A DNA stretch of 64,000 nucleotides from Bacteroidales bacterium UBA4243 (GTDB lineage Bacteria > Bacteroidota > Bacteroidia > Bacteroidales > F082): the NCBI GenBank assembly GCA_002396205.1, contig DGXB01000098.1:11819-75818 (forward strand). The letters run 5' to 3'. The notes beneath the pieces are model-generated. The model made no database searches. It was not told the origin of the DNA and saw only the letters and a program-made list of their open reading frames with translations. The translations under genes were made by a program, and so were the position numbers. Of the stretch, positions 1-64,000 are shown piece by piece (the stretch's first letter is position 1; each line of letters begins with the position of its first letter).

Positions 1-345
1 CACGCGATTGGCGTTGAGGTTGGCCGTACCTTTATAATACAACATCATCGGGCCGTCGTCGCATTGCAGGAGGCGACGCGGATAGTCCGAGTCGAGGAAG
101 AAGAGCGGACGGATGCCGTTCTCCTTGACGAATTCGATTTCCTGCTCGGCCCTTCTCAGGTATTCCTTGGGCTTGCAGATGGCCTCGATGGAAGCCTCGC
201 GCATCCCGCTGATTTTTTCAAGCGACTTGCGCGTCTCCTTGAAGATGGCCTCGGCGCTACCGCAATAGTGCACGAATTTCTTCCCGCTGATGTCGCCGAT
301 GCCAGGGAGGAGAGTGAGGGCAATTTGATATTGGAGGTCGGTCAT
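1..345 (-). CDS. dprA: DNA-processing protein DprA, N-terminal part (gene runs off the left edge)
   Basis: Own reverse-strand translation from ATG at 345-343, open in frame to position 1: MTDLQYQIALTLLPGIGDISGKKFVHYCGSAEAIFKE...LFFLDSDYPRRLLQCDDGPMMLYYKG. This is the DprA N-terminal helical domain plus the YP..L...D.P..LY.KG entry into the Rossmann-like domain. It is absent from the ORF track because no stop lies in the window. Confidence 0.7.
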   Translation of the reverse strand, partial: MTDLQYQIALTLLPGIGDISGKKFVHYCGSAEAIFKETRKSLEKISGMREASIEAICKPKEYLRRAEQEIEFVKENGIRPLFFLDSDYPRRLLQCDDGPMMLYYKGTANLNANRV

Positions 346-360
346 TTCAATTCTAGGTTG

Positions 361-388
361 GTAGAGACGTAGCGCGCTACGTCTCTAC
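361..388. repeat. 28-bp palindromic repeat, GTAGAGACG...CGTCTCTAC family, copy 1
   Basis: gtagagacgtagcg|cgctacgtctctac is a perfect 14+14 palindrome. It lies between the lepA stop (394) and the dprA start (345). Confidence 0.9.
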
Positions 389-393
389 AAAGA

Positions 394-2181
394 TTAATCC
401 AATTTCAATACAGCGAGGAACGCCGACTGCGGCACTTCGACATTGCCGATCTGTCGCATACGTTTCTTGCCAGCCTTTTGTTTTTCAAGCAGTTTGCGCT
501 TACGTGAAACGTCGCCACCGTAGCACTTCGCCGTCACGTCCTTACGCACCTGGCGCACCGTCTCGCGAGCAATGATCTTCGCTCCGATGGCCGCCTGAAT
601 GGCGATGTCGAACTGGTGACGTGGAATCAACTCTTTCAGTTTCTCGCACATGCGCCGACCGAAGTCGTAGGCATGGCCGCGATGGATCAAGGTCGACAAG
701 GCATCCACCGACTCACCGTTGAGCATGATGTCGAGTTTCACCAAGTCAGCGTCCTGATAGCCAGCGATATGATAGTCGAAGGAGGCATAGCCCTTCGAGA
801 TGGATTTCAGTTTGTCGTAGAAATCGAAGACGATTTCGGAAAGCGGCATCTGGAAGGTCAGTTCCACGCGGTCGGTGGAGAGGTAGACTTGGTTCTTCAG
901 CACGCCGCGACGATCGATGCAAAGGGTCATGATGGGCCCCGTGAACTCGTTCTTCGAAATGATTTGCGCAAGGATATAAGGCTCCTCGATGTGGTCGATT
1001 TTGGTCACTTCGGGTAAACCACTGGGGTTGTGTACTTCGATCATCTCACCATCGGTCTTGAAACACTTGAACGAGACGTTGGGCACCGTTGTAATCACGT
1101 CCATGTCGAACTCGCGATCCAAACGTTCTTGCACGATTTCCATGTGCAAAAGGCCCAAGAAGCCGCAACGGAAACCGAAACCCAAGGCCGCCGAACTCTC
1201 TGGTTCCCAAACCAATGAAGCATCGTTAAGTTGCAGTTTCTCCAACGAGGCGCGAAGCTCCTCGTAATCGTCGGCATCTACGGGATAGATACCTGCAAAC
1301 AGCATCGGCTTCACGTTCTCGAAGCCTGCCACCGGCTCGGCACAGGGGCGTTCGACGTGCGTGATGGTGTCGCCCACCTTGACCTCCTTCGAGGTCTTGA
1401 TGCCAGAGATGATGTAACCCACATCGCCAGCAGAAAGCTCGTTCTTAGGCACTTGCTTCAGCTGAAGCACCCCGATTTCGTCGGCATGGTATTCCTTGCC
1501 CGTGGCAAAGAACTTCACCAAGTCGTTGGTGTGCATCGTGCCGTTCATGATGCGGAAATAGGCGATGATGCCACGGAACGAGTTGAACACCGAGTCGAAA
1601 ATCAAGGCTTGGAGCGGCGCTTCGGGGTCGCCTTTGGGACAGGGAATGCGGTCAACGATGGCATCCAAAAGGGCAGGCACGCCTTCGCCCGTGCGGGCGC
1701 TGACGCGCAAAATCTCGCTCGGGTCGCAGCCCAAGAGGTCGACCATCTGGTCCTCCACGATGTCGACCATCGCGCTGTCCATGTCAATCTTGTTCATCAC
1801 GGGGATGATTTCGAGGTCGTGCTCCAAAGCCGAATAAAGGTTGGCAATCGTTTGTGCCTGAATACCTTGCGTAGCATCAACCACCAGCAAGGCACCCTCG
1901 CAAGCGGCAATCGAGCGCGACACCTCATAGGAGAAGTCGACGTGGCCGGGAGTGTCGATAAGGTTGAGCGTGTATTCCTCGCCCTTGTATTCGTATTTCA
2001 TTTGGATGGCGTGGCTCTTGATGGTGATGCCGCGCTCGCGCTCGAGGTCCATGTCGTCGAGCACCTGGTCCACGAGTTCCTTTGAATTTAATGTGTGGGT
2101 CAGTTCCAAAAGCCTATCGGCCAAGGTCGATTTGCCGTGGTCGATGTGCGCTATGATGCAAAAATTTCGTATGTTCTTCAT
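394..2181 (-). CDS. lepA: Elongation factor 4 (translational GTPase LepA)
   Basis: 595-aa ORF with ATG at 2181. GTPase motifs [17 protein letters not shown] and NKID are present, and the architecture is full-length EF4. Confidence 0.97.
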
Positions 2182-2242
2182 TCTGGCCGCAAAAATAGAA
2201 AAAAAATCGCTTGAAAACGCAACCTATAATAAGGATTATCCC

Positions 2243-2250
2243 TAATTTTG
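2243..2250 (+). promoter_or_regulatory. -7 box TAATTTTG (RelA/SpoT gene)
   Basis: Matches the Bacteroidota sigma-A -7 consensus TAnnTTTG, 23 nt before ATG 2274. Confidence 0.5.
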
Positions 2251-2273
2251 CAGTCTGAAATTGTTGATTGCGT

Positions 2274-4472
2274 ATGACAACTGTTTTACCCGACACCTAC
2301 TCGAGGGAAGAAAAAGAGGAAATAGAACGACGACACCGCGACCTCATCGAGGTTTGGCAAACCCGCAAGGAAGCCCAAGACCTTGAGGCCGTCGACAAGG
2401 CTTTCTATTTTGCCTGCGAGGCCCACAAAGACCAACGTCGCCGTTCGGGCGAGCCCTACATCTACCACCCCATCGCCGTGGCCCGCATCGCCGCCCACGA
2501 CATCGGCTTAGGCCGCACGTCCATCATCTGCGCCCTGCTGCACGACGTGGTGGAAGACACGAAATACACCTTGGACGACATCCGTGAGATGTTCGGCGAA
2601 AAGGTGTCGCGCGTGGTCGACGGCCTCACCAAGTTCGAGCAGATGGACAACGTGGAAAGCATGCAGGCCGAGAACTTCAAAAAAATCATCTCCTCGCTGT
2701 CATACGACATCCGCGTGGTGCTCATCAAGCTCAGCGACCGCCTCCACAACATGCGCACGCTCGACTCGATGCCCAAACACAAGCAGCTGAAAATCGCATC
2801 GGAGACATCTTATATCTACGCGCCTTTGGCCTACCGCCTCGGGCTGCACGCCATCCGCATCGAGCTCGACGACCTTGCCCTGAAATACACCAACCCGACC
2901 ATCTACTCCAACATCAAGAAGCGCGTCGACGAAGTGCGCGAGAAACGCATGGGCGAGTTGCACGACTTCATCGCCCCACTCGACGAAGCCTTCGCCAAGG
3001 CCGGCATGAAGGTGCGCGCCGAAATCAAGGAGCGCTCCGTCAACTCGATTTGGAAACGCATGATGGACAAGGAGTTGGCCTTCGAAGACCTTTACGGGTC
3101 GTTCATCGTCCGCCTGATTACCGATTGCCCAAAGGAGCAGGAACGCATGGAATGCTGGAAGATCTACGCCGTTTTGACCGACTGCTACCGTCCCTACACC
3201 CGCAAGCTGAAAGACTGGATCTCGTTCCCGAAAGCCAACGGCTACGAGAGCCTTCATGCCGTGGTGATGGGACAGTCGGGCAACTGGGTGGAGGTGCAAA
3301 TCCGCAGCCAGCGCATGGAAGAGATTGCCGAGAAAGGATTCTCCGCCTATTGGAAATACAAGACCGACAACGACACAACAGAAAGCGGCTTCGACGAATG
3401 GTTGAAAAAGGCCCAAAACCTCATCGGCAGTGAGTCGGACAACGCCATCGAGTTCGTCGACAACTTCAAGCTCGACCTCTTCTCCGACGAAATCTACGTC
3501 TTCACCCCACAGGGCAAGATGATCACGCTGCCCAAAGGCTCCACCGTGCTCGACTTCGCCTACAACATCCACAGCGAGATTGGCGACCACAGCATCGCCG
3601 CCAACGTCAACAACCAGCTGTCGCAACTCGACCGCAAACTCACCAAGGGCGACCAGGTGGAAATCATCACCTCAGAGGCGCAACATCCGCAGGAGAAATG
3701 GTTCGAGTTTTTGGCCACGGCCACGGCCAAATCGCGCCTCAGGAGTGGCATCAAGGAATACCGCCGCACCTTCCGCGACGAGGGCGAGAAGAAATACGAG
3801 GAAATCATGCGCAAGCTCGACCTCGAGCCATCCAAGGCCAACCGCAACACAGTGATGGCCTCGGAAAACCTCACCAGCTCCATCGACTTCTACTACCAGG
3901 TGGCGACTGGGAGAATTGACGAACGGCTCATCCGCGACGTGCTGAAACCACAATCGGGCACTAGCAGCTTCGTGCGCTACCTCACCTTCGGCCTGCTTGG
4001 AAACAGCAACAAAGACAAGGACGCAACACCAGCCATCACCACATCCGGCGACTTCGACTTCAACGTGTCGACCTGCTGCAACCCCATCCCCGGCGACGAC
4101 GTCATCGCCTTCAACTTCCCCGGCGAGCCGCTGCAAATCCACCGCAGCAACTGCCCCAAGGCCATCCAGCTGTCGTCGCGCTACGGCAACAACATCGTGA
4201 AGGCCAAATGGCAACCCAAGAGCGAAATCGCCTTCCTCGCCGAGCTGAAAATCACCGCGTTGGACACTGCCGGACTGCTCAACCGCATGACCAACCTGCT
4301 CTCCAACGAGCTGAAGCTCAACCTGCACTCGCTCCACATGGAAGCCAAGCAAGACGTGGTAGAAGCCGCCATCTCCATCTATGTGCACAACACTCAGGAA
4401 CTTGACAACCTCATTAGCAAGCTCAACCGCCTCAAGGAAGTGCAAAAGGTGGTGCGCAAAAACAGCAATTGA
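2274..4472 (+). CDS. spoT: Bifunctional (p)ppGpp synthetase/hydrolase, RelA/SpoT family
   Basis: HD hydrolase motif (LLHDVVEDT), RelA/SpoT synthetase core, TGS-like segment and ACT-like C-terminus. The ORF track begins at TTG 2268. ATG 2274 is preferred because a -7 box lies at 2243-2250. Confidence 0.93.
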   Translation: MTTVLPDTYSREEKEEIERRHRDLIEVWQTRKEAQDLEAVDKAFYFACEAHKDQRRRSGEPYIYHPIAVARIAAHDIGLGRTSIICALLHDVVEDTKYTLDDIREMFGEKVSRVVDGLTKFEQMDNVESMQAENFKKIISSLSYDIRVVLIKLSDRLHNMRTLDSMPKHKQLKIASETSYIYAPLAYRLGLHAIRIELDDLALKYTNPTIYSNIKKRVDEVREKRMGELHDFIAPLDEAFAKAGMKVRAEIKERSVNSIWKRMMDKELAFEDLYGSFIVRLITDCPKEQERMECWKIYAVLTDCYRPYTRKLKDWISFPKANGYESLHAVVMGQSGNWVEVQIRSQRMEEIAEKGFSAYWKYKTDNDTTESGFDEWLKKAQNLIGSESDNAIEFVDNFKLDLFSDEIYVFTPQGKMITLPKGSTVLDFAYNIHSEIGDHSIAANVNNQLSQLDRKLTKGDQVEIITSEAQHPQEKWFEFLATATAKSRLRSGIKEYRRTFRDEGEKKYEEIMRKLDLEPSKANRNTVMASENLTSSIDFYYQVATGRIDERLIRDVLKPQSGTSSFVRYLTFGLLGNSNKDKDATPAITTSGDFDFNVSTCCNPIPGDDVIAFNFPGEPLQIHRSNCPKAIQLSSRYGNNIVKAKWQPKSEIAFLAELKITALDTAGLLNRMTNLLSNELKLNLHSLHMEAKQDVVEAAISIYVHNTQELDNLISKLNRLKEVQKVVRKNSN

Positions 4473-4517
4473 GGCAAAATAATGCCGATTATTTAGAATT
4501 GGTCTGAAAAATATTCT

Positions 4518-4525
4518 TACTTTTG
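4518..4525 (+). promoter_or_regulatory. -7 box TACTTTTG (fur)
   Basis: TAnnTTTG match, 22 nt before ATG 4548. Confidence 0.5.
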
Positions 4526-4547
4526 CGCCAACATCACGAATTGAAAA

Positions 4548-4991
4548 ATGAAAGACTCATTTGACAATACCTATTTGGCAGTCAAGAAGATATTCATCGA
4601 CTACCTGCAACGGCGGAAGCTACGCAAGACCCCCGAGCGGTTTGCCATACTGAAGGAAATCTACTCGACCAATGGGCACTTCGACATAGATTCTCTGTAT
4701 AACCAGATGAAAGACAACAAGTACCGCGTCAGCAGGGCCACCTTATACAATACGATTGAACTGCTGCTCGACTGCGGTTTGGTCATCAAGCACCAGTTTG
4801 GGCACAACTGCGCACAATACGAGCGCTCCTACAAGTTCCGCCAGCACGACCACTTCATCGACATCGATACGGAGAGCGTGATGGAGTTTTGCGACCCCCG
4901 CCTGTTCGAAATCCAGAAGTCGATTGAGGAGCAACTCGGCGTGGAGATTACGCACCATTCGTTGATTTTTTACGGACACAAGAAGAGTTGA
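4548..4991 (+). CDS. fur: Fur-family metal-responsive transcriptional regulator
   Basis: 147 aa. It has a winged-helix N-terminus (RKTPERFAILKEI...RVSRATLYNTIELL) and a His/Cys-rich dimerisation half (RQHDHFID...CDP...HH). Confidence 0.85.
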   Translation: MKDSFDNTYLAVKKIFIDYLQRRKLRKTPERFAILKEIYSTNGHFDIDSLYNQMKDNKYRVSRATLYNTIELLLDCGLVIKHQFGHNCAQYERSYKFRQHDHFIDIDTESVMEFCDPRLFEIQKSIEEQLGVEITHHSLIFYGHKKS

Positions 4992-5083
4992 GAGTTTAGA
5001 GTTGAGAGTAGTTGAAAGTTGAGAGTAGTTGAGAGTTGAGAGTTAGGAGTTGATAATTGGAAATTGAAAATTGAAAGTTGAAG
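4987..5083 (+). repeat. Degenerate heptamer tandem array (AGTTGAG / AATTGAA), 13 units plus two AGT insertions
   Basis: agttgag agtttag agttgag agt agttgaa agttgag agt agttgag agttgag agttagg agttgat aattgga aattgaa aattgaa agttgaa. The first unit contains the fur stop codon TGA (4989-4991). Confidence 0.85.
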
Positions 5084-5157
5084 GCTGATAGCCAGAAGCC
5101 AGAAGCTATAGACAAATAATCTTTGAATTTTGAATCTTTAAATCTTAAATACCGACC

Positions 5158-6435
5158 ATGAACAAATTAGACATATTACTCGGCTTGCAATGGGGCGACG
5201 AAGGCAAAGGCAAAGTCGTCGACGCCCTCACCCCGAACTACGACATCGTTTGCCGCTTCCAGGGCGGCCCCAACGCCGGACACACCATTGAGTTTGAAGG
5301 CAAGAAGTTCGTCTTGCACAACATCCCGTCGGGCGTGCTGACCCCAGGCTGCGTCAACGTCATCGGCAACGGCGTCATCATCGACCCACATATATTAAAA
5401 GGTGAAATCGAAGGACTGCGCACGGCCGGCTTCGACCTGACCAAAACCCTTTTGATTGCCAACCGTGCGCATCTCATCCTGCCCACGCACCGTGCCCTTG
5501 ATGCCGCCAACGAAAAGGCCTTGGGCAAGATGAAAGTGGGCACCACGATGAAAGGCATCGGCCCGACCTACACCGACAAGACCGCCCGCCGTGGCCTCCG
5601 CATCGGCGACATCGGCATGGCCGACTTCCGCGAGAAATACGAACAACTGAAACAAACCCACCTGAAGCAAATCGCCACGCTCGACTTCGACATGGACGAG
5701 CTTCGTTTGGACGGCATGACCTTCGACGCCTACGAAAAGCTGTGGTTCGAGGGCATCGAATACCTGAAGCAATACCAGTTCATCGACGGCGAATATTACA
5801 TCAACGAAGCCTTGGACGAGGGCAAGAAAGTGTTGGCCGAAGGTGCCCAAGGCTCGATGCTCGACGTCGACTTCGGCAGCTATCCCTTTGTCACCTCTTC
5901 GAACGTGATCGCCGCCGGCGTGTGCTCCGGCTTGGGCGTTGCGCCAAGTCGCATCGGGAAAGTGTACGGCATCTTCAAGGCCTATTGCACGCGCGTGGGC
6001 ACCGGCCCCTTCCCCACCGAGCTGTTTGACGAAACAGGTGAAACGCTCCGCCAAAACGGGCACGAGTTTGGTGCCACAACGGGACGTCCGCGCCGTTGCG
6101 GCTGGCTCGACCTGCCCGCGCTGAAATATGCCGTCATGCTCAGCGGAGTGACCGACCTGATGATGATGAAATCAGACGTGATGGACGACTTCGCGACCGT
6201 CAAAGTGGCCACGGCCTACCGTTTCAACGGCAAGGAAACCAAGCACCTACCGTTTGCCGCCTGCACCGAGACGATGGAACCTGTCTATACCGAAATCCCC
6301 GGCTGGCAACAGAAGATAGAAGGCAAGATTCCGCAGAAATTGGAAGACTATATCAAATTCATCGAGGACTACGTCGGCGTGCCAGTGAAGTTCGTTTCCT
6401 ATGGCCCAGACAGAACACAGAATATTATTAGATAA
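5158..6435 (+). CDS. purA: Adenylosuccinate synthase
   Basis: 425 aa with QWGDEGKGK, GPNAGHT and GTTMKGIGPTY motifs. Full length. Confidence 0.97.
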   Translation: MNKLDILLGLQWGDEGKGKVVDALTPNYDIVCRFQGGPNAGHTIEFEGKKFVLHNIPSGVLTPGCVNVIGNGVIIDPHILKGEIEGLRTAGFDLTKTLLIANRAHLILPTHRALDAANEKALGKMKVGTTMKGIGPTYTDKTARRGLRIGDIGMADFREKYEQLKQTHLKQIATLDFDMDELRLDGMTFDAYEKLWFEGIEYLKQYQFIDGEYYINEALDEGKKVLAEGAQGSMLDVDFGSYPFVTSSNVIAAGVCSGLGVAPSRIGKVYGIFKAYCTRVGTGPFPTELFDETGETLRQNGHEFGATTGRPRRCGWLDLPALKYAVMLSGVTDLMMMKSDVMDDFATVKVATAYRFNGKETKHLPFAACTETMEPVYTEIPGWQQKIEGKIPQKLEDYIKFIEDYVGVPVKFVSYGPDRTQNIIR

Positions 6436-6445
6436 ATCCACCCCT

Positions 6446-6473
6446 GTAGAGACGTTGCGCGCAACGTCTTTAC
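6446..6473. repeat. 28-bp palindromic repeat family, copy 2
   Basis: gtagagacgttgcg|cgcaacgtctttac has one arm mismatch. It lies 11 nt after the purA stop. Confidence 0.85.
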
Positions 6474-6495
6474 AACACAACACAAAACACAAACC

Positions 6496-7647
6496 ATGAT
6501 CATTTTAGAAAAACCATACGTATCGGCCCCCTTGGTGGCTTATCTGGAAGAAAAACAAATCCCTGTTCTGCACAACGACATGGCAGAGACGCTGAAACAG
6601 CAAGGCCACAAACTCAACCTTTTGGAAGACAAACAGTTTGTTGAGAAATACGAGCAAACGAAACAGCTTTACGCCGTTTCGGAAAACGCCTTGGTGTGGC
6701 TCTATGCCCAACTGCCCGAATCGGAATTGGTGAAGAAAGTCAAGATTCTGAAGGACAAGGCCGAGTTCCGCCGCATCTGCCAGCAAATCTATCCCGACTT
6801 CTATTACAAAGAGGTGGAGATGAAGGCTTTGCGCGACTTGAATCCCGACGAGTTGCCCTTGCCGCTCGTGCTGAAACCCGCTGTGGGCTTCCTCAGCGTG
6901 GGTGTCTATATCATCCGCAACAAAGCCGAATGGCAAGCTGCCTTGAACGACATCGACCAGAACTTTGCGAAGCAGTGCGCCGTGTTCCCCGAGACCGTTG
7001 TGCGCAGCGAGAAGTTCGTGCTTGAGCAGTTCATCGAAGGCGAGGAATATGCCGTGGACGCCTATTATGATGCCGAGGGCAAACCCAACATCATCAACAT
7101 CTTCCACCATATCTTCAAGGACGAGACCGATGTGAGCGACCGCCTTTACTGCATGAGCAAGCAGATCTTCGAAACCAACTATCCGGCTTTCAACCAGTTC
7201 TGCATCGACCTGAACGGTGTGCTCGGCCTGCGCAACTTCCCGATGCACGTGGAGTTCCGCGTCGACAAGAACACGGGTCGCGCCATCCCGATTGAGGTCA
7301 ACCCGCTGCGTTTCGCCGGCATGTGCCTCAACGACCTGACGCGCCACACCTGCCACCTGCTGCCCGTGCAATGCTATTTCGAGGGCATCCACCCCGACTA
7401 CGCCACCATGTGGGACGGCATCGAGAACGACGTGTTCAGCTTCATCGTGCTTGACAAGCCATACGACACCAACCGCGCCTTAAACTTCGAGCGCATCAAG
7501 CGACACTTCCATGGCGTGCTTGAGACCCGCGACATCATGAACCCCGCCATGAGCGTGTGGGGCTTCCTCTTCATGCAGACTAAGCCCGAGCACAAGGCCG
7601 AGTTGCAGGAGATTCTGCACTCGAACCTTGAGGAGTTTATGGCTTAG
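6496..7647 (+). CDS. ATP-grasp domain protein (substrate unknown)
   Basis: 383 aa. LVLKPAVGFLSVGV, EQFIEGEEYAVD and a PIEVNPLRFAG metal-binding tail fit the ATP-grasp fold. No partner biosynthetic genes are adjacent. Confidence 0.7.
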   Translation: MIILEKPYVSAPLVAYLEEKQIPVLHNDMAETLKQQGHKLNLLEDKQFVEKYEQTKQLYAVSENALVWLYAQLPESELVKKVKILKDKAEFRRICQQIYPDFYYKEVEMKALRDLNPDELPLPLVLKPAVGFLSVGVYIIRNKAEWQAALNDIDQNFAKQCAVFPETVVRSEKFVLEQFIEGEEYAVDAYYDAEGKPNIINIFHHIFKDETDVSDRLYCMSKQIFETNYPAFNQFCIDLNGVLGLRNFPMHVEFRVDKNTGRAIPIEVNPLRFAGMCLNDLTRHTCHLLPVQCYFEGIHPDYATMWDGIENDVFSFIVLDKPYDTNRALNFERIKRHFHGVLETRDIMNPAMSVWGFLFMQTKPEHKAELQEILHSNLEEFMA

Positions 7648-7665
7648 TTTGACCCACTTGTGTAC

Positions 7666-7713
7666 GCGGGGATTGAAATCGCCCGCTTGATTTCTTGTCG
7701 CTCTTTCAGGGCT
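7666..7713 (+). repeat. Bipartite double-hairpin repeat (~48 nt), copy A
   Basis: GCGGGG-attgaaatc-GCCCGC-ttgatttctt-GTCGCTCTTTCAGGGCT. It lies between the convergent ATP-grasp and DUF262-HNH genes. Confidence 0.8.
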
Positions 7714-7732
7714 TTTTGGTGGTAAATCCATA

Positions 7733-8872
7733 TCATTTCCCGCTCTTCCGCCTGTTACACTCGCGGCAGAGCATCTGGCAGTTGTCGGCAGTCGTCTTGC
7801 CTCCGGCGTGCCACGGCGTGATGTGGTCGGCTTCCATTTGGCTCAGCTCGAAGTGCTGGCCGCAGTCGGCGCAGAAACCCATCTGTCTTTCATATGCTGA
7901 CAATTTTTGCGCATCGGTGAAGGCTCGAATCGACAAATATTTCTCCTTGCGCGTAAGGATATAGGGATAAATGCCCGACTTTTTGGTCACGTCGTCGTCG
8001 AGGATGAGACGTTTCACTTCTTCATCAATGGCTTTGTAGTCAAACACTTGGTCCTTGTATTGCTTATAGAGCATTCCCCACTCCACACCTTTCATGATCT
8101 TCTTGCGCTCCTTGGTGGGACGGAAAGTGGTCTCAATCCAAGTGATGACCGACTGGAAAAACTGCCAAAGCGGCGCGGCGCTCGGGTCGTGCTGGTGGTT
8201 CGACATGTAGACCTCGATGTTGCCGTCCGAAATCCACGAGATGGCGGTTTCGAGGTAGTCCTGACGAATGGCGGAGCCGTTGAGGTAGTCGCTGCCAATC
8301 TTTGCGGCAGGGGCACCGTTTTTGCTGAAATAGCGTTTGGCGTCGCTCACCCACGAGCCGGCATACACCGCGTTGCGCAGCTCCTGCTCGGTGAGGGCCT
8401 CGCCCGCGATGTTGATGGTGCGGAACCACTTGAGCTTCTCGCTGTCGGTGCCGCTGCAGATGTAGACTTGCAGCGGGTAGTTGAGGATTTGCTCCTGCTC
8501 ATCGGGTTGGAGGTTGTGGAAATAGCGAAAGTTGAAGGCAAAATCGCCATTAACGTATTGGCAGATGCTGATGGTGCGCTGCTGCCCGTCAATGATTTCG
8601 AAACTGGGTTCGCAACCGTCCCGGTTGCCACTTGCGGACGAGACGTCCGCGAACCCAGTGTCGCGCACGGCCCAATACATCACGTTGAGGGGGAAGCCCT
8701 GCGTGAGCGTGTCGATGACGGCATCGCGTTGTTTGTCCTTGTAGACGAACTCGCGCTGGTAGGGCGGGCGCACGTCGAGGCGGCCACCGTAGGCGCGCAC
8801 ACCGTTTTCGTTGTTGTCCACGTAGCCTTGTGTCAGCTCGCGGACGGTGATTTTGTGTAGTTCTATGTTCAT
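7733..8872 (-). CDS. DUF262 (ParB/Srx-like NTPase fold)-HNH endonuclease fusion
   Basis: 379 aa. The N-terminus carries PPYQREFVY and IIDGQQRT, the DUF262 DGQQR signature. The C-terminus carries CADCG...EADHITPWHAGGKTTADNCQMLCRECNRRK, a classical zinc-ribbon HNH. Confidence 0.85.
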   Translation of the reverse strand: MNIELHKITVRELTQGYVDNNENGVRAYGGRLDVRPPYQREFVYKDKQRDAVIDTLTQGFPLNVMYWAVRDTGFADVSSASGNRDGCEPSFEIIDGQQRTISICQYVNGDFAFNFRYFHNLQPDEQEQILNYPLQVYICSGTDSEKLKWFRTINIAGEALTEQELRNAVYAGSWVSDAKRYFSKNGAPAAKIGSDYLNGSAIRQDYLETAISWISDGNIEVYMSNHQHDPSAAPLWQFFQSVITWIETTFRPTKERKKIMKGVEWGMLYKQYKDQVFDYKAIDEEVKRLILDDDVTKKSGIYPYILTRKEKYLSIRAFTDAQKLSAYERQMGFCADCGQHFELSQMEADHITPWHAGGKTTADNCQMLCRECNRRKSGK

Positions 8873-8891
8873 ATTGCGTTCTGTTTATAGT

Positions 8892-8939
8892 GCAGGGACT
8901 GACGTCGCCTGCTTATGGGTCTGTCGCCCCTACGGGGCT
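8892..8939 (+). repeat. Bipartite double-hairpin repeat, copy B
   Basis: GCAGGG-actgacgtc-GCCTGC-ttatgggtct-GTCGCCCCTACGGGGCT. It lies in the methyltransferase/nuclease gap. Confidence 0.8.
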
Positions 8940-8960
8940 ATTCGGCTTGTCGTTTTTGTC

Positions 8961-9010
8961 GGCAGGGGTTCACACCGCCTGCCTACAGAAGCTGTCGCCC
9001 CTACGGGGCT
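8961..9010 (+). repeat. Bipartite double-hairpin repeat, copy C
   Basis: GGCAGGG-gttcacacc-GCCTGCC-tacagaagct-GTCGCCCCTACGGGGCT. It is preceded by ttttgtc, as copy D is. Confidence 0.8.
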
Positions 9011-9065
9011 GGGTGGATGCCCTCGGCATTGGTTGGAGGCCAGTAGGATATCCGCCCGATAGGGT

Positions 9066-9085
9066 CAGCGGGTCATGACCCGCTG
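9066..9085. repeat. Perfect 20-nt palindrome cagcgggtcatgacccgctg
   Basis: The sequence is self-complementary when read directly. It is part of the repeat cluster at 8885-9090, 15 nt from the methyltransferase stop. Confidence 0.8.
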
Positions 9086-9099
9086 TTGGCAAAGCCACG

Positions 9100-10146
9100 C
9101 TATCCTACCGACCCTCTTCCTTCCGCCGCCATCGTTGCAGGCATTTCATTCTGCATATAGGCCACTGGAGCGGGTTGCTTGCGGCGGATGAGGATACGCG
9201 CATAAGTTTCCTTGTTGTTGATCGTAAACCGATGTCCGTATTTCGGATTATCTTCCACATATCTATCCAAACCCATGATTTCAAACTGTTCAGGATTGTA
9301 TTTATCCAAAAACGTTATCGGTACACCCATCACGCCATAGTAATCCATTGGGATTTCAGCCGTTTTATCAACATTGATGGCATCATAATTGTCATATTTT
9401 GAATATTCTTCAGGATTATAGGTTTTAAAAAGAATCAAATCCTCGTGTCTCTCTTTATAATCCATATTTGTAAACCATCTTACACCTTTCACACGTATGA
9501 ATTTATTACCGTTATCATCTTCACGACAACCAGCAGCATTCAATGGATAATCTTTCGGAACTCCAAATTCTCTGTCTCCGCTATGAATGCTTGCCCCCAA
9601 CCATAGCTTGTTTGCCTTTATCAATTGGAAAGTCTCTTTATAGGAGACTGCATTCACATTACCGATAATCAAGAAAGATTTCTCGTACTTTATCAATACC
9701 TCAAGGAACTCCCTAAACAGCGAAAACGGCGGATTGGTCACCACAATGTCGGCCTCTTGCAGCAGCTCAACACATTCCTGCGAGCGGAAATCGCCATCAC
9801 CCTTGAAGTAATGGATGCCAATCTCCTCAGGGTCGGGCACACGATTGCCGTTGCGGTCGCCATAATACTCCAACCAAATCGCCTGCTCGGCATCGTTTTG
9901 GCTGAAAAGGTCACGGTTTTGGTTCTTGTAGCAAGTGGTGATCAACTTCTTCAGCCCCAATTGCTCAAAGTTGTAGCTAAAATAATGGAAAAAGTTGCTC
10001 ACGCGCGGGTCGTCGCAGTTGCAAAGCACCGTCTTTCCCTTGAAATGCGCCTTGTAATGCTTCAGTTCGTTCTCAATATCAACGAGTTGTGTATAAAACT
10101 CATCCTTTTTGGCGTTCTTCGCCTGGTTCAGGTTTTTGTTTGCCAT
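9100..10146 (-). CDS. N6-adenine DNA methyltransferase, EcoRI-methylase-like family
   Basis: 348 aa with an N-terminal KDEFYT motif, CNCDDP, and the catalytic NPPF in VVTNPPFSLF. The gene is visibly AT-richer than the flanking housekeeping genes. Confidence 0.8.
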   Translation of the reverse strand: MANKNLNQAKNAKKDEFYTQLVDIENELKHYKAHFKGKTVLCNCDDPRVSNFFHYFSYNFEQLGLKKLITTCYKNQNRDLFSQNDAEQAIWLEYYGDRNGNRVPDPEEIGIHYFKGDGDFRSQECVELLQEADIVVTNPPFSLFREFLEVLIKYEKSFLIIGNVNAVSYKETFQLIKANKLWLGASIHSGDREFGVPKDYPLNAAGCREDDNGNKFIRVKGVRWFTNMDYKERHEDLILFKTYNPEEYSKYDNYDAINVDKTAEIPMDYYGVMGVPITFLDKYNPEQFEIMGLDRYVEDNPKYGHRFTINNKETYARILIRRKQPAPVAYMQNEMPATMAAEGRGSVG

Positions 10147-10221
10147 CGTGATTGACAGTTTTTCGCACGGCTATCAATCACTTTTTCGGACAAAAAGAAA
10201 GGTGCAGGCCTTTCTATCGCA

Positions 10222-10331
10222 TTCACGGGGAGCGTCGGTGAACCCCGCTACCCTACTAGAAACTGCCCACACCTTAAACAGTGTGAGCATCAACTCTATG
10301 TAGGGTAACGGAGCTTTAACGCTTCCGTGAA
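10222..10331 (-). ncRNA. Candidate structured RNA: 110-nt rod-like hairpin in the 5' leader of the methyltransferase gene
   Basis: The minus strand reads ttcacgg-a-agcg-ttaaagct-ccgttaccctac-a-taga-gttgat-gctcacac-tgtttaag-gtgtgggc-agtt-tcta-gtagggtagcgg-ggttcaccga-cgct-cc-ccgtgaa. The stems are 7+4+12+4+8 bp. The non-Watson-Crick positions in the 12-bp and 8-bp stems are G.U on the minus strand and would be C.A on the plus strand. Confidence 0.5.
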
Positions 10332-10470
10332 ATTGCTTTTATCCGATTTTTCAAATCAAGAGTTTCCGACGCTTTTGTTTTGAATGCGAATAATAGCTAA
10401 TGCTTTGGTTTATACTATGTTAATTATTCTCTATTTTTATCTCTAACGATACTTTGGTCTTTATTTGGCG

Positions 10471-10478
10471 CAAAGATA
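10471..10478 (-). promoter_or_regulatory. -7 box TATCTTTG (methyltransferase operon, long leader)
   Basis: This is the only TAnnTTTG match I found on the minus strand upstream of ATG 10146. It implies a leader of about 320 nt containing the 10222-10331 hairpin. Confidence 0.4.
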
Positions 10479-10537
10479 GCGTATTTTTCTGATATTCGCA
10501 TTACAAATTCATAAAACCAATCTCCCTATCAATACTA

Positions 10538-10635
10538 TTTCTTCCATGAAAGAAGAATTTCAAGTTTTTCAAGAAAGTTTCTTCTATAAAAGAAATAATT
10601 CCTATTTTTGCAGAGAATTTCTTCTATAAAAGAAA
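10538..10635 (+). promoter_or_regulatory. Three palindromic TTTCTT-N6-AAGAAA sites bracketing the AAA/DUF4143 promoter (candidate operators)
   Basis: tttcttccatgaaagaag is at 10538-10555. Two identical 18-mers tttcttctataaaagaaa lie at 10578-10595 and 10618-10635. They sit either side of the -7 box TATTTTTG (10603-10610), and the last ends 6 nt before ATG 10642. Confidence 0.5.
10603..10610 (+). promoter_or_regulatory. -7 box TATTTTTG (AAA/DUF4143 gene)
   Basis: TAnnTTTG match, 31 nt before ATG 10642. Confidence 0.5.
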
Positions 10636-10641
10636 AACATT

Positions 10642-11850
10642 ATGGAAAACATCATTAGAAAACACTATATCAATAAGATAGAAAGATGTTTTGGCAAGGA
10701 AACCATCATTGTATTGACTGGCCAAAGACGTGTAGGTAAAAGTTTCTTACTAAGGCAATTACGCGATATAAAGCTGAACGAGGCCAACACCAATGTCATC
10801 TACATCGACAAGGAGAAAAGGGAGTTCGATTCCATCCAAACCTATCGGGAACTCAACGACCACATAGAGAGCCACTATCAAAAAGGGAAGAAAAACTACA
10901 TCTTTATTGATGAAATTCAAGACATTGAGGAATTTGAGCGCAGTATTAGAAGCTACCAAACAGAACCCGACGCAGAAATCGTCATCACAGGAAGCAACGC
11001 CAAGATGTTGAGCAACGAGTTGAGCACGCTCATCGGAGGACGATACAAAGAGATTTACATCCAATCGCTCAGCTACCAAGAGTTCCTCATTTTCCACAAC
11101 CTTACCGACAGTGACGATGCTTTGTCGCAATACATCCAATTCGGAGGTTTGCCCGGCCTCGTAAAAATCGGCCTTGAGGAAGACGATGCCCGCGAATATC
11201 AAATGGACATATACCACACCGTGCTCTTGAAAGACGTCATCATGCGTAACAAGATCCGCAATGTGACTTTTTTGGAAAATCTCGTGCGTTTTATTGCCGA
11301 CAACGCTGGCAAACTCATTTCGGCCAACAGCATTGCCAAGTTCATGAAGTCGCAAGGCGAAAACATCACTTCCACCGTGGTTTCCAATTACATCAACTAT
11401 CTCACGGAAGCCTACATCATCCACAAGGTGAACCGTTTCAACATCCATGGAAAACGCTTGTTTGAGAGCAACGACAAATACTATTTCGAGGATCACGGCA
11501 TCCGCAACGCATTGGCAGGAGGAAGTCGAGAAGGCGACATTGAAAAAGTGATTGAAAACATCATCTATCAACACCTTATTCATTTAGGCTACAGCGTGAC
11601 CGTTGGCCAACTGCAAGCAGGCGAGATTGATTTTGTATGTACGGCAAAAAATGGACGACGTTGCTACATCCAAGCGTCCTTCATCATTGCTGACGAAACC
11701 ACCCGCGAGCGCGAGTTTGGCAATCTACGAGCCATCAAGGACAACTATCCGAAATATGTGATTTCGATGACACCTCTCGTCACCCGGAACGACGACAACG
11801 GCATCACCCACCTTCATTTGCGGAAGTTTCTGATGGAAGGATTGGGATAA
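10642..11850 (+). CDS. AAA+ ATPase with C-terminal DUF4143 (AAA_14/DUF4143 family)
   Basis: 402 aa with Walker A GQRRVGKS and Walker B YIFIDEIQ. The C-terminal GEIDFVCT...YIQASF resembles the restriction-endonuclease-like DUF4143 module. Confidence 0.8.
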   Translation: MENIIRKHYINKIERCFGKETIIVLTGQRRVGKSFLLRQLRDIKLNEANTNVIYIDKEKREFDSIQTYRELNDHIESHYQKGKKNYIFIDEIQDIEEFERSIRSYQTEPDAEIVITGSNAKMLSNELSTLIGGRYKEIYIQSLSYQEFLIFHNLTDSDDALSQYIQFGGLPGLVKIGLEEDDAREYQMDIYHTVLLKDVIMRNKIRNVTFLENLVRFIADNAGKLISANSIAKFMKSQGENITSTVVSNYINYLTEAYIIHKVNRFNIHGKRLFESNDKYYFEDHGIRNALAGGSREGDIEKVIENIIYQHLIHLGYSVTVGQLQAGEIDFVCTAKNGRRCYIQASFIIADETTREREFGNLRAIKDNYPKYVISMTPLVTRNDDNGITHLHLRKFLMEGLG

Positions 11851-11855
11851 AACAC

Positions 11856-11863
11856 TACCTTTG
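11856..11863 (+). promoter_or_regulatory. -7 box TACCTTTG (transglutaminase lipoprotein)
   Basis: TAnnTTTG match, 16 nt before ATG 11880. Confidence 0.5.
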
Positions 11864-11879
11864 CACAAAATATTTCATC

Positions 11880-14441
11880 ATGAAAAACACCATTTTTACC
11901 ACCATCATCCTTGCCGCGCTGGTCGTCGTTGGCTGCAAGGAAGAACCAAAACAAACCTCATTCGACGAACAAGAGGCCTTGGAATTCCTCTACGCCTACA
12001 TGCCGCTCGGCGACAGCGTGGACTACTCGGAAGACTACTACCGCGAGTGCATCCATTATGCTTTCTTGGCCAAGCAAGAGCTGCCCTGGGGCGCAAACAT
12101 CCCCGAGCGCGAATTCAAACACTTCGTGGTGCCCGTGCGCGTCAACAACGAAGGCCTCGACCGCTTCCGCGCCACCTATTATGAAGAGCTGAAAAACAGA
12201 GTCAAGGACTTGCCGCTCAAAGATGCCGTCCTCGAAGTGAACCATTGGTGCCACGAGCACGTCAACTACAAGGGCAGCGACAGCCGCACCAGCGCCCCGA
12301 TGGCCACCATCAAGACCTCGTGGGGACGCTGCGGTGAGGAATCGACGCTCTTGGTAACCGCCTTGCGCACCGTGGGCATTCCTGCGCGACAAGTTTACAC
12401 GCCCCGCTGGGCTCACTGCGACGACAACCACGCTTGGGTGGAGGCTTGGGTGGACGGACAATGGCATTTCCTCGGCGCCTGCGAGCCTGAGCCAGTGCTC
12501 GACCTCGGCTGGTTCAACCTGCCGGCTTCGCGCACCTTATTATTACATACGCGCGTCTTCGGCGACTACGATGGCCCGGAAGAAGTCATCAGCCGCACCC
12601 GTAACTTCACGGAAATCAACGTGGTGGACAACTATGGCAAGACTGCCAAAACAACCTTCACCGTCGTCGACGAAAACGGACAGCCGCAAGGCAACCTGCC
12701 TGTTGAGTTCAAGATTTACAACTACGCCGAATTCTGCACCGTCGTCACGAAAACCACGGATGCCAACGGCCAGACCTGGCTCACTTCGGGTTTGGGCACT
12801 ATGATGGCTTACGCCTCAAAAGACGGCAAGTTTGGTTTCGAGGTCTTCAAGGCGGGCGAGAAAGACAACGTCACCATCACCCTCAACCATGACAAGAACG
12901 CGACGGAATCCTTCGAGTTCGACATGGTACCTCCTGCCCCGACCAGCGTCTTGCCTGAAGTGACACCCGAAATGCGTGCCGAAAACGACCGTCGCATCAC
13001 CTACGAAGACTCGCTGCGCAACGCCTACATCGCCAACTGCAAGAAAGCCCAGATGAATTTGATCATGAACACGGGCAACAAAAAACTTTGCAGCATCTAC
13101 GAGAAGACCTGGGGCAACTACCAAACCATCGCCGACTTCGTGAGCTATGCCCAAAGCAAAAACCAGGAAATCAAGGCCGTGGAATTGCTGAGCAACATCA
13201 CTGACAAAGACTTGCGCGATGTCACCCTTGAAGTACTGAAAGACCATTTCGACCACACGCCCGACCTCACTTCTTCGGTCGTTTCGATGCCCGTGGAGCA
13301 TTATGCACAATACATCCTCAGTCCGCGCATCAGCAACGAGAACCTTGGGGCCTTCCGCAAAACCTTCACCGAGTTCTTCAACCCGACCGAAGCACAGCAA
13401 TACCACGACAATCCCATGCTTTTGGCCGACTGGGTGTGCCAAAACATCACAGTTGACGACGAGCTTAATCCGCAGCGCATCCCGATTTCGCCCCTCGGCG
13501 TTCTGAAAGCCCGCAAGGCCGACCGCCACTCGCGCGACATCTTCTTCGTGGCCATGGCCCGCAGTTTGGGCATCGCGGCGCAAGTCAACCCTGTGAATGG
13601 CAACGTGCAGTATTTCGATGGCAGCCAATGGCAAAATGTACAATTCGAAAAAGAGGCCACAAGCGTCTTTGGGACAGGCTATCTCGACATACAATATGCG
13701 CCCATTACTTCTGTGGCCGACCCGAAGTATTACACCCATTTCAGCATCAAGAAGTTTGACGGAAAGAGTTTCCGCCTCTTAGCCTACGATGCCAAAGACC
13801 CTGGCATCGACGACGGCATGATGCTTTCGACATTCGAGAAACCAACGCCCTTGGACGAAGGCATATATATCCTCACTGCCGGAACACGCCTTGAGGACGG
13901 TACTGCACTGACCCACAGCCAGTTCTTCACCATCAAGGCGGGCGAAACGACGCAAGTCGACCTCGTTTTGCGCCAACCCGACAATGAGCTTCGCGTCGTC
14001 GGCAGTTTTTACGCCGACAGCAAATTCACCGACCTTGAAACGGGCGAAGTGGGCAACGCCAAACAGCTTATCAAAGACAACTACTTCATCCTCGGCCTTT
14101 TGGACCAAGGCAGCGAGCCTACCACCCACGCCATGCAAGACATCGCCGCTTTCCGCAAGGACTTTGAAGACAGCAACCTGCCCATCATCTTCATTTTCAG
14201 CAATCAGGAAGATTACGACAAGTTCAAACTGAAGAATTTCAGCGAGTTGCCAGAAGGCATCGTTTACGGCATCGACGACGGCACCATCCATGACGAACTC
14301 ATGGAAGGCTTGAAACTCGACAACGACAGCCGTCCCATCTTCATCATCGGCAACGCCAACAGCGAGGTAGTGTTTGTGAAACAAGGCTACACCATCGGCC
14401 TCGGCGAGCAGTTGCTGAAGACGATAGCGAAATTGCAATAA
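11880..14441 (+). CDS. Transglutaminase-domain lipoprotein with thioredoxin-like C-terminal domain
   Basis: 853 aa. The lipoprotein signal is ILAALVVVGC. The transglutaminase core is WGRCGEESTL...DDNHAWVEAWVDGQWHF. The C-terminal ~150 aa follow a TlpA-like spacing but lack CxxC. Confidence 0.8.
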   Translation: MKNTIFTTIILAALVVVGCKEEPKQTSFDEQEALEFLYAYMPLGDSVDYSEDYYRECIHYAFLAKQELPWGANIPEREFKHFVVPVRVNNEGLDRFRATYYEELKNRVKDLPLKDAVLEVNHWCHEHVNYKGSDSRTSAPMATIKTSWGRCGEESTLLVTALRTVGIPARQVYTPRWAHCDDNHAWVEAWVDGQWHFLGACEPEPVLDLGWFNLPASRTLLLHTRVFGDYDGPEEVISRTRNFTEINVVDNYGKTAKTTFTVVDENGQPQGNLPVEFKIYNYAEFCTVVTKTTDANGQTWLTSGLGTMMAYASKDGKFGFEVFKAGEKDNVTITLNHDKNATESFEFDMVPPAPTSVLPEVTPEMRAENDRRITYEDSLRNAYIANCKKAQMNLIMNTGNKKLCSIYEKTWGNYQTIADFVSYAQSKNQEIKAVELLSNITDKDLRDVTLEVLKDHFDHTPDLTSSVVSMPVEHYAQYILSPRISNENLGAFRKTFTEFFNPTEAQQYHDNPMLLADWVCQNITVDDELNPQRIPISPLGVLKARKADRHSRDIFFVAMARSLGIAAQVNPVNGNVQYFDGSQWQNVQFEKEATSVFGTGYLDIQYAPITSVADPKYYTHFSIKKFDGKSFRLLAYDAKDPGIDDGMMLSTFEKPTPLDEGIYILTAGTRLEDGTALTHSQFFTIKAGETTQVDLVLRQPDNELRVVGSFYADSKFTDLETGEVGNAKQLIKDNYFILGLLDQGSEPTTHAMQDIAAFRKDFEDSNLPIIFIFSNQEDYDKFKLKNFSELPEGIVYGIDDGTIHDELMEGLKLDNDSRPIFIIGNANSEVVFVKQGYTIGLGEQLLKTIAKLQ

Positions 14442-14446
14442 AAAAC

Positions 14447-14474
14447 GTAGAGACGCGCCATGGCACGTCTCCAC
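14447..14474. repeat. 28-bp palindromic repeat family, copy 3
   Basis: gtagagacgcgcca|tggcacgtctccac has two mismatches. It lies between the convergent transglutaminase-lipoprotein and infB stops. Confidence 0.85.
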
Positions 14475-14497
14475 GAAATTCTTTGAAACAGAATCGC

Positions 14498-17491
14498 CTA
14501 CAGTTTGCGGGCGATTTCTTTTTCGGTATAGCCTTCGATGATGTCGCCGACCTTGATGTCGTTGAAGTTCTCGATGTTCAAGCCGCAGTCCATGCCGGCG
14601 CTGACCTCCTTCACGTCGTCCTTGTAACGCTTCAGGGAGCCAAGCAAGCCCGTGTAGACCACGATGCCGTCGCGGATGACACGAATCTTGGTGTTGCGGG
14701 TGATCTTGCCGTCCAAGACCATGCAGCCGGCGATGGTGCCGACCTTGCTAATCTTGAAGGTCTCGCGGATTTCGAGGTTGCAGGTGACCACCTCCTCGAT
14801 TTCGGGGGCCAACATACCTTCGATAGCAGCCTTGATTTCCTCGATGGCGGTGTAGATAATAGAATAAAGACGTATGTCTATCTTCTCCTGCTCAGCCATC
14901 TTACGGGCGCCGGCGGTAGGACGCACGTTGAAGCCCACGATGACCGCATTGGAAGCCGAAGCCAACATGATATCGGACTCGCTGATAGCACCCACCGACT
15001 TGTGGATCACATTGACCTGCACCTCTTCGGTGGAGAGCTTCAGCAGGCTGTCGGACAAAGCCTCTACGGAACCATCCACGTCGGCCTTGACGATGATGTT
15101 CAATTCCTTGAAGTCGCCAATGGCGATGCGGCGTCCGATTTCGTCCAAGGTGATGTGCGGACTGGTGCGGCGCGTTTGTTCGCGTTGCAGCTGTTCACGA
15201 CGGTTGGCGATGGCTTTCACCTCGCGTTCGTCGGTCATCACGTTGAAACCGTCGCCAGGCATGGGAGCGCCATTCAAGCCGAGGAGCAACACCGGCGTTG
15301 ACGGGCCGGCCTCCTTGACGGGACGGTTGTGGTCGTCGAACATAGCCTTCACCTTACCATAGGTGGTGCCAGCCAGCACCATGTCGCCGATACGCAAGGT
15401 GCCGTTTTGCACCAGGATCTTGGCCACATAACCACGACCCTTATCCAAAGCCGACTCGATGACGGTGCCCTTGGCCAAACGGTTCGGGTTGGCCTTCAAA
15501 TCGAGGAACTCGGCCTCAAGCAACACCTTTTCAAGCAGTGCATCGACGTTGAGACCAATCTTGGCAGCGATTTCCTGCTCTTGGTATTTGCCGCCCCAAC
15601 TTTCGACCAGAATATTCATCTTAGCCAACTGCTCACGAATCTTGTCGGGATTGGCGGTAGGCTTATCAATCTTGTTGAGTGCAAACACGATAGGAACACC
15701 AGCGGCTTGCGCGTGGTTGATGGCTTCGACGGTTTGCGGCATCACGTTGTCGTCGGTGGCGATGACGATGATGGCTACGTCGGTGATCTTGGCACCACGA
15801 GCACGCATGGCCGTAAAGGCCTCGTGGCCAGGCGTATCCAAGAAGGTGATCTTCTTGCCACTCTCGGTCGTAACCTCGTAGGCACCGATGTGCTGGGTGA
15901 TACCACCAGCCTCACCGGCCACCACGTTGGTGTTACGGATGTAGTCCAAAAGTTTGGTCTTACCGTGGTCGACGTGACCCATGACGGTGACGACCGGTGC
16001 GCGGGGCACGAGGTCCTCTTCCCTATCCACCTCATCGGTCTCGGCGATGGCCTCTTGCACATCGGCACTGACGAAGTCGACTTGGAAGCCGAACTCCTCG
16101 GCTACCACAGTCAAGGCTTCAGCATCGAGGCGCTGGTTGATGGACACGGGCATACCGAGGCTCATGCAGGTGCCGATGACCTTCACCACGGGCACGCCCA
16201 TCATGGTGGCCAACTCGTTGGCGGTGACGAACTCTGTCACCTTCAAGACCTTCTTGTCCTCCTCCTGGCGCATCATCTCCTCCATCATGTTGCCCGCCAC
16301 CTGCTGACGCTTCTCGCGGCGGTGCTTCGAGGTCTTCGACTTGCCCATGGGGGCGAGGCGTGCCAAGGTATCCTTGATTTGCTTCGAGATTTCCTCGTCG
16401 CTCATCTCTGGTTTCTCTTCGCGTTTGGCTTTACGGTCTTTCTTGCTCGGCTTCGGGCTGTCCTTGGGGGCTTTCTTACCGCCTTGGTCGGCGGGTTTCT
16501 GTCCGCCGCCCTTGCCTTGCTGCTGCTTGCCACCGTCTTGTTTCTTTCCGCCGCCAGCGTTGACGTTCGGGCCGGTCGGGTTCTCCGACGAGCCTTCGGG
16601 CTTGCCGCCCATGATACGCTTGCGTTTCTTCTTCTTGGAGTCGCCCCTGCCGCTTTTCTTCTCGACGGGCAGTTCGAGCGTGCCCAGAACAGTCGGACCC
16701 GTCAGTTTGGGAGCTTCCAGCTTGATGACCCTCGGCTCAGTGGGCTTTTCCTCTTTCTTGGCAGGCTCCACCTTCTTGGGCTGTTGCTGCTGTTGCTTCT
16801 TCTCCTGCGGCTTGGGCTGCTGTTGCTGAGGCTTCTTCTCCTGGGGCTTGGCAGGCTGTTTTTCCTGCTTCTTCTCTTTCTTTTTCTCTTCTTTCTTGCC
16901 TTTATCGCGAGGTTTGGGATCGAGGTCGATTTGGCCAAGGATCTTCAGGCCAAGACCCGATTCCTTCTCCTCTTTCTTCTCTTCCACAGGCTTCTCAGGC
17001 TCAGCGGGCTTTTCAGGCTCGGCAGGCTTTTCGACCACTTCGGTCTCCACAGGTTCCACTTCCGCCTTAGGTTCCGGCTGTTTCTCCTCTTCCTTGGGCT
17101 GCTGTTCCTGCGCCTCTACCTTTTCGGGTTCGGGAGCCGGAGCCGGTTTGGGAGTCTTCTTCACGGGCGAAGATATGGTATTCGAGCGAATGATTACCTC
17201 CTCATGATCTTCTTCCTCAGCGACTTTTTGCGATTGCAATGCCGAATCAACGGAAACACTACCACCCTTGTAAGAGAGGTTACCCAATTTCATGGCCTCA
17301 TTCTTCACTTCCTTCTCGCCCTGATATTCCTTCACGAGCAGCGCATACATGTCAGCCGTGAGCTTCGTGTTGGGTGAAGGATCCACCTGGAAGCCTTTCT
17401 TGGCTAAGTATTCCACGATGGTGTCCTTACCCACATTGAATTCTTTCGCCGCTTTCGACAATCGAATTGAAAAATTAGTTTCTTCGGACAT
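14498..17491 (-). CDS. infB: Translation initiation factor IF-2
   Basis: 997 aa. The N-terminal region is low-complexity and K/E/P/Q-rich. The GTPase has [17 protein letters not shown] and NKID, and the C-terminal domains are typical of IF-2. Confidence 0.97.
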
Positions 17492-17535
17492 AGTTTCTTT
17501 CTCTTTGTTTCTCGTTTACTGTTTATTACAACGCC

Positions 17536-18795
17536 TTATTCGGCATCTTGTTCAAACTCGGCCTTCAGGATGCGGAACACTTCCTTGACGGTCTCAATTT
17601 CGAGGTCGGCGCGGTTGGCCACCTCTTCGGGGGTGTGCGACAGCACGTCCTTGGCTGTGTCGCAGCCCATCTTGATGAGCGAGTCGATGACCCACTGGTC
17701 GATTTCGTCGGAGAACTCTTGCAAGTCGACGTCCTCTTCGGCGTTGTTGGCCTCGCTGTTGCGATAAACGTCGATTTCGTAGCCTGTCAGCTTGCCAGCG
17801 AGCTTGATGTTGTAGCCGCCCTTGCCGATGGCGAGGCTGATTTGGTCGTTCTCCATGTAGACGTTGGCCATCGTGTTGTCGCTGCTCAGGACGATGTTCG
17901 TAATCTTGGCCGGGCTGAGGGCACGGGTGATGAGCAGTTGCGGGTTGCTGGTCCAGTTGATGACATCGATGTTCTCGTTGCGCAACTCACGCACGATGCC
18001 GTGGATGCGCGTGCCCTTCATGCCGACGCAGGCGCCGACGGGGTCGATGCGGTCGTCATACGATTCAACAGCCACCTTGGCACGTTGGCCAGGCTCGCGC
18101 ACGATCTTCTTGATGGTGATGAGACCGTCGTAGATTTCGGGCACTTCGGCTTCGAGCAGACGTTGCAGGAACACCTCCGACGCACGCGACAGGGTCACCA
18201 CGGGCGAGCCGTTGACGCTCTCAACGCTCTTTACGATGGCACGCACGGTGTCACCTTTCTTATATATATCGTTGGGGATTTGTTCGGCCTTGGGCAGGAT
18301 AAGCTCGATGTTCTCGTCGTCGGTGGCCACAATCTCGCGTTTCCACACATGAACCACTTCGGCGTTGACGATTTCGCCCACCTTCTCCTTGTATTTCTGG
18401 AAAATGTTCTCTTTCTCATACTCCGACACTTTGGTCTGGAGGTTTTGGCGCAGGGCCAAGATGTCGCGGCGACCGAAGCTCTCGATGCGCAGCTCTTCGT
18501 TCACTTCCTCGCCCACCTCGAAGTCAGGCTCAATCTTGATGGCGTCAGAAAGCTTGATTTGGCGCAGCGGGTCGGTCAGCTCGTCGTCCTCGACGACGGT
18601 GCGGTTGTGGTAGATCTCGAAGTCGCCCTTGTCGACGTTCACGATGATGTCGATGAAGTCGGTGGTGTCGCAGTCGAATTTCTTGTTCAACATGCCACGG
18701 AACACATCCTCGATGATGCGCATCATGGCTTCGCGGTCGATGTTCTTGAACTCCTTGAATTCGGAGAAAGTCTCTACTAATTTGTAGTTGTCCAT
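17536..18795 (-). CDS. nusA: Transcription termination/antitermination factor NusA
   Basis: 419 aa with S1 and tandem KH domains (GACVGMKGTRI, AIGKGGYNIKL). It sits in the conserved rimP-nusA-infB order. Confidence 0.96.
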   Translation of the reverse strand: MDNYKLVETFSEFKEFKNIDREAMMRIIEDVFRGMLNKKFDCDTTDFIDIIVNVDKGDFEIYHNRTVVEDDELTDPLRQIKLSDAIKIEPDFEVGEEVNEELRIESFGRRDILALRQNLQTKVSEYEKENIFQKYKEKVGEIVNAEVVHVWKREIVATDDENIELILPKAEQIPNDIYKKGDTVRAIVKSVESVNGSPVVTLSRASEVFLQRLLEAEVPEIYDGLITIKKIVREPGQRAKVAVESYDDRIDPVGACVGMKGTRIHGIVRELRNENIDVINWTSNPQLLITRALSPAKITNIVLSSDNTMANVYMENDQISLAIGKGGYNIKLAGKLTGYEIDVYRNSEANNAEEDVDLQEFSDEIDQWVIDSLIKMGCDTAKDVLSHTPEEVANRADLEIETVKEVFRILKAEFEQDAE

Positions 18796-18829
18796 TTTTG
18801 TATGTTGATTGTTTGTTGTTCTTTTGTCG

Positions 18830-18878
18830 GGCAGGGATTGAAATCGCCTGCTTGAATTAGGGTCGCCCCTTCAGGGCT
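18830..18878 (+). repeat. Bipartite double-hairpin repeat, copy D (inside the rimP-nusA spacer)
   Basis: GGCAGGG-attgaaatc-GCCTGC-ttgaattagg-GTCGCCCCTTCAGGGCT. It abuts the rimP stop codon (18879-18881). Confidence 0.8.
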
Positions 18879-19334
18879 TTAGAAGATTATTGCCGGTTTG
18901 ATTTCCGTTTTCTTGCGTTCGAAGAACAGGTTGGCTTGCTCCTCGGAAGGTTTCTTCTTCGAGGTTTTCTTAGGAGCAGGGGCAAACTCCACCTTTTCGG
19001 CATCGTAGCTCACCAACTTGCCTTGCATCTTGCCAGTCTCCTTGGTCTTCACTTCCACGTCCTTGCCCACATATTTCTGCAACTGGCGATCCATCTTCAA
19101 GGCGCCACTGAGTCCCCATGATAAGACACTGAGTTCATAGTCTTCCACATCGCGGTCGAGCTTTTCGTTCACGAAGCGGGAGAGTTCGGCGCAATGGTCG
19201 ATGTTGACCGCCGTATCGGAGTCGATGTAGACCTCAATCACGTTGTTGGGCTTCACCTTCACTTCAACGAGAAAGCGGTCGGTTCCGGCGAGGGCTTCTT
19301 CACAGAGAATTGCAACTTGTTCTTTTGTAATCAT
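18879..19334 (-). CDS. rimP: Ribosome maturation factor RimP
   Basis: 151 aa, located immediately upstream of nusA. The RimP-like N-terminal pattern is FLVEVKVKPNNVIEVYIDSD. Confidence 0.9.
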   Translation of the reverse strand: MITKEQVAILCEEALAGTDRFLVEVKVKPNNVIEVYIDSDTAVNIDHCAELSRFVNEKLDRDVEDYELSVLSWGLSGALKMDRQLQKYVGKDVEVKTKETGKMQGKLVSYDAEKVEFAPAPKKTSKKKPSEEQANLFFERKKTEIKPAIIF

Positions 19335-19380
19335 TTAAAATTCAAAGATTTAAGATTTAAAACTTATAACTCCAACCTCA

Positions 19381-19417
19381 AACAAAAAGACCTGTTACTC
19401 AAAGTAGCAGGTCTTTT
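19381..19417 (-). terminator. Intrinsic terminator after tRNA-Gln
   Basis: The minus strand reads aaaagacctgctact-ttg-agtaacaggtctttt followed by tgtt. One G.U pair is present, and the U-run is part of the 3' arm. Confidence 0.7.
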
Positions 19418-19430
19418 CTTCCACCTTAAG

Positions 19431-19501
19431 TTGTCGAGCAAGGATTCGAACCTTGACAGGCAGAACCAAAATCTGCAGTGCTGCCATTACACCACTCGAC
19501 A
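19431..19501 (-). tRNA. tRNA-Gln (anticodon UUG)
   Basis: The reverse strand reads TGTCGAG-TG-GTGTAATGGCAGCAC-T-GCAGA-TTTTGGT-TCTGC-CTGT-CAAGG-TTCGAAT-CCTTG-CTCGACA-A. It has a 7-bp acceptor stem, a TTCGAAT T-loop and anticodon TTG. CCA is not encoded. Confidence 0.9.
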
Positions 19502-19524
19502 TCATTCGTTCCCGAATGCGGCTG

Positions 19525-19532
19525 CAAAAGTA
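19525..19532 (-). promoter_or_regulatory. -7 box TACTTTTG (tRNA-Gln)
   Basis: Minus-strand TAnnTTTG match, 23 nt upstream of the tRNA 5' end (19501). Confidence 0.5.
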
Positions 19533-19645
19533 CAACAAATTTCGTTACGCGCAAGCTTTTTTTCGTTTTTTTTCAAAAAAAAGTGTTTTTCCATACAAAG
19601 AGTCGCTTTTTGCCGTTTTTCAGCCAAAGATAAGCCGAAAAACCG

Positions 19646-19653
19646 TATCTTTG
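19646..19653 (+). promoter_or_regulatory. -7 box TATCTTTG (csgG-like operon)
   Basis: TAnnTTTG match, 45 nt before ATG 19699. Confidence 0.45.
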
Positions 19654-19698
19654 CGGTTTAAATCTCTAAACAAGAACAACGAATAAAAACACAACACT

Positions 19699-20577
19699 AT
19701 GAAAAAGAGCAATTTGATTCTGGCCTTTTTGCTTTTCATCCTTTGCGTGCCATCCACTTACGCACAAGGCGAAAAGACCTTGAAACGCAAGGTGGCCATT
19801 GGCCGTTTCACCAACGAAACCCAATACGGGAAAGGCATCTTCTACGACAGGGAGAACGACCCGATGCGCAAGCAGGCGATGGACATCCTGTCGTCCAAGC
19901 TGGCCGCCAGCGGCAAGTTCATCCTTCTTGAACGCGACGACTTGGACGTGATTGTGGAGGAAGCGGGTAGCGACATGAAGAAAATCGGCGCCGACTACAT
20001 CATCCTCGGCTCCATCACCCAGTTTGGTCGCAAGACCGAAGGCGACGAACGCATCTTCAGCTCCACCAAGACCCAAACCGTGGAAGCTGCGGTGAACGTG
20101 CGCCTCGTCGACGTGGCCTCGGGCCTCATCATCTATTCCGACGAAGCCAAAGGCCAGGCCGAAACCTCATCGAAGACCACCTTGGGCATTGGCGGCACGG
20201 CTGGATTTGACGCCACACTGAGCGACAAGGCCATCTCGGCAGCCCTCACCCAACTCGTCGAGAACATCATCAACAAGTGCATGGACAAACCGTGGCGCGG
20301 CTACGTGCTGACCATCGAGGACGGCGACTACGTCATTTCGGGAGGCGCTTCGCAAGGCATCACCCCTGGCTCCAAATTCGGCTTATATAAAAAAGGTAGG
20401 ACCGTCAACAACCCACAAACCGGAACCAACGTGGAGCTGCCCGGCAAAAAGATGGGGCATGTGACCGTGACTGCCAACTATGGCGACACCCCCGAAACCG
20501 AATTCTCCTTTGCCACCTACGAAGGCGAGACAATCGACGCAGAACATCTTGAAAACTATTATCTAATGGAGGAATAA
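19699..20577 (+). CDS. CsgG/HfaB-family lipoprotein (curli-type secretion-channel fold)
   Basis: 292 aa with a signal peptide. KRKVAIGRFTNET...LSSKLAASGKFILLERDDLDVIVEE...GADYIILGSITQF...VNVRLVDVASGLII fits the CsgG family pattern. Confidence 0.8.
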   Translation: MKKSNLILAFLLFILCVPSTYAQGEKTLKRKVAIGRFTNETQYGKGIFYDRENDPMRKQAMDILSSKLAASGKFILLERDDLDVIVEEAGSDMKKIGADYIILGSITQFGRKTEGDERIFSSTKTQTVEAAVNVRLVDVASGLIIYSDEAKGQAETSSKTTLGIGGTAGFDATLSDKAISAALTQLVENIINKCMDKPWRGYVLTIEDGDYVISGGASQGITPGSKFGLYKKGRTVNNPQTGTNVELPGKKMGHVTVTANYGDTPETEFSFATYEGETIDAEHLENYYLMEE

Positions 20578-20580
20578 ACG

Positions 20581-20928
20581 ATGAAAAAAATCATCATTGC
20601 AAGCATTTGCCTATTTGTGGCCACGCTCTTCAACTCATGCGGCGTTGGCAACTATACCGTCACTTCGGGCATTGAGGACAAGGCCGCCATCTGCTTCACA
20701 GCCTCAAGCGCCTATGATATCAGCGTTAGCATCGACGACCAACAATACGAAACCTCGACCGTCAAAGATATCGCCCACAAGACCCGACGCGAGATAAAGA
20801 ACACGGCCAAACACGCCATCAAGACGACGCCTGGCAGGCACCAAGTGGTGGTGAAACGCAACGGCCAGACCGTTTACTCAAAGGAAGTGGTGCTCTCGAC
20901 CGGCGACACCAAAATCATCGAACTATGA
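20581..20928 (+). CDS. Small lipoprotein, unknown function (PEGA-like C-terminus)
   Basis: 115 aa with lipobox LFNSC. The C-terminal PGRHQVVVKRNGQTVYSKEVVLSTGDTKIIEL is beta-sandwich-like. The gene is packed 3 nt after the csgG-like gene. Confidence 0.6.
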   Translation: MKKIIIASICLFVATLFNSCGVGNYTVTSGIEDKAAICFTASSAYDISVSIDDQQYETSTVKDIAHKTRREIKNTAKHAIKTTPGRHQVVVKRNGQTVYSKEVVLSTGDTKIIEL

Positions 20929-21377
20929 AGAAGCTGCTCATCGTCATGAGCTTGGGCTTGTTGCTGAGTTCGTGCACCACAAAAACCTATCTCTACAACT
21001 GGGGCTCCTATCGCAACAGCAAAGAAGCATCCGACTACGAAGTGGTGATGTATGACTACTATCACACGCAAAGTCCCGAAAGTGTTTGCGCCTTGCTGTG
21101 CCAATACGAGTACATGGTGAAGCATCCCGGCGGCACGCGAGGCGTGATTCCCCCCGGCATCTGCGCCGAGTATGGCTACCTTCTGCTCCAACCCGAAACC
21201 GCCGCAAACTTCCTAAGCCACGCGACCAAGAAGCAAAAGGAGACCTATGGCCAGATGGGCGACTACGGAGCCATGTTCCGCGAAAAAGGAATGGAAATGC
21301 TGCAAAAGGAGATGGAACTTTACCCCGAATCGAGCGTTTTCATTGGTCCACTTATCAAGAAATTCAGCCATCAGTAA
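20925..21377 (+). CDS. DUF4810-like lipoprotein
   Basis: 150 aa with lipobox LLSSC. YLYNWGSY...VIPPGICAEYGYLLL...LYPESSVF matches the DUF4810 pattern. It overlaps the previous gene by ATGA. Confidence 0.65.
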   Translation: MKKLLIVMSLGLLLSSCTTKTYLYNWGSYRNSKEASDYEVVMYDYYHTQSPESVCALLCQYEYMVKHPGGTRGVIPPGICAEYGYLLLQPETAANFLSHATKKQKETYGQMGDYGAMFREKGMEMLQKEMELYPESSVFIGPLIKKFSHQ

Positions 21378-21380
21378 GCC

Positions 21381-22064
21381 ATGAGAAAGACCCTATTCAT
21401 CCTTTTGGCGGCCTGTTCCGTCATGTTTGCCTCCTGCACCACAAAAAAGTACACGCGAGGCCAACTCTACCCCAAAATGTACGAGGAAAAGCCGGTGACA
21501 CTGCTGGTGATGCCTCCTATCAACAACTCCAACAACGTGGAAGCCAAGGACTTGCTCTACACCTCTATCAGCCAGCCATTGGCCGAAGCCGGATATTACG
21601 TCATCTCGCCCCACTTGGCCATGGAGATTTTCAAGTCAGAAAGTGCCTACGACGCCGAGAATTTCATCGACCAAAACGTGGGAACCTTCGGCAAGGTGTT
21701 TGGTGCCGATGCAGTAGTGTTTTCGGTGATTGACGAATGGAAGAAGAAAGGGTTCGGCATCGAGACCAAGATTTCGTACATCGTAAAGTCGACCCGCACC
21801 AATGAGGTGATTTTCGACCGCACTTGCGACCTCTATCTCGACCTGAGCGACAACAACTATTACGGAGGTGGCTTGGTCGGTGCCTTGGCCAACATCGCCG
21901 TTTCAGCCATCAACACCGCCGTCACCGACCACATTGTGGCCGCCCGACGCTGCAACGAGTTCATCTTTGAGGACATCCCTCAAGGCAAATACAAGCCAGA
22001 ACATTTGCAAGACCAAGAAACTCCCGCTGGAGACCAAAACGCAAAGACAACAGTCAAACAATAA
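21381..22064 (+). CDS. DUF799 / GNA1162-like lipoprotein
   Basis: 227 aa with lipobox MFASC. VTLLVMPPINNSNNVEAKD...SQPLAEAGYYVISP...FGADAVVFSVI matches the DUF799 pattern. Confidence 0.7.
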   Translation: MRKTLFILLAACSVMFASCTTKKYTRGQLYPKMYEEKPVTLLVMPPINNSNNVEAKDLLYTSISQPLAEAGYYVISPHLAMEIFKSESAYDAENFIDQNVGTFGKVFGADAVVFSVIDEWKKKGFGIETKISYIVKSTRTNEVIFDRTCDLYLDLSDNNYYGGGLVGALANIAVSAINTAVTDHIVAARRCNEFIFEDIPQGKYKPEHLQDQETPAGDQNAKTTVKQ

Positions 22065-22070
22065 ATCATT

Positions 22071-25000
22071 ATGACATTCAAAAGGTTAAACAACATTACA
22101 GGATGGTTGGCAGGACTGATTGCCACCGTCGTGTATTTTCTCACGCTTGAGCCTACCGTGAGCTGGTGGGACTGCGGCGAGTACATTTCAACGGCTTACA
22201 AACTGCAAGTGGGTCACCCGCCCGGGGCACCTCTGTTCCAGATGATCGGGCGATTCTTCTCGCTCTTTGCAGGTGGCGATGTCACCAAGGTGGCCATGAT
22301 GGTCAACGTGATGTCGGCCATTTGCAGCGGCCTCACCATCGTCTTCCTTTTCTGGACCATCACCCTGATGGCGCGAAAAGTTTGGATGAAAGAGGGCGAA
22401 GATTCGCCGTGGATTAATAAAATAGGTGTGCTATTAGCCGGCTTCGTCGGCGCGGTGGCCTACACCTTCACCGAGTCGTTCTGGTTCAACGCCGTGGAGG
22501 GCGAGGTTTACGCCATGTCGTCGTTCTTCACCGCCGTCACCTTCTGGGCCATCCTGAAATGGGAGCAAGTGGCCGATGACCCAACGAGTTACCGCTGGTT
22601 CATCTTCATCGCTTTCCTCATCGGTCTTTCGATTGGCGTCCACCTGCTCAACCTGCTGTGTGTGCCGGCCATCGTTTATGTGGTCTATTTCAAGAAGTGG
22701 AAAAAAACCTCCTTTGGAGGCTTCGTGCTGGCAGGCTTGGTTTCGTTGGTGCTGCTTTGGTTCCTCAACATGTTCCTTGTGCCGCAAGTCATCAACATGG
22801 CAGGCAAAACCGAGCTGTTCTTTGTCAACACGCTTGGCGCACCGTTCAACCTCGGCTCCATCATTTATTTCGCAGTCATCATCGGCCTCATCGTTTGGGG
22901 ACTGTGGTACACCGCCAAGCGCGGCAAGGTGATTTGGAACACCGCCATCCTCTCGCTGATGTTCATCCTGATTGGTTACTCGTCGTTCTTCATGCTGATT
23001 ATCAGGGCCAACACCAACACGCCCATTAACGAGAACGAGCCTAAAGAAGCCCTTTCCATGCTGGCCTACATCAATCGTGACCAATATGGCAGTTGGCCGT
23101 TGCTTTATGGGCCTTACTACAACGCCCCAATTTCCGACTGGGTTGACAATGCCCCGACATACGTCAAGGACAAAGAAGCCGGTCGTTACGTCATCACCGA
23201 CGACGGAAAACGCAGCAAGCCCGAGTATGCCGACGAGATGAAAACCCTCTTCCCGCGCATGTGGAGTATGCAACCAGGTGGCTCACACAAAAAGACATAC
23301 GAGAACTATCGCAAGGGCCCGAACGGCAACATCGAGGGCGAAAACGTGCGCGTCAGGAACTACTTGGGCGAAACGGTCAACATCAGCAAGCCCACCTTCG
23401 GGCAAAACCTCAAATTCTTCATCAGCTACCAATGCAACTGGATGTATTGGCGCTATTTCATGTGGAACTTTGTGGGTCGTCAGAACGACATTGAGAGCCA
23501 AGGCGAGCTGAACCACGGCAACTGGCTGAGCGGCATCAGCTTCATCGACAATGCCCGACTCGGCGACCAGGACAACATCCCTGCCTGCTTGCAGAACCCA
23601 GGACGTACGACATACTACTTCCTGCCCCTCATCCTCGGCTTGATTGGCTTGTTCTGGCTTCTCAAGAACGACCTGAAGCAGAGCTGGATTATATTCCTGC
23701 TATTCTTCCTCACCGGTTTGGCCATCATCATCTACCTGAACCAAACACCCAACCAGCCGCGTGAACGTGACTATTCATACGCCGGCTCGTTCTACGCCTT
23801 CGCTATCTGGATTGGCTTCGGTGTCATCGCCATTATAGATGGCATCAACAAGCTGACCAAGAAACAAAGCATGATTACCACCATCTTGGTGGGGGCGCTC
23901 TGCTTCCTTGCAGTGCCCTGCGTGTTGGCCGCCAATGGCTGGGAAGAGCACAACCGCTCGGGCAAGACTTCGGCTCGCGACTGGGCGCGCAACTACCTTG
24001 CGCAGCTACCGCCCAACTCGGTCATCTTCACCCGTGGCGACAACGACACCTTCCCCTTGTGGTACGTGCAAGAAGTGGAAGGCTTCCGCACCGACGTGCG
24101 CGTGTGCAACTACATGCTGTCGGGCGGCTATTGGTATGTGCACCAAATGGGCCGCAAGGTGTATGAATCCAATCCGTTGCCGCTCACGCTGACCGCAAAG
24201 GAATACGACAACGGCGTCAATGAGCAAGTGCTCATCGAGGAAGAAGAATTCTTCAAAGGCAAACGTATTGAACTGAAGCAAGTCATCGACTTCATCCACA
24301 ACCCCAAGGCCGTGAAACGCTATCCAGGCGGCTCCTACAACTATATCCCCTGCCGCAGCGTGAAGCTCACCGTCGACAAGGAAGCCTGCCTGCGCAACGG
24401 CATCGTGCCACCCGAGCTGGCCGACCGCATCGTCGACGAAATCGATTGGGACATCAAGGACAGCAGAGCCATCTATAAGAACGCGCTCATGCTCCTCGAC
24501 TTCATGGCCACCAACAATTGGGAACGCCCCGTGTATTTCACCTCGTTCAGCGACATGTCGAGTTCCTTGGGCATCGACAAGTACCTCCACATGGAAGGTC
24601 TGGCTTATAGGTTCATCCCCGTCGAGGCTGAGGATTACCTCAAACGCTATGGCGGCGTGTATCGCGAAGGCAGCTACGATTTGTTGGTGACCAAGGCCAA
24701 CGAAGGCATCGTCAACTGGGGCAATCTGAACCAGGAAGATGTGGTGCCCGACCGCGAAAGTGTGCGCAATGTGAGCTATGCCCAATTGGCCTATTCGCGT
24801 TTGGCGCAGGCTTTGGTCAACCACGGCGAGTTCGACTCCGCCGTCATCGTGATGGACAAATACCAAGAGTTCTTCCCGAACGAGAAGTTCCCTGTCGAGA
24901 TTCACACCTACCAGTTCCCCGAGATGTACTACATCTGCGGTGCAACCGAGAAAGGTGATGCCTACCTGATGAACCTCATCAACAACTACTGCGACAAGGT

Positions 25001-25175
25001 GAAGTACTACGGCGGCATGAAGCCCAAGTTCAGGAAGTATTACGAAGAAGATGTCGACGAAGGCATGAGCCTGCTGAAGCACTTCGGCGACGTGGCCAAG
25101 AAATACGGCCGCGACGAAATTGCGCAACTGACTACCGACCGCATGACGGAATTCATGATGGCGTATTACAACTAA
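22071..25175 (+). CDS. DUF2723 (TMEM260-like, GT-C fold) polytopic membrane protein with large C-terminal soluble domain
   Basis: 1034 aa. N-terminus is EPTVSWWDCGEYISTAYKLQVGHPPGAPLF, followed by many TM segments. It begins 6 nt after the DUF799 gene. Confidence 0.8.
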   Translation: MTFKRLNNITGWLAGLIATVVYFLTLEPTVSWWDCGEYISTAYKLQVGHPPGAPLFQMIGRFFSLFAGGDVTKVAMMVNVMSAICSGLTIVFLFWTITLMARKVWMKEGEDSPWINKIGVLLAGFVGAVAYTFTESFWFNAVEGEVYAMSSFFTAVTFWAILKWEQVADDPTSYRWFIFIAFLIGLSIGVHLLNLLCVPAIVYVVYFKKWKKTSFGGFVLAGLVSLVLLWFLNMFLVPQVINMAGKTELFFVNTLGAPFNLGSIIYFAVIIGLIVWGLWYTAKRGKVIWNTAILSLMFILIGYSSFFMLIIRANTNTPINENEPKEALSMLAYINRDQYGSWPLLYGPYYNAPISDWVDNAPTYVKDKEAGRYVITDDGKRSKPEYADEMKTLFPRMWSMQPGGSHKKTYENYRKGPNGNIEGENVRVRNYLGETVNISKPTFGQNLKFFISYQCNWMYWRYFMWNFVGRQNDIESQGELNHGNWLSGISFIDNARLGDQDNIPACLQNPGRTTYYFLPLILGLIGLFWLLKNDLKQSWIIFLLFFLTGLAIIIYLNQTPNQPRERDYSYAGSFYAFAIWIGFGVIAIIDGINKLTKKQSMITTILVGALCFLAVPCVLAANGWEEHNRSGKTSARDWARNYLAQLPPNSVIFTRGDNDTFPLWYVQEVEGFRTDVRVCNYMLSGGYWYVHQMGRKVYESNPLPLTLTAKEYDNGVNEQVLIEEEEFFKGKRIELKQVIDFIHNPKAVKRYPGGSYNYIPCRSVKLTVDKEACLRNGIVPPELADRIVDEIDWDIKDSRAIYKNALMLLDFMATNNWERPVYFTSFSDMSSSLGIDKYLHMEGLAYRFIPVEAEDYLKRYGGVYREGSYDLLVTKANEGIVNWGNLNQEDVVPDRESVRNVSYAQLAYSRLAQALVNHGEFDSAVIVMDKYQEFFPNEKFPVEIHTYQFPEMYYICGATEKGDAYLMNLINNYCDKVKYYGGMKPKFRKYYEEDVDEGMSLLKHFGDVAKKYGRDEIAQLTTDRMTEFMMAYYN

Positions 25176-25200
25176 AACAAGGGCTTAACCCTTGAAAACG

Positions 25201-25240
25201 AAACCAGCGTCTGGACGAATCCGGACGCTGGTTTTGTTTT
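25201..25240 (+). terminator. Intrinsic terminator after the DUF2723 gene
   Basis: aaaccagcgtc...gacgctggttt is a long stem (25201-25234) followed by tgtttt. Confidence 0.75.
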
Positions 25241-25281
25241 GCCTTTGGCTTTCACTTACGCTTGTTTCCTCGCTCGTTCCA

Positions 25282-25326
25282 GCGGATTTGCAATCCGCCG
25301 GCATCGCGTTGGGGATTTGCAATCCC
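25282..25326. repeat. Two tandem GGATTTGCAATCC hairpins
   Basis: gcggatttgcaatccgc (25282-25298) and gggatttgcaatccc (25312-25326). The second ends 1 nt from the lgt stop codon. Confidence 0.75.
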
Positions 25327-25327
25327 T

Positions 25328-26233
25328 TTATTCTGTTTTATTCCGCTTCACAAAGCTCCAAACAATCATTCCAATGCCGATAACGACGAAAGGAACGCTG
25401 AGCCATTGACCCATGTCGAAGGTCATGCTTTTCTCAAATTCCACCTGCACGTTTTTCAGGAACTCGATGCCAATGCGCGAGCCGAAGATGATGACGAGGA
25501 AGGTGCCGAACATCAAGCCGGGCTGCTTGATGCCAAGGTCGCGCTTGTAGTACATCCACAATAAGATACCCATCGCCACGAGGCAGAAGAAGGCTTCGTA
25601 GAGACCCGTCGGGTGGCATGGCAGCCACTCACTCGGCGGACAAGGTGCATCCCACGAGTTGCAAGCCGTGTAGTTGTCGAAAGTGCCGCAAAACTGCTCT
25701 GCCCCACGCATGAAGACGAAGCCCCACGGCAGCGAAGTAGGCGTACCGTAAATCTCATGGTTGAACACATTGCCCAAACGAATCAACGCGCCAACGAGGC
25801 AAACCGCCACCACGATGCGGTCGAGAATCCAAATGTAATTGATACGCTGGAGGTCGGTCTTCTGCTTCTTCGTCGACTTGTTGTAGTTGCGCACATAAAG
25901 CCACAAGCCAATCAAGATGCCGATGGCGCCGCCGTGGCTTGCAAGACCGCCTTCCCAAACGGCAAGCATCTTCAACGGATTGGAAAGGTAATAATCCGGC
26001 TCATAGAACAGGCAATGCCCAAGACGCGCCCCGATAATGGTCGACACAAGCATATAAATTAACAACTTGTCCAACGAATCTTCGGCCATGTGCTCTCTCT
26101 TGTAGATGCGTTTCATGATGAAATAGCCGATAAGGAAACCCAAAGCCCACAGCAGGCCATACCAACGGACGTGAATGTTACCGATGGAAAACAAGACGGG
26201 GTCGACGTTCCAAGTGATGTAGTTTAGTAGCAT
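25328..26233 (-). CDS. lgt: Prolipoprotein diacylglyceryl transferase
   Basis: 301 aa. VRWYGLLWALGFLIGY, GARLGHCLFYEP and GGLASHGG are Lgt signatures. Confidence 0.93.
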   Translation of the reverse strand: MLLNYITWNVDPVLFSIGNIHVRWYGLLWALGFLIGYFIMKRIYKREHMAEDSLDKLLIYMLVSTIIGARLGHCLFYEPDYYLSNPLKMLAVWEGGLASHGGAIGILIGLWLYVRNYNKSTKKQKTDLQRINYIWILDRIVVAVCLVGALIRLGNVFNHEIYGTPTSLPWGFVFMRGAEQFCGTFDNYTACNSWDAPCPPSEWLPCHPTGLYEAFFCLVAMGILLWMYYKRDLGIKQPGLMFGTFLVIIFGSRIGIEFLKNVQVEFEKSMTFDMGQWLSVPFVVIGIGMIVWSFVKRNKTE

Positions 26234-26250
26234 GATTTTGAATTTTGAGG

Positions 26251-26258
26251 CAAAAGTA
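26251..26258 (-). promoter_or_regulatory. -7 box TACTTTTG (lgt)
   Basis: Minus-strand TAnnTTTG match, 17 nt upstream of ATG 26233. Confidence 0.5.
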
Positions 26259-26358
26259 GGAATTATTTCAATACAAAGGCCGGCCCTTCGACAAGCTCAT
26301 GGACCTTGAACACAAAAATTTCACTTCGCTGTAACTTTTTCGCCCAAACTCCGTATTA

Positions 26359-26868
26359 TTGCAAACGATGGACAGACATCAGTACAACCAGTGCGTGGAG
26401 CAATATGCCGACCGGCTTTTCCGCTTCGCGTTCGCGAGCCTCCGCAACCGCGAGCAGGCCGAGGACGTGGTGCAGGAGAGCTTTGCCCGCGTTTGGGAGA
26501 AGGCGAAGAACATAGACTTTGCCACGGCCAAGACCTACCTCTTCAGCACTGCCCACCATGCCATGATTGACGAAGTCCGTCGCAACCAACGCTTTGCGAG
26601 CCTGGAAGAACAAGCGCCGAACATCGAACAAGGGAGAAACACCCCCTATCCCGACGTGAACGACATCCTGCACAAGGCCATCGGCACCCTGCCCGAAGCG
26701 CAACGCAACGCCCTGCTCCTCCGCGACTACGAAGGCTATTCGTACCGCGAAATCGGCGACATCACCGGACAAAGCGAAGCACAGGTGAAGGTCAACATCT
26801 TCCGCGCCCGCACCGCGTTGAAAAACAAACTGAAAAGCATCGACAACCTCATAGACCCTGAGCCATGA
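26359..26868 (+). CDS. ECF-type RNA polymerase sigma-70 factor
   Basis: 169 aa with region 2 (AEDVVQESFARVW) and region 4 (LPEAQRNALLLRDYEGYSYREIGDITGQSEAQVKVNIFRAR). Confidence 0.9.
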   Translation: MQTMDRHQYNQCVEQYADRLFRFAFASLRNREQAEDVVQESFARVWEKAKNIDFATAKTYLFSTAHHAMIDEVRRNQRFASLEEQAPNIEQGRNTPYPDVNDILHKAIGTLPEAQRNALLLRDYEGYSYREIGDITGQSEAQVKVNIFRARTALKNKLKSIDNLIDPEP

Positions 26869-27695
26869 ACATCACTATTGACAACTACGAAGCCTACCTC
26901 CTTGATTATGTGGAGGGCAACCTCAGCGAAAGCGAGACGAAGCAACTGCGAGCTTTCGTCGTCGCACAAGGCCTGGACTGGGACGAACTCACCGAGGAAC
27001 TTCCGCATTTGGAAGCTCCTGCCCTTGCCTATGAAAACAAGGAAGGCCTGAAGAAAAAAGCAACGGTTATGCCGCTTTACGTCAAAATCGCCTCGGCTGC
27101 CGCCGCTGCGGGACTGCTGCTCACCGTCAGTTTGTGGCCCGAAAAGTCGTTGCCGAAAATGGAGCCAATTGCCGAGCTAAAACCCGTTGCCGCAACACGC
27201 ATCGAGAGGCCGCTGGATAGGCTTGCCTTGCAGACAAGGCCCACCCTATTCGTCAAACAGAATGTCGTGGTCGGAGAAAAAAACGTTGAAATTGAAAAGG
27301 TTGCCATGGAAAAAACAGAGATGCCACTTGTGGCCGAGTTGCCGTCCATCAAATCAGGAACGATGCAAATTGAAAGTTCCATTTCAGGTTTCATGGAGCC
27401 TGATTTCGACTATTTGGCCTATCGCATCAATGCAGGAATGGCTCTCGCACAATATGAAAACCATTCGTTTGAGGAAAACCTTGAAGATGAAGGCGTTTCC
27501 CTTATCGGCAAAGGTTTGCTTTGGCTGACGGGCGGTCGCCATTCGAGCTTCGCCAGCCTCATCAACTCGGGATTGAGACAAGCCAAGAAAGAGACCATCG
27601 AGGCCGCCACCGACATGGCCTTGGCCGCCTACCAACGCGCTGACGAACAGCTTGAGGAAGCCAAAGAACGTTGGGAGGAAAAACACGGGGAGTGA
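26865..27695 (+). CDS. Putative anti-sigma factor (single-pass membrane protein)
   Basis: 276 aa. It overlaps the sigma gene by ATGA. It has an N-terminal YLLDYVEGNLSESE anti-sigma-like helix and one TM segment (IASAAAAAGLLLTVSLW). Confidence 0.6.
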   Translation: MNITIDNYEAYLLDYVEGNLSESETKQLRAFVVAQGLDWDELTEELPHLEAPALAYENKEGLKKKATVMPLYVKIASAAAAAGLLLTVSLWPEKSLPKMEPIAELKPVAATRIERPLDRLALQTRPTLFVKQNVVVGEKNVEIEKVAMEKTEMPLVAELPSIKSGTMQIESSISGFMEPDFDYLAYRINAGMALAQYENHSFEENLEDEGVSLIGKGLLWLTGGRHSSFASLINSGLRQAKKETIEAATDMALAAYQRADEQLEEAKERWEEKHGE

Positions 27696-27696
27696 G

Positions 27697-27950
27697 TTTT
27701 TTTCACGCAGAACACGCAGAATTATGGGAAGCGCGAAGCGACGCTGTTTCTTCTCACGCAGAATGCGCAGAACCTTGGGAATGGTCGCCGCTTTGCGCCG
27801 ACACGCTTCGCGTCATTAAGCAAAACAAAGCAATCCAGAGAATAACATCCCTGGATTGCTTCGTCGTGCCTCCTCGCAATGACGCAAAGCGACGCAAAAA
27901 TGGTGTTCAGCAGGTTCCCACGATTCCCACAGTTCTGCGTGGAAAATAAT
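27697..27950. mobile_element. MITE-like composite repeat with terminal inverted repeats (no coding capacity)
   Basis: The left end tttttcacgcagaa(cacgcagaa)ttatgggaa (27697-27733) is repeated directly at 27750-27784. It is repeated inverted at 27924-27947, where the reverse complement reads ttttccacgcagaactgtgggaa. An internal hairpin aagcaatccag...ctggattgctt spans 27829-27861. Confidence 0.5.
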
Positions 27951-27989
27951 TTGTAGGTCACTACAATTTCTTCTTGAGAAAAATCAAAA

Positions 27990-29453
27990 TCAGAAATTGA
28001 TGCTGAACCCCAACATGAGCGGGTGCGCCTTGGCTGCATCCTGCCCTTCCATGAAGGTGGGGACAAGCGCGTAGTTGGCGAAGAAGCCCAAATTCTCGCC
28101 ACCGATACGGAACGAGGCATCACATTTGAACAGGTTGGTCAAGTAGTTGTTATAGGTCTTCACGTTGCTGCCGTCGGCATACTTGATGCGGGTCCAAGAG
28201 GCGAGGCGAATGCCGCCCGTCACGCCAAAGTCGATGTAGAAATGGCGCGTTGGCCTCACTTCGATCATCAGCGGGACTTGGGCATAGAGCAAGCCGAATT
28301 TACTATTCTTCACGGGGCGGTCGTCGGGCAGCAAAGTGTTGACCAACTCATTGTTTTCCACCGTCATCCTGATATAGTTCTTCCAGCTGTAGTTGTTCCA
28401 GCCGATGCCGATGCCCGTGAACAGGCCCACTGTGTGTTTCTTATTGAAAGCAATGCCCACATCGGCGATGTTGAAGCCGAAATACCAGCTGCGCATCGGA
28501 CGGATGGCCATCAAGTCGTCGGGGCCTGTGTAGGTGTTCATGGCCGACGGGTCGAGGAGCATATTCAAGCCTGCCTCGAAGCCGTTCCAATGGGCATCGA
28601 AGAGGAGGTTTCTTTTCTCGCCGCATTTCCTTTCTGAACTGTACTTGTAAGAAAACACTTCCTTGCGTCCATTAGACCAAATCTCGCCCGAACCTGTTGA
28701 GTTGAAACGCGATTGATCATAATGCAATTCAGGTATCCGCAAGTCGCCCGAACCAGTGAGCGTGGCGTTAATCATCTTGCATTGTCCCTTGAGCGTGACA
28801 TCGCCTGATCCAATCATTTTAATGTTGATGGTATCATAATCCACGTCCAACCTAATGTCGCCCGAACCTAACAGGACAATGTCGAGTGTGTTGCCCTTTA
28901 TCACGCCGCTGCCAATGACATCGCCGGAAGAGCAAAGGATGATCTTGTCAAGCTGCGGCATGGCGACATCATAATCACTTGAGCCTTTAAAAAACACATT
29001 GCCATCCACTACATACCTGTCGGAAGCGCCCATGTCGCCACTCGAGAGCGAGAATCCGTCCTGACTTTGCCTGATTGTCACATTGCCGGAACCTTCAACA
29101 GTAATGGAATGAGCCTGCGGATCATCATTCTTCAAAAGCTGATAGTTGAAGGACTTATCAAACTTGTCGCCCCACTTTTCCATCTCTTTCCCCCACTGCT
29201 CCATTTCCTTGCCCCATTGTTCCATGTCTCTCTCAAACGACTTCCAATCAATGGAATCCGAAAGATGCTGCATATTCATCCCCAGCTCGTGCATCCATTC
29301 GGAAAACTGCTCTTGCATTTGCGACAATTCAGCCTTTCGGCTCTTCATGATGCTATCCGTTTTGGGATCAATCGGTTTGGGCTCATTTACCTGCGCCTTC
29401 ATCGTTCCGAAGGCCAGCAGCAGCAAGGCTGCCAAAATCATTCTTTTTTTCAT
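27990..29453 (-). CDS. Secreted fusion of W-rich repeat, DUF2807/GIN (Toastrack-like) beta-helix and C-terminal outer-membrane beta-barrel
   Basis: 487 aa with a signal peptide. It contains 3 x EQWGKEM repeats, GSGD-type GIN repeats (GSGDIRL, GSGDVTLKG, GSGDLRI), and a C-terminal ~200 aa of alternating beta-strand pattern ending in ...GFSINF. Confidence 0.65.
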   Translation of the reverse strand: MKKRMILAALLLLAFGTMKAQVNEPKPIDPKTDSIMKSRKAELSQMQEQFSEWMHELGMNMQHLSDSIDWKSFERDMEQWGKEMEQWGKEMEKWGDKFDKSFNYQLLKNDDPQAHSITVEGSGNVTIRQSQDGFSLSSGDMGASDRYVVDGNVFFKGSSDYDVAMPQLDKIILCSSGDVIGSGVIKGNTLDIVLLGSGDIRLDVDYDTINIKMIGSGDVTLKGQCKMINATLTGSGDLRIPELHYDQSRFNSTGSGEIWSNGRKEVFSYKYSSERKCGEKRNLLFDAHWNGFEAGLNMLLDPSAMNTYTGPDDLMAIRPMRSWYFGFNIADVGIAFNKKHTVGLFTGIGIGWNNYSWKNYIRMTVENNELVNTLLPDDRPVKNSKFGLLYAQVPLMIEVRPTRHFYIDFGVTGGIRLASWTRIKYADGSNVKTYNNYLTNLFKCDASFRIGGENLGFFANYALVPTFMEGQDAAKAHPLMLGFSINF

Positions 29454-29531
29454 TTTATTGATGTTTTAGTTGTTTGTTGTTTTTCTTATCAACAAACGTA
29501 ATACGCAACAACAACAAAAAAGTTACAGCCC

Positions 29532-31841
29532 TCACTCAAAAAAAGCATGGAAATAGCATTTACGCTCGGCGGTGAGGGTGTCGCCTTCGGTCAGCTCCAG
29601 CTTCACGTAAACCTTTTGCAAATCGGCATTTCTCAAATAATCGCCTAAACCTTCCACGGCGTATTTCCGGTTCTCGTTGGCCTTCATCTCCACTTTCACT
29701 TTTTGCTCAAACTTTGGGTGGTCTACGAGCTCGTCGGATTTAAGGTCTTCAAAATCGTACACCGTGACGGACAGCTCGCCATCGATGTCGCGCAGCAAGT
29801 CGGAGGTGACGAAAACGCCATAGTCTTTCTGGTCGAGGCTCAAAAGCACGGGCGCGAAGAGCGTCTTCAGCCGCTCTTGCAGCACCTTGGGATGACCGTA
29901 ATAGTCGATGGACGACCACGAAGTCACAGGCCAGGCATCGTTGAGTTGCCAATAGAGCGTGCCCATGTTGTATGGCTTCGCCGTGCGGTGCGCCTCAATC
30001 GCAATCTCCATGCCGTAGGCCTGCGAGAGCTGGCTCAGATGCACATATTCCTCAAAGTCCTTGGGCTGTACATCAGGATAATACCGCTTAATGAAGTCGT
30101 CGATTTGCCGCGTGCCACGGGCATGTTTCTGGTGTGCAGCAATCACCTCAGCATCCTTGCCCAGCTCCTCCCCTTGCGCGATTTTCAGCAAGGTCTGGTA
30201 ATCGGGATAGCTTTGGTAGCCGTACTCGCTGTTGAAGCGACCCACCTTCTCACGATAGACCTCGTAAGGCAGTTCGCCCCACCAAACGCCCCAATAATGC
30301 ACATCGCCTTCGGTCAAACTTTCGGGACGGCCCCAGCCTTTCGAGGGCGAACTCGGCCAATAGGGGCGCGTGCCGTCGTACAAGGTCACCGCTTCTGGTA
30401 ATATGGTTTCAAAGAGTTGGTCGTATCCTGCCTTAATGGCCTGATCGTCTTCTTCCGACCAATTCAGCGACTTTTGCCAGCCCCAGTTATAGTAGCCTTC
30501 CGAGATCTCGTTTCCACCACACCACAAGGCCAACGACGGATGCGAAGCCAAGCGTCTCACCTGCTCCTCCGCCTCGATTCTGACGTTTTTCAAAAACGCT
30601 TCATCGTAAGGATACATCGTGCCGGCATACATGAAATCCTCCCAAACCAAGATGCCCAACGAGTCGCAGATGTTGAAGAAATCGTCGGAGGGATAGATGC
30701 CGCCGCCCCAAATGCGCAACATGTTGAAATGCGCATCTTTGGCTTGACGAAGCAGCTTCAGCGTGTTGTCGGGATTGATCCAGGTCTCAATCATCTCCTC
30801 GGGGACGTAGTTGGCGCCCTTGGCATAGAATGGCACGCCGTTCACCTTGAAATAGAACGCCCGCCCGATGCTGTCAGGCTCATCCACCATCTCGAAAGTG
30901 CGAATACCCGAGCGGAACGACCTTGAATCCACGACCTCACCGTCCAATTTCAGTTTTAGCTCGAAATCATACAAAGGTTGCTCGCCCATCTCGTTGGGCC
31001 ACCACAAACGAGGATGCTCGATCGTGATGGGCAAGTAAATTCCCTGATTTCCTTCTCTAAGTTCAACCTCAAATTGATAAGTTTTTTGCTGATCCACAGC
31101 GATTTCCACCTCCGCCAATGCACTGAACCTATCGCAGTATGCAAAGAAATAAAGCCAAAGATTGGCGCTATCGGCATCGGCGGCTTTGGTGACGGTATAA
31201 GCATCCTCCAACCACGCACTATTCCATTTCCTTGCGACCAACTTCACGGGTTTCCAAATGCCCACGTTCTTGTACTTCGGTGCCCAGTCCCAGCCGTGCT
31301 GGTAGGGTGCCTTGCGCGTGACGGCGTATCTTTCGGGCAAACGCGGCTGATGTTGCTCATACAAAGCCAATTGCGTGCTGTCATAACGAGGGAAATGCAC
31401 CGCAAGCAGGTTGTCTTTCTCTTTTAGATAGTCATTCACCCATTGCTTCCACGAGCGGAACTGGTTGTCGGCAAAAAAGAGTTTTTCTCCGTTCAGTTTC
31501 ACATCAGCGTATGTGTCAAGGCCTTCGAAAACCAACTCAACACAATAGTTTTCAAGCATTTCCTTGTCCACGTCGAAATGCAAGGTGTAGTCCCAAGGAT
31601 GGTCGGAAATCCAGAGCAATTGGTTCTCCACCGTGCCGAGATAGGGATGCGGTATCACGCTGTTTTCATAGAGGCTCTGCTGCACCACCGAGGGCACATC
31701 GACCTGCATATTAATATCTAAGGTGTCGCCCGCGAGCGTCCAGCCTTGGTTGAGGAGTTGCAGAACGACGTTGGGCTTTTCAACTTGTTGGCAGCCAACC
31801 AAGACGGCCAATGCAAATAAACAATACAGTACTTTTTTCAT
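29532..31841 (-). CDS. GH2 beta-mannosidase (lipoprotein)
   Basis: GH2 beta-mannosidase pattern (WWPNEMGEQPLYDF, NMLRIWGGGIYP, GGNEISEGY, NSEYGYQS). The track ORF starts at 31952. ATG 31841 is preferred because it gives the signal MKKVLYCLFALAVLVGC. Confidence 0.85.
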   Translation of the reverse strand: MKKVLYCLFALAVLVGCQQVEKPNVVLQLLNQGWTLAGDTLDINMQVDVPSVVQQSLYENSVIPHPYLGTVENQLLWISDHPWDYTLHFDVDKEMLENYCVELVFEGLDTYADVKLNGEKLFFADNQFRSWKQWVNDYLKEKDNLLAVHFPRYDSTQLALYEQHQPRLPERYAVTRKAPYQHGWDWAPKYKNVGIWKPVKLVARKWNSAWLEDAYTVTKAADADSANLWLYFFAYCDRFSALAEVEIAVDQQKTYQFEVELREGNQGIYLPITIEHPRLWWPNEMGEQPLYDFELKLKLDGEVVDSRSFRSGIRTFEMVDEPDSIGRAFYFKVNGVPFYAKGANYVPEEMIETWINPDNTLKLLRQAKDAHFNMLRIWGGGIYPSDDFFNICDSLGILVWEDFMYAGTMYPYDEAFLKNVRIEAEEQVRRLASHPSLALWCGGNEISEGYYNWGWQKSLNWSEEDDQAIKAGYDQLFETILPEAVTLYDGTRPYWPSSPSKGWGRPESLTEGDVHYWGVWWGELPYEVYREKVGRFNSEYGYQSYPDYQTLLKIAQGEELGKDAEVIAAHQKHARGTRQIDDFIKRYYPDVQPKDFEEYVHLSQLSQAYGMEIAIEAHRTAKPYNMGTLYWQLNDAWPVTSWSSIDYYGHPKVLQERLKTLFAPVLLSLDQKDYGVFVTSDLLRDIDGELSVTVYDFEDLKSDELVDHPKFEQKVKVEMKANENRKYAVEGLGDYLRNADLQKVYVKLELTEGDTLTAERKCYFHAFFE

Positions 31842-31989
31842 TGCTACTTTTCTCTTTTCCACAAAACTTGCAAAACCTTCAAAACTCATTTTGAGAGGAA
31901 AGTCACCAACCGGCTCCTTTCCGGCGGCAAGGCAGTTGCCGTGCCGCACCAAAAGCTTGTTTTGCCAGTTTTGTAGGTTTTGTTATGAA

Positions 31990-32724
31990 CTAAAACGGGT
32001 TCAAAATTTTTTCCATTTCGTAAATCAAATCGCGGTTCGACTCGGTCCAGACCATCGTGGCGCCTGTGGCGTCCTTTTGGTTGGGATAGAGTTTCTCGTT
32101 GAAGCGCGGCACCCAGTGGGCCAGCGAGGCGTGGCAATGCACCGCGCCCGTCATGTTGAGGATGTCCTTCACGTTGCCGAGGTTGATGCCGCCGCCCGGC
32201 ATGATGCCGATTTTGTCGCCATAGCGCAGTTGCATTTCGGCAATCATCGGGACGCCTTCGAGGGCCGTGGGCTTGCCGCCCGAAGTCAGGATTTTGTCGA
32301 AGCCGAGTCCAATCAATTGTTCGACGGCCTCGAAAGGCTTCACGCAAGCGTCGATGGCGCGGTGAAAAGTGAACTTCAGCCCCTCGCCCGCTCCCATCAG
32401 GGCCTTGATGGTCTCAACGTCAAGCTCGCCTTTGTCGTTCAGCGCCCCGATGACCACGCCCTCGAAGCCGAGCTTCTTGCAGAGCATGATGTCGGTCTTC
32501 ATCATCTCGACTTCCTCGTCGTCGTAGATGTAGTTGCCCGGTCGCGGACGGATGAGCACGCGCATGGGGATAAACGAGATGTCGATGGCCTTGGCCAAGG
32601 TGCCGAAAGAAGGGGTCACGCCGCCCACTTCGAGACATTCGCAAAGTTCGACGCACTGGGCGCAGCCGTCCATCGCGTTCTGCAACGACTTGATGCCGTT
32701 GGCACAGATTTCCAATCTTATCAT
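31990..32724 (-). CDS. cutC: CutC-family TIM-barrel protein
   Basis: MIRLEICANGIKSLQNAMDGCAQCVELCECLEVGGVTPSFG is typical of CutC. The internal ATG at 32724 is preferred over the track start at 32805. Confidence 0.85.
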   Translation of the reverse strand: MIRLEICANGIKSLQNAMDGCAQCVELCECLEVGGVTPSFGTLAKAIDISFIPMRVLIRPRPGNYIYDDEEVEMMKTDIMLCKKLGFEGVVIGALNDKGELDVETIKALMGAGEGLKFTFHRAIDACVKPFEAVEQLIGLGFDKILTSGGKPTALEGVPMIAEMQLRYGDKIGIMPGGGINLGNVKDILNMTGAVHCHASLAHWVPRFNEKLYPNQKDATGATMVWTESNRDLIYEMEKILNPF

Positions 32725-32794
32725 AGTTGTCAAATTTTTGGGGCAAAGATAGGGAATTTGTTGAAGGGTTGGGCGTTTAATTGTTGAATTGTTG

Positions 32795-32802
32795 TAATTT
32801 TG
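32795..32802 (+). promoter_or_regulatory. -7 box TAATTTTG (GH20 gene)
   Basis: TAnnTTTG match, 8 nt before ATG 32811. Confidence 0.45.
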
Positions 32803-32810
32803 CAATCATT

Positions 32811-35441
32811 ATGAGACACAAATTCCTTATCATCATCCTTTGCCTTATCGGCCTTTGCGCCACAGCGCAAAACACCCACATCCTCCCCACCCCGCAACAG
32901 ATAGAAACCACTGAGGGACAATTTGTTTGGGACGAGAACGTCGTCCTCACCTACGACGCCTCCGATGCCGAAATCAGCCAAATCGTGACGCTGTTTCGCA
33001 ACGACTTGGAGCAAATCAACCCGAAGAAAACCGTCTTTACGCGTGGCATCGTCAAAGGCAAACAGTTCATCGAACTCGTCAAGACCGACCACCTCGGCGT
33101 GAGCGAGAACGAGGACCAAGCCTACCGCCTGACCATCAACAGCAGCTTCATCCGCATGGAGGCCACCACCAACACGGGACTTTTCTATGCCACCCAAAGC
33201 CTCAAGCAGCTCTATCGCCATGCCTTCTTGAAAAGCGATGGAACCGCCGTCAGCCTGCCCTGCATGACCATCACCGACTGGCCCAACTTCAAGCTGCGCG
33301 GCTGGCAAGACGACATCAGCCGTGGGCCCATCGTCACCGTCGACTACCTGAAACACCTCATCCCGCAGCTGGCCGAATACAAGCTCAACTGCTTCTCGCT
33401 CTACACCGAACACACCTTCAAGACCAAATGCCACCCCGACATTGCGCCCGTCGATGCCTTCACCGCCGAGGAAATCAAGGAATTGGAGGCTTTTTGCAAG
33501 CCCTACCACATCCAAATCATTGGAAACCAACAGTGTTTCGGGCATTTTGAGGAAATCTTGTGCAATCCTTTCTACAGCCATTTGGCCGACACGAAATGGA
33601 ACCTCAACCCCGCCAACCCCGACACCTACAAATTCCTCGAAGACCATCTCCGCGAGGTGGCAAGAGCCTATAAATCACCTTATTTCAACATCAACTGCGA
33701 CGAAACCGAAAGCCTTGGGCAAGGCCATGCCAAGGCATACGTCGATTCTCTTGGAGCGGAAACGGTTTATTACCAACACATCAACCGCGTCAACAGGATG
33801 CTGCGCCCCTACCGCAAGCGCGTGATGATGTGGGGCGACATCGCCGACAAACACCCCGAAATCCTCGAAAATCTCGACAAAGACCTCTTCCTCATCGCCT
33901 GGACCTACGTCGCCAAGGACGACTTCAACGACTTTCTGCAACCTTATGTGAAATCGGGACGGTCGTTTTTCGTCGCGCCCGGCGTGAGCCTTTCCGAAAG
34001 GGTGTGGCCGAAGCACTACGAGTTTGTGTCGAACATCACCCATTTGTGCCGTGACGGCTACAAAAACGGTGCCTTGGGCGTCATCAACACCTGCTGGGAC
34101 GACTTTGGCGAATCGCTGACCAACAGTGCTTTATATGGTCTTGCCTTGGGTGCCGAGATGAGCTGGAACCCGCTGAAAGATGGCGACGACGAAATGGCCC
34201 AACGGCAAGTGGATGAGAATTTTTCGGCGCATAGTCTGGGTTGCATCGCCACCGAGCCATTGCAAAGTCTCAACGACATCTCCGAATGGACGAAATTCGA
34301 CGAAATCGGGAAATTCACGGCCATGACCGACCCGATGGTACCTTTCTATCCCGCCCTGATTGACACGACCTTCGAGCAACGCAACATCGAAGCCGTGGTT
34401 GAACTCGCCTTGGTTTCCAAGCAGTTGGGCGAGCGCAAAAGGCTTGTCAAGCGCAATGCCGACATCTTCGACAACGCCTTTTATGCCGTCCACCGCATGA
34501 AATGGTGCGCCAATCGCAACATCGCTCGTTGCCAACTCTACCGTACCTACAACGACCCCAGCGAAGCCAACATTGCCGAAAGCCAACGGATGCTCCGCGA
34601 CCTCACCGCCGAGCTGCACGAACTGAAGAAGGAGTACGTCAAAGTGTGGAACATCGAAAGCCGACCATATTGGTTGGATGTCAACATGAAGAAGTACGAC
34701 GACTTGGCCAAGGAGCTGCAACAACTTGAAAACCTTCCTTTCATCGAGACCACGACCGACGGAAACGGCAATGCCGCCATCGCACTGAAGACCATTTTTG
34801 GCCACAAAGAGATTCATTATACCCTTGATGGAAAAGAAGTTACACCCACAGATTCAGTTTACCAGAAACCCATCGTCCTTGAGCGGCCTTGTCTCGTCAA
34901 AGCGGCGTGTTTCAACGAAGTGGGCGAGCCAATCTGCAACGAGCGTTATTTTTGCCATCACAAAGGCATGGGCCGACTGAAAAAGCTCAACAGTCCGGCA
35001 GGCAACTACCGTCCCGAATACTCAGGCGGCGGCGACGCGGCCCTGCTCGACGGCAGCCTCGGCACCGACGACTACAAGGACGGTCGCTGGCAAGGCTTCT
35101 ACGGCACCGATGCCGACATCGAAATTGACTTGGGCAAGTGGACAAAAGTCAATGCGCTGAATATCGGCTTCTTGGTGAACGCCTATGATTGGATCCTCTG
35201 CCCCACCGAAATCGAAATATACGGTTCCTACGACGGGAAGAACTACACCCTTCGCGGCACCTTCCCCATCACCACCGAAGTGACAAAAGAAGGCAATTTC
35301 ATCTTCCGCGAGCGCTTCGACATCCCCATCTCGACCCGTCTGCTGCGCGTCGTGGTGAAAAACGCCGGCAAGATTCCCGAAGGCTATCCTGGCACGGGGT
35401 TCGACTCTTGGATTTTCATGGATGAAATCATCGTGGAATAA
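32811..35441 (+). CDS. GH20 beta-N-acetylhexosaminidase with C-terminal F5/8 type C (discoidin) domain
   Basis: Signal peptide MRHKFLIIILCLIGLCATAQ. GH20 catalytic-barrel pattern (RGWQDDISRGP..., FNINCDETESLG). The C-terminal ~150 aa are discoidin-like. A -7 box lies at 32795-32802. Confidence 0.8.
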   Translation: MRHKFLIIILCLIGLCATAQNTHILPTPQQIETTEGQFVWDENVVLTYDASDAEISQIVTLFRNDLEQINPKKTVFTRGIVKGKQFIELVKTDHLGVSENEDQAYRLTINSSFIRMEATTNTGLFYATQSLKQLYRHAFLKSDGTAVSLPCMTITDWPNFKLRGWQDDISRGPIVTVDYLKHLIPQLAEYKLNCFSLYTEHTFKTKCHPDIAPVDAFTAEEIKELEAFCKPYHIQIIGNQQCFGHFEEILCNPFYSHLADTKWNLNPANPDTYKFLEDHLREVARAYKSPYFNINCDETESLGQGHAKAYVDSLGAETVYYQHINRVNRMLRPYRKRVMMWGDIADKHPEILENLDKDLFLIAWTYVAKDDFNDFLQPYVKSGRSFFVAPGVSLSERVWPKHYEFVSNITHLCRDGYKNGALGVINTCWDDFGESLTNSALYGLALGAEMSWNPLKDGDDEMAQRQVDENFSAHSLGCIATEPLQSLNDISEWTKFDEIGKFTAMTDPMVPFYPALIDTTFEQRNIEAVVELALVSKQLGERKRLVKRNADIFDNAFYAVHRMKWCANRNIARCQLYRTYNDPSEANIAESQRMLRDLTAELHELKKEYVKVWNIESRPYWLDVNMKKYDDLAKELQQLENLPFIETTTDGNGNAAIALKTIFGHKEIHYTLDGKEVTPTDSVYQKPIVLERPCLVKAACFNEVGEPICNERYFCHHKGMGRLKKLNSPAGNYRPEYSGGGDAALLDGSLGTDDYKDGRWQGFYGTDADIEIDLGKWTKVNALNIGFLVNAYDWILCPTEIEIYGSYDGKNYTLRGTFPITTEVTKEGNFIFRERFDIPISTRLLRVVVKNAGKIPEGYPGTGFDSWIFMDEIIVE

Positions 35442-36467
35442 TCACCTCCGCGAGCGGCTGTAGTCCAAAGCGACTTCGTAATACTGCGTTTCGACCTCGG
35501 CGCCAGCAAGTTCCACTTGCAGGAGGCTGTTCTCGCGGATCAGGCTCCTAAGCGACAGGCGCTCCGTGCGGAACTCGCCTTCCTGCATGTCGCTGAGCGG
35601 ATAACGTTGCTCGGCCAGCAAATGGTTTCGGCTCCCCCTCTCGACGATGCGCACCACCAGTTCCAACTCGGTCACCTTGCCGGGCCCAAGATTGTGCAAA
35701 TCGACTTGGAGGCTGCACTGAGCCTTCTTTTCAACAAACGTCGACTCCGACTCAAACCTCACCCCTTTGATGAGCATACTCGGCATGTCGTCAACCGGTA
35801 CGACCTCAACCTCTGTGCCGAAATAATCCTCCGGAACCTGCCCGATTTGCCAGTTGGGCATTGTGGTCTCCATGAAGTAGTATTTCTTGCCTTGGTAAAG
35901 AAGGTAACGGCTTCCCTCAATCTCGTCGCAATGCACGCCCAATGCCATGTGTTCGGGCAAAACCAACAGCACGAAGTCCTTGTCCATCTCATAGAGCAAG
36001 GCCACCAAAAGCGCCACCTTGTCCTCGCAGTCGCCGCAACCATCCACCAAAGTCTCGACGGGATAGCGCACATATTCGTCCTCGTCCTTCGAATCGCTGT
36101 CGAAAGCATAGGGCAACGACTGCACAAAACTGAGCGCCAACTCGATTTGGTCTTTCTCGGTGAGGACATAGCGACTGAACTCCTGCGCCAAGGCGTGCAT
36201 CAGGGGACGGTCGTGCTCCGAGAGCATGAAACTGTAGTAATTGGGCGGCACCTCGCCATCGTTGAATTGGTAGACATAGGCCAAATGCTCGCGGTCATTA
36301 CGATAATAGTCATACAAATCCGTGCTGATATTCAGCGTAATGGAGCAATCCTTTCCGTTGTATTTCCAAGAATGCTCCACCTCGAAATAGCCATCATATT
36401 CGACCACGGTGTGGGCCGACAGCGCAACGCTGATGAGCAGCAACAGGAAGAGGATTTTAGAGCGCAT
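35442..36467 (-). CDS. Secreted protein with transglutaminase-like cysteine-protease core (predicted)
   Basis: 341 aa with a signal peptide. GCGDCEDKVALLVALL...PEHMALGVH...YFMETT has Cys-His-acid spacing. Its stop directly abuts the stop of the convergent GH20 gene. Confidence 0.45.
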   Translation of the reverse strand: MRSKILFLLLLISVALSAHTVVEYDGYFEVEHSWKYNGKDCSITLNISTDLYDYYRNDREHLAYVYQFNDGEVPPNYYSFMLSEHDRPLMHALAQEFSRYVLTEKDQIELALSFVQSLPYAFDSDSKDEDEYVRYPVETLVDGCGDCEDKVALLVALLYEMDKDFVLLVLPEHMALGVHCDEIEGSRYLLYQGKKYYFMETTMPNWQIGQVPEDYFGTEVEVVPVDDMPSMLIKGVRFESESTFVEKKAQCSLQVDLHNLGPGKVTELELVVRIVERGSRNHLLAEQRYPLSDMQEGEFRTERLSLRSLIRENSLLQVELAGAEVETQYYEVALDYSRSRR

Positions 36468-36531
36468 AAGAAAGGTTTTTCACCTATTAACGCAAAATTC
36501 AGGCCAAAATTGTCTTTTTGGTTTAATGGGT

Positions 36532-36605
36532 TGTAGGGCTGTCACACTGTGGCAGCCGCATCATGTAACCGCAAGATGCGGCTGCCGTAATACGACAGCC
36601 CTACA
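36532..36605. repeat. 74-nt nested inverted repeat downstream of the tricorn-like protease gene
   Basis: The outer arms are tgtagggctgtc (36532-36543) and gacagccctaca (36594-36605). The inner arms are ggcagccgcatc (36551-36562) and gatgcggctgcc (36575-36586). No U-tract follows on either strand. Confidence 0.75.
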
Positions 36606-36608
36606 GCC

Positions 36609-39600
36609 TTATTTCCCCCAATAATGGAACGCCTCCACCTCTCTCATCAATTCCTTGACGGCGGCCTCTAATTGTTCGTCCTCGCCTTTGGCCATCTTTT
36701 CGGGTGTGTTGCGCACCTTTACATCAGGCTCCAACTGGGTGTTCTCCAACCAATTGCCTTGTTCGGTGCGATAACCGATGACGGGCAGACCGAAATACAA
36801 TGACGGGTCTTGCAGGGTCTCCCATGTCACGCTCGACATAGTGCCAGGCACGGGCATACCGACAAGGCTGCCCATCTTCTTGTATTTATAGACCCAAGGC
36901 GTGCCGTGTGCATTGCTGTAGTTGGCCTCGCCGATGATCATCACCGAGGGCTTGTTGTAGCGTCGCGAAGGCATCACGCAAGCCACGCTGTCGTTGATGA
37001 CTTGCTCAAGGTATTTTTCGCCGCTGAAAAGGATTTCAATGTCCTCGTGCAGGCGACCGCCACCGTTGAAACGTGTGTCGATGACAATGCCGTCGCAAAG
37101 ATTGTACTTGCCGAGGATTTGCGAATACACGTCGCGATAGCTGGCATCGCCCATACTACGAATGTGGACATAACCCAAACGGCCTTTCGAAAGTTCCTTC
37201 ACCGTTTCCTCGTTGTGTTTCACCCAGCGGTGATAAAGCAGCTCGTTCATCGCGCCATGGCTGATGGGTTTCACGGTCTCTTCCCAGGTCTTGCCACCGT
37301 CTTTCACCGTCACAAGCACCGTCTTTCCAGCCTTGTTGTTGAGCAGTGGATAATAGTCCATGTCTTTCGTAATCTCCACGCCGTCAATCTTCTGGATAAC
37401 GCAACCCGCCTTCACTTGTGAGCTTTTCTTGTTGAACGGCGAGCCTTCCACCACCTCGGCGATTTTCAGGCCATCGCCTTGGTAATCGAGGTCGAGCAGC
37501 ACACCGAACTCAGCCGTGGCATCGCCGCCGCGATTCGTGGGACGATAGCCCGAACCCGTATGCGACACGTTCAGTTCGCCCAAAATCTCGCTCAGCATCT
37601 CGCTGAAATCGTAGTTGTTGTTGATGTGCTGCAGGAACGGGCGGTAGGCCTCCTTCATCAGCGCGAGGTCGACACCGTTGTGGTTTTTCATAAAGAAACG
37701 CTTCTCGATTTGCAGGAAGACATGGTCAAACATGTACTCACGTTCTTGGGCGTAATCGAGTTGCATGGTGGCGTCGAGCTTAATCGGTGTCGACTTGCCG
37801 CCCTTATCCAACTTTTGCAAGTTGCCGCCCGAAAGGAGGAAAATATTGTCGCCCTTCACCTGCAACTGTGCGCCGCCCTGGCCTAATTTCTTCAACACCT
37901 TCATCGACTTTTCGCGCACGTCGAGTTCCCAAAGGTCGTAGCCTTTCTCGAACGAAGTCATGAAATAGAACTTCTCGCCATCGCCCGAAAGCGCCATTCC
38001 GCTCAAGTTCGACGACATCGGCGTCAGCCTGACGACACGGTCTTGCAGATGTTCCAGATCCACTTCTATCTTCTTGGTTTCCTTGGGCTTTTCGTCTTTC
38101 TTTTCATCATCCTTCTTGCCTTTTTTCTTGTCTTTTCCTTCGTCCTTCGCTTCATCTTTCTTCGCGTCCTTGTTGCCTTTCTCGGTCTCTTTCAGCAAGG
38201 CAAACTCCTCTTTGCTGAGGCGGAATTTGTCGTAGGCTTCCTGATTCAAAAAAGCGATGAAAGCATCATTTTGGCTGCCCCATGAAGCATGGGAGCGCAT
38301 ACCATAACGATTTGAGCGATAAATGATTGCATTTCCGTCCATTGCCCATTGCGGACTGCCATCGATATAAGCGCTCTCCGTGATGTTGTAAATCGTTTTC
38401 GAGCCGTCGGCCTTCACTATACCGATGTCGGAATACGGGTCGCGCATGTGCGAAATCAGGGTCAAGGCGAACCATTGTCCGTCGGGCGACCACTCGTAGC
38501 TGAAGCCGTAATCGTCGATGTCGTAATGCTGCGTCCCGTCAGTGATTTGACGCACTTCTTTCGAAGCGATATTATACACTTTCAAGATATTACGGTTCTC
38601 GATGAACGCGATTTCCTTGCCGTCGGGCGAGAAGCTCGGCGCGATGCGCTCGATGCCGTCGTTGTCGAACAGCGGCTTTTCGTCAATCAACGTGGCGTAA
38701 GCGAAGTTGTAGTCCTCCTTGCGCTCGATGGTGGCTTGATAGAGGTTCCAATAGCCATCGCGCTCCGAGGCATAGACCAAAGTGCGACCGTCTTTCGAGA
38801 AACTGGGGCTGCGCTCAGGCTGCGCCGTATGCGTGATTTGCTTCGTGGTGGCGTATTCGTCGACGCCCGTCACAAACACTTCGCCGCGCGAGGTGAAGGC
38901 AATCAGTTTGCCGTCGTCGCTCAGCGCAAAGTCGCCGATACCACGGAAATCCTGCTTCACCAATTGCTCGGTGTCTTGGTCGTTGACGATTTCAATAGCG
39001 ACCTTTTGGGGTTCGCTTCCAATACGTTGCGTATAGATTTCACCCATATAGCCATAGCACAACAAGCCATTGTTGGCCACGCTCAAGAAACGCACAGGGT
39101 GCGTCTTGAAATTGGTCACCTTCTCCACTTGTTCGAGGTTGTTGGCAGAGGCTTTGTAGACATTGAAATTGCCATTGTTGCGTTCGCTCAGAAACACGAC
39201 TTCCTGATAGCCAGGCAGGTAACGCGCATCGCGGTCTTCGCCCACATTGGTCGTCATGATCGTGTGGGTTTTCTTTTTGGCATTGTAATACACGATGTCA
39301 CGGGCCACCGACGAGACGTGATGCTTGCGCCACACGTTCTCGCTACCCTTGCGGTCGTAGTATAGGAACGACTCGCCGTCCTCGTCGAACGACATGCTGC
39401 ACACCGGCACGGCCACCACCTGCTCGGGTCGACCGCCTTCGGTTCCCACCTTGTATAATTCAGTAATCCAGCCCGTGGCAAACTGCACATTCTCAGCCGC
39501 TTTCTGGATTTGGGCGGAATAATAGATTTCCTTGCCATCGGGCGAGAAAGCCAAAGGCATCTCGCTGGCAGAGTTGGTCGTAATACGCTGAGGCACACCA

Positions 39601-39881
39601 CCTTCAGCAGAAACCAAATAAACATCAAAGTTGCCGTTGCGGTCGGTGGCGAAGGCCAAATGTTTGCCGTCGGGCGACCAGATGGGCGAGGTTTCGTAGG
39701 CCGTGGTGGTGGTCAGTTGTTGGGCTTTGCCACCGTTGGCGTTCACCACATAAATGTCGCCTTTGTAGCAAAAAGCGATTTTGTCGCCGTTAGGCGAAAT
39801 CACGTTGTCGCGCAGCCAAAGGGGCTGGGCGGAGATATGCATTGCAAATAAAAGAAAAGCTACAATTAAACTTCTGTTCAT
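36609..39881 (-). CDS. Tricorn-like S41 protease (TolB-type beta-propellers + PDZ + S41 peptidase)
   Basis: 1090 aa. Repeated SP(D/N)GK...F propeller motifs, a PDZ segment and a C-terminal S41 domain (GGGRLHEDI...IIGEANYSNAHG). Confidence 0.85.
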   Translation of the reverse strand: MNRSLIVAFLLFAMHISAQPLWLRDNVISPNGDKIAFCYKGDIYVVNANGGKAQQLTTTTAYETSPIWSPDGKHLAFATDRNGNFDVYLVSAEGGVPQRITTNSASEMPLAFSPDGKEIYYSAQIQKAAENVQFATGWITELYKVGTEGGRPEQVVAVPVCSMSFDEDGESFLYYDRKGSENVWRKHHVSSVARDIVYYNAKKKTHTIMTTNVGEDRDARYLPGYQEVVFLSERNNGNFNVYKASANNLEQVEKVTNFKTHPVRFLSVANNGLLCYGYMGEIYTQRIGSEPQKVAIEIVNDQDTEQLVKQDFRGIGDFALSDDGKLIAFTSRGEVFVTGVDEYATTKQITHTAQPERSPSFSKDGRTLVYASERDGYWNLYQATIERKEDYNFAYATLIDEKPLFDNDGIERIAPSFSPDGKEIAFIENRNILKVYNIASKEVRQITDGTQHYDIDDYGFSYEWSPDGQWFALTLISHMRDPYSDIGIVKADGSKTIYNITESAYIDGSPQWAMDGNAIIYRSNRYGMRSHASWGSQNDAFIAFLNQEAYDKFRLSKEEFALLKETEKGNKDAKKDEAKDEGKDKKKGKKDDEKKDEKPKETKKIEVDLEHLQDRVVRLTPMSSNLSGMALSGDGEKFYFMTSFEKGYDLWELDVREKSMKVLKKLGQGGAQLQVKGDNIFLLSGGNLQKLDKGGKSTPIKLDATMQLDYAQEREYMFDHVFLQIEKRFFMKNHNGVDLALMKEAYRPFLQHINNNYDFSEMLSEILGELNVSHTGSGYRPTNRGGDATAEFGVLLDLDYQGDGLKIAEVVEGSPFNKKSSQVKAGCVIQKIDGVEITKDMDYYPLLNNKAGKTVLVTVKDGGKTWEETVKPISHGAMNELLYHRWVKHNEETVKELSKGRLGYVHIRSMGDASYRDVYSQILGKYNLCDGIVIDTRFNGGGRLHEDIEILFSGEKYLEQVINDSVACVMPSRRYNKPSVMIIGEANYSNAHGTPWVYKYKKMGSLVGMPVPGTMSSVTWETLQDPSLYFGLPVIGYRTEQGNWLENTQLEPDVKVRNTPEKMAKGEDEQLEAAVKELMREVEAFHYWGK

Positions 39882-39905
39882 ATTAGATAGTTGATTATAA
39901 ATATA

Positions 39906-40412
39906 TTACATTTTCAATATCTCTTCAGCAGAAAGACCCGAGATTTCTGAAATGTCACCAACTAAGAAACCTTTTGACTTCATTTTTCGAGCTGTATTAA
40001 CCGCATTATTGTACAAGGCGTTATCCATTTCTACAAATATAGTTTCGGCTTGTTCCCAAGAATTCCAATCCATCTCTTTAAGATACTTTTCAACTTGTTC
40101 TCGTAAAGGCTTAATGTCTTTTGATGCCGTATCCCATAAATCCGCATCACTCACCTGGGCATAACCATGAACCAACACATTGCGCATTCTAACGATTTGT
40201 CTCCATGGTAATTCCTGATATTGTTCCTTGAAATCTCTCGTCAGCATATTAGCAGCCTCACCAATCACTTCAACGTTTTTCATCACCGAATAATAAATAC
40301 GTATGTCGGAAACGAACTCGTCATAAGTAATGCCTTCCATGATTTTCTCCACATTCAGAGCAAACTGTCTGATGTCTTCCAGCCGACCTTTATCTCTTTT
40401 ATGCTCTCTCAT
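39906..40412 (-). CDS. hepT: HepT-like HEPN ribonuclease toxin (DUF86) with C-terminal extension
   Basis: 168 aa with the Rx4HxY HEPN motif in RMRNVLVHGY. An extra ~45-aa tail ends in GDISEISGLSAEEILKM. It overlaps mntA by 14 nt. Confidence 0.8.
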   Translation of the reverse strand: MREHKRDKGRLEDIRQFALNVEKIMEGITYDEFVSDIRIYYSVMKNVEVIGEAANMLTRDFKEQYQELPWRQIVRMRNVLVHGYAQVSDADLWDTASKDIKPLREQVEKYLKEMDWNSWEQAETIFVEMDNALYNNAVNTARKMKSKGFLVGDISEISGLSAEEILKM

Positions 40413-40701
40413 AAATCAGCCTCCTATCCCTATTGACGTTTTCCACTGCCCATGGCCGAAGGGTGCCTTCCTCAACCAAATCGACCTCAAGCCCTAAAAG
40501 ATCTTCTAAATCAAGTTGCATCCCCGCAATCTTCAACAAGCCAATCGGTTGACTTCGATCATACTGAACCAAAATATCCAAATCGCTCCACGGCTTCTCT
40601 TCACCACGCGCAAATGAGCCAAACAACCAAGCCTTCAATACTGGTTGTGACTTGAAATAATTGGCTATTATCTGAACCAAGGTCTGTGTTCTTGTACTCA
40701 T
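40399..40701 (-). CDS. mntA: MntA-like minimal nucleotidyltransferase antitoxin
   Basis: 100 aa. LFGSFARGEEKPWSDLDILV is the GSx10DxD nucleotidyltransferase signature. A -7 box (TATATTTG, minus strand) lies at 40722-40729. Confidence 0.85.
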   Translation of the reverse strand: MSTRTQTLVQIIANYFKSQPVLKAWLFGSFARGEEKPWSDLDILVQYDRSQPIGLLKIAGMQLDLEDLLGLEVDLVEEGTLRPWAVENVNRDRRLIYERA

Positions 40702-40721
40702 AACACCTATATTTTATGCCG

Positions 40722-40729
40722 CAAATATA
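40722..40729 (-). promoter_or_regulatory. -7 box TATATTTG (mntA-hepT)
   Basis: Minus-strand match, 20 nt upstream of ATG 40701. Confidence 0.45.
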
Positions 40730-40735
40730 ACAATT

Positions 40736-41347
40736 TTATTCAATATCAAACCGTTTTACATTTTTTCCTTCCAAAAACAACTCCAACCGATCCCCGCGCT
40801 GCACCTCACCCACACCTTGTGGCGTGCCCGTGAAGATGCAGTCGCCTTCCTTTAAAGTGACGAAACGCGAGACGTAGGAGACGATTTTGTCGAAGCCGAA
40901 AATCATGTCGCGGCTGTGGCCTTGCTGTCTCCACTCACCATTAAGTTTCATTCCGAAAGCGATGTCGCTTGGATTCTCCAAATCCTTGACGCTCTTGAAC
41001 TTTCCAATCACTGCCGAGCCATCAAAAGCCTTGGCCTTCTCCCAAGGATGACCCTTGGCCTTGCATTGGTTTTGCAGGTCGCGGGCGGTGAAGTCGATAC
41101 CGACGGTGATGGCGTCATAATAATAAGGTGCGTCCTTCTCGTCTATGTCTTTGCCAGTCTTGCAAATGCGCAGCACCAGTTCCGTTTCGTAATGGATTTG
41201 GTGGCTGAAATCGGGATAGACGAAAGGCACGCCTTCGGGCAGCAAGGCTGTGTCGGGCTTCATGAAAAACAGCGGCTCGGTGGGCAGGTCGTTGTCCAAT
41301 TCCTTGACGTGGGCCAAATAGTTGCGCCCGATGCAAACCATCTTCAT
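40736..41347 (-). CDS. Fumarylacetoacetate hydrolase (FAH) family protein
   Basis: MKMVCIGRNYLAHVKEL...FFMKPDTAL...HYETELVL...DFTARDLQ is the FAH fold. ATG 41347 is preferred because the track start 41443 overlaps the upstream gene. Confidence 0.85.
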   Translation of the reverse strand: MKMVCIGRNYLAHVKELDNDLPTEPLFFMKPDTALLPEGVPFVYPDFSHQIHYETELVLRICKTGKDIDEKDAPYYYDAITVGIDFTARDLQNQCKAKGHPWEKAKAFDGSAVIGKFKSVKDLENPSDIAFGMKLNGEWRQQGHSRDMIFGFDKIVSYVSRFVTLKEGDCIFTGTPQGVGEVQRGDRLELFLEGKNVKRFDIE

Positions 41348-41352
41348 AAGCC

Positions 41353-42171
41353 TCAGCGTTTTACGTGTTTTCCACCCATGCGCAATTTGATGGCCGTCAC
41401 CACCTTTTTCGTATAGCGCGGGAAGTCGCTCTTCATGATCCAATCATAAAAGGCCGGCTCTTTGCGAAACACGTCCTCCACACGCTCGCCCTTGTGTTTG
41501 CCAAACATAAAGACCTCCTTGCCATCATCGTCGAAGATGATTTGACCCGAAAGATCGGCATTCTTGTGGTGTGCCGAAAACTCGGCTAACTGCTTCGTAT
41601 CGTTGACAGGACCCTGCGACTTATTGCCTTTACCATCTTCATAATCAACGCCTTGGTATTTATCCAACATGGCTTTCAAAACATCGTAGGTGGCTTTAGT
41701 GTCGGCCATCGCGCCATGTGCACCTTCCAATTCGGCATGGCAGAAATAGCGGTAGGCGCTCTTCAGATTACGCGGTTCCATCTTCATGTAGATGTTCATC
41801 ACGTCGATGAACTCACGATCCTTGAGGTCAAAGTCGTAGTCGACGCGAAGGAACTCCTCCACTAACATCGGGAGGTCGAATTTCAGGATATTATAGCCCG
41901 CCAGGTCGGCATTGCCGATGAATAGGGCAATCTCCTTGGCCTTATCCTTAAAGGTGGGTTTGTCGGCCAGCATCTCGTTGGTGTAGCCATGCACCGAAGT
42001 CGATTCTGCGGAAATCGGAATCTCGGGATTGAGGAGCCAGACACGCTGCTCCTCGTCGCCGTTCACGTTGATTTTCAGCACACTCATCTCCACGATGCGG
42101 TCGTGCGAAGTATTCAGGCCTGTCGTTTCCAGGTCGAAAAAAGCTATGGGTCGTTTCAGATTCAGTTCCAT
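41353..42171 (-). CDS. DnaQ-like 3'-5' exonuclease
   Basis: 272 aa with ExoI FFDLETTGL, ExoII GYNILKFDLPML and ExoIII HGAMADT. Confidence 0.88.
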   Translation of the reverse strand: MELNLKRPIAFFDLETTGLNTSHDRIVEMSVLKINVNGDEEQRVWLLNPEIPISAESTSVHGYTNEMLADKPTFKDKAKEIALFIGNADLAGYNILKFDLPMLVEEFLRVDYDFDLKDREFIDVMNIYMKMEPRNLKSAYRYFCHAELEGAHGAMADTKATYDVLKAMLDKYQGVDYEDGKGNKSQGPVNDTKQLAEFSAHHKNADLSGQIIFDDDGKEVFMFGKHKGERVEDVFRKEPAFYDWIMKSDFPRYTKKVVTAIKLRMGGKHVKR

Positions 42172-42191
42172 TGGATTTTTGAATTTTGGTG

Positions 42192-42199
42192 CAAAAATA
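42192..42199 (-). promoter_or_regulatory. -7 box TATTTTTG (exonuclease gene string)
   Basis: Minus-strand match, 20 nt upstream of ATG 42171. Confidence 0.45.
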
Positions 42200-42232
42200 A
42201 TACATAAAAGATAGCAATATTCATTTTTTTGC

Positions 42233-42240
42233 TACTTTTG
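42233..42240 (+). promoter_or_regulatory. -7 box TACTTTTG (DUF3276 gene)
   Basis: Match located 54 nt before ATG 42295. Confidence 0.4.
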
Positions 42241-42294
42241 CCCCACTTTTCAAACAAAATAGAACTATTAGAAAGTATCAAATTATTGAAAGAC

Positions 42295-42669
42295 ATGATG
42301 GAAGAAAATGAAATGAGAGAAAAAGATGAATTGTTCTCAAAGGCAGTGAAAGCAGGAAAGAGAACTTACTTTTTCGATGTGAAATCAACGAAGAACGACG
42401 AAAAGTACATCACCATAACCGAGAGCAAACGCCGTTTTGACGAAAACCTGCAACGCTTCTTCTACGAGAAGCACAAGATTTTCCTCTACAAGGAAGACTT
42501 CGAGAAGGTTTCGAAAGGCCTCACCGATGCCATCAAATACATTGAGACCGGCGAGTATCCTGCCGACTACTACGACCAGCCCGAGCCGCGCCACTACGAC
42601 CACGAAGAAGAGCCCAAGGGCGAACTCGACAGCGCCATCGACAAGTGGTTCGACAGCTTGGATAAATAA
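42295..42669 (+). CDS. DUF3276 (PUR-alpha-like nucleic-acid-binding) protein
   Basis: KAGKRTYFFDVKSTKNDEKYITITESKR is the DUF3276 core. The ATG at 42295 is preferred because the track start 42229 lies upstream of a -7 box (42233-42240). Confidence 0.7.
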   Translation: MMEENEMREKDELFSKAVKAGKRTYFFDVKSTKNDEKYITITESKRRFDENLQRFFYEKHKIFLYKEDFEKVSKGLTDAIKYIETGEYPADYYDQPEPRHYDHEEEPKGELDSAIDKWFDSLDK

Positions 42670-42689
42670 AAACGCACATAAAAACCTTG

Positions 42690-42716
42690 AAGCCGCGCTC
42701 TGTCGCGGCTTTTTTG
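42690..42716 (+). terminator. Intrinsic terminator after the DUF3276 gene
   Basis: aagccgcg-ctctgt-cgcggctt followed by ttttt. Confidence 0.75.
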
Positions 42717-42811
42717 TTGCCAAACGGCGACAAGACAAAAACTTATCAACAAAAAGGGCAAATGTTGATAACTTTCCGTAGATGACCGCAATAAAAAGGG
42801 GCAAAAATGCG

Positions 42812-42819
42812 TACCTTTG
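42812..42819 (+). promoter_or_regulatory. -7 box TACCTTTG (parA-parB)
   Basis: Match located 20 nt before ATG 42840. Confidence 0.5.
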
Positions 42820-42839
42820 TAGCGAAAATCAAGAAAGAC

Positions 42840-43619
42840 ATGGGCAAGATCATAGCGATTGCAAATCAGAAAGGTGGCGTCGGAAAAACCACCACTTCCA
42901 TCAACCTGGCGGCCAGCTTGGCCGTCCTCGAATACAAGACCCTCCTCATCGATGCCGACCCGCAAGCCAACGCGACCTCGGGCGTGGGCATCGACCCAAG
43001 AACCGTCGAAACGAGCATCTACGAATGTATCATCGACCAGGTAGACCCGAAGACCGTCATCGTCGAGACCGAGACACCCAACCTCAATTTGCTTCCCGCC
43101 CACATCGACCTCGTGGGCGCCGAAATCGAGATGATCAACCTGCCCGAGCGCGAGCTGATGATGAAACGCCTGCTCGCCCCCATCAGAGGCGACTACGACT
43201 TCATCATCATCGACTGCTCGCCGTCGTTAGGCCTGGTCACGGTCAACTCGCTCACTGCCGCCGATTCGGTCATCATCCCCGTACAATGCGAGTATTTCGC
43301 CCTCGAAGGTCTTGGCAAACTACTGAATACCATCAAGATAGTACAAACGCGCCTCAATCCCGACTTGGACATCGAAGGCATCCTGCTCACCATGTTCGAC
43401 ACGCGCCTGCGCCTGTCGAAACAAGTGGTTGAAGAGGTCAAGATGCACTTCCAGGACATGGTTTTCAACACCATCATCAACCGCAACACGCGCCTGAGCG
43501 AGGCCCCGAGCTTCGGCAAGACCATCGTCATGTACGACGCCAACAGCACGGGCGCCATCAACTACCTCAACCTCGCCCGCGAAATCCTTGAAAAGAACAA
43601 CCTATCCACCAAAGACTAA
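42840..43619 (+). CDS. parA: Chromosome partitioning ATPase ParA/Soj
   Basis: MGKIIAIANQKGGVGKTT is the deviant Walker A. ATG 42840 is preferred because a -7 box lies at 42812-42819. Confidence 0.95.
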   Translation: MGKIIAIANQKGGVGKTTTSINLAASLAVLEYKTLLIDADPQANATSGVGIDPRTVETSIYECIIDQVDPKTVIVETETPNLNLLPAHIDLVGAEIEMINLPERELMMKRLLAPIRGDYDFIIIDCSPSLGLVTVNSLTAADSVIIPVQCEYFALEGLGKLLNTIKIVQTRLNPDLDIEGILLTMFDTRLRLSKQVVEEVKMHFQDMVFNTIINRNTRLSEAPSFGKTIVMYDANSTGAINYLNLAREILEKNNLSTKD

Positions 43620-43625
43620 AGCACC

Positions 43626-44516
43626 ATGCCCGACAAAATCAGAAAATCATTGGGCCGCGGACTCGACAACATCCTCGGCAGCCCCGAAACCGACATCACC
43701 AGCCGCGACATCAGTGGCGACTTCGTGGCTGGTGCCGTGGCCGAAATCGACATTGACCTCATCGAGACCAACCCCTTCCAACCCAGAACGGAATTCGACG
43801 AGACCGCCTTGCGCGAACTGGCACAGTCCATCAAGGAACAGGGCATCATCCAACCGGTCACCGTCAGGAAATTGGGCTACAACAAATACCAACTCATCTC
43901 CGGTGAGCGCCGACTGAGGGCCTCCAAGATGGCTGGACTCAAGAAGATTCCGGCATTCATCCGCGTGGCCAACGACGAACAAATGCTCGAACTCGCCCTC
44001 ATCGAGAACATCCACCGCGAGAACCTCAACGCCATCGAGGTGGCCATTTCCTACCAACGCCTCATTGACGAATGCAGCCTCACCCAAGAGGAAGTGAGCG
44101 AAAAGGTGGGCAAGAGCCGTAGCGCAGTAGCCAACTTCCTAAGACTCTTGAAATTACCACCAGAAATCCAACTCGCCATCCGCGACGGCCACATCAGCAT
44201 GGGTCACGCCCGCGCCCTCATCAACATCAACGACAAGGAAGAACAACTGAAGCTCCTCCAACAAATCATCATGGACGAGATGACCGTGCGCCAAACCGAA
44301 GAACTGGCCGACAAAGCCAAAGGCAAAGGCGAGAAGGAACGCAAGCAAACCAACTTCATCCCCGAACATTTCAAGAGCAAGATCAAGACGCTGTCGCAAA
44401 CGCTCAACACCAAGGTGAAAGTGAAACGCGACGTTAAAGGTCACGGTTCGGTCGTCATCGACTTCAAGGACGAAGCCGAGTTTGACCGCATCATGGAACT
44501 GTTCGGCAACAAATAA
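43626..44516 (+). CDS. parB: Chromosome partitioning protein ParB/Spo0J
   Basis: 296 aa with NPFQPR, ISGERRLRA (GERRxRA box) and an HTH (LTQEEVSEKVGKSRSAVANFLRLL). Confidence 0.95.
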   Translation: MPDKIRKSLGRGLDNILGSPETDITSRDISGDFVAGAVAEIDIDLIETNPFQPRTEFDETALRELAQSIKEQGIIQPVTVRKLGYNKYQLISGERRLRASKMAGLKKIPAFIRVANDEQMLELALIENIHRENLNAIEVAISYQRLIDECSLTQEEVSEKVGKSRSAVANFLRLLKLPPEIQLAIRDGHISMGHARALININDKEEQLKLLQQIIMDEMTVRQTEELADKAKGKGEKERKQTNFIPEHFKSKIKTLSQTLNTKVKVKRDVKGHGSVVIDFKDEAEFDRIMELFGNK

Positions 44517-44523
44517 TCGCCCC

Positions 44524-45168
44524 ATGCCCCGCCGCATCTTCCTTATTGTCACGATGTTGCTCATCGGTTTTGCCAAAGCCGAAGCCCAAAATGTCGTGTT
44601 TGACACCGTTGGCAATGCCGTGCTCAGCGCCGACACCATCGTCAAGGAAGAGAAGGCAACCAAAAAGACAGTCAAAGCCCAAAAGCCACACAATCCCAAG
44701 AAAGCCACCATCATGTCGGCCTTGCTGCCAGGTTTGGGACAAATCTACAACGGCAAATGGTGGAAAGTGCCCATCGTTTATGCCGGTTTGGGCGGTTTGG
44801 GCTATTTGGTCTACAACAACAACTACGAATACCGATCCTATCTGCACGCCTACGAATACAAGACCGGCGACCTGCCCGACGGCGTGACCCTGAACGAACA
44901 CGAGGCTGATTTGGCCAACCGCTATGCCGCAAGCCAACTACAGACCTACAAGGAATCGTATCGCCGTGATTTTGAGTTTTATACTATCCTCACCATCGCG
45001 TGGTACGGTCTGCAAATCGTGGATGCCTGCGTCGACGGGCACCTCTATACCTACGACATCAGCGACGACCTCAGCCTCAACATCGACCCCTATTTAAGGC
45101 CAGTTGAACAACCGATAATGATACCGCAATACGCCCAAGTGGGACTATCGCTTAAACTGAATTTCTAA
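44524..45168 (+). CDS. DUF5683 membrane protein
   Basis: Signal-like start MPRRIFLIVTMLLIGFAKAEAQ. LLPGLGQIYNGKWWKVPIVYAGLGG is the DUF5683 signature. Confidence 0.7.
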   Translation: MPRRIFLIVTMLLIGFAKAEAQNVVFDTVGNAVLSADTIVKEEKATKKTVKAQKPHNPKKATIMSALLPGLGQIYNGKWWKVPIVYAGLGGLGYLVYNNNYEYRSYLHAYEYKTGDLPDGVTLNEHEADLANRYAASQLQTYKESYRRDFEFYTILTIAWYGLQIVDACVDGHLYTYDISDDLSLNIDPYLRPVEQPIMIPQYAQVGLSLKLNF

Positions 45169-45328
45169 TGTAAACAAAACCTACAAAACATGCAAAACAA
45201 CCTATCAAACCAAAGAGTGTCGACTGGCACAACCGTGCAGTCGCAAGGAAACCGCCGGTTGGCGGGTTTCCAAAAAGACCCAAAGAAGTTTTAGCAGTTT
45301 TGAAAGTTTTGTTCCAAAAACACAAACC

Positions 45329-46057
45329 ATGAAAATAGCAATCATCGGATACGGAAAGATGGGCCACGAGGTGGAACAAGCCGCCCTCGCCCGCCAGCAT
45401 GAAATCATCGTCACCATCGACAATGCCCAAGAATGGCAAGAACGCATTGAGCAACTGAAGCAGGCCGACGTCGCCATCGACTTCAGCCAGCCCGACCAAG
45501 TGGTGGCCAACATCCACCGCTGCTTCGACCTGCACATCCCAATTGTCGTTGGCACCACGGCCTGGCAAGCACATTTCGACGAAATCAGGATGCGTTGCCT
45601 CAACGAGAGCCAAAGCCTCTTCCACGCACCTAATTTCAGCATCGGGATGAACATCATGTTCCTGCTCAACAAACAGTTGGCACGATTTGCCGAGCAATAC
45701 GGCTATCAACTTTCTTTGGCCGAGACCCATCACATCCACAAGTTGGACAAGCCCAGCGGCACCGCCGTGAAACTGGCCAACGACATCCTCAGCGTCAACC
45801 ACGACTACGACCATTGGAGCATCGACGCGCCCACCGACCACACCTTATATATTAACGTGACCCGCATCGGCGAGGTGAACGGTATCCACAGCGTGGTGGC
45901 CGACTCCGAGGCCGACCGCCTCACCCTCACCCACGAAGCCTACAACCGCAAGGGCTTCGCCTTCGGTGCCATCGCCGCAGCGGAGTTCCTGCTCGGCAAG
46001 ACAGGCTGTTACTCGATGGAGGACTTGATGGGGAATATCTTTTCCGACCCGAAATAA
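45329..46057 (+). CDS. dapB: 4-hydroxy-tetrahydrodipicolinate reductase
   Basis: 242 aa with MKIAIIGYGKMG, ETHHIHKLDKPSGTA and the DapB C-terminal pattern. Confidence 0.93.
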   Translation: MKIAIIGYGKMGHEVEQAALARQHEIIVTIDNAQEWQERIEQLKQADVAIDFSQPDQVVANIHRCFDLHIPIVVGTTAWQAHFDEIRMRCLNESQSLFHAPNFSIGMNIMFLLNKQLARFAEQYGYQLSLAETHHIHKLDKPSGTAVKLANDILSVNHDYDHWSIDAPTDHTLYINVTRIGEVNGIHSVVADSEADRLTLTHEAYNRKGFAFGAIAAAEFLLGKTGCYSMEDLMGNIFSDPK

Positions 46058-46101
46058 TATTTCACCCCTTTTCGCGTTAGCAAGTAAACTCAATAAACGA
46101 C

Positions 46102-47616
46102 ATGTCATTATTATTGTTCATCCTCATCGTTCCGGCGCTGTTCACCATCCCGTTTGCATTCTGCTGGAAGCAGTTCGAAGCCGCCGGACAAAAGGGCTAC
46201 TACAGCCTCATCCCCTACTACAACATCTATATCATGCTGAAAATCATCGGCAAAGAGAAAAAGTTCTGGTGGTGGTTCTTCATCGTCTTCCCCTACATCA
46301 ACATCTTCATGCTTTTGCTCATGCTCGTCGAATTGGGCAAATGCTTCGGACGGTTCAAGGTCTGGGAGGAAGGTATGGCCGCCATCCTGCCGTTCATTTT
46401 CTTCCCCATCATCGCCAAAGACGACAAATACCAAGACCCCGCCACGGCCACACGACCCAAGAAGTCGACTGCACGCGAGTGGTTTGATGCCATCATCTTT
46501 GCCGTCGTCGCCGCATTGATTATCCGTACCTACGTCTTCGAGATGTTCACCATCCCCACTTCGAGTATGGAGAAATCGTTGTGCGTTGGTGATTACTTGG
46601 TTGTCAGCAAGATACACTATGGCCCCAAAGGGCAAAACACGCCGCTTTCGTTCCCCTTCGTGCACAACACTTTGCCAGGAAGCAAGACCGCGAAATCCTA
46701 TTTGGAATGGATCAAGTTGCCCTACCACCGCTATCCAGGCGTGACAACGATGAAACGCTACGACCCCATCGTGTTCAACTACCCTGCCGGCGACACGGTG
46801 TGCGACATCTTCCAAAGCAGCATCAGCTACTACGACCTCGTGCGCGAATACGGTCGCAAGAAGGTTTGGAGCGACCACCAAAACTTCGGCAAGGTCATCA
46901 GTCATCCCGTCGACAAGCGTGAAAACTACGTGAAACGCCTCATCGGTATGCCTGGAGATAGCTTGAAAATTGTTGACGGAGTGGTGTTTATCAACGGTGA
47001 AAAAGCCTTTGAACCCGAAAACATGCAGCACAACTACACCGTGGTGACCACCACGGGCGGCATCAACAAGCAGGTTTTGGACAAATATAGCATCACGGAA
47101 GGATATCGCACCGCCGACCCCAACACCTTCATCCTCAACATCAGCGCGAAGGTGGCCGATGAACTCATCAAGCTGCCATTCGTCACTTCGGTGATGCGCA
47201 ACATCCAAGCCCCTGGGCAAGGCACTTCGACCAGCCTCTTCCCCAACCGCCCCGACCTCTATCCTTGGAACGTCGACAACTTCGGCCCGATTTATATCCC
47301 AAAGAAAGGCGAAACGGTGAAGCTCGACCTCAACACCTTGCCGCTTTACGAGCGCATCATTCATGCCTACGAGTTGCACGACGTGAAGGTGGAAGGCAAC
47401 CAAATCCTCATCGACGGACAGCCTGCCGACAGCTACACCTTTGCGATGGACTACTATTGGATGATGGGCGACAACCGCCACAACTCCGCCGACTCGCGCT
47501 ATTGGGGCTATGTGCCCGAAGACCACATCGTCGGCAAGCCTATTCTCGTCTGGCTTTCTTTGGATAAGGAAAACGGCGGCATCCGCTGGAACAGGATGTT
47601 CAGGATTCCGAAATAG
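46102..47616 (+). CDS. lepB: Signal peptidase I (S26) with N-terminal DUF5684-like membrane module
   Basis: 504 aa with IPTSSMEKSL (catalytic Ser), VKRLIGMPGD and GDNRHNSADSRYWG. Confidence 0.92.
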   Translation: MSLLLFILIVPALFTIPFAFCWKQFEAAGQKGYYSLIPYYNIYIMLKIIGKEKKFWWWFFIVFPYINIFMLLLMLVELGKCFGRFKVWEEGMAAILPFIFFPIIAKDDKYQDPATATRPKKSTAREWFDAIIFAVVAALIIRTYVFEMFTIPTSSMEKSLCVGDYLVVSKIHYGPKGQNTPLSFPFVHNTLPGSKTAKSYLEWIKLPYHRYPGVTTMKRYDPIVFNYPAGDTVCDIFQSSISYYDLVREYGRKKVWSDHQNFGKVISHPVDKRENYVKRLIGMPGDSLKIVDGVVFINGEKAFEPENMQHNYTVVTTTGGINKQVLDKYSITEGYRTADPNTFILNISAKVADELIKLPFVTSVMRNIQAPGQGTSTSLFPNRPDLYPWNVDNFGPIYIPKKGETVKLDLNTLPLYERIIHAYELHDVKVEGNQILIDGQPADSYTFAMDYYWMMGDNRHNSADSRYWGYVPEDHIVGKPILVWLSLDKENGGIRWNRMFRIPK

Positions 47617-47641
47617 TTTTCATGTTCCGCTTCGATTAACC

Positions 47642-47682
47642 AAAACAATCTTACAAAAATCGTAAGATTGTTTTGTTTTTTT
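47642..47682 (+). terminator. Intrinsic terminator after lepB
   Basis: aaaacaatcttac-aaaaatc-gtaagattgtttt followed by gttttttt. Confidence 0.8.
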
Positions 47683-47695
47683 GTAAGAATTGTTG

Positions 47696-47703
47696 TAACT
47701 TTG
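47696..47703 (+). promoter_or_regulatory. -7 box TAACTTTG (higB-higA)
   Basis: Match located 25 nt before ATG 47729. Confidence 0.5.
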
Positions 47704-47728
47704 CAGCGCAAACGGTACAGTACGCAAA

Positions 47729-48025
47729 ATGAGAATCATCGCAAAAAACACAATAGTAGAGTATTACACCAAAAATCCTCAAGCGAAATCAGCTTTGACG
47801 GAATGGTACGAAAAAACCGATAAAGCCGAATGGCAAAGCCTCGCCGACATCAAACAGACTTTCAACTCCGTCGATTATGTTGGCAATCAGCACTATGTGT
47901 TCAATATTAAAGGCAATGATTATCGTTTGGTAGTTGTTGTAAAATTCACCCCGAAAAATGTCTACATCCGCTTTATAGGCACTCATGCAGAATATGACAG
48001 AATCGAGGACATCAAAAACATTTGA
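47729..48025 (+). CDS. higB: HigB-family type II toxin (mRNA interferase)
   Basis: 98 aa. The VFNIKGNDYRLVVVVKF...VYIRFIGTHAEYDRI pattern is HigB-like. The islet is AT-rich. Confidence 0.8.
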   Translation: MRIIAKNTIVEYYTKNPQAKSALTEWYEKTDKAEWQSLADIKQTFNSVDYVGNQHYVFNIKGNDYRLVVVVKFTPKNVYIRFIGTHAEYDRIEDIKNI

Positions 48026-48028
48026 GTT

Positions 48029-48397
48029 ATGGCACAGATTAAGACAGAAAAAGAATACAAGGCAGCAATGGCTCGCATTGACGAGTTACTTCCACTCACT
48101 TGGCTGGATGGAACGCCAGAAGACTCGCCAGAAAACATTGAGTTGGAACTACTTTCCGAACTTGTCGCAGAATATGAGGATATCCATTATCCCATTGGCA
48201 AACCTTCACTTATCGACATTATCAAGTTGCGCATGTACGAGATGGGCCTTTCGCAAAAGGCCATTGCAGCATTGCTCGGCATCAGCGAACCTCGCATGAG
48301 CGAAATCATGCATGGAAAGGTTGAGCCTTCTCTGTCGCTTGCAAGAAACATAAGTCGAAAACTAAATATTGACGCAGGTATAGTTTTAGGAGTTTGA
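48029..48397 (+). CDS. higA: HigA-family antitoxin (XRE-type HTH)
   Basis: 122 aa, starting 3 nt after higB. The C-terminal HTH is MGLSQKAIAALLGISEPRMSEIMHGK. Confidence 0.8.
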   Translation: MAQIKTEKEYKAAMARIDELLPLTWLDGTPEDSPENIELELLSELVAEYEDIHYPIGKPSLIDIIKLRMYEMGLSQKAIAALLGISEPRMSEIMHGKVEPSLSLARNISRKLNIDAGIVLGV

Positions 48398-48445
48398 GGT
48401 AGATTTTCTATCAAAAGACACCGTTCTTAAACCAACAATTTTGCG

Positions 48446-48453
48446 TACCTTTG
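48446..48453 (+). promoter_or_regulatory. -7 box TACCTTTG (ftsK)
   Basis: Match located 22 nt before ATG 48476. Confidence 0.5.
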
Positions 48454-48475
48454 CACTTCAAAACGAAGACAGAAA

Positions 48476-51217
48476 ATGAGCGCAGGAAACAACCGCAAAG
48501 AAAACACTTTCAAGAAGAAGCAACCCGAGCCAGAGCCGATAGACGAGTTGCCCGAAATCATAGAGGCACCCAAAGAGGACAAGCCAAAAAAGGAGTCGCC
48601 GAAAAAAGCCGAAAAGCCCTCAAAAGACAAAACGCCCAAAAGGCAAAAGCCCGAAAAGGAACAAAGCCCCAACGATGGCCGCATCCAGCGCATCATCGGT
48701 GTCCTATTCATCTGTCTGGCCGTATTCCTTGGCCTCGCCTTGGTGTCCTACTTGGTGAGTTTCTTCAGCGGACACCATCAAGAGTTTGGCTACCAAATAT
48801 TTAGCCAAAAAGTCAACATTGAGAACCGCACTGGGCGCGCTGGCGTTTTCCTCGCCCAAACCCTCATCAAAGAGTCGTTTGGCATTGGATCGGTATTCTT
48901 CGTTTACCTGCTGACGCTCATTGGGTTGCGCCTCATCGGCACGGCCAAGATAAAGATGTGGAATGTTTGGAAATGGGCACTTTTGAGCTTGGTTTGGCTG
49001 CCTTTGTTTTTCGGATTCCTCGCGGGACCGAGATGCGCCGTTCCGTGGTGCGCCATCTTGGGAGGAGCAGTGGGAATGTGGCTCAACATCATCTTGGACA
49101 CCTACATCGGCTGGGTTGGCACGCTGCTGGTACTCATCTTCCTGTTCCTCGTCTTCGCCGTCTACCAGTTCAACCTCACGCTCAACTATTTCAAGCAGTT
49201 GCGCGAAAAACGCGAAGAAGAACGCCGCAAGCAAGCCGCTCTCATCGCCGAACAACGCATCAAGGAAGAACTTGAAAGAGAAGAAAGGGAAAAGGAAAAC
49301 GGAAACGAAAAGCAAAACGAGAACCAAATCGTCGACAAGCCTAACCCCTTTGCCCATGACAACGACCCCGACGACAGCCCCAACCTGCCTCCCGTCACAG
49401 CCTTCACCAAAGACCCTGACTTGGTCATTGTCAACCCATTACGCGACGATGACAGCCAAGAACACAAGGAAAACGTGATTGTTAAGCCCAAGGAAAAAGA
49501 AAGCGAGCAAGAACAGACCCCTGAAATCATCTTGGATCCCATAGTGACCACCTCAAACGAGGCCAAACCTGAAACCGCCCCAACCGAAACACCTGACAAC
49601 GAGCCCGAAAGCGAGATAAAGCTGGAAATCGAGGAAACGCCCAAGGAAGTGACCGTCGAGAAAGACAAACCCATCGACCATTTCACCATCGACATGCCTT
49701 TCGACCCACGCTACGAGTTGCGCGACTACAAGTTCCCCACGCTCGACATGCTCAACGACTACGGCGGGAAGAAGTCGGAAATCAACGAGGAGGAACTGAA
49801 CGCCAACAAGAACAAAATCGTGGAGACCTTGGGCAACTACGGCATCGCCATCGACAAGATCAAGGCGACCATCGGCCCAACGGTCACGCTTTACGAAATC
49901 ATTCCCGCCCCAGGTATCCGCATCTCAAAAATCAAGAATTTGGAGGACGACATCGCGCTGAGCCTCGCCGCCTTGGGCATCCGTATCATCGCGCCCATCC
50001 CAGGCAAAGGCACCATCGGTATCGAAGTGCCGAACAGCAAGCCCGAAACCGTCTCGATGCGCAGCGTTTTGAGTTCCGAAAAGTTCCAACACTCGAAATA
50101 TGCCCTGCCTTGCGCCATCGGCAAGACCATCTCCAACGAGACCTATGTGTTCGATTTGGCCAAGATGCCGCACATCCTGATGGCTGGTGCCACTGGACAA
50201 GGTAAGTCAGTGGGACTGAACGCAATAGTCGCTTCGTTGCTCTATAGCAAGCACCCCGCTGAACTGAAATTCGTGATGGTGGACCCGAAAAAGGTGGAAT
50301 TGACGCTCTACAACCGCATTGAGCGCCATTATTTGGCAAAACTCCCTGATTCTGAAGACGCTATCATCACCGATGTGAAGAAAGTAGTGCGCACGCTCAA
50401 CTCATTGTGCGTCGAGATGGATGCGCGTTACGACCTGCTGAAAGCTGCCGAGTGCCGCAACATCATCGAATACAACGAGAAGTTCAAGGCTCGCCGCCTA
50501 CTTCCTACTGAAGGCCACCGTTTCCTGCCCTATATCGTACTCATCGTCGACGAGTTTGCCGACCTTATCATGACCGCAGGCCGCGAGGTGGAACAGCCCA
50601 TCGCCCGCTTGGCCCAGTTGGCACGCGCCATCGGCATCCACTTGATCATCGCAACGCAACGTCCTTCCGTCAATGTCATCACGGGTTCCATCAAGGCCAA
50701 CTTCCCTGCGCGTATCGCTTTCCGCGTCATCTCAGCCGTCGACTCCAAGACCATCCTCGACCAAAGCGGCGCCAACCAGCTCATCGGTCGCGGCGACATG
50801 TTGCTTTCGACGGGCAACGAGCTGGTGCGTCTGCAATGCGCCTTCATCGACACGCCTGAAGTGGAAACCGTCACCGAGTTCATCGGAGCCCAACGCGGTT
50901 TCGCCACGCCTTACGAGCTGCCCGATGTACCTGAAGAAGGCGGCGATGCACCTGACGTAGAGGAAGACGGCGAGCGCGACAGCCTCTTCGAGGAAGCCGC
51001 CCGTATCGTGGTGCAAACCCAACAAGGGTCCACCTCGATGATCCAGCGCAAGCTGAAACTCGGCTACAACCGCGCAGGTCGCATCATCGACCAATTGGAG
51101 GCCGCTGGCATCGTCGGGCCGTTCTCGGGCAGCAAATCGCGCGAAGTGAAAGTGGGCACCGAAGCCGCTTTGGAACAGATTTTGCAGGACATCTACAACA
51201 AAGACAACGGAATCTGA
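48476..51217 (+). CDS. ftsK: DNA translocase FtsK/SpoIIIE
   Basis: 913 aa with N-terminal TM segments, an acidic/K-rich linker, the motor domain GATGQGKSV ... LIVDEFADL, and a gamma-domain winged helix. Confidence 0.96.
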   Translation: MSAGNNRKENTFKKKQPEPEPIDELPEIIEAPKEDKPKKESPKKAEKPSKDKTPKRQKPEKEQSPNDGRIQRIIGVLFICLAVFLGLALVSYLVSFFSGHHQEFGYQIFSQKVNIENRTGRAGVFLAQTLIKESFGIGSVFFVYLLTLIGLRLIGTAKIKMWNVWKWALLSLVWLPLFFGFLAGPRCAVPWCAILGGAVGMWLNIILDTYIGWVGTLLVLIFLFLVFAVYQFNLTLNYFKQLREKREEERRKQAALIAEQRIKEELEREEREKENGNEKQNENQIVDKPNPFAHDNDPDDSPNLPPVTAFTKDPDLVIVNPLRDDDSQEHKENVIVKPKEKESEQEQTPEIILDPIVTTSNEAKPETAPTETPDNEPESEIKLEIEETPKEVTVEKDKPIDHFTIDMPFDPRYELRDYKFPTLDMLNDYGGKKSEINEEELNANKNKIVETLGNYGIAIDKIKATIGPTVTLYEIIPAPGIRISKIKNLEDDIALSLAALGIRIIAPIPGKGTIGIEVPNSKPETVSMRSVLSSEKFQHSKYALPCAIGKTISNETYVFDLAKMPHILMAGATGQGKSVGLNAIVASLLYSKHPAELKFVMVDPKKVELTLYNRIERHYLAKLPDSEDAIITDVKKVVRTLNSLCVEMDARYDLLKAAECRNIIEYNEKFKARRLLPTEGHRFLPYIVLIVDEFADLIMTAGREVEQPIARLAQLARAIGIHLIIATQRPSVNVITGSIKANFPARIAFRVISAVDSKTILDQSGANQLIGRGDMLLSTGNELVRLQCAFIDTPEVETVTEFIGAQRGFATPYELPDVPEEGGDAPDVEEDGERDSLFEEAARIVVQTQQGSTSMIQRKLKLGYNRAGRIIDQLEAAGIVGPFSGSKSREVKVGTEAALEQILQDIYNKDNGI

Positions 51218-51219
51218 CA

Positions 51220-51849
51220 ATGAAAATGAAAACGAAAAACATCATCGCCTGCCTGTTCCTTTTGTTTGCAACACAGGCACTTACAGCACAAAACAACGCA
51301 GACATGCTTATCCGTCTCGTGGTCGACCAACTGAAGAGCCACAAGAATGTTGAGATGGTTTTCAACTACCAAATCAGTCCCGATGGGAAAAACCTGGGCG
51401 AAAGCGAAAAAGGCCATGCTTGGCTTCAAGGCGAAGCCTACAAGATTGAAATGGCCAACCAGCAAACCATCAGCGATGGCAAGACCATTTGGTCGTATCT
51501 TATTGAAGATGAGGAAGTCATGGTCAGCAATGCCACCGATGGCACCGACAACACGCCCCTGAAGCTCCTCACCTCGCTGGACGAAAGCTATGTGGCCACA
51601 CTAACCGGCATCAATGCGCAAGGTCTTGCCGCCATCGAATTGGCTAACCCAAAGGGGCAATACAAGCGCGTCACCTTGAAAATCAACACGAAAAAGGTGG
51701 AATTGAAGAATGCCGACATCTACATGGAAGACGGCAGCAAGCTCGTCGTCAACGTGGAAGAAATGAAATTCGACCAAGAATTAGACGACAAATTCTTCAC
51801 CTTCGACACGAAAAAGCATCCCAAAGTGGACGTGATAGACATGCGATAA
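51220..51849 (+). CDS. lolA: LolA-like outer-membrane lipoprotein carrier/sorting protein
   Basis: 209 aa with a signal peptide. The LolA-fold pattern is GHAWLQGEAYKIEM...DGKTIWSY. Confidence 0.7.
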   Translation: MKMKTKNIIACLFLLFATQALTAQNNADMLIRLVVDQLKSHKNVEMVFNYQISPDGKNLGESEKGHAWLQGEAYKIEMANQQTISDGKTIWSYLIEDEEVMVSNATDGTDNTPLKLLTSLDESYVATLTGINAQGLAAIELANPKGQYKRVTLKINTKKVELKNADIYMEDGSKLVVNVEEMKFDQELDDKFFTFDTKKHPKVDVIDMR

Positions 51850-51879
51850 TGCAATAAAAACAAGACAACGGATGTTATT

Positions 51880-51907
51880 GTAGAGACGTGCCACGGCGCG
51901 TCTCTAC
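51880..51907. repeat. 28-bp palindromic repeat family, copy 4
   Basis: gtagagacgtgcca|cggcgcgtctctac has two mismatches. It lies between the lolA-like stop and the exbB start. Confidence 0.85.
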
Positions 51908-51953
51908 GACAAACGACAATGCAACAATCAACGATCAACAATTCAACAACAAT

Positions 51954-52652
51954 ATGAATCTCCTTCAAATCCAAGAGGCTGTCAACGACTTAGGTGCAGC
52001 CGCAGCAGAAACCGCAACCCAGCCTACGGAATTCAAGCTCTCCATCCTCGAACTCGCCACCAAAGGCGGCTGGATCATGATTCTTTTGGCCGTTTTGTCC
52101 ATCATCGCGGTCTACATCTTCATTGAAAGGTACATCGCCGTCAGCCGTGCCACGAAATACGACAACAGTTTTATGGAACGCATCCGCGAGTACATGAAAG
52201 ACGGCAAACTCGACTCCGCCAAGGCCTTGTGCCGTGGCAACTCCACTCCTATTTCACGTATGATTGAGAAAGGTCTATCACGCATTGGCAGACCTTTGGG
52301 CGACATCAACTCGGCCATCGAAAACGTTGGCAACCTGGAAGTCGCGCAATTGGAACGTGGCGTGAGCATTCTCGCCATGATTGCCAGTGCAGCCCCCATG
52401 ATTGGTTTCTTGGGCACGGTGACGGGCATGATTCGCGCATTCTACAACATGTCGATGGCCGGCAACAACATCGACATCTCACTGCTTTCGTCGGGCATCT
52501 ACGAAGCCATGGTGACCACCGTCGGCGGTCTGATTGTCGGCATCTTCGCCTATTTCTTCCACGCCATCCTCTCAAGCAAAATCCAGAAAGTCGTCAACCT
52601 GCTCGAAGCCAAGGCCACCGAGTTCATGGATGTTTTGAATGAACCCGCCTAA
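51954..52652 (+). CDS. exbB: MotA/TolQ/ExbB proton-channel protein
   Basis: APMIGFLGTVTGMI and the TM pattern fit this family. ATG 51954 is preferred because the track start 51888 lies inside the palindromic repeat at 51880-51907. Confidence 0.88.
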   Translation: MNLLQIQEAVNDLGAAAAETATQPTEFKLSILELATKGGWIMILLAVLSIIAVYIFIERYIAVSRATKYDNSFMERIREYMKDGKLDSAKALCRGNSTPISRMIEKGLSRIGRPLGDINSAIENVGNLEVAQLERGVSILAMIASAAPMIGFLGTVTGMIRAFYNMSMAGNNIDISLLSSGIYEAMVTTVGGLIVGIFAYFFHAILSSKIQKVVNLLEAKATEFMDVLNEPA

Positions 52653-52664
52653 AACCAGCGCATT

Positions 52665-53081
52665 ATGGCTATCAAATCAAGAAATAAGGTAGAGCCTACG
52701 TTCAACTCCTCTTCGATGTCGGACTTGGTGTTCCTGCTGCTGATTTTCTTCATGCTGACATCAACGTTGGTCGCGCCCAATGCCATCAAGCTGTTGCTGC
52801 CATCGAGCAACAGCAAGACCATGGCCAAGCAGACCGTCACCGTTTACGTCGACGAAAACTATCAATACCAAGTGAACGAAACCAAGGTGCTTGACGAAAC
52901 CCAACTCACAGACCTCATCAACACCGCCATTGGCAACGACTCGCAAGCCACCGTTGTACTCCGTTCGGACAAGACCGTACCCGTGCAATACATCGTCAAC
53001 GTGATTGATGCCGTCAACGAAATCAACAACGCGACAAGCAACAACCACAAAGTCATTTTGGCCACTTCGCCGAAAAAATAA
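52665..53081 (+). CDS. exbD: Biopolymer transporter ExbD/TolR
   Basis: 138 aa. SSMSDLVFLLLIFFML is the TM segment, and the periplasmic domain pattern follows. Confidence 0.88.
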   Translation: MAIKSRNKVEPTFNSSSMSDLVFLLLIFFMLTSTLVAPNAIKLLLPSSNSKTMAKQTVTVYVDENYQYQVNETKVLDETQLTDLINTAIGNDSQATVVLRSDKTVPVQYIVNVIDAVNEINNATSNNHKVILATSPKK

Positions 53082-53090
53082 GGAGGAACC

Positions 53091-53849
53091 ATGGACAACA
53101 AAGAGAAGAAAGACAAAGGCATAGCCGTGGCGGGAACCATAGTCGTGCACGCTTTGGCCGTGCTCGTTTTGTTCCTTATGGCCTTCAGGACGCCTTTGCC
53201 CCTACCCGGAGAGGAAGGCGTAGAGGTCGATTTGGGCATGATGGACCAAGGCATGGGCAACATCCAGCCCGAAAAGCCTGCCATCCCCATGGCCTCGCAA
53301 CCTGAGCAGCAACAGAGCAAGAGCAAGGAAGACATCGCCACCAGCAACGACGAAGAAGCTCCTGCGCTGGAAAAACCGAAAAACACCAAGCCAAAACAAG
53401 AAAAACCTGCCGAAGAGCCTAAGCCACAGGTGAACAAGAAAGCCTTGTTCAAAGGCAGCAACAACCCGCAGGCAGGCGGCTCGGAAGGTATCACCGGACA
53501 ACCTGGCGACCAAGGCAAGCCCAATGGATTGGCTGGAATCAAGAAATATGACGGCCAAGGCGGAAAAGGCAATGGCACGGGCTACGACCTCGGTGGCCGT
53601 GGCGCGAAGAGTCTGCACCGCCCCAACGACGACTTCAGCGAAGAAGGCATCGTCGTTGTCGACATTTGGGTCAACCGCTCTGGACAAGTCACCCGCGCAG
53701 AAGTGGCCACCAAAGGCACCACGCTGATCAACAGCGACATGCGCCAAAAAGCAAAACAAGCCGCCTTGCGTTCCACCTTCGCCGCCGACCCCGACGCTCC
53801 CGAAGAACAACACGGCACCATCACTTATACTTTCGTCATCAATCAATAA
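53091..53849 (+). CDS. tonB: Energy transducer TonB-family protein
   Basis: 252 aa with an N-terminal TM anchor, a P/K/E/Q-rich spacer and a C-terminal TonB domain (GIVVVDIWVNRSGQVTRAEV...GTITYTF). Confidence 0.85.
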   Translation: MDNKEKKDKGIAVAGTIVVHALAVLVLFLMAFRTPLPLPGEEGVEVDLGMMDQGMGNIQPEKPAIPMASQPEQQQSKSKEDIATSNDEEAPALEKPKNTKPKQEKPAEEPKPQVNKKALFKGSNNPQAGGSEGITGQPGDQGKPNGLAGIKKYDGQGGKGNGTGYDLGGRGAKSLHRPNDDFSEEGIVVVDIWVNRSGQVTRAEVATKGTTLINSDMRQKAKQAALRSTFAADPDAPEEQHGTITYTFVINQ

Positions 53850-53851
53850 CA

Positions 53852-55138
53852 ATGGACTACAAAGAGACCCTCGATTGGATGTTCAACAAACTCCCAATGT
53901 ATCAGCGCATTGGAGCCGCCGCCTACAAGGCCGACCTCAACAACACCATCCAACTTCTTCAGTTTTTGGACAACCCACACCGTAACTTCAAGTCGGTGCA
54001 TGTGGCTGGGACCAACGGCAAAGGTTCCACCTCGCACATGTTGGCCTCCGTCTTCCAAGAAGCAGGCTACAAGACGGGACTTTACACCTCGCCCCACCTC
54101 CGCGACTTCCGCGAACGCATCCGCATCAATGGAGAAATGATTCCCGAAGAGAATGTGGTGCAATTCATTGACACTTACAAAGCTAAATTCGAGGCGATGG
54201 AACTCTCCTTCTTCGAGATGACCGTGGGCATGGCCTTCGACTATTTCTCGAAAGAAAAGGTCGACATTGCCATTGTCGAAGTGGGCATGGGCGGACGTTT
54301 GGACTCCACCAACCTTATCACGCCCGAGCTGAGCATCATCACCAACATCGACTTCGACCACATGAAGTTCTTGGGCGACACGCGGGCCAAGATTGCCTAC
54401 GAAAAGGCCGGCATCATCAAGCCCAACGTCCCTGTTGTGATTGGCGAGACCCATCCCGAGACCCAGCAAGTCTTTATCGACAAGGCCAAGGAATGCAACA
54501 GCCCCATCTATTTCGCCGACCAGATCTTCGACTGCGACAAAATCCATATCGAATCGCAAACCGAACAGCAATTTGATGTTTGGAAAAACAGCGAACTCTA
54601 CATGGAAGCTCTCGAAATCCCGCTCATGGGCAACTACCAGCAGAAAAACCTCACCACCGTGATGTGTGCCCTCGACCTGCTGCGCGAGAAATTCAACCTC
54701 TCGGAAGACGACATCCGCGACGGCATCGCCAAAGTCATCAGAAACACCCACCTCATGGGTCGCTGGCAAATCCTTTGCAAAGACCCGCTCACCATTGCCG
54801 ACACGGGACACAACGTGGCCGGCATCACCGAAGTGGTGAGCCAACTGGCCGAGATGAGCTACGGAAAGCTGCATTTCGTGCTCGGCATGGTCAACGACAA
54901 AGACATCGACAGCGTTTTGCAACTGTTGCCGCGTGGTGCCGAGTATTATTTCTGCAAAGCAGACATTCCCAGAGGATTGGATGCTAACATCTTGGCCGAA
55001 AAGGCCTTCGAGATGGGCTTGCGCGGACAAGTTTATGAATCGGTGAGCCATGCCTACCGTTCGGCGGTCAACAATGCCCATTTCGGCGACGTGGTCTTCG
55101 TTGGAGGCAGCAATTTCACCGTGGCTGAGGTCGTGTAA
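53852..55138 (+). CDS. folC: Bifunctional folylpolyglutamate synthase / dihydrofolate synthase
   Basis: MDYKETLDWMFNKLPMYQRIG..., P-loop HVAGTNGKGST, Mur-ligase fold. The track ORF start (53666) overlaps tonB and is rejected. Confidence 0.93.
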   Translation: MDYKETLDWMFNKLPMYQRIGAAAYKADLNNTIQLLQFLDNPHRNFKSVHVAGTNGKGSTSHMLASVFQEAGYKTGLYTSPHLRDFRERIRINGEMIPEENVVQFIDTYKAKFEAMELSFFEMTVGMAFDYFSKEKVDIAIVEVGMGGRLDSTNLITPELSIITNIDFDHMKFLGDTRAKIAYEKAGIIKPNVPVVIGETHPETQQVFIDKAKECNSPIYFADQIFDCDKIHIESQTEQQFDVWKNSELYMEALEIPLMGNYQQKNLTTVMCALDLLREKFNLSEDDIRDGIAKVIRNTHLMGRWQILCKDPLTIADTGHNVAGITEVVSQLAEMSYGKLHFVLGMVNDKDIDSVLQLLPRGAEYYFCKADIPRGLDANILAEKAFEMGLRGQVYESVSHAYRSAVNNAHFGDVVFVGGSNFTVAEVV

Positions 55139-55151
55139 AACCTACATCAAG

Positions 55152-55928
55152 TTAAGGGAGTAATTCCTTCGCTTCCTTCCAATAACCAATCATTTCATCA
55201 ATGGTGAGGTGCTGCACGCCCTTGCCTTGCTCGCGGGCGCGTTGCTCCACATGGGCGAAACGCTGGCGGAACTTCTTGTTGGTCTTCTCCAAGGCGTCGT
55301 CGGGGTTCGCTCCGATGTAGTTGCCGTAGGCAGCCAAGGCGAAGAGCAGGTCGCCATATTCCTCCTCCACGCGCTCGGCGTTGTCGGGCTTTTGCAGCTC
55401 GGCAAAGAGCTCTGCCTTCTCCTCCTCCACCTTCTGCCACGCCTGCTCTGCGTTGGGCCAACGGAAGCCCACGCCCGAAGTCTTTTGGTGCATCCGATAG
55501 GCCTTCAAAAGCGAAGGCAAGCCATCGGGCACGCCGCCCAGCACACTGCGATTGTGTTCGCGCTCCAATTTAATGCGTTCCCAGTTCTCCTCCACCTGCT
55601 CAGCGTTCTCAACATGCTCGTTGCCAAAGATATGCGGATGGCGACGAATCATCTTCTCGCAGATGCCGTTGAGGACGTCGGCAATATCAAAGACGCCTTG
55701 TTCCTGCCCAATCTTTGCATAAAAGACGATGTGGAGCATGAGGTCGCCGAGTTCCTTTTTCACCTCATTGAGGTCGTCGTTGAGGATGGCTTGGCTGAGT
55801 TCGTAGGTCTCCTCGATGGTGAGGTGGCGCAGGCTGTGGATGGTTTGGGTGCTGTCCCAGGGGCAGCCCGCACGCACTGCGTCCATGATATCCAAAAGCC
55901 GTTTGAAGGCTTGTAGTCTTTCGTCCAT
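55152..55928 (-). CDS. mazG: Nucleoside triphosphate pyrophosphohydrolase MazG
   Basis: Tandem MazG domains (CPWDSTQTIHSLRHLTIEETYEL; EELGDLLF-type EEYGDLLFAL). ATG at 55928, with a minus-strand -7 box at 55949-55956. Confidence 0.92.
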   Translation of the reverse strand: MDERLQAFKRLLDIMDAVRAGCPWDSTQTIHSLRHLTIEETYELSQAILNDDLNEVKKELGDLMLHIVFYAKIGQEQGVFDIADVLNGICEKMIRRHPHIFGNEHVENAEQVEENWERIKLEREHNRSVLGGVPDGLPSLLKAYRMHQKTSGVGFRWPNAEQAWQKVEEEKAELFAELQKPDNAERVEEEYGDLLFALAAYGNYIGANPDDALEKTNKKFRQRFAHVEQRAREQGKGVQHLTIDEMIGYWKEAKELLP

Positions 55929-55948
55929 GATGAATTGATTTGAAGATG

Positions 55949-55956
55949 CAAAGGTA
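55949..55956 (-). promoter_or_regulatory. -7 box TACCTTTG (mazG)
   Basis: Minus-strand match, 20 nt upstream of ATG 55928. Confidence 0.5.
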
Positions 55957-55999
55957 TGGATTTTTGCGCAGTCGGGCCGACTAAGCGCCCAGAATTTTG

Positions 56000-56007
56000 T
56001 ACCTTTG
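56000..56007 (+). promoter_or_regulatory. -7 box TACCTTTG (PagL-like gene cluster)
   Basis: Match located only 8 nt before ATG 56016, which implies a near-leaderless mRNA. Confidence 0.45.
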
Positions 56008-56015
56008 CAGCCCCA

Positions 56016-57212
56016 ATGGAACGACAACGCCGCCATATCCTTTTCGCACTGTGTACCCTATTATTAATAGGAGGTCACGCGAAAGCGCAACTAAGCCACC
56101 GCAATTATGAGGTTGAGGCTCGTGTGCACTATGGCTACATGTATTTCCAAAACGATGAATTCCACTCTGCTTTAGGCCGTTACAGTCGGCACACGCCGAG
56201 CTACGAGCTGTCGATCCACCGAAACACCTACGGCGAAAACCGCTGGGAGGTGCTGCACAACTACCCTTCCATCGGGTTCACCTTCTATTATTCCAGCTTC
56301 GGCAACGACAGCATCTCCGCCGAGTTGGGCAAGGTGTTCGCCCTCTACCCGTTCATCAACTTCCCCATCACGCCGAGCGAGACGAGCAAGCTGACATTCA
56401 AACTGGGCGTGGGCGTCTCCTACCTAACCAACAAGTTCGACCCGAAGGAGAACTTCCACAACTATGCCATCGGCTCGCACGTGAACGCGGCCATCAACCT
56501 GTCGTTTGAATACCGGCAACGCATCGTCGATCGGCTGCATTGGGTGACCTCGGTCGGCCTGACACACTTCTCGAACGGTGCCACCCGCTCGCCCAACATG
56601 GGCATCAACATCTTCAGTGTGGCCACGGGGCTTTCCTGGTATCTGGCAGCGCCCAAAGCCCACATAGACAAGCGTTTGCGCCCGAAGAACTACCTCTTCG
56701 AGTTTGACGGCAAGCGGCATTTCGTCACCGACTACCAATACACGCTCGGTTTCAAGGACTTGAGCCAGCAATATGGGGCACACGAGTATTTCTTCGTTCA
56801 CGACTTGGCCGCCAACTTCATGTTCCAGCTCACCGAGCGCGACCGTTTGGGACTCGGCATCGAACTCGTTTACGACAACTCCGACAAGATCACCAAGCCC
56901 GACTGGAACATGTATCTCAAACCAGGCTTCCTGATTGCATACGAGATGATGCTCGACCGCGTCAGCTTCATGTTCAACGTGGGCTTGCGCAACAACGTGC
57001 CGCTCAACTCATCATCGCTCGGCTTCCTGTTTTACCAAAAGGTGGCAGCCCGTTATTACTTCAACGACAACCTGTTTGCCACCCTCGCCTTCACCACCTA
57101 CGACATCAAGGCCGACTTCATCAGCGTCGGCATCGGCTATCACATACAACACAAATACTATTTGCCGCGCCATGGAAAGAAACCACATCGCAGTCCTGTT
57201 TTTCCTCGTTAG
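56016..57212 (+). CDS. Acyloxyacyl hydrolase / PagL-like outer-membrane beta-barrel (predicted)
   Basis: Signal peptide MERQRRHILFALCTLLLIGGHAKAQ. The pattern HRNTYGENRWEVLHNYPSIGFTFYYSSFGND..LG resembles Bacteroidota lipid A deacylase-like proteins. ATG 56016 lies 8 nt after a -7 box. Confidence 0.5.
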   Translation: MERQRRHILFALCTLLLIGGHAKAQLSHRNYEVEARVHYGYMYFQNDEFHSALGRYSRHTPSYELSIHRNTYGENRWEVLHNYPSIGFTFYYSSFGNDSISAELGKVFALYPFINFPITPSETSKLTFKLGVGVSYLTNKFDPKENFHNYAIGSHVNAAINLSFEYRQRIVDRLHWVTSVGLTHFSNGATRSPNMGINIFSVATGLSWYLAAPKAHIDKRLRPKNYLFEFDGKRHFVTDYQYTLGFKDLSQQYGAHEYFFVHDLAANFMFQLTERDRLGLGIELVYDNSDKITKPDWNMYLKPGFLIAYEMMLDRVSFMFNVGLRNNVPLNSSSLGFLFYQKVAARYYFNDNLFATLAFTTYDIKADFISVGIGYHIQHKYYLPRHGKKPHRSPVFPR

Positions 57213-57960
57213 CATAGCCATGGCTTCGTGCACCAAGGTGGACGCGCTCTTCAACAACGGCGAGCCTATCACCGAGCAACGCAGCGTGGAAAAGGATTTC
57301 AACGCCATCTCGATGTCCAACAACGTGAATGTCAAGTTGGTACACGACAGGCAACCCCGATTGGAACTCACATGCCCGAAGAACCTCATTGAGAAAGTCA
57401 CGACAGAAATCGTTGGCGACACCCTATACATCAAAAACGAAAACGACTTCAACTGGCTGCGGAGCTTCGACTACAGCATCGACCTGACCGTTTATTACGA
57501 CAGCCTGCGGCTCATCAACTACGCCTCCATCGGCAACCTGCTTTGCACCGACTCCATCAAAGGCATCGCCGAACAGACCATCGACTCGACAGAGATGGAC
57601 ATCGACACGACATGGACCAACAGCTTCTATCTCAACATCAACGAAGGCTGCGGCAACATCGACCTCACTTTCGACTGCGGTGTGCTGAAAACGCAATTCG
57701 GCAACGGCACTTCGGAAGTGACACTCAAGGGCCAATCGAGCTACACCGAAATCAACATGAGAAGCTACGGTGTGGTTCATGCCGAAAACCTCAACTCCAA
57801 CTTCGTCAGGGTGCAGTCCTACTCGACCAACGATGCCTACGTTTGGGCCAGGACCAAACTCACCGTGTGGCTCCATAGCATTGGAAACGTGTATTATAAA
57901 GGCAATCCTTGGGTCGTCAAGGAATGCTATGGCGACGGTCAAGTCATCAAACTGGAATAA
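57172..57960 (+). CDS. DUF2807 / head-GIN domain lipoprotein
   Basis: Lipobox SIAMASC and a GIN beta-helix pattern (VNVKLVH...LELTCPKNLIEKVTTEIVGDTLYI; GNVYYKGNP). The start overlaps the previous gene by 41 nt. Confidence 0.7.
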   Translation: MERNHIAVLFFLVSIAMASCTKVDALFNNGEPITEQRSVEKDFNAISMSNNVNVKLVHDRQPRLELTCPKNLIEKVTTEIVGDTLYIKNENDFNWLRSFDYSIDLTVYYDSLRLINYASIGNLLCTDSIKGIAEQTIDSTEMDIDTTWTNSFYLNINEGCGNIDLTFDCGVLKTQFGNGTSEVTLKGQSSYTEINMRSYGVVHAENLNSNFVRVQSYSTNDAYVWARTKLTVWLHSIGNVYYKGNPWVVKECYGDGQVIKLE

Positions 57961-58059
57961 ATGAAAAAACATCGGAAAAAAAACGGATTTTGGTATGAAA
58001 TTTGTATATCACAAGGTGGATTAATGACCTATTCAAGAACAAATAAAAAGCATAATAAG

Positions 58060-59409
58060 ATGAAAGCGTTAAGACTTCTCCCAATCATTGCGCTGATTGC
58101 CTTTGCCAGCTGCTCGTCGAACCGCAACATGGCCAAAGACGACACCTACTATTCGCCTTACGGCAACACGGGGCAGATGGCCACCGGCAACGGCTCATAC
58201 GTGAGTCCCAGCATCAGCAGCAACTCGGAATACGACTACCAAGCCTACTATTCCGACAGCAAGAACTACGTCAGCAATGCCGACCCTGTCTACCAAACCA
58301 CAGAAACAGTGACCGACACGAACGGCGTCGTTTACACCACCACCGAGACCTACTATGATGCCGACTTCGCCACGCGCATCAAGCGTTTCGGCACGCAGGC
58401 TTCCTCGTCGAGAGGCTACTATGACGACTACTACACCGGTGGCGATACCTACGTTTACGTGAACAACTACGACCCGTTCTATTGGGACTATTACCCAGGC
58501 GTCTATGTGAGCTTTGGCTATCGTCCTTACTGGCGCAGCTACTACTGGGGCTGGGATCCTTTCTGGGGTCGCCCTTACTATAGCTATTGGGGTTGGGACC
58601 CTTATTGGGCTCCCGCCTATTGGCATCCCTACCATCACCACCATCACCACCATGACTGGCATCACCATGGTGGTGGCCATCACCCTGGAGGCAACAATCA
58701 CGGCGGCGGCAGTGGCTTCGGCAACTATGTGGCCAGCGTGCGCCACAGCAGCACCGGAGGCTCGATGAGCCACTTAGCCCCACACAATGGGCGCCAAGGA
58801 GCCAGCGTTGGAGGCAGCATGTCGAGCCGCCCAACCACGGCAGGCAGTAGCTCAGCTCGCGTCGGGGGCAGCAGCTCAGGACGCACCGGCACCAGTAGGC
58901 CAACCATTAGCAGACCCAATGCCAGCAGCAGACCCTCGGCAGGCGTGAGCAGCCGCACTGGAAATGCCTCGGCAAGCCGTCCGTCAAGCTCGGCTAACGC
59001 CAGCACGGGGGGTAGCCAAAGCAGCAACCGCCAATCCTACACCTCGCCAAGCAGCAGCCGTCCATCGCGTTCCAGCTCTGAATATGTCCGTCCGCAAGGC
59101 AGCAACTCGCGCCCCTCGTCGGCTGGCACCAGCAGAAGCGGATCCAACAGTGGCAGCTATAACCGCAGCAGCTCTTCGTCGAGCGGTAGTTACAGCCGTG
59201 GCAGTTCAAGCGGGAGCTACAACCGTAGCAGCTCTTCGTCGAGAAGCAGTGGAAGCTACAACCGCAGCTCGTCAGGCTCAAGCCGCAGCTCAGGAGGCAG
59301 CTACAGCGGAGGCAGCCGTGGCTCAAGCTATAGTGGCGGTCGCAGCTCAGGTGGCGGCGGAAGCCACAGCTCGGGCGGTGGTCGTTCGGGCGGCGGTGGA
59401 AGAAGATAA
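58060..59409 (+). CDS. Low-complexity lipoprotein (Y/W-rich block, His tract, [GS]Y[GS]/S-R-G tail)
   Basis: MKALRLLPIIALIAFASC lipobox at ATG 58060. It contains YYWGWDPFWGRPYYSYWGWDPYWAPAYWHPYHHHHHHHDWHHHGGGHHPGG. About 230 aa of S/G/R/N/Y repeats follow, including three GSYNRSS units (two extended to GSYNRSSSSS), and the protein ends in RSGGGGRR. Confidence 0.6.
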   Translation: MKALRLLPIIALIAFASCSSNRNMAKDDTYYSPYGNTGQMATGNGSYVSPSISSNSEYDYQAYYSDSKNYVSNADPVYQTTETVTDTNGVVYTTTETYYDADFATRIKRFGTQASSSRGYYDDYYTGGDTYVYVNNYDPFYWDYYPGVYVSFGYRPYWRSYYWGWDPFWGRPYYSYWGWDPYWAPAYWHPYHHHHHHHDWHHHGGGHHPGGNNHGGGSGFGNYVASVRHSSTGGSMSHLAPHNGRQGASVGGSMSSRPTTAGSSSARVGGSSSGRTGTSRPTISRPNASSRPSAGVSSRTGNASASRPSSSANASTGGSQSSNRQSYTSPSSSRPSRSSSEYVRPQGSNSRPSSAGTSRSGSNSGSYNRSSSSSSGSYSRGSSSGSYNRSSSSSRSSGSYNRSSSGSSRSSGGSYSGGSRGSSYSGGRSSGGGGSHSSGGGRSGGGGRR

Positions 59410-59438
59410 ATTTCGGCCATCAAAGTCAATTTGAGAAT

Positions 59439-59481
59439 AAAAGACTACCTTTGCGGTCGAAAAGCAAGGTAGTCTTTTTTT
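59439..59481 (+). terminator. Intrinsic terminator after the low-complexity lipoprotein gene (overlaps a -7 box)
   Basis: aaaagactaccttTgc-ggtcgaaaa-gcaaggtagtctttt followed by ttt. The left arm contains TACCTTTG (59446-59453). Confidence 0.7.
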
Positions 59482-59491
59482 ATCAGAAGCC

Positions 59492-60934
59492 ATGAAGAGA
59501 ATCCTTACCATAGCCATCACAATCGCCTTTGCCACAACGGCTTTCGCGCAGGGTGCCGACGACGCGTGCCTGTATTCACAGACTTACTACCAAGGCACGG
59601 CCAAAGCATTGGGCATGGGCAACGCCCTCGGTGCCGTGGGCGGCGACATGACCTCCATCTGCATCAACCCTGCCGGTATGGGCATCTATCGCAGCAATGA
59701 GCTTACCGCCACCTTCGATCTGCTCGACAACTTCCAGCAATCCACCTATTACGGCACTGGCAACAACGCCAACCAAATGCGACTCACCATTCCCAACATC
59801 GGTTGGGTCAGCGCCAAGCAAAGGAGCAACTACCGTCCCCTTCGCTTCACGCAATTCGGCATCGGGCTGACGCGCACCAACGACTTCAACATCCATTCCT
59901 TCGCCAAAGGTCTCAATCCGAACAGCTCGAAAATACACAACGAGAACTTCTTCTCACAAATTGACGGCCTCTCCCCCGACGACCTGCCCAACGATGCCTA
60001 TTCCTATTGGCGCACCTACCTCATCGACGACCATCACGACGGCCAATCCTATTACTACACGAGCAACGTCCCCGAAGGCAACGTGTGGCAATCTGCAGAC
60101 AACCAATTCAAAGGGCGTTCAGAAGAATGGAGCTTCACGGGAAGTGCCAACTTTCACGATTGCCTGTTCGTTGGCCTGAGCGTCAATCTTGCCCACATCA
60201 AACGAGTGGGAACCCGCACCTTTGAGGAAAGCCGTCCCAACGACGTCAACACCGACTTCAAGAACTGGAATTATTCCGAAAGCATCAAGAGCAACGCCAT
60301 GGGGTTCAACGCAAAAATCGGATTCATCTATCTTGCCAACAGTTGGTTGCGCATAGGAGGAGCCTTCCACTCGCCCACCGTCTACGGTTTCGACGAGTCG
60401 TGGCAAACCATCACCGAATCGGACTTTGTCATGTCGGGATTTCACTCCTACACCAGCGAAGAATCCAACTACGAATACACTTTCATCAAACCATTGAAAT
60501 GGGTTGGTAGCATGGCCTTCCTCATCGGCGAGCAAGGCTTGGTGAGCCTCGATGCGGAATACACCAACTTTGGTGCTGCACGCTTCAAGGCCAACGACTA
60601 CGACTATGGAAACGTCAACGAAAACATCAAAGCCACCTATGGCAAGACGCTCAACCTCCGCATCGGCAGCGAATGGATGGTGGGCAACTCCTACCTCAGA
60701 ATTGGCGCGGCCTACTATGGCAGCCCGTTCGGATTGGGCCAGACCGGCGGTAGTGTCAAGACCGCTTCGTGCGGCATCAGCGTGCCCGTGTCGCAAAGCA
60801 CCACTTTCGACTTCGCCTACGAGCTGGCCTACGGCAAGTCTTTCGCCAATCTCTATGATGTCGCCGACCTCGAATCCATCACCTACAAACAGTTCAAGAA
60901 CAACATAGCCGCCACGCTCAAAATGAAGTTCTAA
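59492..60934 (+). CDS. Outer-membrane beta-barrel protein, FadL/PorV-like superfamily (predicted)
   Basis: 480 aa with a signal peptide. The N-terminal AKALGMGNALGAVGGDMTSICINPAGMG motif resembles the FadL/UPF0164/PorV families. The C-terminus ends in ...LKMKF. Confidence 0.55.
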   Translation: MKRILTIAITIAFATTAFAQGADDACLYSQTYYQGTAKALGMGNALGAVGGDMTSICINPAGMGIYRSNELTATFDLLDNFQQSTYYGTGNNANQMRLTIPNIGWVSAKQRSNYRPLRFTQFGIGLTRTNDFNIHSFAKGLNPNSSKIHNENFFSQIDGLSPDDLPNDAYSYWRTYLIDDHHDGQSYYYTSNVPEGNVWQSADNQFKGRSEEWSFTGSANFHDCLFVGLSVNLAHIKRVGTRTFEESRPNDVNTDFKNWNYSESIKSNAMGFNAKIGFIYLANSWLRIGGAFHSPTVYGFDESWQTITESDFVMSGFHSYTSEESNYEYTFIKPLKWVGSMAFLIGEQGLVSLDAEYTNFGAARFKANDYDYGNVNENIKATYGKTLNLRIGSEWMVGNSYLRIGAAYYGSPFGLGQTGGSVKTASCGISVPVSQSTTFDFAYELAYGKSFANLYDVADLESITYKQFKNNIAATLKMKF

Positions 60935-60935
60935 A

Positions 60936-60962
60936 CAAAAAAAGGCTACCCGAAGGCAGCCT
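60936..60962 (-). terminator. Intrinsic terminator after the zinc-ribbon gene
   Basis: The minus strand reads aggctgcc-ttcg-ggtagcct followed by ttttttt g. It lies between convergent genes. Confidence 0.7.
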
Positions 60963-60989
60963 CATTATCGTTTCAATTCCAGATTATCA

Positions 60990-61997
60990 TCAAGCGTTAT
61001 ACTGCTCGATGATGCCCTTGTCGACAAGGATACGACCGCAATACTCGCAGACGATGATTTTCTTGTGTGTGCAGATGTCCAACTGGTGTTGGGGCGGAAT
61101 ACGGTTGAAGCAGCCGCCACAGGCTTCGTTATGGATACCCACCACAGCCAAACCGTTGCGGGCGTTCTTGCGGATACGCTTGTAGGCTACCAGCAAGCGG
61201 TCTTCCACCAGTTTCTCGCACTCAGCCGAACGTTGCAGCAGTTGCTCCTCTTCCTTCTCGGTGCCTTCCACCAACGTATGCAACTCCTCTTTCTTTTCCT
61301 TCAGTGACGACTTCAACTCCGTGAGGCGCAACTGGGCTTGGGCCACCTTGGCTGCCACATCGCCGTCCTTCGCCGTGATTTCCTTGATGCGTTTCTCCGA
61401 AAGTTGAATGTCAAGATTTTGATATTCAATCTCTTTTGTCAGCGAATCGTATTCACGGTTGTTGCGAACGTTATTTTGCTGGTCCTCATATTTCTTGATC
61501 AAGGCTTCCGTCTCCTTGATTTTGATCTTATAGTCGGAAATCTCGCGCTGATGTTTCTTGCTCTCTTCCTTGAAATTGGCGATACGGGTCTCCAAACCGG
61601 CAATCTCGTCTTCCATATCCTGGATTTCGAGGGGCAGATTGCCGCGATAGGCACGGATTTCGTCAATTTTGGAGTCGACCTGCTGCAAAGTATAGAGGGC
61701 AACCAACTTTTGTTCGACGCTCACTTCGACAGGGTCTTCCACCGGTTTGGGAGCCTCAACCACAGGAGCAGGAGCTTCTTCCTTGGGAGCTTCAACCGTC
61801 ACTTCGGGAGCAGTCTCAGCCTTAGCGGCTTTCTTGGCCGGTTTTTTGGTTTCCGTTTCCTCAGCGACAGGCTCGGCGGATTCGGCCTCAGCCTTGGCTT
61901 TGGTGGTTTTCTTCGTGGTCTTCTTGGTTTCCTTAACCTCTTCTACTTCAGCAACTTCAGTCACCTCAGCGACTTCTTTTGTTTCTTTCTTAGCCAT
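60990..61997 (-). CDS. COG1579-type coiled-coil / C4 zinc-ribbon protein with K/E/A/P-rich N-terminal extension
   Basis: 335 aa with a long coiled coil and a C-terminal CGGCFNRIPPQ...CEYCGRIL zinc ribbon. It has the usual position downstream of nif3. Confidence 0.75.
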   Translation of the reverse strand: MAKKETKEVAEVTEVAEVEEVKETKKTTKKTTKAKAEAESAEPVAEETETKKPAKKAAKAETAPEVTVEAPKEEAPAPVVEAPKPVEDPVEVSVEQKLVALYTLQQVDSKIDEIRAYRGNLPLEIQDMEDEIAGLETRIANFKEESKKHQREISDYKIKIKETEALIKKYEDQQNNVRNNREYDSLTKEIEYQNLDIQLSEKRIKEITAKDGDVAAKVAQAQLRLTELKSSLKEKKEELHTLVEGTEKEEEQLLQRSAECEKLVEDRLLVAYKRIRKNARNGLAVVGIHNEACGGCFNRIPPQHQLDICTHKKIIVCEYCGRILVDKGIIEQYNA

Positions 61998-62005
61998 ATT
62001 GATGA

Positions 62006-63112
62006 TTACTTATTTCTTACAAAATAATGAACCGAATTGGTCTTCGTTTCAGCGATTTCGGCTGCAAAGGTAGGAAATTTTTTCCTAATCAGCTCATATA
62101 TTAATTCTTTCGTGAATTGTTCGGTCTCAAAATGACCTCCGTCGATGAGCAACATGGCCTTTTCGGGAATGAAAAAGTCGTGGTATTTGATGTCGGCAGT
62201 GAGATAGGCATCGGCCTTTTGGCGCAGGGCTTCACCCATGAACGGACTTCCCGACCCGCCACACAACGCCACTCTCTGGATTTTTCGACCCGTCAAGGCG
62301 GAATGACGCAGACAAGGCGAACCGATGGTTTCGGCTATAAGTTCCAAGAAATCAGTTTCTTCCATCGGATTTTCAAATTCACCGATCATACCAGCACCTG
62401 CCTGCTGGAATTCGTTTTCAAGCGCAAACACATCGTAGGCCACTTCCTCGTAGGGATGCACCTTCAGCATGGCCGCAATCACCTGATTCAAAGCATGTTT
62501 AGGCACAACCGTTTCGATGCGAACCTCATCCTCGAAATGCACCTTCCCAATTTCGCCTACATAGGGATGTGCCGTTTCGCCTGCGCGGAACGAGCCTTGG
62601 CCTTGGGCGTTGAAACTGCACGAGTCGTAGTTGCCAATGCAGCCCGCGCCTGCCTCAAACATGGCGTTGCGTACCGCATCGGCAGCCGAAAGCGGAACAT
62701 AAACCACCAACTTTTTCAGATGGCCTTCCAAGGGTTGAAGGATGCGCAGATTCTTCAATCCCAAACGCTCAGCAAGGACGCGACTCACGCCCAAACAGCT
62801 GTTATCCAAGTTGGTATGCATCGAAATCATGGCAATGTCGTGCTTGATGGCCTTCATCACGGAACGTTCGATGTAGGTTTGAGGGGTCAAATGCTTCAAA
62901 CCTTTGAAAATCAGCGGATGATGGCTGACGATGACATTGCAGTTTTTGGCAATGGCCTCGTCCACAACTTCTTCCGTGATGTCCAAGCAAATCAAGGCTT
63001 TATGCGCCTCGGCGTTGAGGTCGCCCACCTGAAGGCCCGCGTTATCGTAGCTCTCTTGCCATTGCAGCGGCGCAATCTCAGTAATGCAGTTTAAAATGTC
63101 TTTTACGGTCAT
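62006..63112 (-). CDS. Nif3-like dinuclear metal-centre protein
   Basis: MTVKDILNCITEIAPLQWQESYDNAGLQVGD..., HHPLIFKG and the GGHFETE tail. ATG 63112 is preferred over the track start 63265. Confidence 0.88.
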   Translation of the reverse strand: MTVKDILNCITEIAPLQWQESYDNAGLQVGDLNAEAHKALICLDITEEVVDEAIAKNCNVIVSHHPLIFKGLKHLTPQTYIERSVMKAIKHDIAMISMHTNLDNSCLGVSRVLAERLGLKNLRILQPLEGHLKKLVVYVPLSAADAVRNAMFEAGAGCIGNYDSCSFNAQGQGSFRAGETAHPYVGEIGKVHFEDEVRIETVVPKHALNQVIAAMLKVHPYEEVAYDVFALENEFQQAGAGMIGEFENPMEETDFLELIAETIGSPCLRHSALTGRKIQRVALCGGSGSPFMGEALRQKADAYLTADIKYHDFFIPEKAMLLIDGGHFETEQFTKELIYELIRKKFPTFAAEIAETKTNSVHYFVRNK

Positions 63113-63123
63113 AATTCTTTTGG

Positions 63124-63192
63124 CGCGAGACTTCGTGACTCGGGACACGGGACAGTCTCGCGTCGCGTGTCTCGCAGTCCCGTGTCTTTTTT
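63124..63192. other. GC-rich alternative-hairpin element between divergent nif3 and lpxK
   Basis: cgcgagac (63124-63131) pairs with gtctcgcg (63155-63162). gacacgggac (63144-63153) pairs with gtcccgtgtc (63177-63186), followed by T6 on the plus strand. The two pairings are mutually exclusive, and gtctcgc occurs twice. Confidence 0.5.
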
Positions 63193-63205
63193 CTGAAATT
63201 TGGCT

Positions 63206-63213
63206 CAAAAATA
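63206..63213 (-). promoter_or_regulatory. -7 box TATTTTTG (nif3 / zinc-ribbon operon)
   Basis: Minus-strand match, 93 nt upstream of ATG 63112. The leader would contain the GC-rich hairpin element. Confidence 0.4.
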
Positions 63214-63225
63214 GCGAAAAATCCG

Positions 63226-63233
63226 TAATTTTG
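63226..63233 (+). promoter_or_regulatory. -7 box TAATTTTG (lpxK)
   Basis: Match located 9 nt before ATG 63243, which implies a near-leaderless mRNA. Confidence 0.45.
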
Positions 63234-63242
63234 ACCCCCAGA

Positions 63243-64000
63243 ATGCGAATTTTACTTTTACCCATAGCGTTAATCTATCATATCATCCTGATTATCAGGC
63301 ACAAACTTTATGATTGGCACATCCTGAAATCGTGGCGTTTCGATGAGCCGCTGATTTGCGTGGGCAACCTCAACCTTGGCGGGACAGGGAAATCGCCGCA
63401 CACCGAATATCTAGCTCGATTGCTGAAAAATGAGTTTAGCGTGGCCATCGTCAGTCGCGGTTATGGAAGGAAAACCAAAGGATTCAAGCGGGTGGACAGC
63501 ACTTGCACCTATGAAGATGTGGGCGACGAGCCGCTGCAATATTTCAAGAAATTCCCCGACGTCCGGATTGGCGTCGACGAAGACCGCGTTGAGGGTGTCG
63601 AGAAGATACTTTCGGGCTTGGGAATCAACAAAGTCATCCTCTTGGATGATGCCTTCCAGCATCGCCACATCAGACCGGGATTCAACATCTTACTCACTGA
63701 ATACGAACATCTTTACACAAAAGACTTCCTCTTTCCTGCCGGCACTTTGCGCGACCTGAAGTCAGCTGCCAAACGCGCCGACTTCATCGTTGTGAGCAAG
63801 TCGCCGAAAGACTTGGACGAGAACAAGAAAAAGGAAATCATCGCCCAGCTGAAGCCGCTGCCAAGTCAAAAGGTGTTCTTTTCCTATTTGGAATACAACG
63901 ACCTGCAGCCTTTGAACGCCGCTGCTGAGAATTTTGATGCCAACGATGCAGACACTGCCTTGCTCTTCTGCGGAATCGCAAATCCCAAACCATTGATAAA
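63243..64000 (+). CDS. lpxK: Tetraacyldisaccharide 4'-kinase (partial, runs off the right edge)
   Basis: Own translation from ATG 63243: MRILLLPIALIYHIILIIRHKLYDWHILKSWRFDEPLICVGNLNLGGTGKSPHTEYLARLL...SRGYGRKTKGF...LLDDAFQH. These are the LpxK P-loop and signature. It is not in the ORF track because there is no stop in the window. Confidence 0.9.
   Translation, partial: MRILLLPIALIYHIILIIRHKLYDWHILKSWRFDEPLICVGNLNLGGTGKSPHTEYLARLLKNEFSVAIVSRGYGRKTKGFKRVDSTCTYEDVGDEPLQYFKKFPDVRIGVDEDRVEGVEKILSGLGINKVILLDDAFQHRHIRPGFNILLTEYEHLYTKDFLFPAGTLRDLKSAAKRADFIVVSKSPKDLDENKKKEIIAQLKPLPSQKVFFSYLEYNDLQPLNAAAENFDANDADTALLFCGIANPKPLI

Follow-up and report, generated by a model that had tools for sequence, protein, structure and literature searches.

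GmrSD, BrxU, and SspE, in which a DUF262 domain is combined with a DUF1524 domain, are Type IV or PT-sensing nucleases whose cleavage is controlled by NTP binding/hydrolysis. R.EcoRI is a PD-(D/E)XK enzyme, and the HNH-type Type II restriction endonucleases (REases) include KpnI, MnlI, Hpy99I, and PacI. The locus analyzed here, which lies within a stretch of 64,000 nucleotides of DNA (the window), brings a DUF262 domain and an HNH domain together in one nuclease, encoded beside a methyltransferase (MTase) of the EcoRI family.

Architecture of the Two Proteins

Both genes of the pair lie on the minus strand. The M gene (9100..10146) encodes an EcoRI-family (PF13651) N6-adenine DNA MTase of 348 aa, with a TNPPF motif at residues 137–141, and the R gene (7733..8872) encodes a DUF262(GmrSD_N)-HNH nuclease of 379 aa. 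These coordinates, the strand, the M-then-R order, and the M/R gap of 227 nt are in agreement with a preliminary description of the locus, as are the motifs PPYQREF, IIDGQQRT, CADCG, DHITPW, and CRECN, all of which are found in the nuclease translation. A Pfam profile search likewise bears out the DUF262, HNH, and EcoRI_methylase domains that had been proposed there (E = 5e-19, 2e-14, and 2e-140, respectively).

The MTase covers the complete Pfam EcoRI_methylase model (model positions 1–345 of 345, 468.5 bits against a cutoff of 26.4), matches the PADLOC MTase_II model PDLC03297 end to end (E = 1e-124), and is 52.9% identical across 325 aa to the genuine M.EcoRI, with which it shares the TNPPF motif. 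Both the profile and the NPPF catalytic motif thus place it among the PF13651 N6-adenine MTases. The nuclease aligns over residues 1–379 with positions 1–372 of 372 of the PADLOC REase_II model PDLC03418 (E = 6e-133), and the residues that are invariant in its family are intact. Its DUF262/ParB-Srx-like domain (aa 34–170, 8363..8773, minus strand) contains the invariant Q39-R40 and D95-G-Q-Q-R99 motifs, has a lineage-specific insert of ~17 aa (aa 74–90), and matches BrxU (7p9k) weakly in a profile comparison. The HNH beta-beta-alpha-Me domain (aa 334–377, 7742..7873, minus strand) contains C334, C337, D349-H350, N364, C369, (C372), and N373, with PDB matches to Gme HNH (4h9d, E = 2e-6) and McrA (6ghc). 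The DGQQR, the QR, the D-H, both asparagines, and three of the four cysteines are invariant in 9 diverse and 36 further aligned nucleases, C334, C337, and C369 being the invariant HNH cysteines, such that both the catalytic residues and the zinc ligands expected of an HNH domain are present. DUF1524 gave no Pfam match in the nuclease, where PF01844 HNH and PF14279 HNH_5 match in its place. We note that the AF2 model of the nuclease, built from a 36-sequence MSA, is poor (pLDDT 65, pTM 0.39), with pLDDT > 90 only in the HNH domain, and that a Foldseek search of this model against the PDB returned HNH cores only.

The proposal that the nuclease is gated by NTP via DGQQR draws on the invariance of the DGQQR/QR motifs and on the analogy with GmrSD, BrxU, and SspE, and we put it forward tentatively, at somewhat below an even chance. 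It is also possible, if short of probable, that the nuclease is of an orthodox Type II kind, with DUF262 serving only as a DNA-binding, sequence-reading, or dimerization module, or as a second nickase, and that cleavage would need divalent metal alone. PADLOC lists the protein simply as a Type II REase, ParB/Srx-fold domains can be nucleases or DNA binders (as in the analysis of GmrSD), and no other recognizable DNA-recognition domain was found, residues 171–333 being without a Pfam match. However, DGQQR and the upstream QR, which do not vary in any of the 45 aligned members, are NTP-binding/hydrolysis motifs in GmrSD-type enzymes, which argues against so limited a role for the domain.

The two genes differ in composition. 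The preliminary description saw an islet that was AT-richer than its flanks, which holds for the MTase gene (GC 0.44, GC3 0.52) but not for the nuclease gene (GC 0.56, GC3 0.77), the GC3 of which resembles that of the flanking purA and ATP-grasp genes (0.75–0.79). It also placed the pair between housekeeping genes, and this fails on the MTase side, where an AAA_14/DUF4143 ATPase gene adjoins (10642–11850, plus strand, GC3 0.59) that matches the PADLOC candidate PDC-S01. This ATPase was considered as a third component of the system and ruled out, as merely 3 weak matches were found among 96 loci.

Linkage of the Methyltransferase and the Nuclease

The M/R pair is very common and occurs in bacteria, archaea, plasmids, and phages alike; its linkage is obligate and in M→R order across phyla, plasmids, and phages. 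The family comprises 476 clusters at 50% identity (E ≤ 1e-30). An EcoRI-family MTase lies directly upstream of the nuclease, on the same strand, in all 77 informative genome loci, which span many phyla, include CPR bacteria and archaea, and encode nucleases that are 57–92% identical. All eight plasmid loci, from Bacteroidota, Alpha- and Gammaproteobacteria, Actinomycetota, and Bacillota, also have the MTase, which is annotated immediately upstream in seven and was detected by tblastn in the eighth. When metagenome loci were instead anchored on the leader described below, the nuclease was present in 59/59 of those with an MTase and at least 1.5 kb of downstream sequence. The two genes co-occur throughout all three samples.

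The junctions between the genes are correspondingly tight: M and R abut or overlap in most other hosts, and on the seven plasmids with an annotated MTase they overlap by 1–11 nt, are separated by a small gap, or have optrA inserted between them. In one case (P0404), M and R form a single 688-aa fusion of EcoRI_methylase, GmrSD_N, and HNH. The pair was also found in three phage records. Mycobacteriophages (72% identity), Helicobacter and Campylobacter phages, and a C. coli plasmid carry the MTase but not the nuclease, whereas no nuclease without the MTase was found in genome and metagenome loci wherever upstream sequence existed. The pattern is thus that of Type II restriction-modification (R-M), with separate, adjacent, and co-occurring M and R genes, of which M can stand alone and R does not.

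These observations bear directly on the two readings offered in the preliminary description. In one of these, the nuclease is a Type IV, GmrSD-like, modification-dependent enzyme beside an unrelated orphan MTase, as might be expected from the Type IV enzymes GmrSD, BrxU, and SspE, which are the best-known carriers of DUF262, and from weak partial matches of the nuclease to PADLOC mREase_IV, through the HNH part only. This reading is effectively refuted by the fixed M→R co-occurrence (100% in three independent samples), the frequent gene overlaps, and the fusion protein; DUF1524 is, in addition, absent, and a nuclease attacking the m6A product of its own neighbor would be suicidal. We consequently regard it as highly improbable. 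The other reading, that of a restriction enzyme against which methylation protects, has strong support, because the M→R co-occurrence is invariant, overlaps are frequent, an M-R fusion exists, and phages carry M alone. Taking this evidence into account, the pair is, judging from its sequence, very probably a two-gene R-M module of the Type II kind, in which methylation protects against the nuclease; a coupling of cleavage to nucleotides through DUF262 is the more tentative part.

Where the preliminary description went too far is in presenting the pair as noncanonical and possibly undescribed, as the PADLOC Type II models cover both proteins and the family is huge. Our literature search found no biochemical study of a DUF262-HNH Type II enzyme, and no motif for the clade to which the MTase of the window belongs. 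The pair typifies a family that is catalogued but, as far as we could find, biochemically unstudied.

Leader, Spacer, and Methyltransferase Segment

The spacer between M and R (8873..9099, minus strand, 227 nt) contains no ORF and no T-run terminator. It also lacks a TAnnTTTG box, as had been noted before, the nearest such box on the minus strand lying upstream of the MTase gene. This candidate promoter −7 box (TATCTTTG, 10471..10478, minus strand) is the only Bacteroidetes-type box in the vicinity of the pair on the minus strand, and a TAnnTTTG box is found 55–146 nt upstream of the conserved leader block in 66 of 99 leaders, such that the box in the window is likely to be the promoter of a leader-M(-R) transcript. 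An invertible promoter (inverton) upstream of M was also considered and rejected: the inverted repeat in question (10378–10392/10493–10507) is present in the window only, and a comparable repeat is absent from 128 other leader-bearing loci.

Just past the M stop, the spacer contains a perfect 10+10 palindrome (9066–9085), the arms of which co-vary in relatives, as well as two direct repeats of ~70 nt (8892–8939 and 8962–9010), and its predicted RNA fold is strong (−94.9 kcal mol–1, z = −4.7). M and R are probably co-transcribed by read-through of this spacer, although its 227 nt form so strong an RNA structure.

Before the M start, alignments and covariation define a conserved structured leader of ~300 nt (10147..10445, minus strand), which includes a terminator-like hairpin with a T-run (10196–10215) and a hairpin (GATTGATAG/CTGTCAATC) that abuts the ATG of the MTase. 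Its RNAalifold consensus has 44 predicted pairs, with 92.9% of cells paired compared to 36–42% in slid controls, and 19 pairs show double-sided changes, the observed values being reached in 0 of 500 shuffles. An Rfam search of the leader and spacer gave nothing at E ≤ 1 save two noise matches. We also observe that the same leader heads other R-M genes and surface genes. From sequence comparison, this modular structured element, found in gut and rumen Bacteroidales before R-M methylases and surface genes, may represent a new cis-regulatory RNA.

The history of the MTase gene in this strain needs to be considered separately. Sister strains share R and the flanking regions with the window at 88–90% identity, but show no DNA homology to it over the segment 9010–11849, which carries the MTase and the ATPase; on this comparison, the segment has been exchanged relative to the sister strains and the nuclease is an ortholog of theirs. 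Relative to the closest nuclease relatives, M is 62–65% identical in protein and R is 83–92% identical, such that the cognate matching of M and R in this strain is assumed. The swap also raises the question of decay specific to this strain, in which the nuclease would have become silent, attenuated, or inactive after the MTase was replaced, leaving the MTase a de facto orphan, and the lack of homology across the segment, the difference in GC3 between the two genes, and the structured spacer that parts M and R without overlap are all consistent with such a scenario. We nevertheless consider it improbable, as the nuclease ORF is intact and has kept every invariant residue, and in the sister strains the spacer is likewise present and the pair intact. 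Furthermore, the M allele that was brought in derives from a cassette of the same kind, in this case M-Fic-R, with a nuclease 85% identical to that of the window. Finally, across the family, the correlation between the pairwise identities of M and those of R is only r = 0.50, indicating at the sequence level that shuffling of M and R alleles is common family-wide, as a single specificity shared by all members would lead one to expect.

Recognition Sequence, Proposed Mechanism, and Comparison with Known Systems

Genuine EcoRI systems have MTases from the same family, which are 45–62% identical to the nuclease-linked MTases, those of two Gracilibacteria loci with an alternative genetic code being represented by HSP-based sequences. 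Conservation profiles computed per column for these two groups correlate at r = 0.83 with only one discriminating position, and no TRD block separating the groups was seen in this comparison. A GAATTC-like site for the MTase of the window is thus plausible, since M.EcoRI is the family prototype and the two groups are inseparable by sequence, while we note that motif transfer uses 80% identity and that the identity of this MTase to M.EcoRI falls below this value. GAATTC is only mildly under-represented, with an observed/expected (O/E) ratio of 0.72 for the window and 0.78 when host loci are pooled, which is mid-rank among palindromes. The palindromes avoided in the window are GATC (O/E 0.26), CTAG (4 observed compared to 90 expected), CCGG, and GTAC, and no single site stands out in palindrome avoidance across 80 hosts.

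In the mechanism that we propose for a methylation-protected pair, transcription from the Bacteroidetes-type promoter would proceed through the leader and M, and then by read-through of the spacer into R, such that M would be expressed before R. The EcoRI-family enzyme would methylate adenine N6 within a short specific sequence, and the DUF262-HNH protein would be the cognate endonuclease, cutting DNA without that methylation at its zinc-stabilized HNH site; that is, we infer that cleavage by the nuclease is methyl-sensitive and sequence-specific. DUF262 would, by analogy with GmrSD and BrxU, bind NTP and couple nucleotide and/or oligomer state to cleavage. A broader hypothesis, doubtful when taken as a whole, is that the DUF262-HNH proteins are nucleotide-gated, methylation-sensitive, and sequence-specific REases, in which an NTP switch of the ParB/Srx fold, comparable to that of GmrSD/BrxU or of ParB with CTP, permits the HNH cut. 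They would have displaced PD-(D/E)XK enzymes beside EcoRI-family methylases and may share a GAATTC-type specificity, with the methylase in gut Bacteroidales placed under an undescribed leader RNA that also serves other R-M and surface-structure genes.

For annotation, thousands of entries for a "DUF262 domain-containing protein" beside an "EcoRI family methyltransferase" can be read as R-M pairs. DUF262, which is usually discussed only in the context of Type IV nucleases, is here also the regular partner domain of an HNH nuclease, in a very widespread system that is very probably methylation-protected. If DUF262 does gate cleavage by nucleotide binding, Type II restriction would gain a mechanistically new subtype. 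The pair would also be a clean nonhomologous replacement of the nuclease beside one methylase family (EcoRI-type versus DUF262-HNH).

Among described systems, the PADLOC REase_II and MTase_II models are matched end to end by both proteins, and the automated call is "RM type II". These models, of which the REase_II model was presumably derived from characterized REBASE enzymes, are catalogue entries only, without a recognition sequence, a cofactor requirement, or a role for DUF262. The HNH-type Type II REases share with the window pair a classical HNH beta-beta-alpha-Me domain, cysteine zinc ligands, and a protective MTase partner, but, to our knowledge, the enzymes of the KpnI, MnlI, Hpy99I, and PacI type have no ParB/Srx-like DUF262 domain, and are by this description set apart. 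The EcoRI system has an MTase of the same PF13651 family, with TNPPF in common, and is likewise a compact two-gene module on small plasmids; its nuclease, however, is unrelated to the DUF262 + HNH protein found here, and its gene order is R→M rather than M→R. Finally, the nuclease resembles GmrSD, BrxU, and SspE in having an N-terminal DUF262 domain with DGQQR and a C-terminal nuclease of the His-Me superfamily, but this C-terminal domain is a PF01844 HNH here and DUF1524 there, and window-type nucleases are of 360–380 aa compared to 587 aa for BrxU. The logic of the two is also opposite, in that the window-type nuclease always comes with a methyltransferase partner.

Gene placement, domains and composition

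The two genes lie exactly where the preliminary description placed them, with an EcoRI-family m6A methyltransferase gene (M) on the minus strand at 10146->9100 (348 aa) and a nuclease gene (R) on the same strand at 8872->7733 (379 aa), separated by 227 nt. Its domain assignments were upheld by a Pfam search, in which the methyltransferase matches the entire EcoRI_methylase model (PF13651, E 2e-140) and the nuclease matches GmrSD_N/DUF262 at residues 34-170 (5e-19) and HNH at residues 334-377 (2e-14), with no DUF1524 match in the nuclease. Every motif that it cited is found in the sequence, and a TAnnTTTG box is indeed absent from the gap between the genes, the closest on the coding strand lying at 10471-10478, 5' of M. 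The claim that the islet is AT-richer holds for M (GC3 0.52) and the adjoining gene (GC3 0.59), but not for the nuclease gene, whose GC3 of 0.77 is the same as that of purA and the ATP-grasp gene. We note that M is itself split in composition, with a GC3 of 0.67 over the first 450 nt and 0.41 over the remainder.

The methyltransferase carries the complete EcoRI-family fold signature together with TNPPF, and the nuclease keeps all family-invariant residues, both in DUF262 (Q39-R40 and D95-G-Q-Q-R99) and in HNH (C334, C337, D349-H350, N364, C369 and N373). The HNH domain has PDB matches to Gme HNH (4h9d) and EcoKMcrA (6ghc), and the DUF262 part aligns only weakly with BrxU (7p9k, E 0.16); the AF2 model of the nuclease (pLDDT 65) is confident in the HNH domain only. 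The most evident candidate for a sequence-recognition region is residues 171-333, which are helical and lack a Pfam match.

Linkage of the methyltransferase and the nuclease

Two readings of this pair had been proposed: a methylation-protected restriction enzyme with ParB-like gating, or a Type IV, modification-dependent nuclease that happens to lie beside an unrelated orphan methyltransferase. Full-length nuclease homologues (tblastn, 38-64% identity) occur on plasmids of Bacteroidota, Alpha- and Gammaproteobacteria, Actinomycetota and Bacillota, and in seven of the eight annotated plasmid regions inspected, the gene immediately 5' on the same strand carries the annotation "adenine-specific methyltransferase EcoRI family protein"; at the eighth, the methyltransferase was found by tblastn. 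The plasmid genes mostly overlap by 1-11 nt or lie a few nucleotides apart, and at one locus optrA is inserted between them. When one genome per GTDB species was scanned with a nine-sequence profile, at least 416 relatives of the nuclease were obtained, the best 80 of which (57-92% identity) span Bacteroidales, Fibrobacter, Campylobacterota, Neisseria, Chloroflexi, Actinomycetota, CPR phyla and archaea; an EcoRI-family methyltransferase lies upstream on the same strand in 77 of these 80, the other three being uninformative, with at most 54 nt of contig upstream of the nuclease. A third sample was anchored on the noncoding element 5' of M and hence was not chosen by the nuclease, which is nevertheless present at all 59 loci having the methyltransferase and sufficient downstream sequence.

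The complete pair is also found in Flavobacterium phage laban6-1 and two gut phage contigs, and the methyltransferase occurs without the nuclease in other phages, such as mycobacteriophages (up to 72% identity to the window methyltransferase, over 278 aa) and a Helicobacter phage (the phage records concerned are PQ362668, PQ362672, ON970624 and PQ159904, and MN812211, MT835503 and MT838873). In the samples examined, M is thus sometimes solitary and R never is, which is the asymmetry expected of restriction-modification. Taken with the plasmid, genome and element-anchored linkage, this makes untenable the reading in which a Type IV nuclease lies next to an orphan methyltransferase: M and R form a system. 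In such a restriction-modification system, cleavage by the nuclease would be methylation-sensitive and sequence-specific. By analogy with GmrSD, BrxU and SspE, we hypothesize a nucleotide switch in the nuclease, in which the DGQQR of DUF262 would bind NTP and thereby gate the HNH domain.

Several loci depart from the usual arrangement. On the Chryseobacterium taklimakanense plasmid NZ_CP034172 (locus L002), the nuclease gene is intact and the upstream methyltransferase consists of two tblastn pieces with no CDS listed; it may be a pseudogene, giving an apparent case of R without a functional M. The metagenomic protein P0404 (688 aa), a representative in the family clustering, holds EcoRI_methylase, GmrSD_N and HNH in a single polypeptide, an apparent M-R fusion that adds to the evidence for linkage but, as one gene call, might be an artefact of assembly or gene calling. 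At four CPR/Gracilibacteria loci (L045, L057, L066 and L073), in-frame TGA codons of an alternative genetic code break the standard ORF calls of M and R.

Leader, spacer and history of the islet

About 300 nt 5' of the M start (about 10445->10147, minus strand) are conserved even where M has diverged past DNA recognition. An alignment of twelve diverse copies supports 44 base pairs in eight helices, two of them long-range, with 92.9% of cells paired (vs 36-42% with the partners slid) and 19 pairs with double-sided changes (vs 4-9 in the slid controls), and none of 500 shuffles reached the observed values. This leader contains a terminator-like hairpin with a T-run (10196-10215) some 50 nt 5' of the ATG, as well as a second, conserved hairpin adjoining the start codon, and has no Rfam match. 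Scanning metagenomes with its most conserved block yielded at least 119 loci, an EcoRI-family methyltransferase following the block at 77 of them. At 18 loci, from gut and rumen metagenomes, the full leader is followed by another gene; these include other DNA enzymes (a C-5 DNA methylase, an N6/N4 methylase and a Type ISP-like Mrr_cat_2-ResIII-helicase enzyme) as well as a family-2 glycosyltransferase, DUF2334, DUF3990 and lipoproteins. (The leader loci comprise the window, L010, L011, L014, L019, L020, L030, L034, L046, L084, L089-L095 and L101-L219.) An invertible promoter was tested as an explanation of the leader and rejected; the leader is a candidate for a new cis-regulatory RNA.

The junction between M and R is a hotspot for insertions. 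In other hosts, ORFs encoding Fic/DUF4172, Bro-N/ORF6N-like and other proteins are wedged between M and R on the same strand (L093-L095, L014, L020, L028, L032, L043 and L056), whereas the window lineage has the 227-nt spacer (8873-9099). This spacer folds strongly as RNA (-94.9 kcal/mol, z = -4.7) and holds two direct repeats of ~70 nt sharing an exact 19-nt core, CTGTCGCCCCTACGGGGCT, together with a perfect 10+10 palindrome at 9066-9085 (CAGCGGGTCA/TGACCCGCTG), the arms of which co-vary in relatives (CCGTAGGTCG/YGACCTACGG).

The islet occupies the same chromosomal site in sister strains, where the order is a transglutaminase-like gene, the AAA_14/DUF4143 ATPase, M, a spacer of ~243 nt, R, ParD, ATP-grasp and purA. 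The flanks, the nuclease and the proximal spacer (9010->7737) share 88-90% DNA identity with these strains, whereas the segment 9010-11849, comprising M and the ATPase, has essentially no DNA homology to them; one breakpoint of this exchanged segment lies at the second spacer repeat (8992-9010). The window M allele and ~280 nt of its leader are instead close (~80% nucleotide and 89-91% amino acid identity) to a cassette arranged elsewhere as M-Fic-R, the nuclease of which is 85% identical to that of the window. Across the family, the pairwise identities of M and R correlate with an r of only 0.50, indicating that their alleles have been reshuffled, which would be tolerable if the members share one specificity. 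In the sister strains, an 84-aa ParD-antitoxin gene lies between the nuclease and ATP-grasp (L089, 7200-7454), where the window has an 85-nt gap (7648-7732).

The ATPase (10642-11850, plus strand; AAA_14 and DUF4143) matches the PADLOC candidate defence family PDC-S01 (E 7e-140), and is preceded by three tandem 40-nt repeats (10529-10648), each holding the near-palindrome TTTCTTCTATAAAAGAAA. It was considered as a component of the restriction-modification system and rejected, with only three weak matches in 96 loci.

Recognition site and relation to known systems

Genuine R.EcoRI is partnered by the same methyltransferase family, on small E. coli, Klebsiella and Leuconostoc plasmids, with the gene order R->M. 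M.EcoRI and the window methyltransferase are 52.9% identical, below the ~80% commonly needed for motif transfer. EcoRI-linked and nuclease-linked methyltransferases share 45-62% identity, and the nuclease-linked enzymes 40-100% among themselves. Conservation along the protein is alike in both comparisons (r = 0.83 per column), and just one position has a conserved residue in one set but another fixed residue in the other, so that nothing points to a divergent target-recognition block between the two sets. A GAATTC-like recognition site is therefore plausible from these alignments, although this is not proof. GAATTC shows only mild depletion, its O/E being 0.72 in the window and 0.78 over the hosts. 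An apparent 83% identity to M.EcoRI at two CPR loci was discarded as an artefact of the alternative genetic code. Other sites are strongly avoided in the 64-kb window, with 76 GATC observed vs 292 expected and 4 CTAG vs 90; CCGG (0.47) and GTAC (0.51) are likewise avoided, and the depleted GC-rich 6-mers include CGGCCG, CTCGAG, GAGCTC and GCATGC. Such avoidance suggests pressure from other restriction-modification systems of the host.

The nuclease matches the PADLOC model REase_II PDLC03418 over its whole length (1-379 vs 1-372/372, E 6e-133) and the methyltransferase matches MTase_II PDLC03297 (E 1e-124), so the usual defence-annotation tools would report the pair as "RM type II". The PADLOC Type II REase models probably descend from REBASE reference enzymes. 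Each search of the family hit over 8000 clusters at 90% identity; at 50% identity there are 476 clusters that have E <= 1e-30, almost all of them 360-400 aa long. In public annotation the nuclease is just a "DUF262 domain-containing protein" or "HNH endonuclease". The literature searched treats DUF262 alongside DUF1524, as both occur in the Type IV enzymes GmrSD, BrxU and SspE, and describes COG1479/DUF262 in general terms as "often fused to HNH" and associated with modification systems; we found in it no characterisation, recognition sequence or cofactor study of the M and DUF262-HNH pair. The preliminary description was thus right in its observation and, in outline, in its first reading, and the novelty is smaller than it suggested, the family being catalogued and very large. 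The pair belongs, as a genuine and intact member, to a Type II-like restriction-modification family that is very widespread and already catalogued. The architecture of its nuclease, ParB-like DUF262 with HNH, is uncommon among the textbook Type II enzymes and, as far as we found, unstudied.
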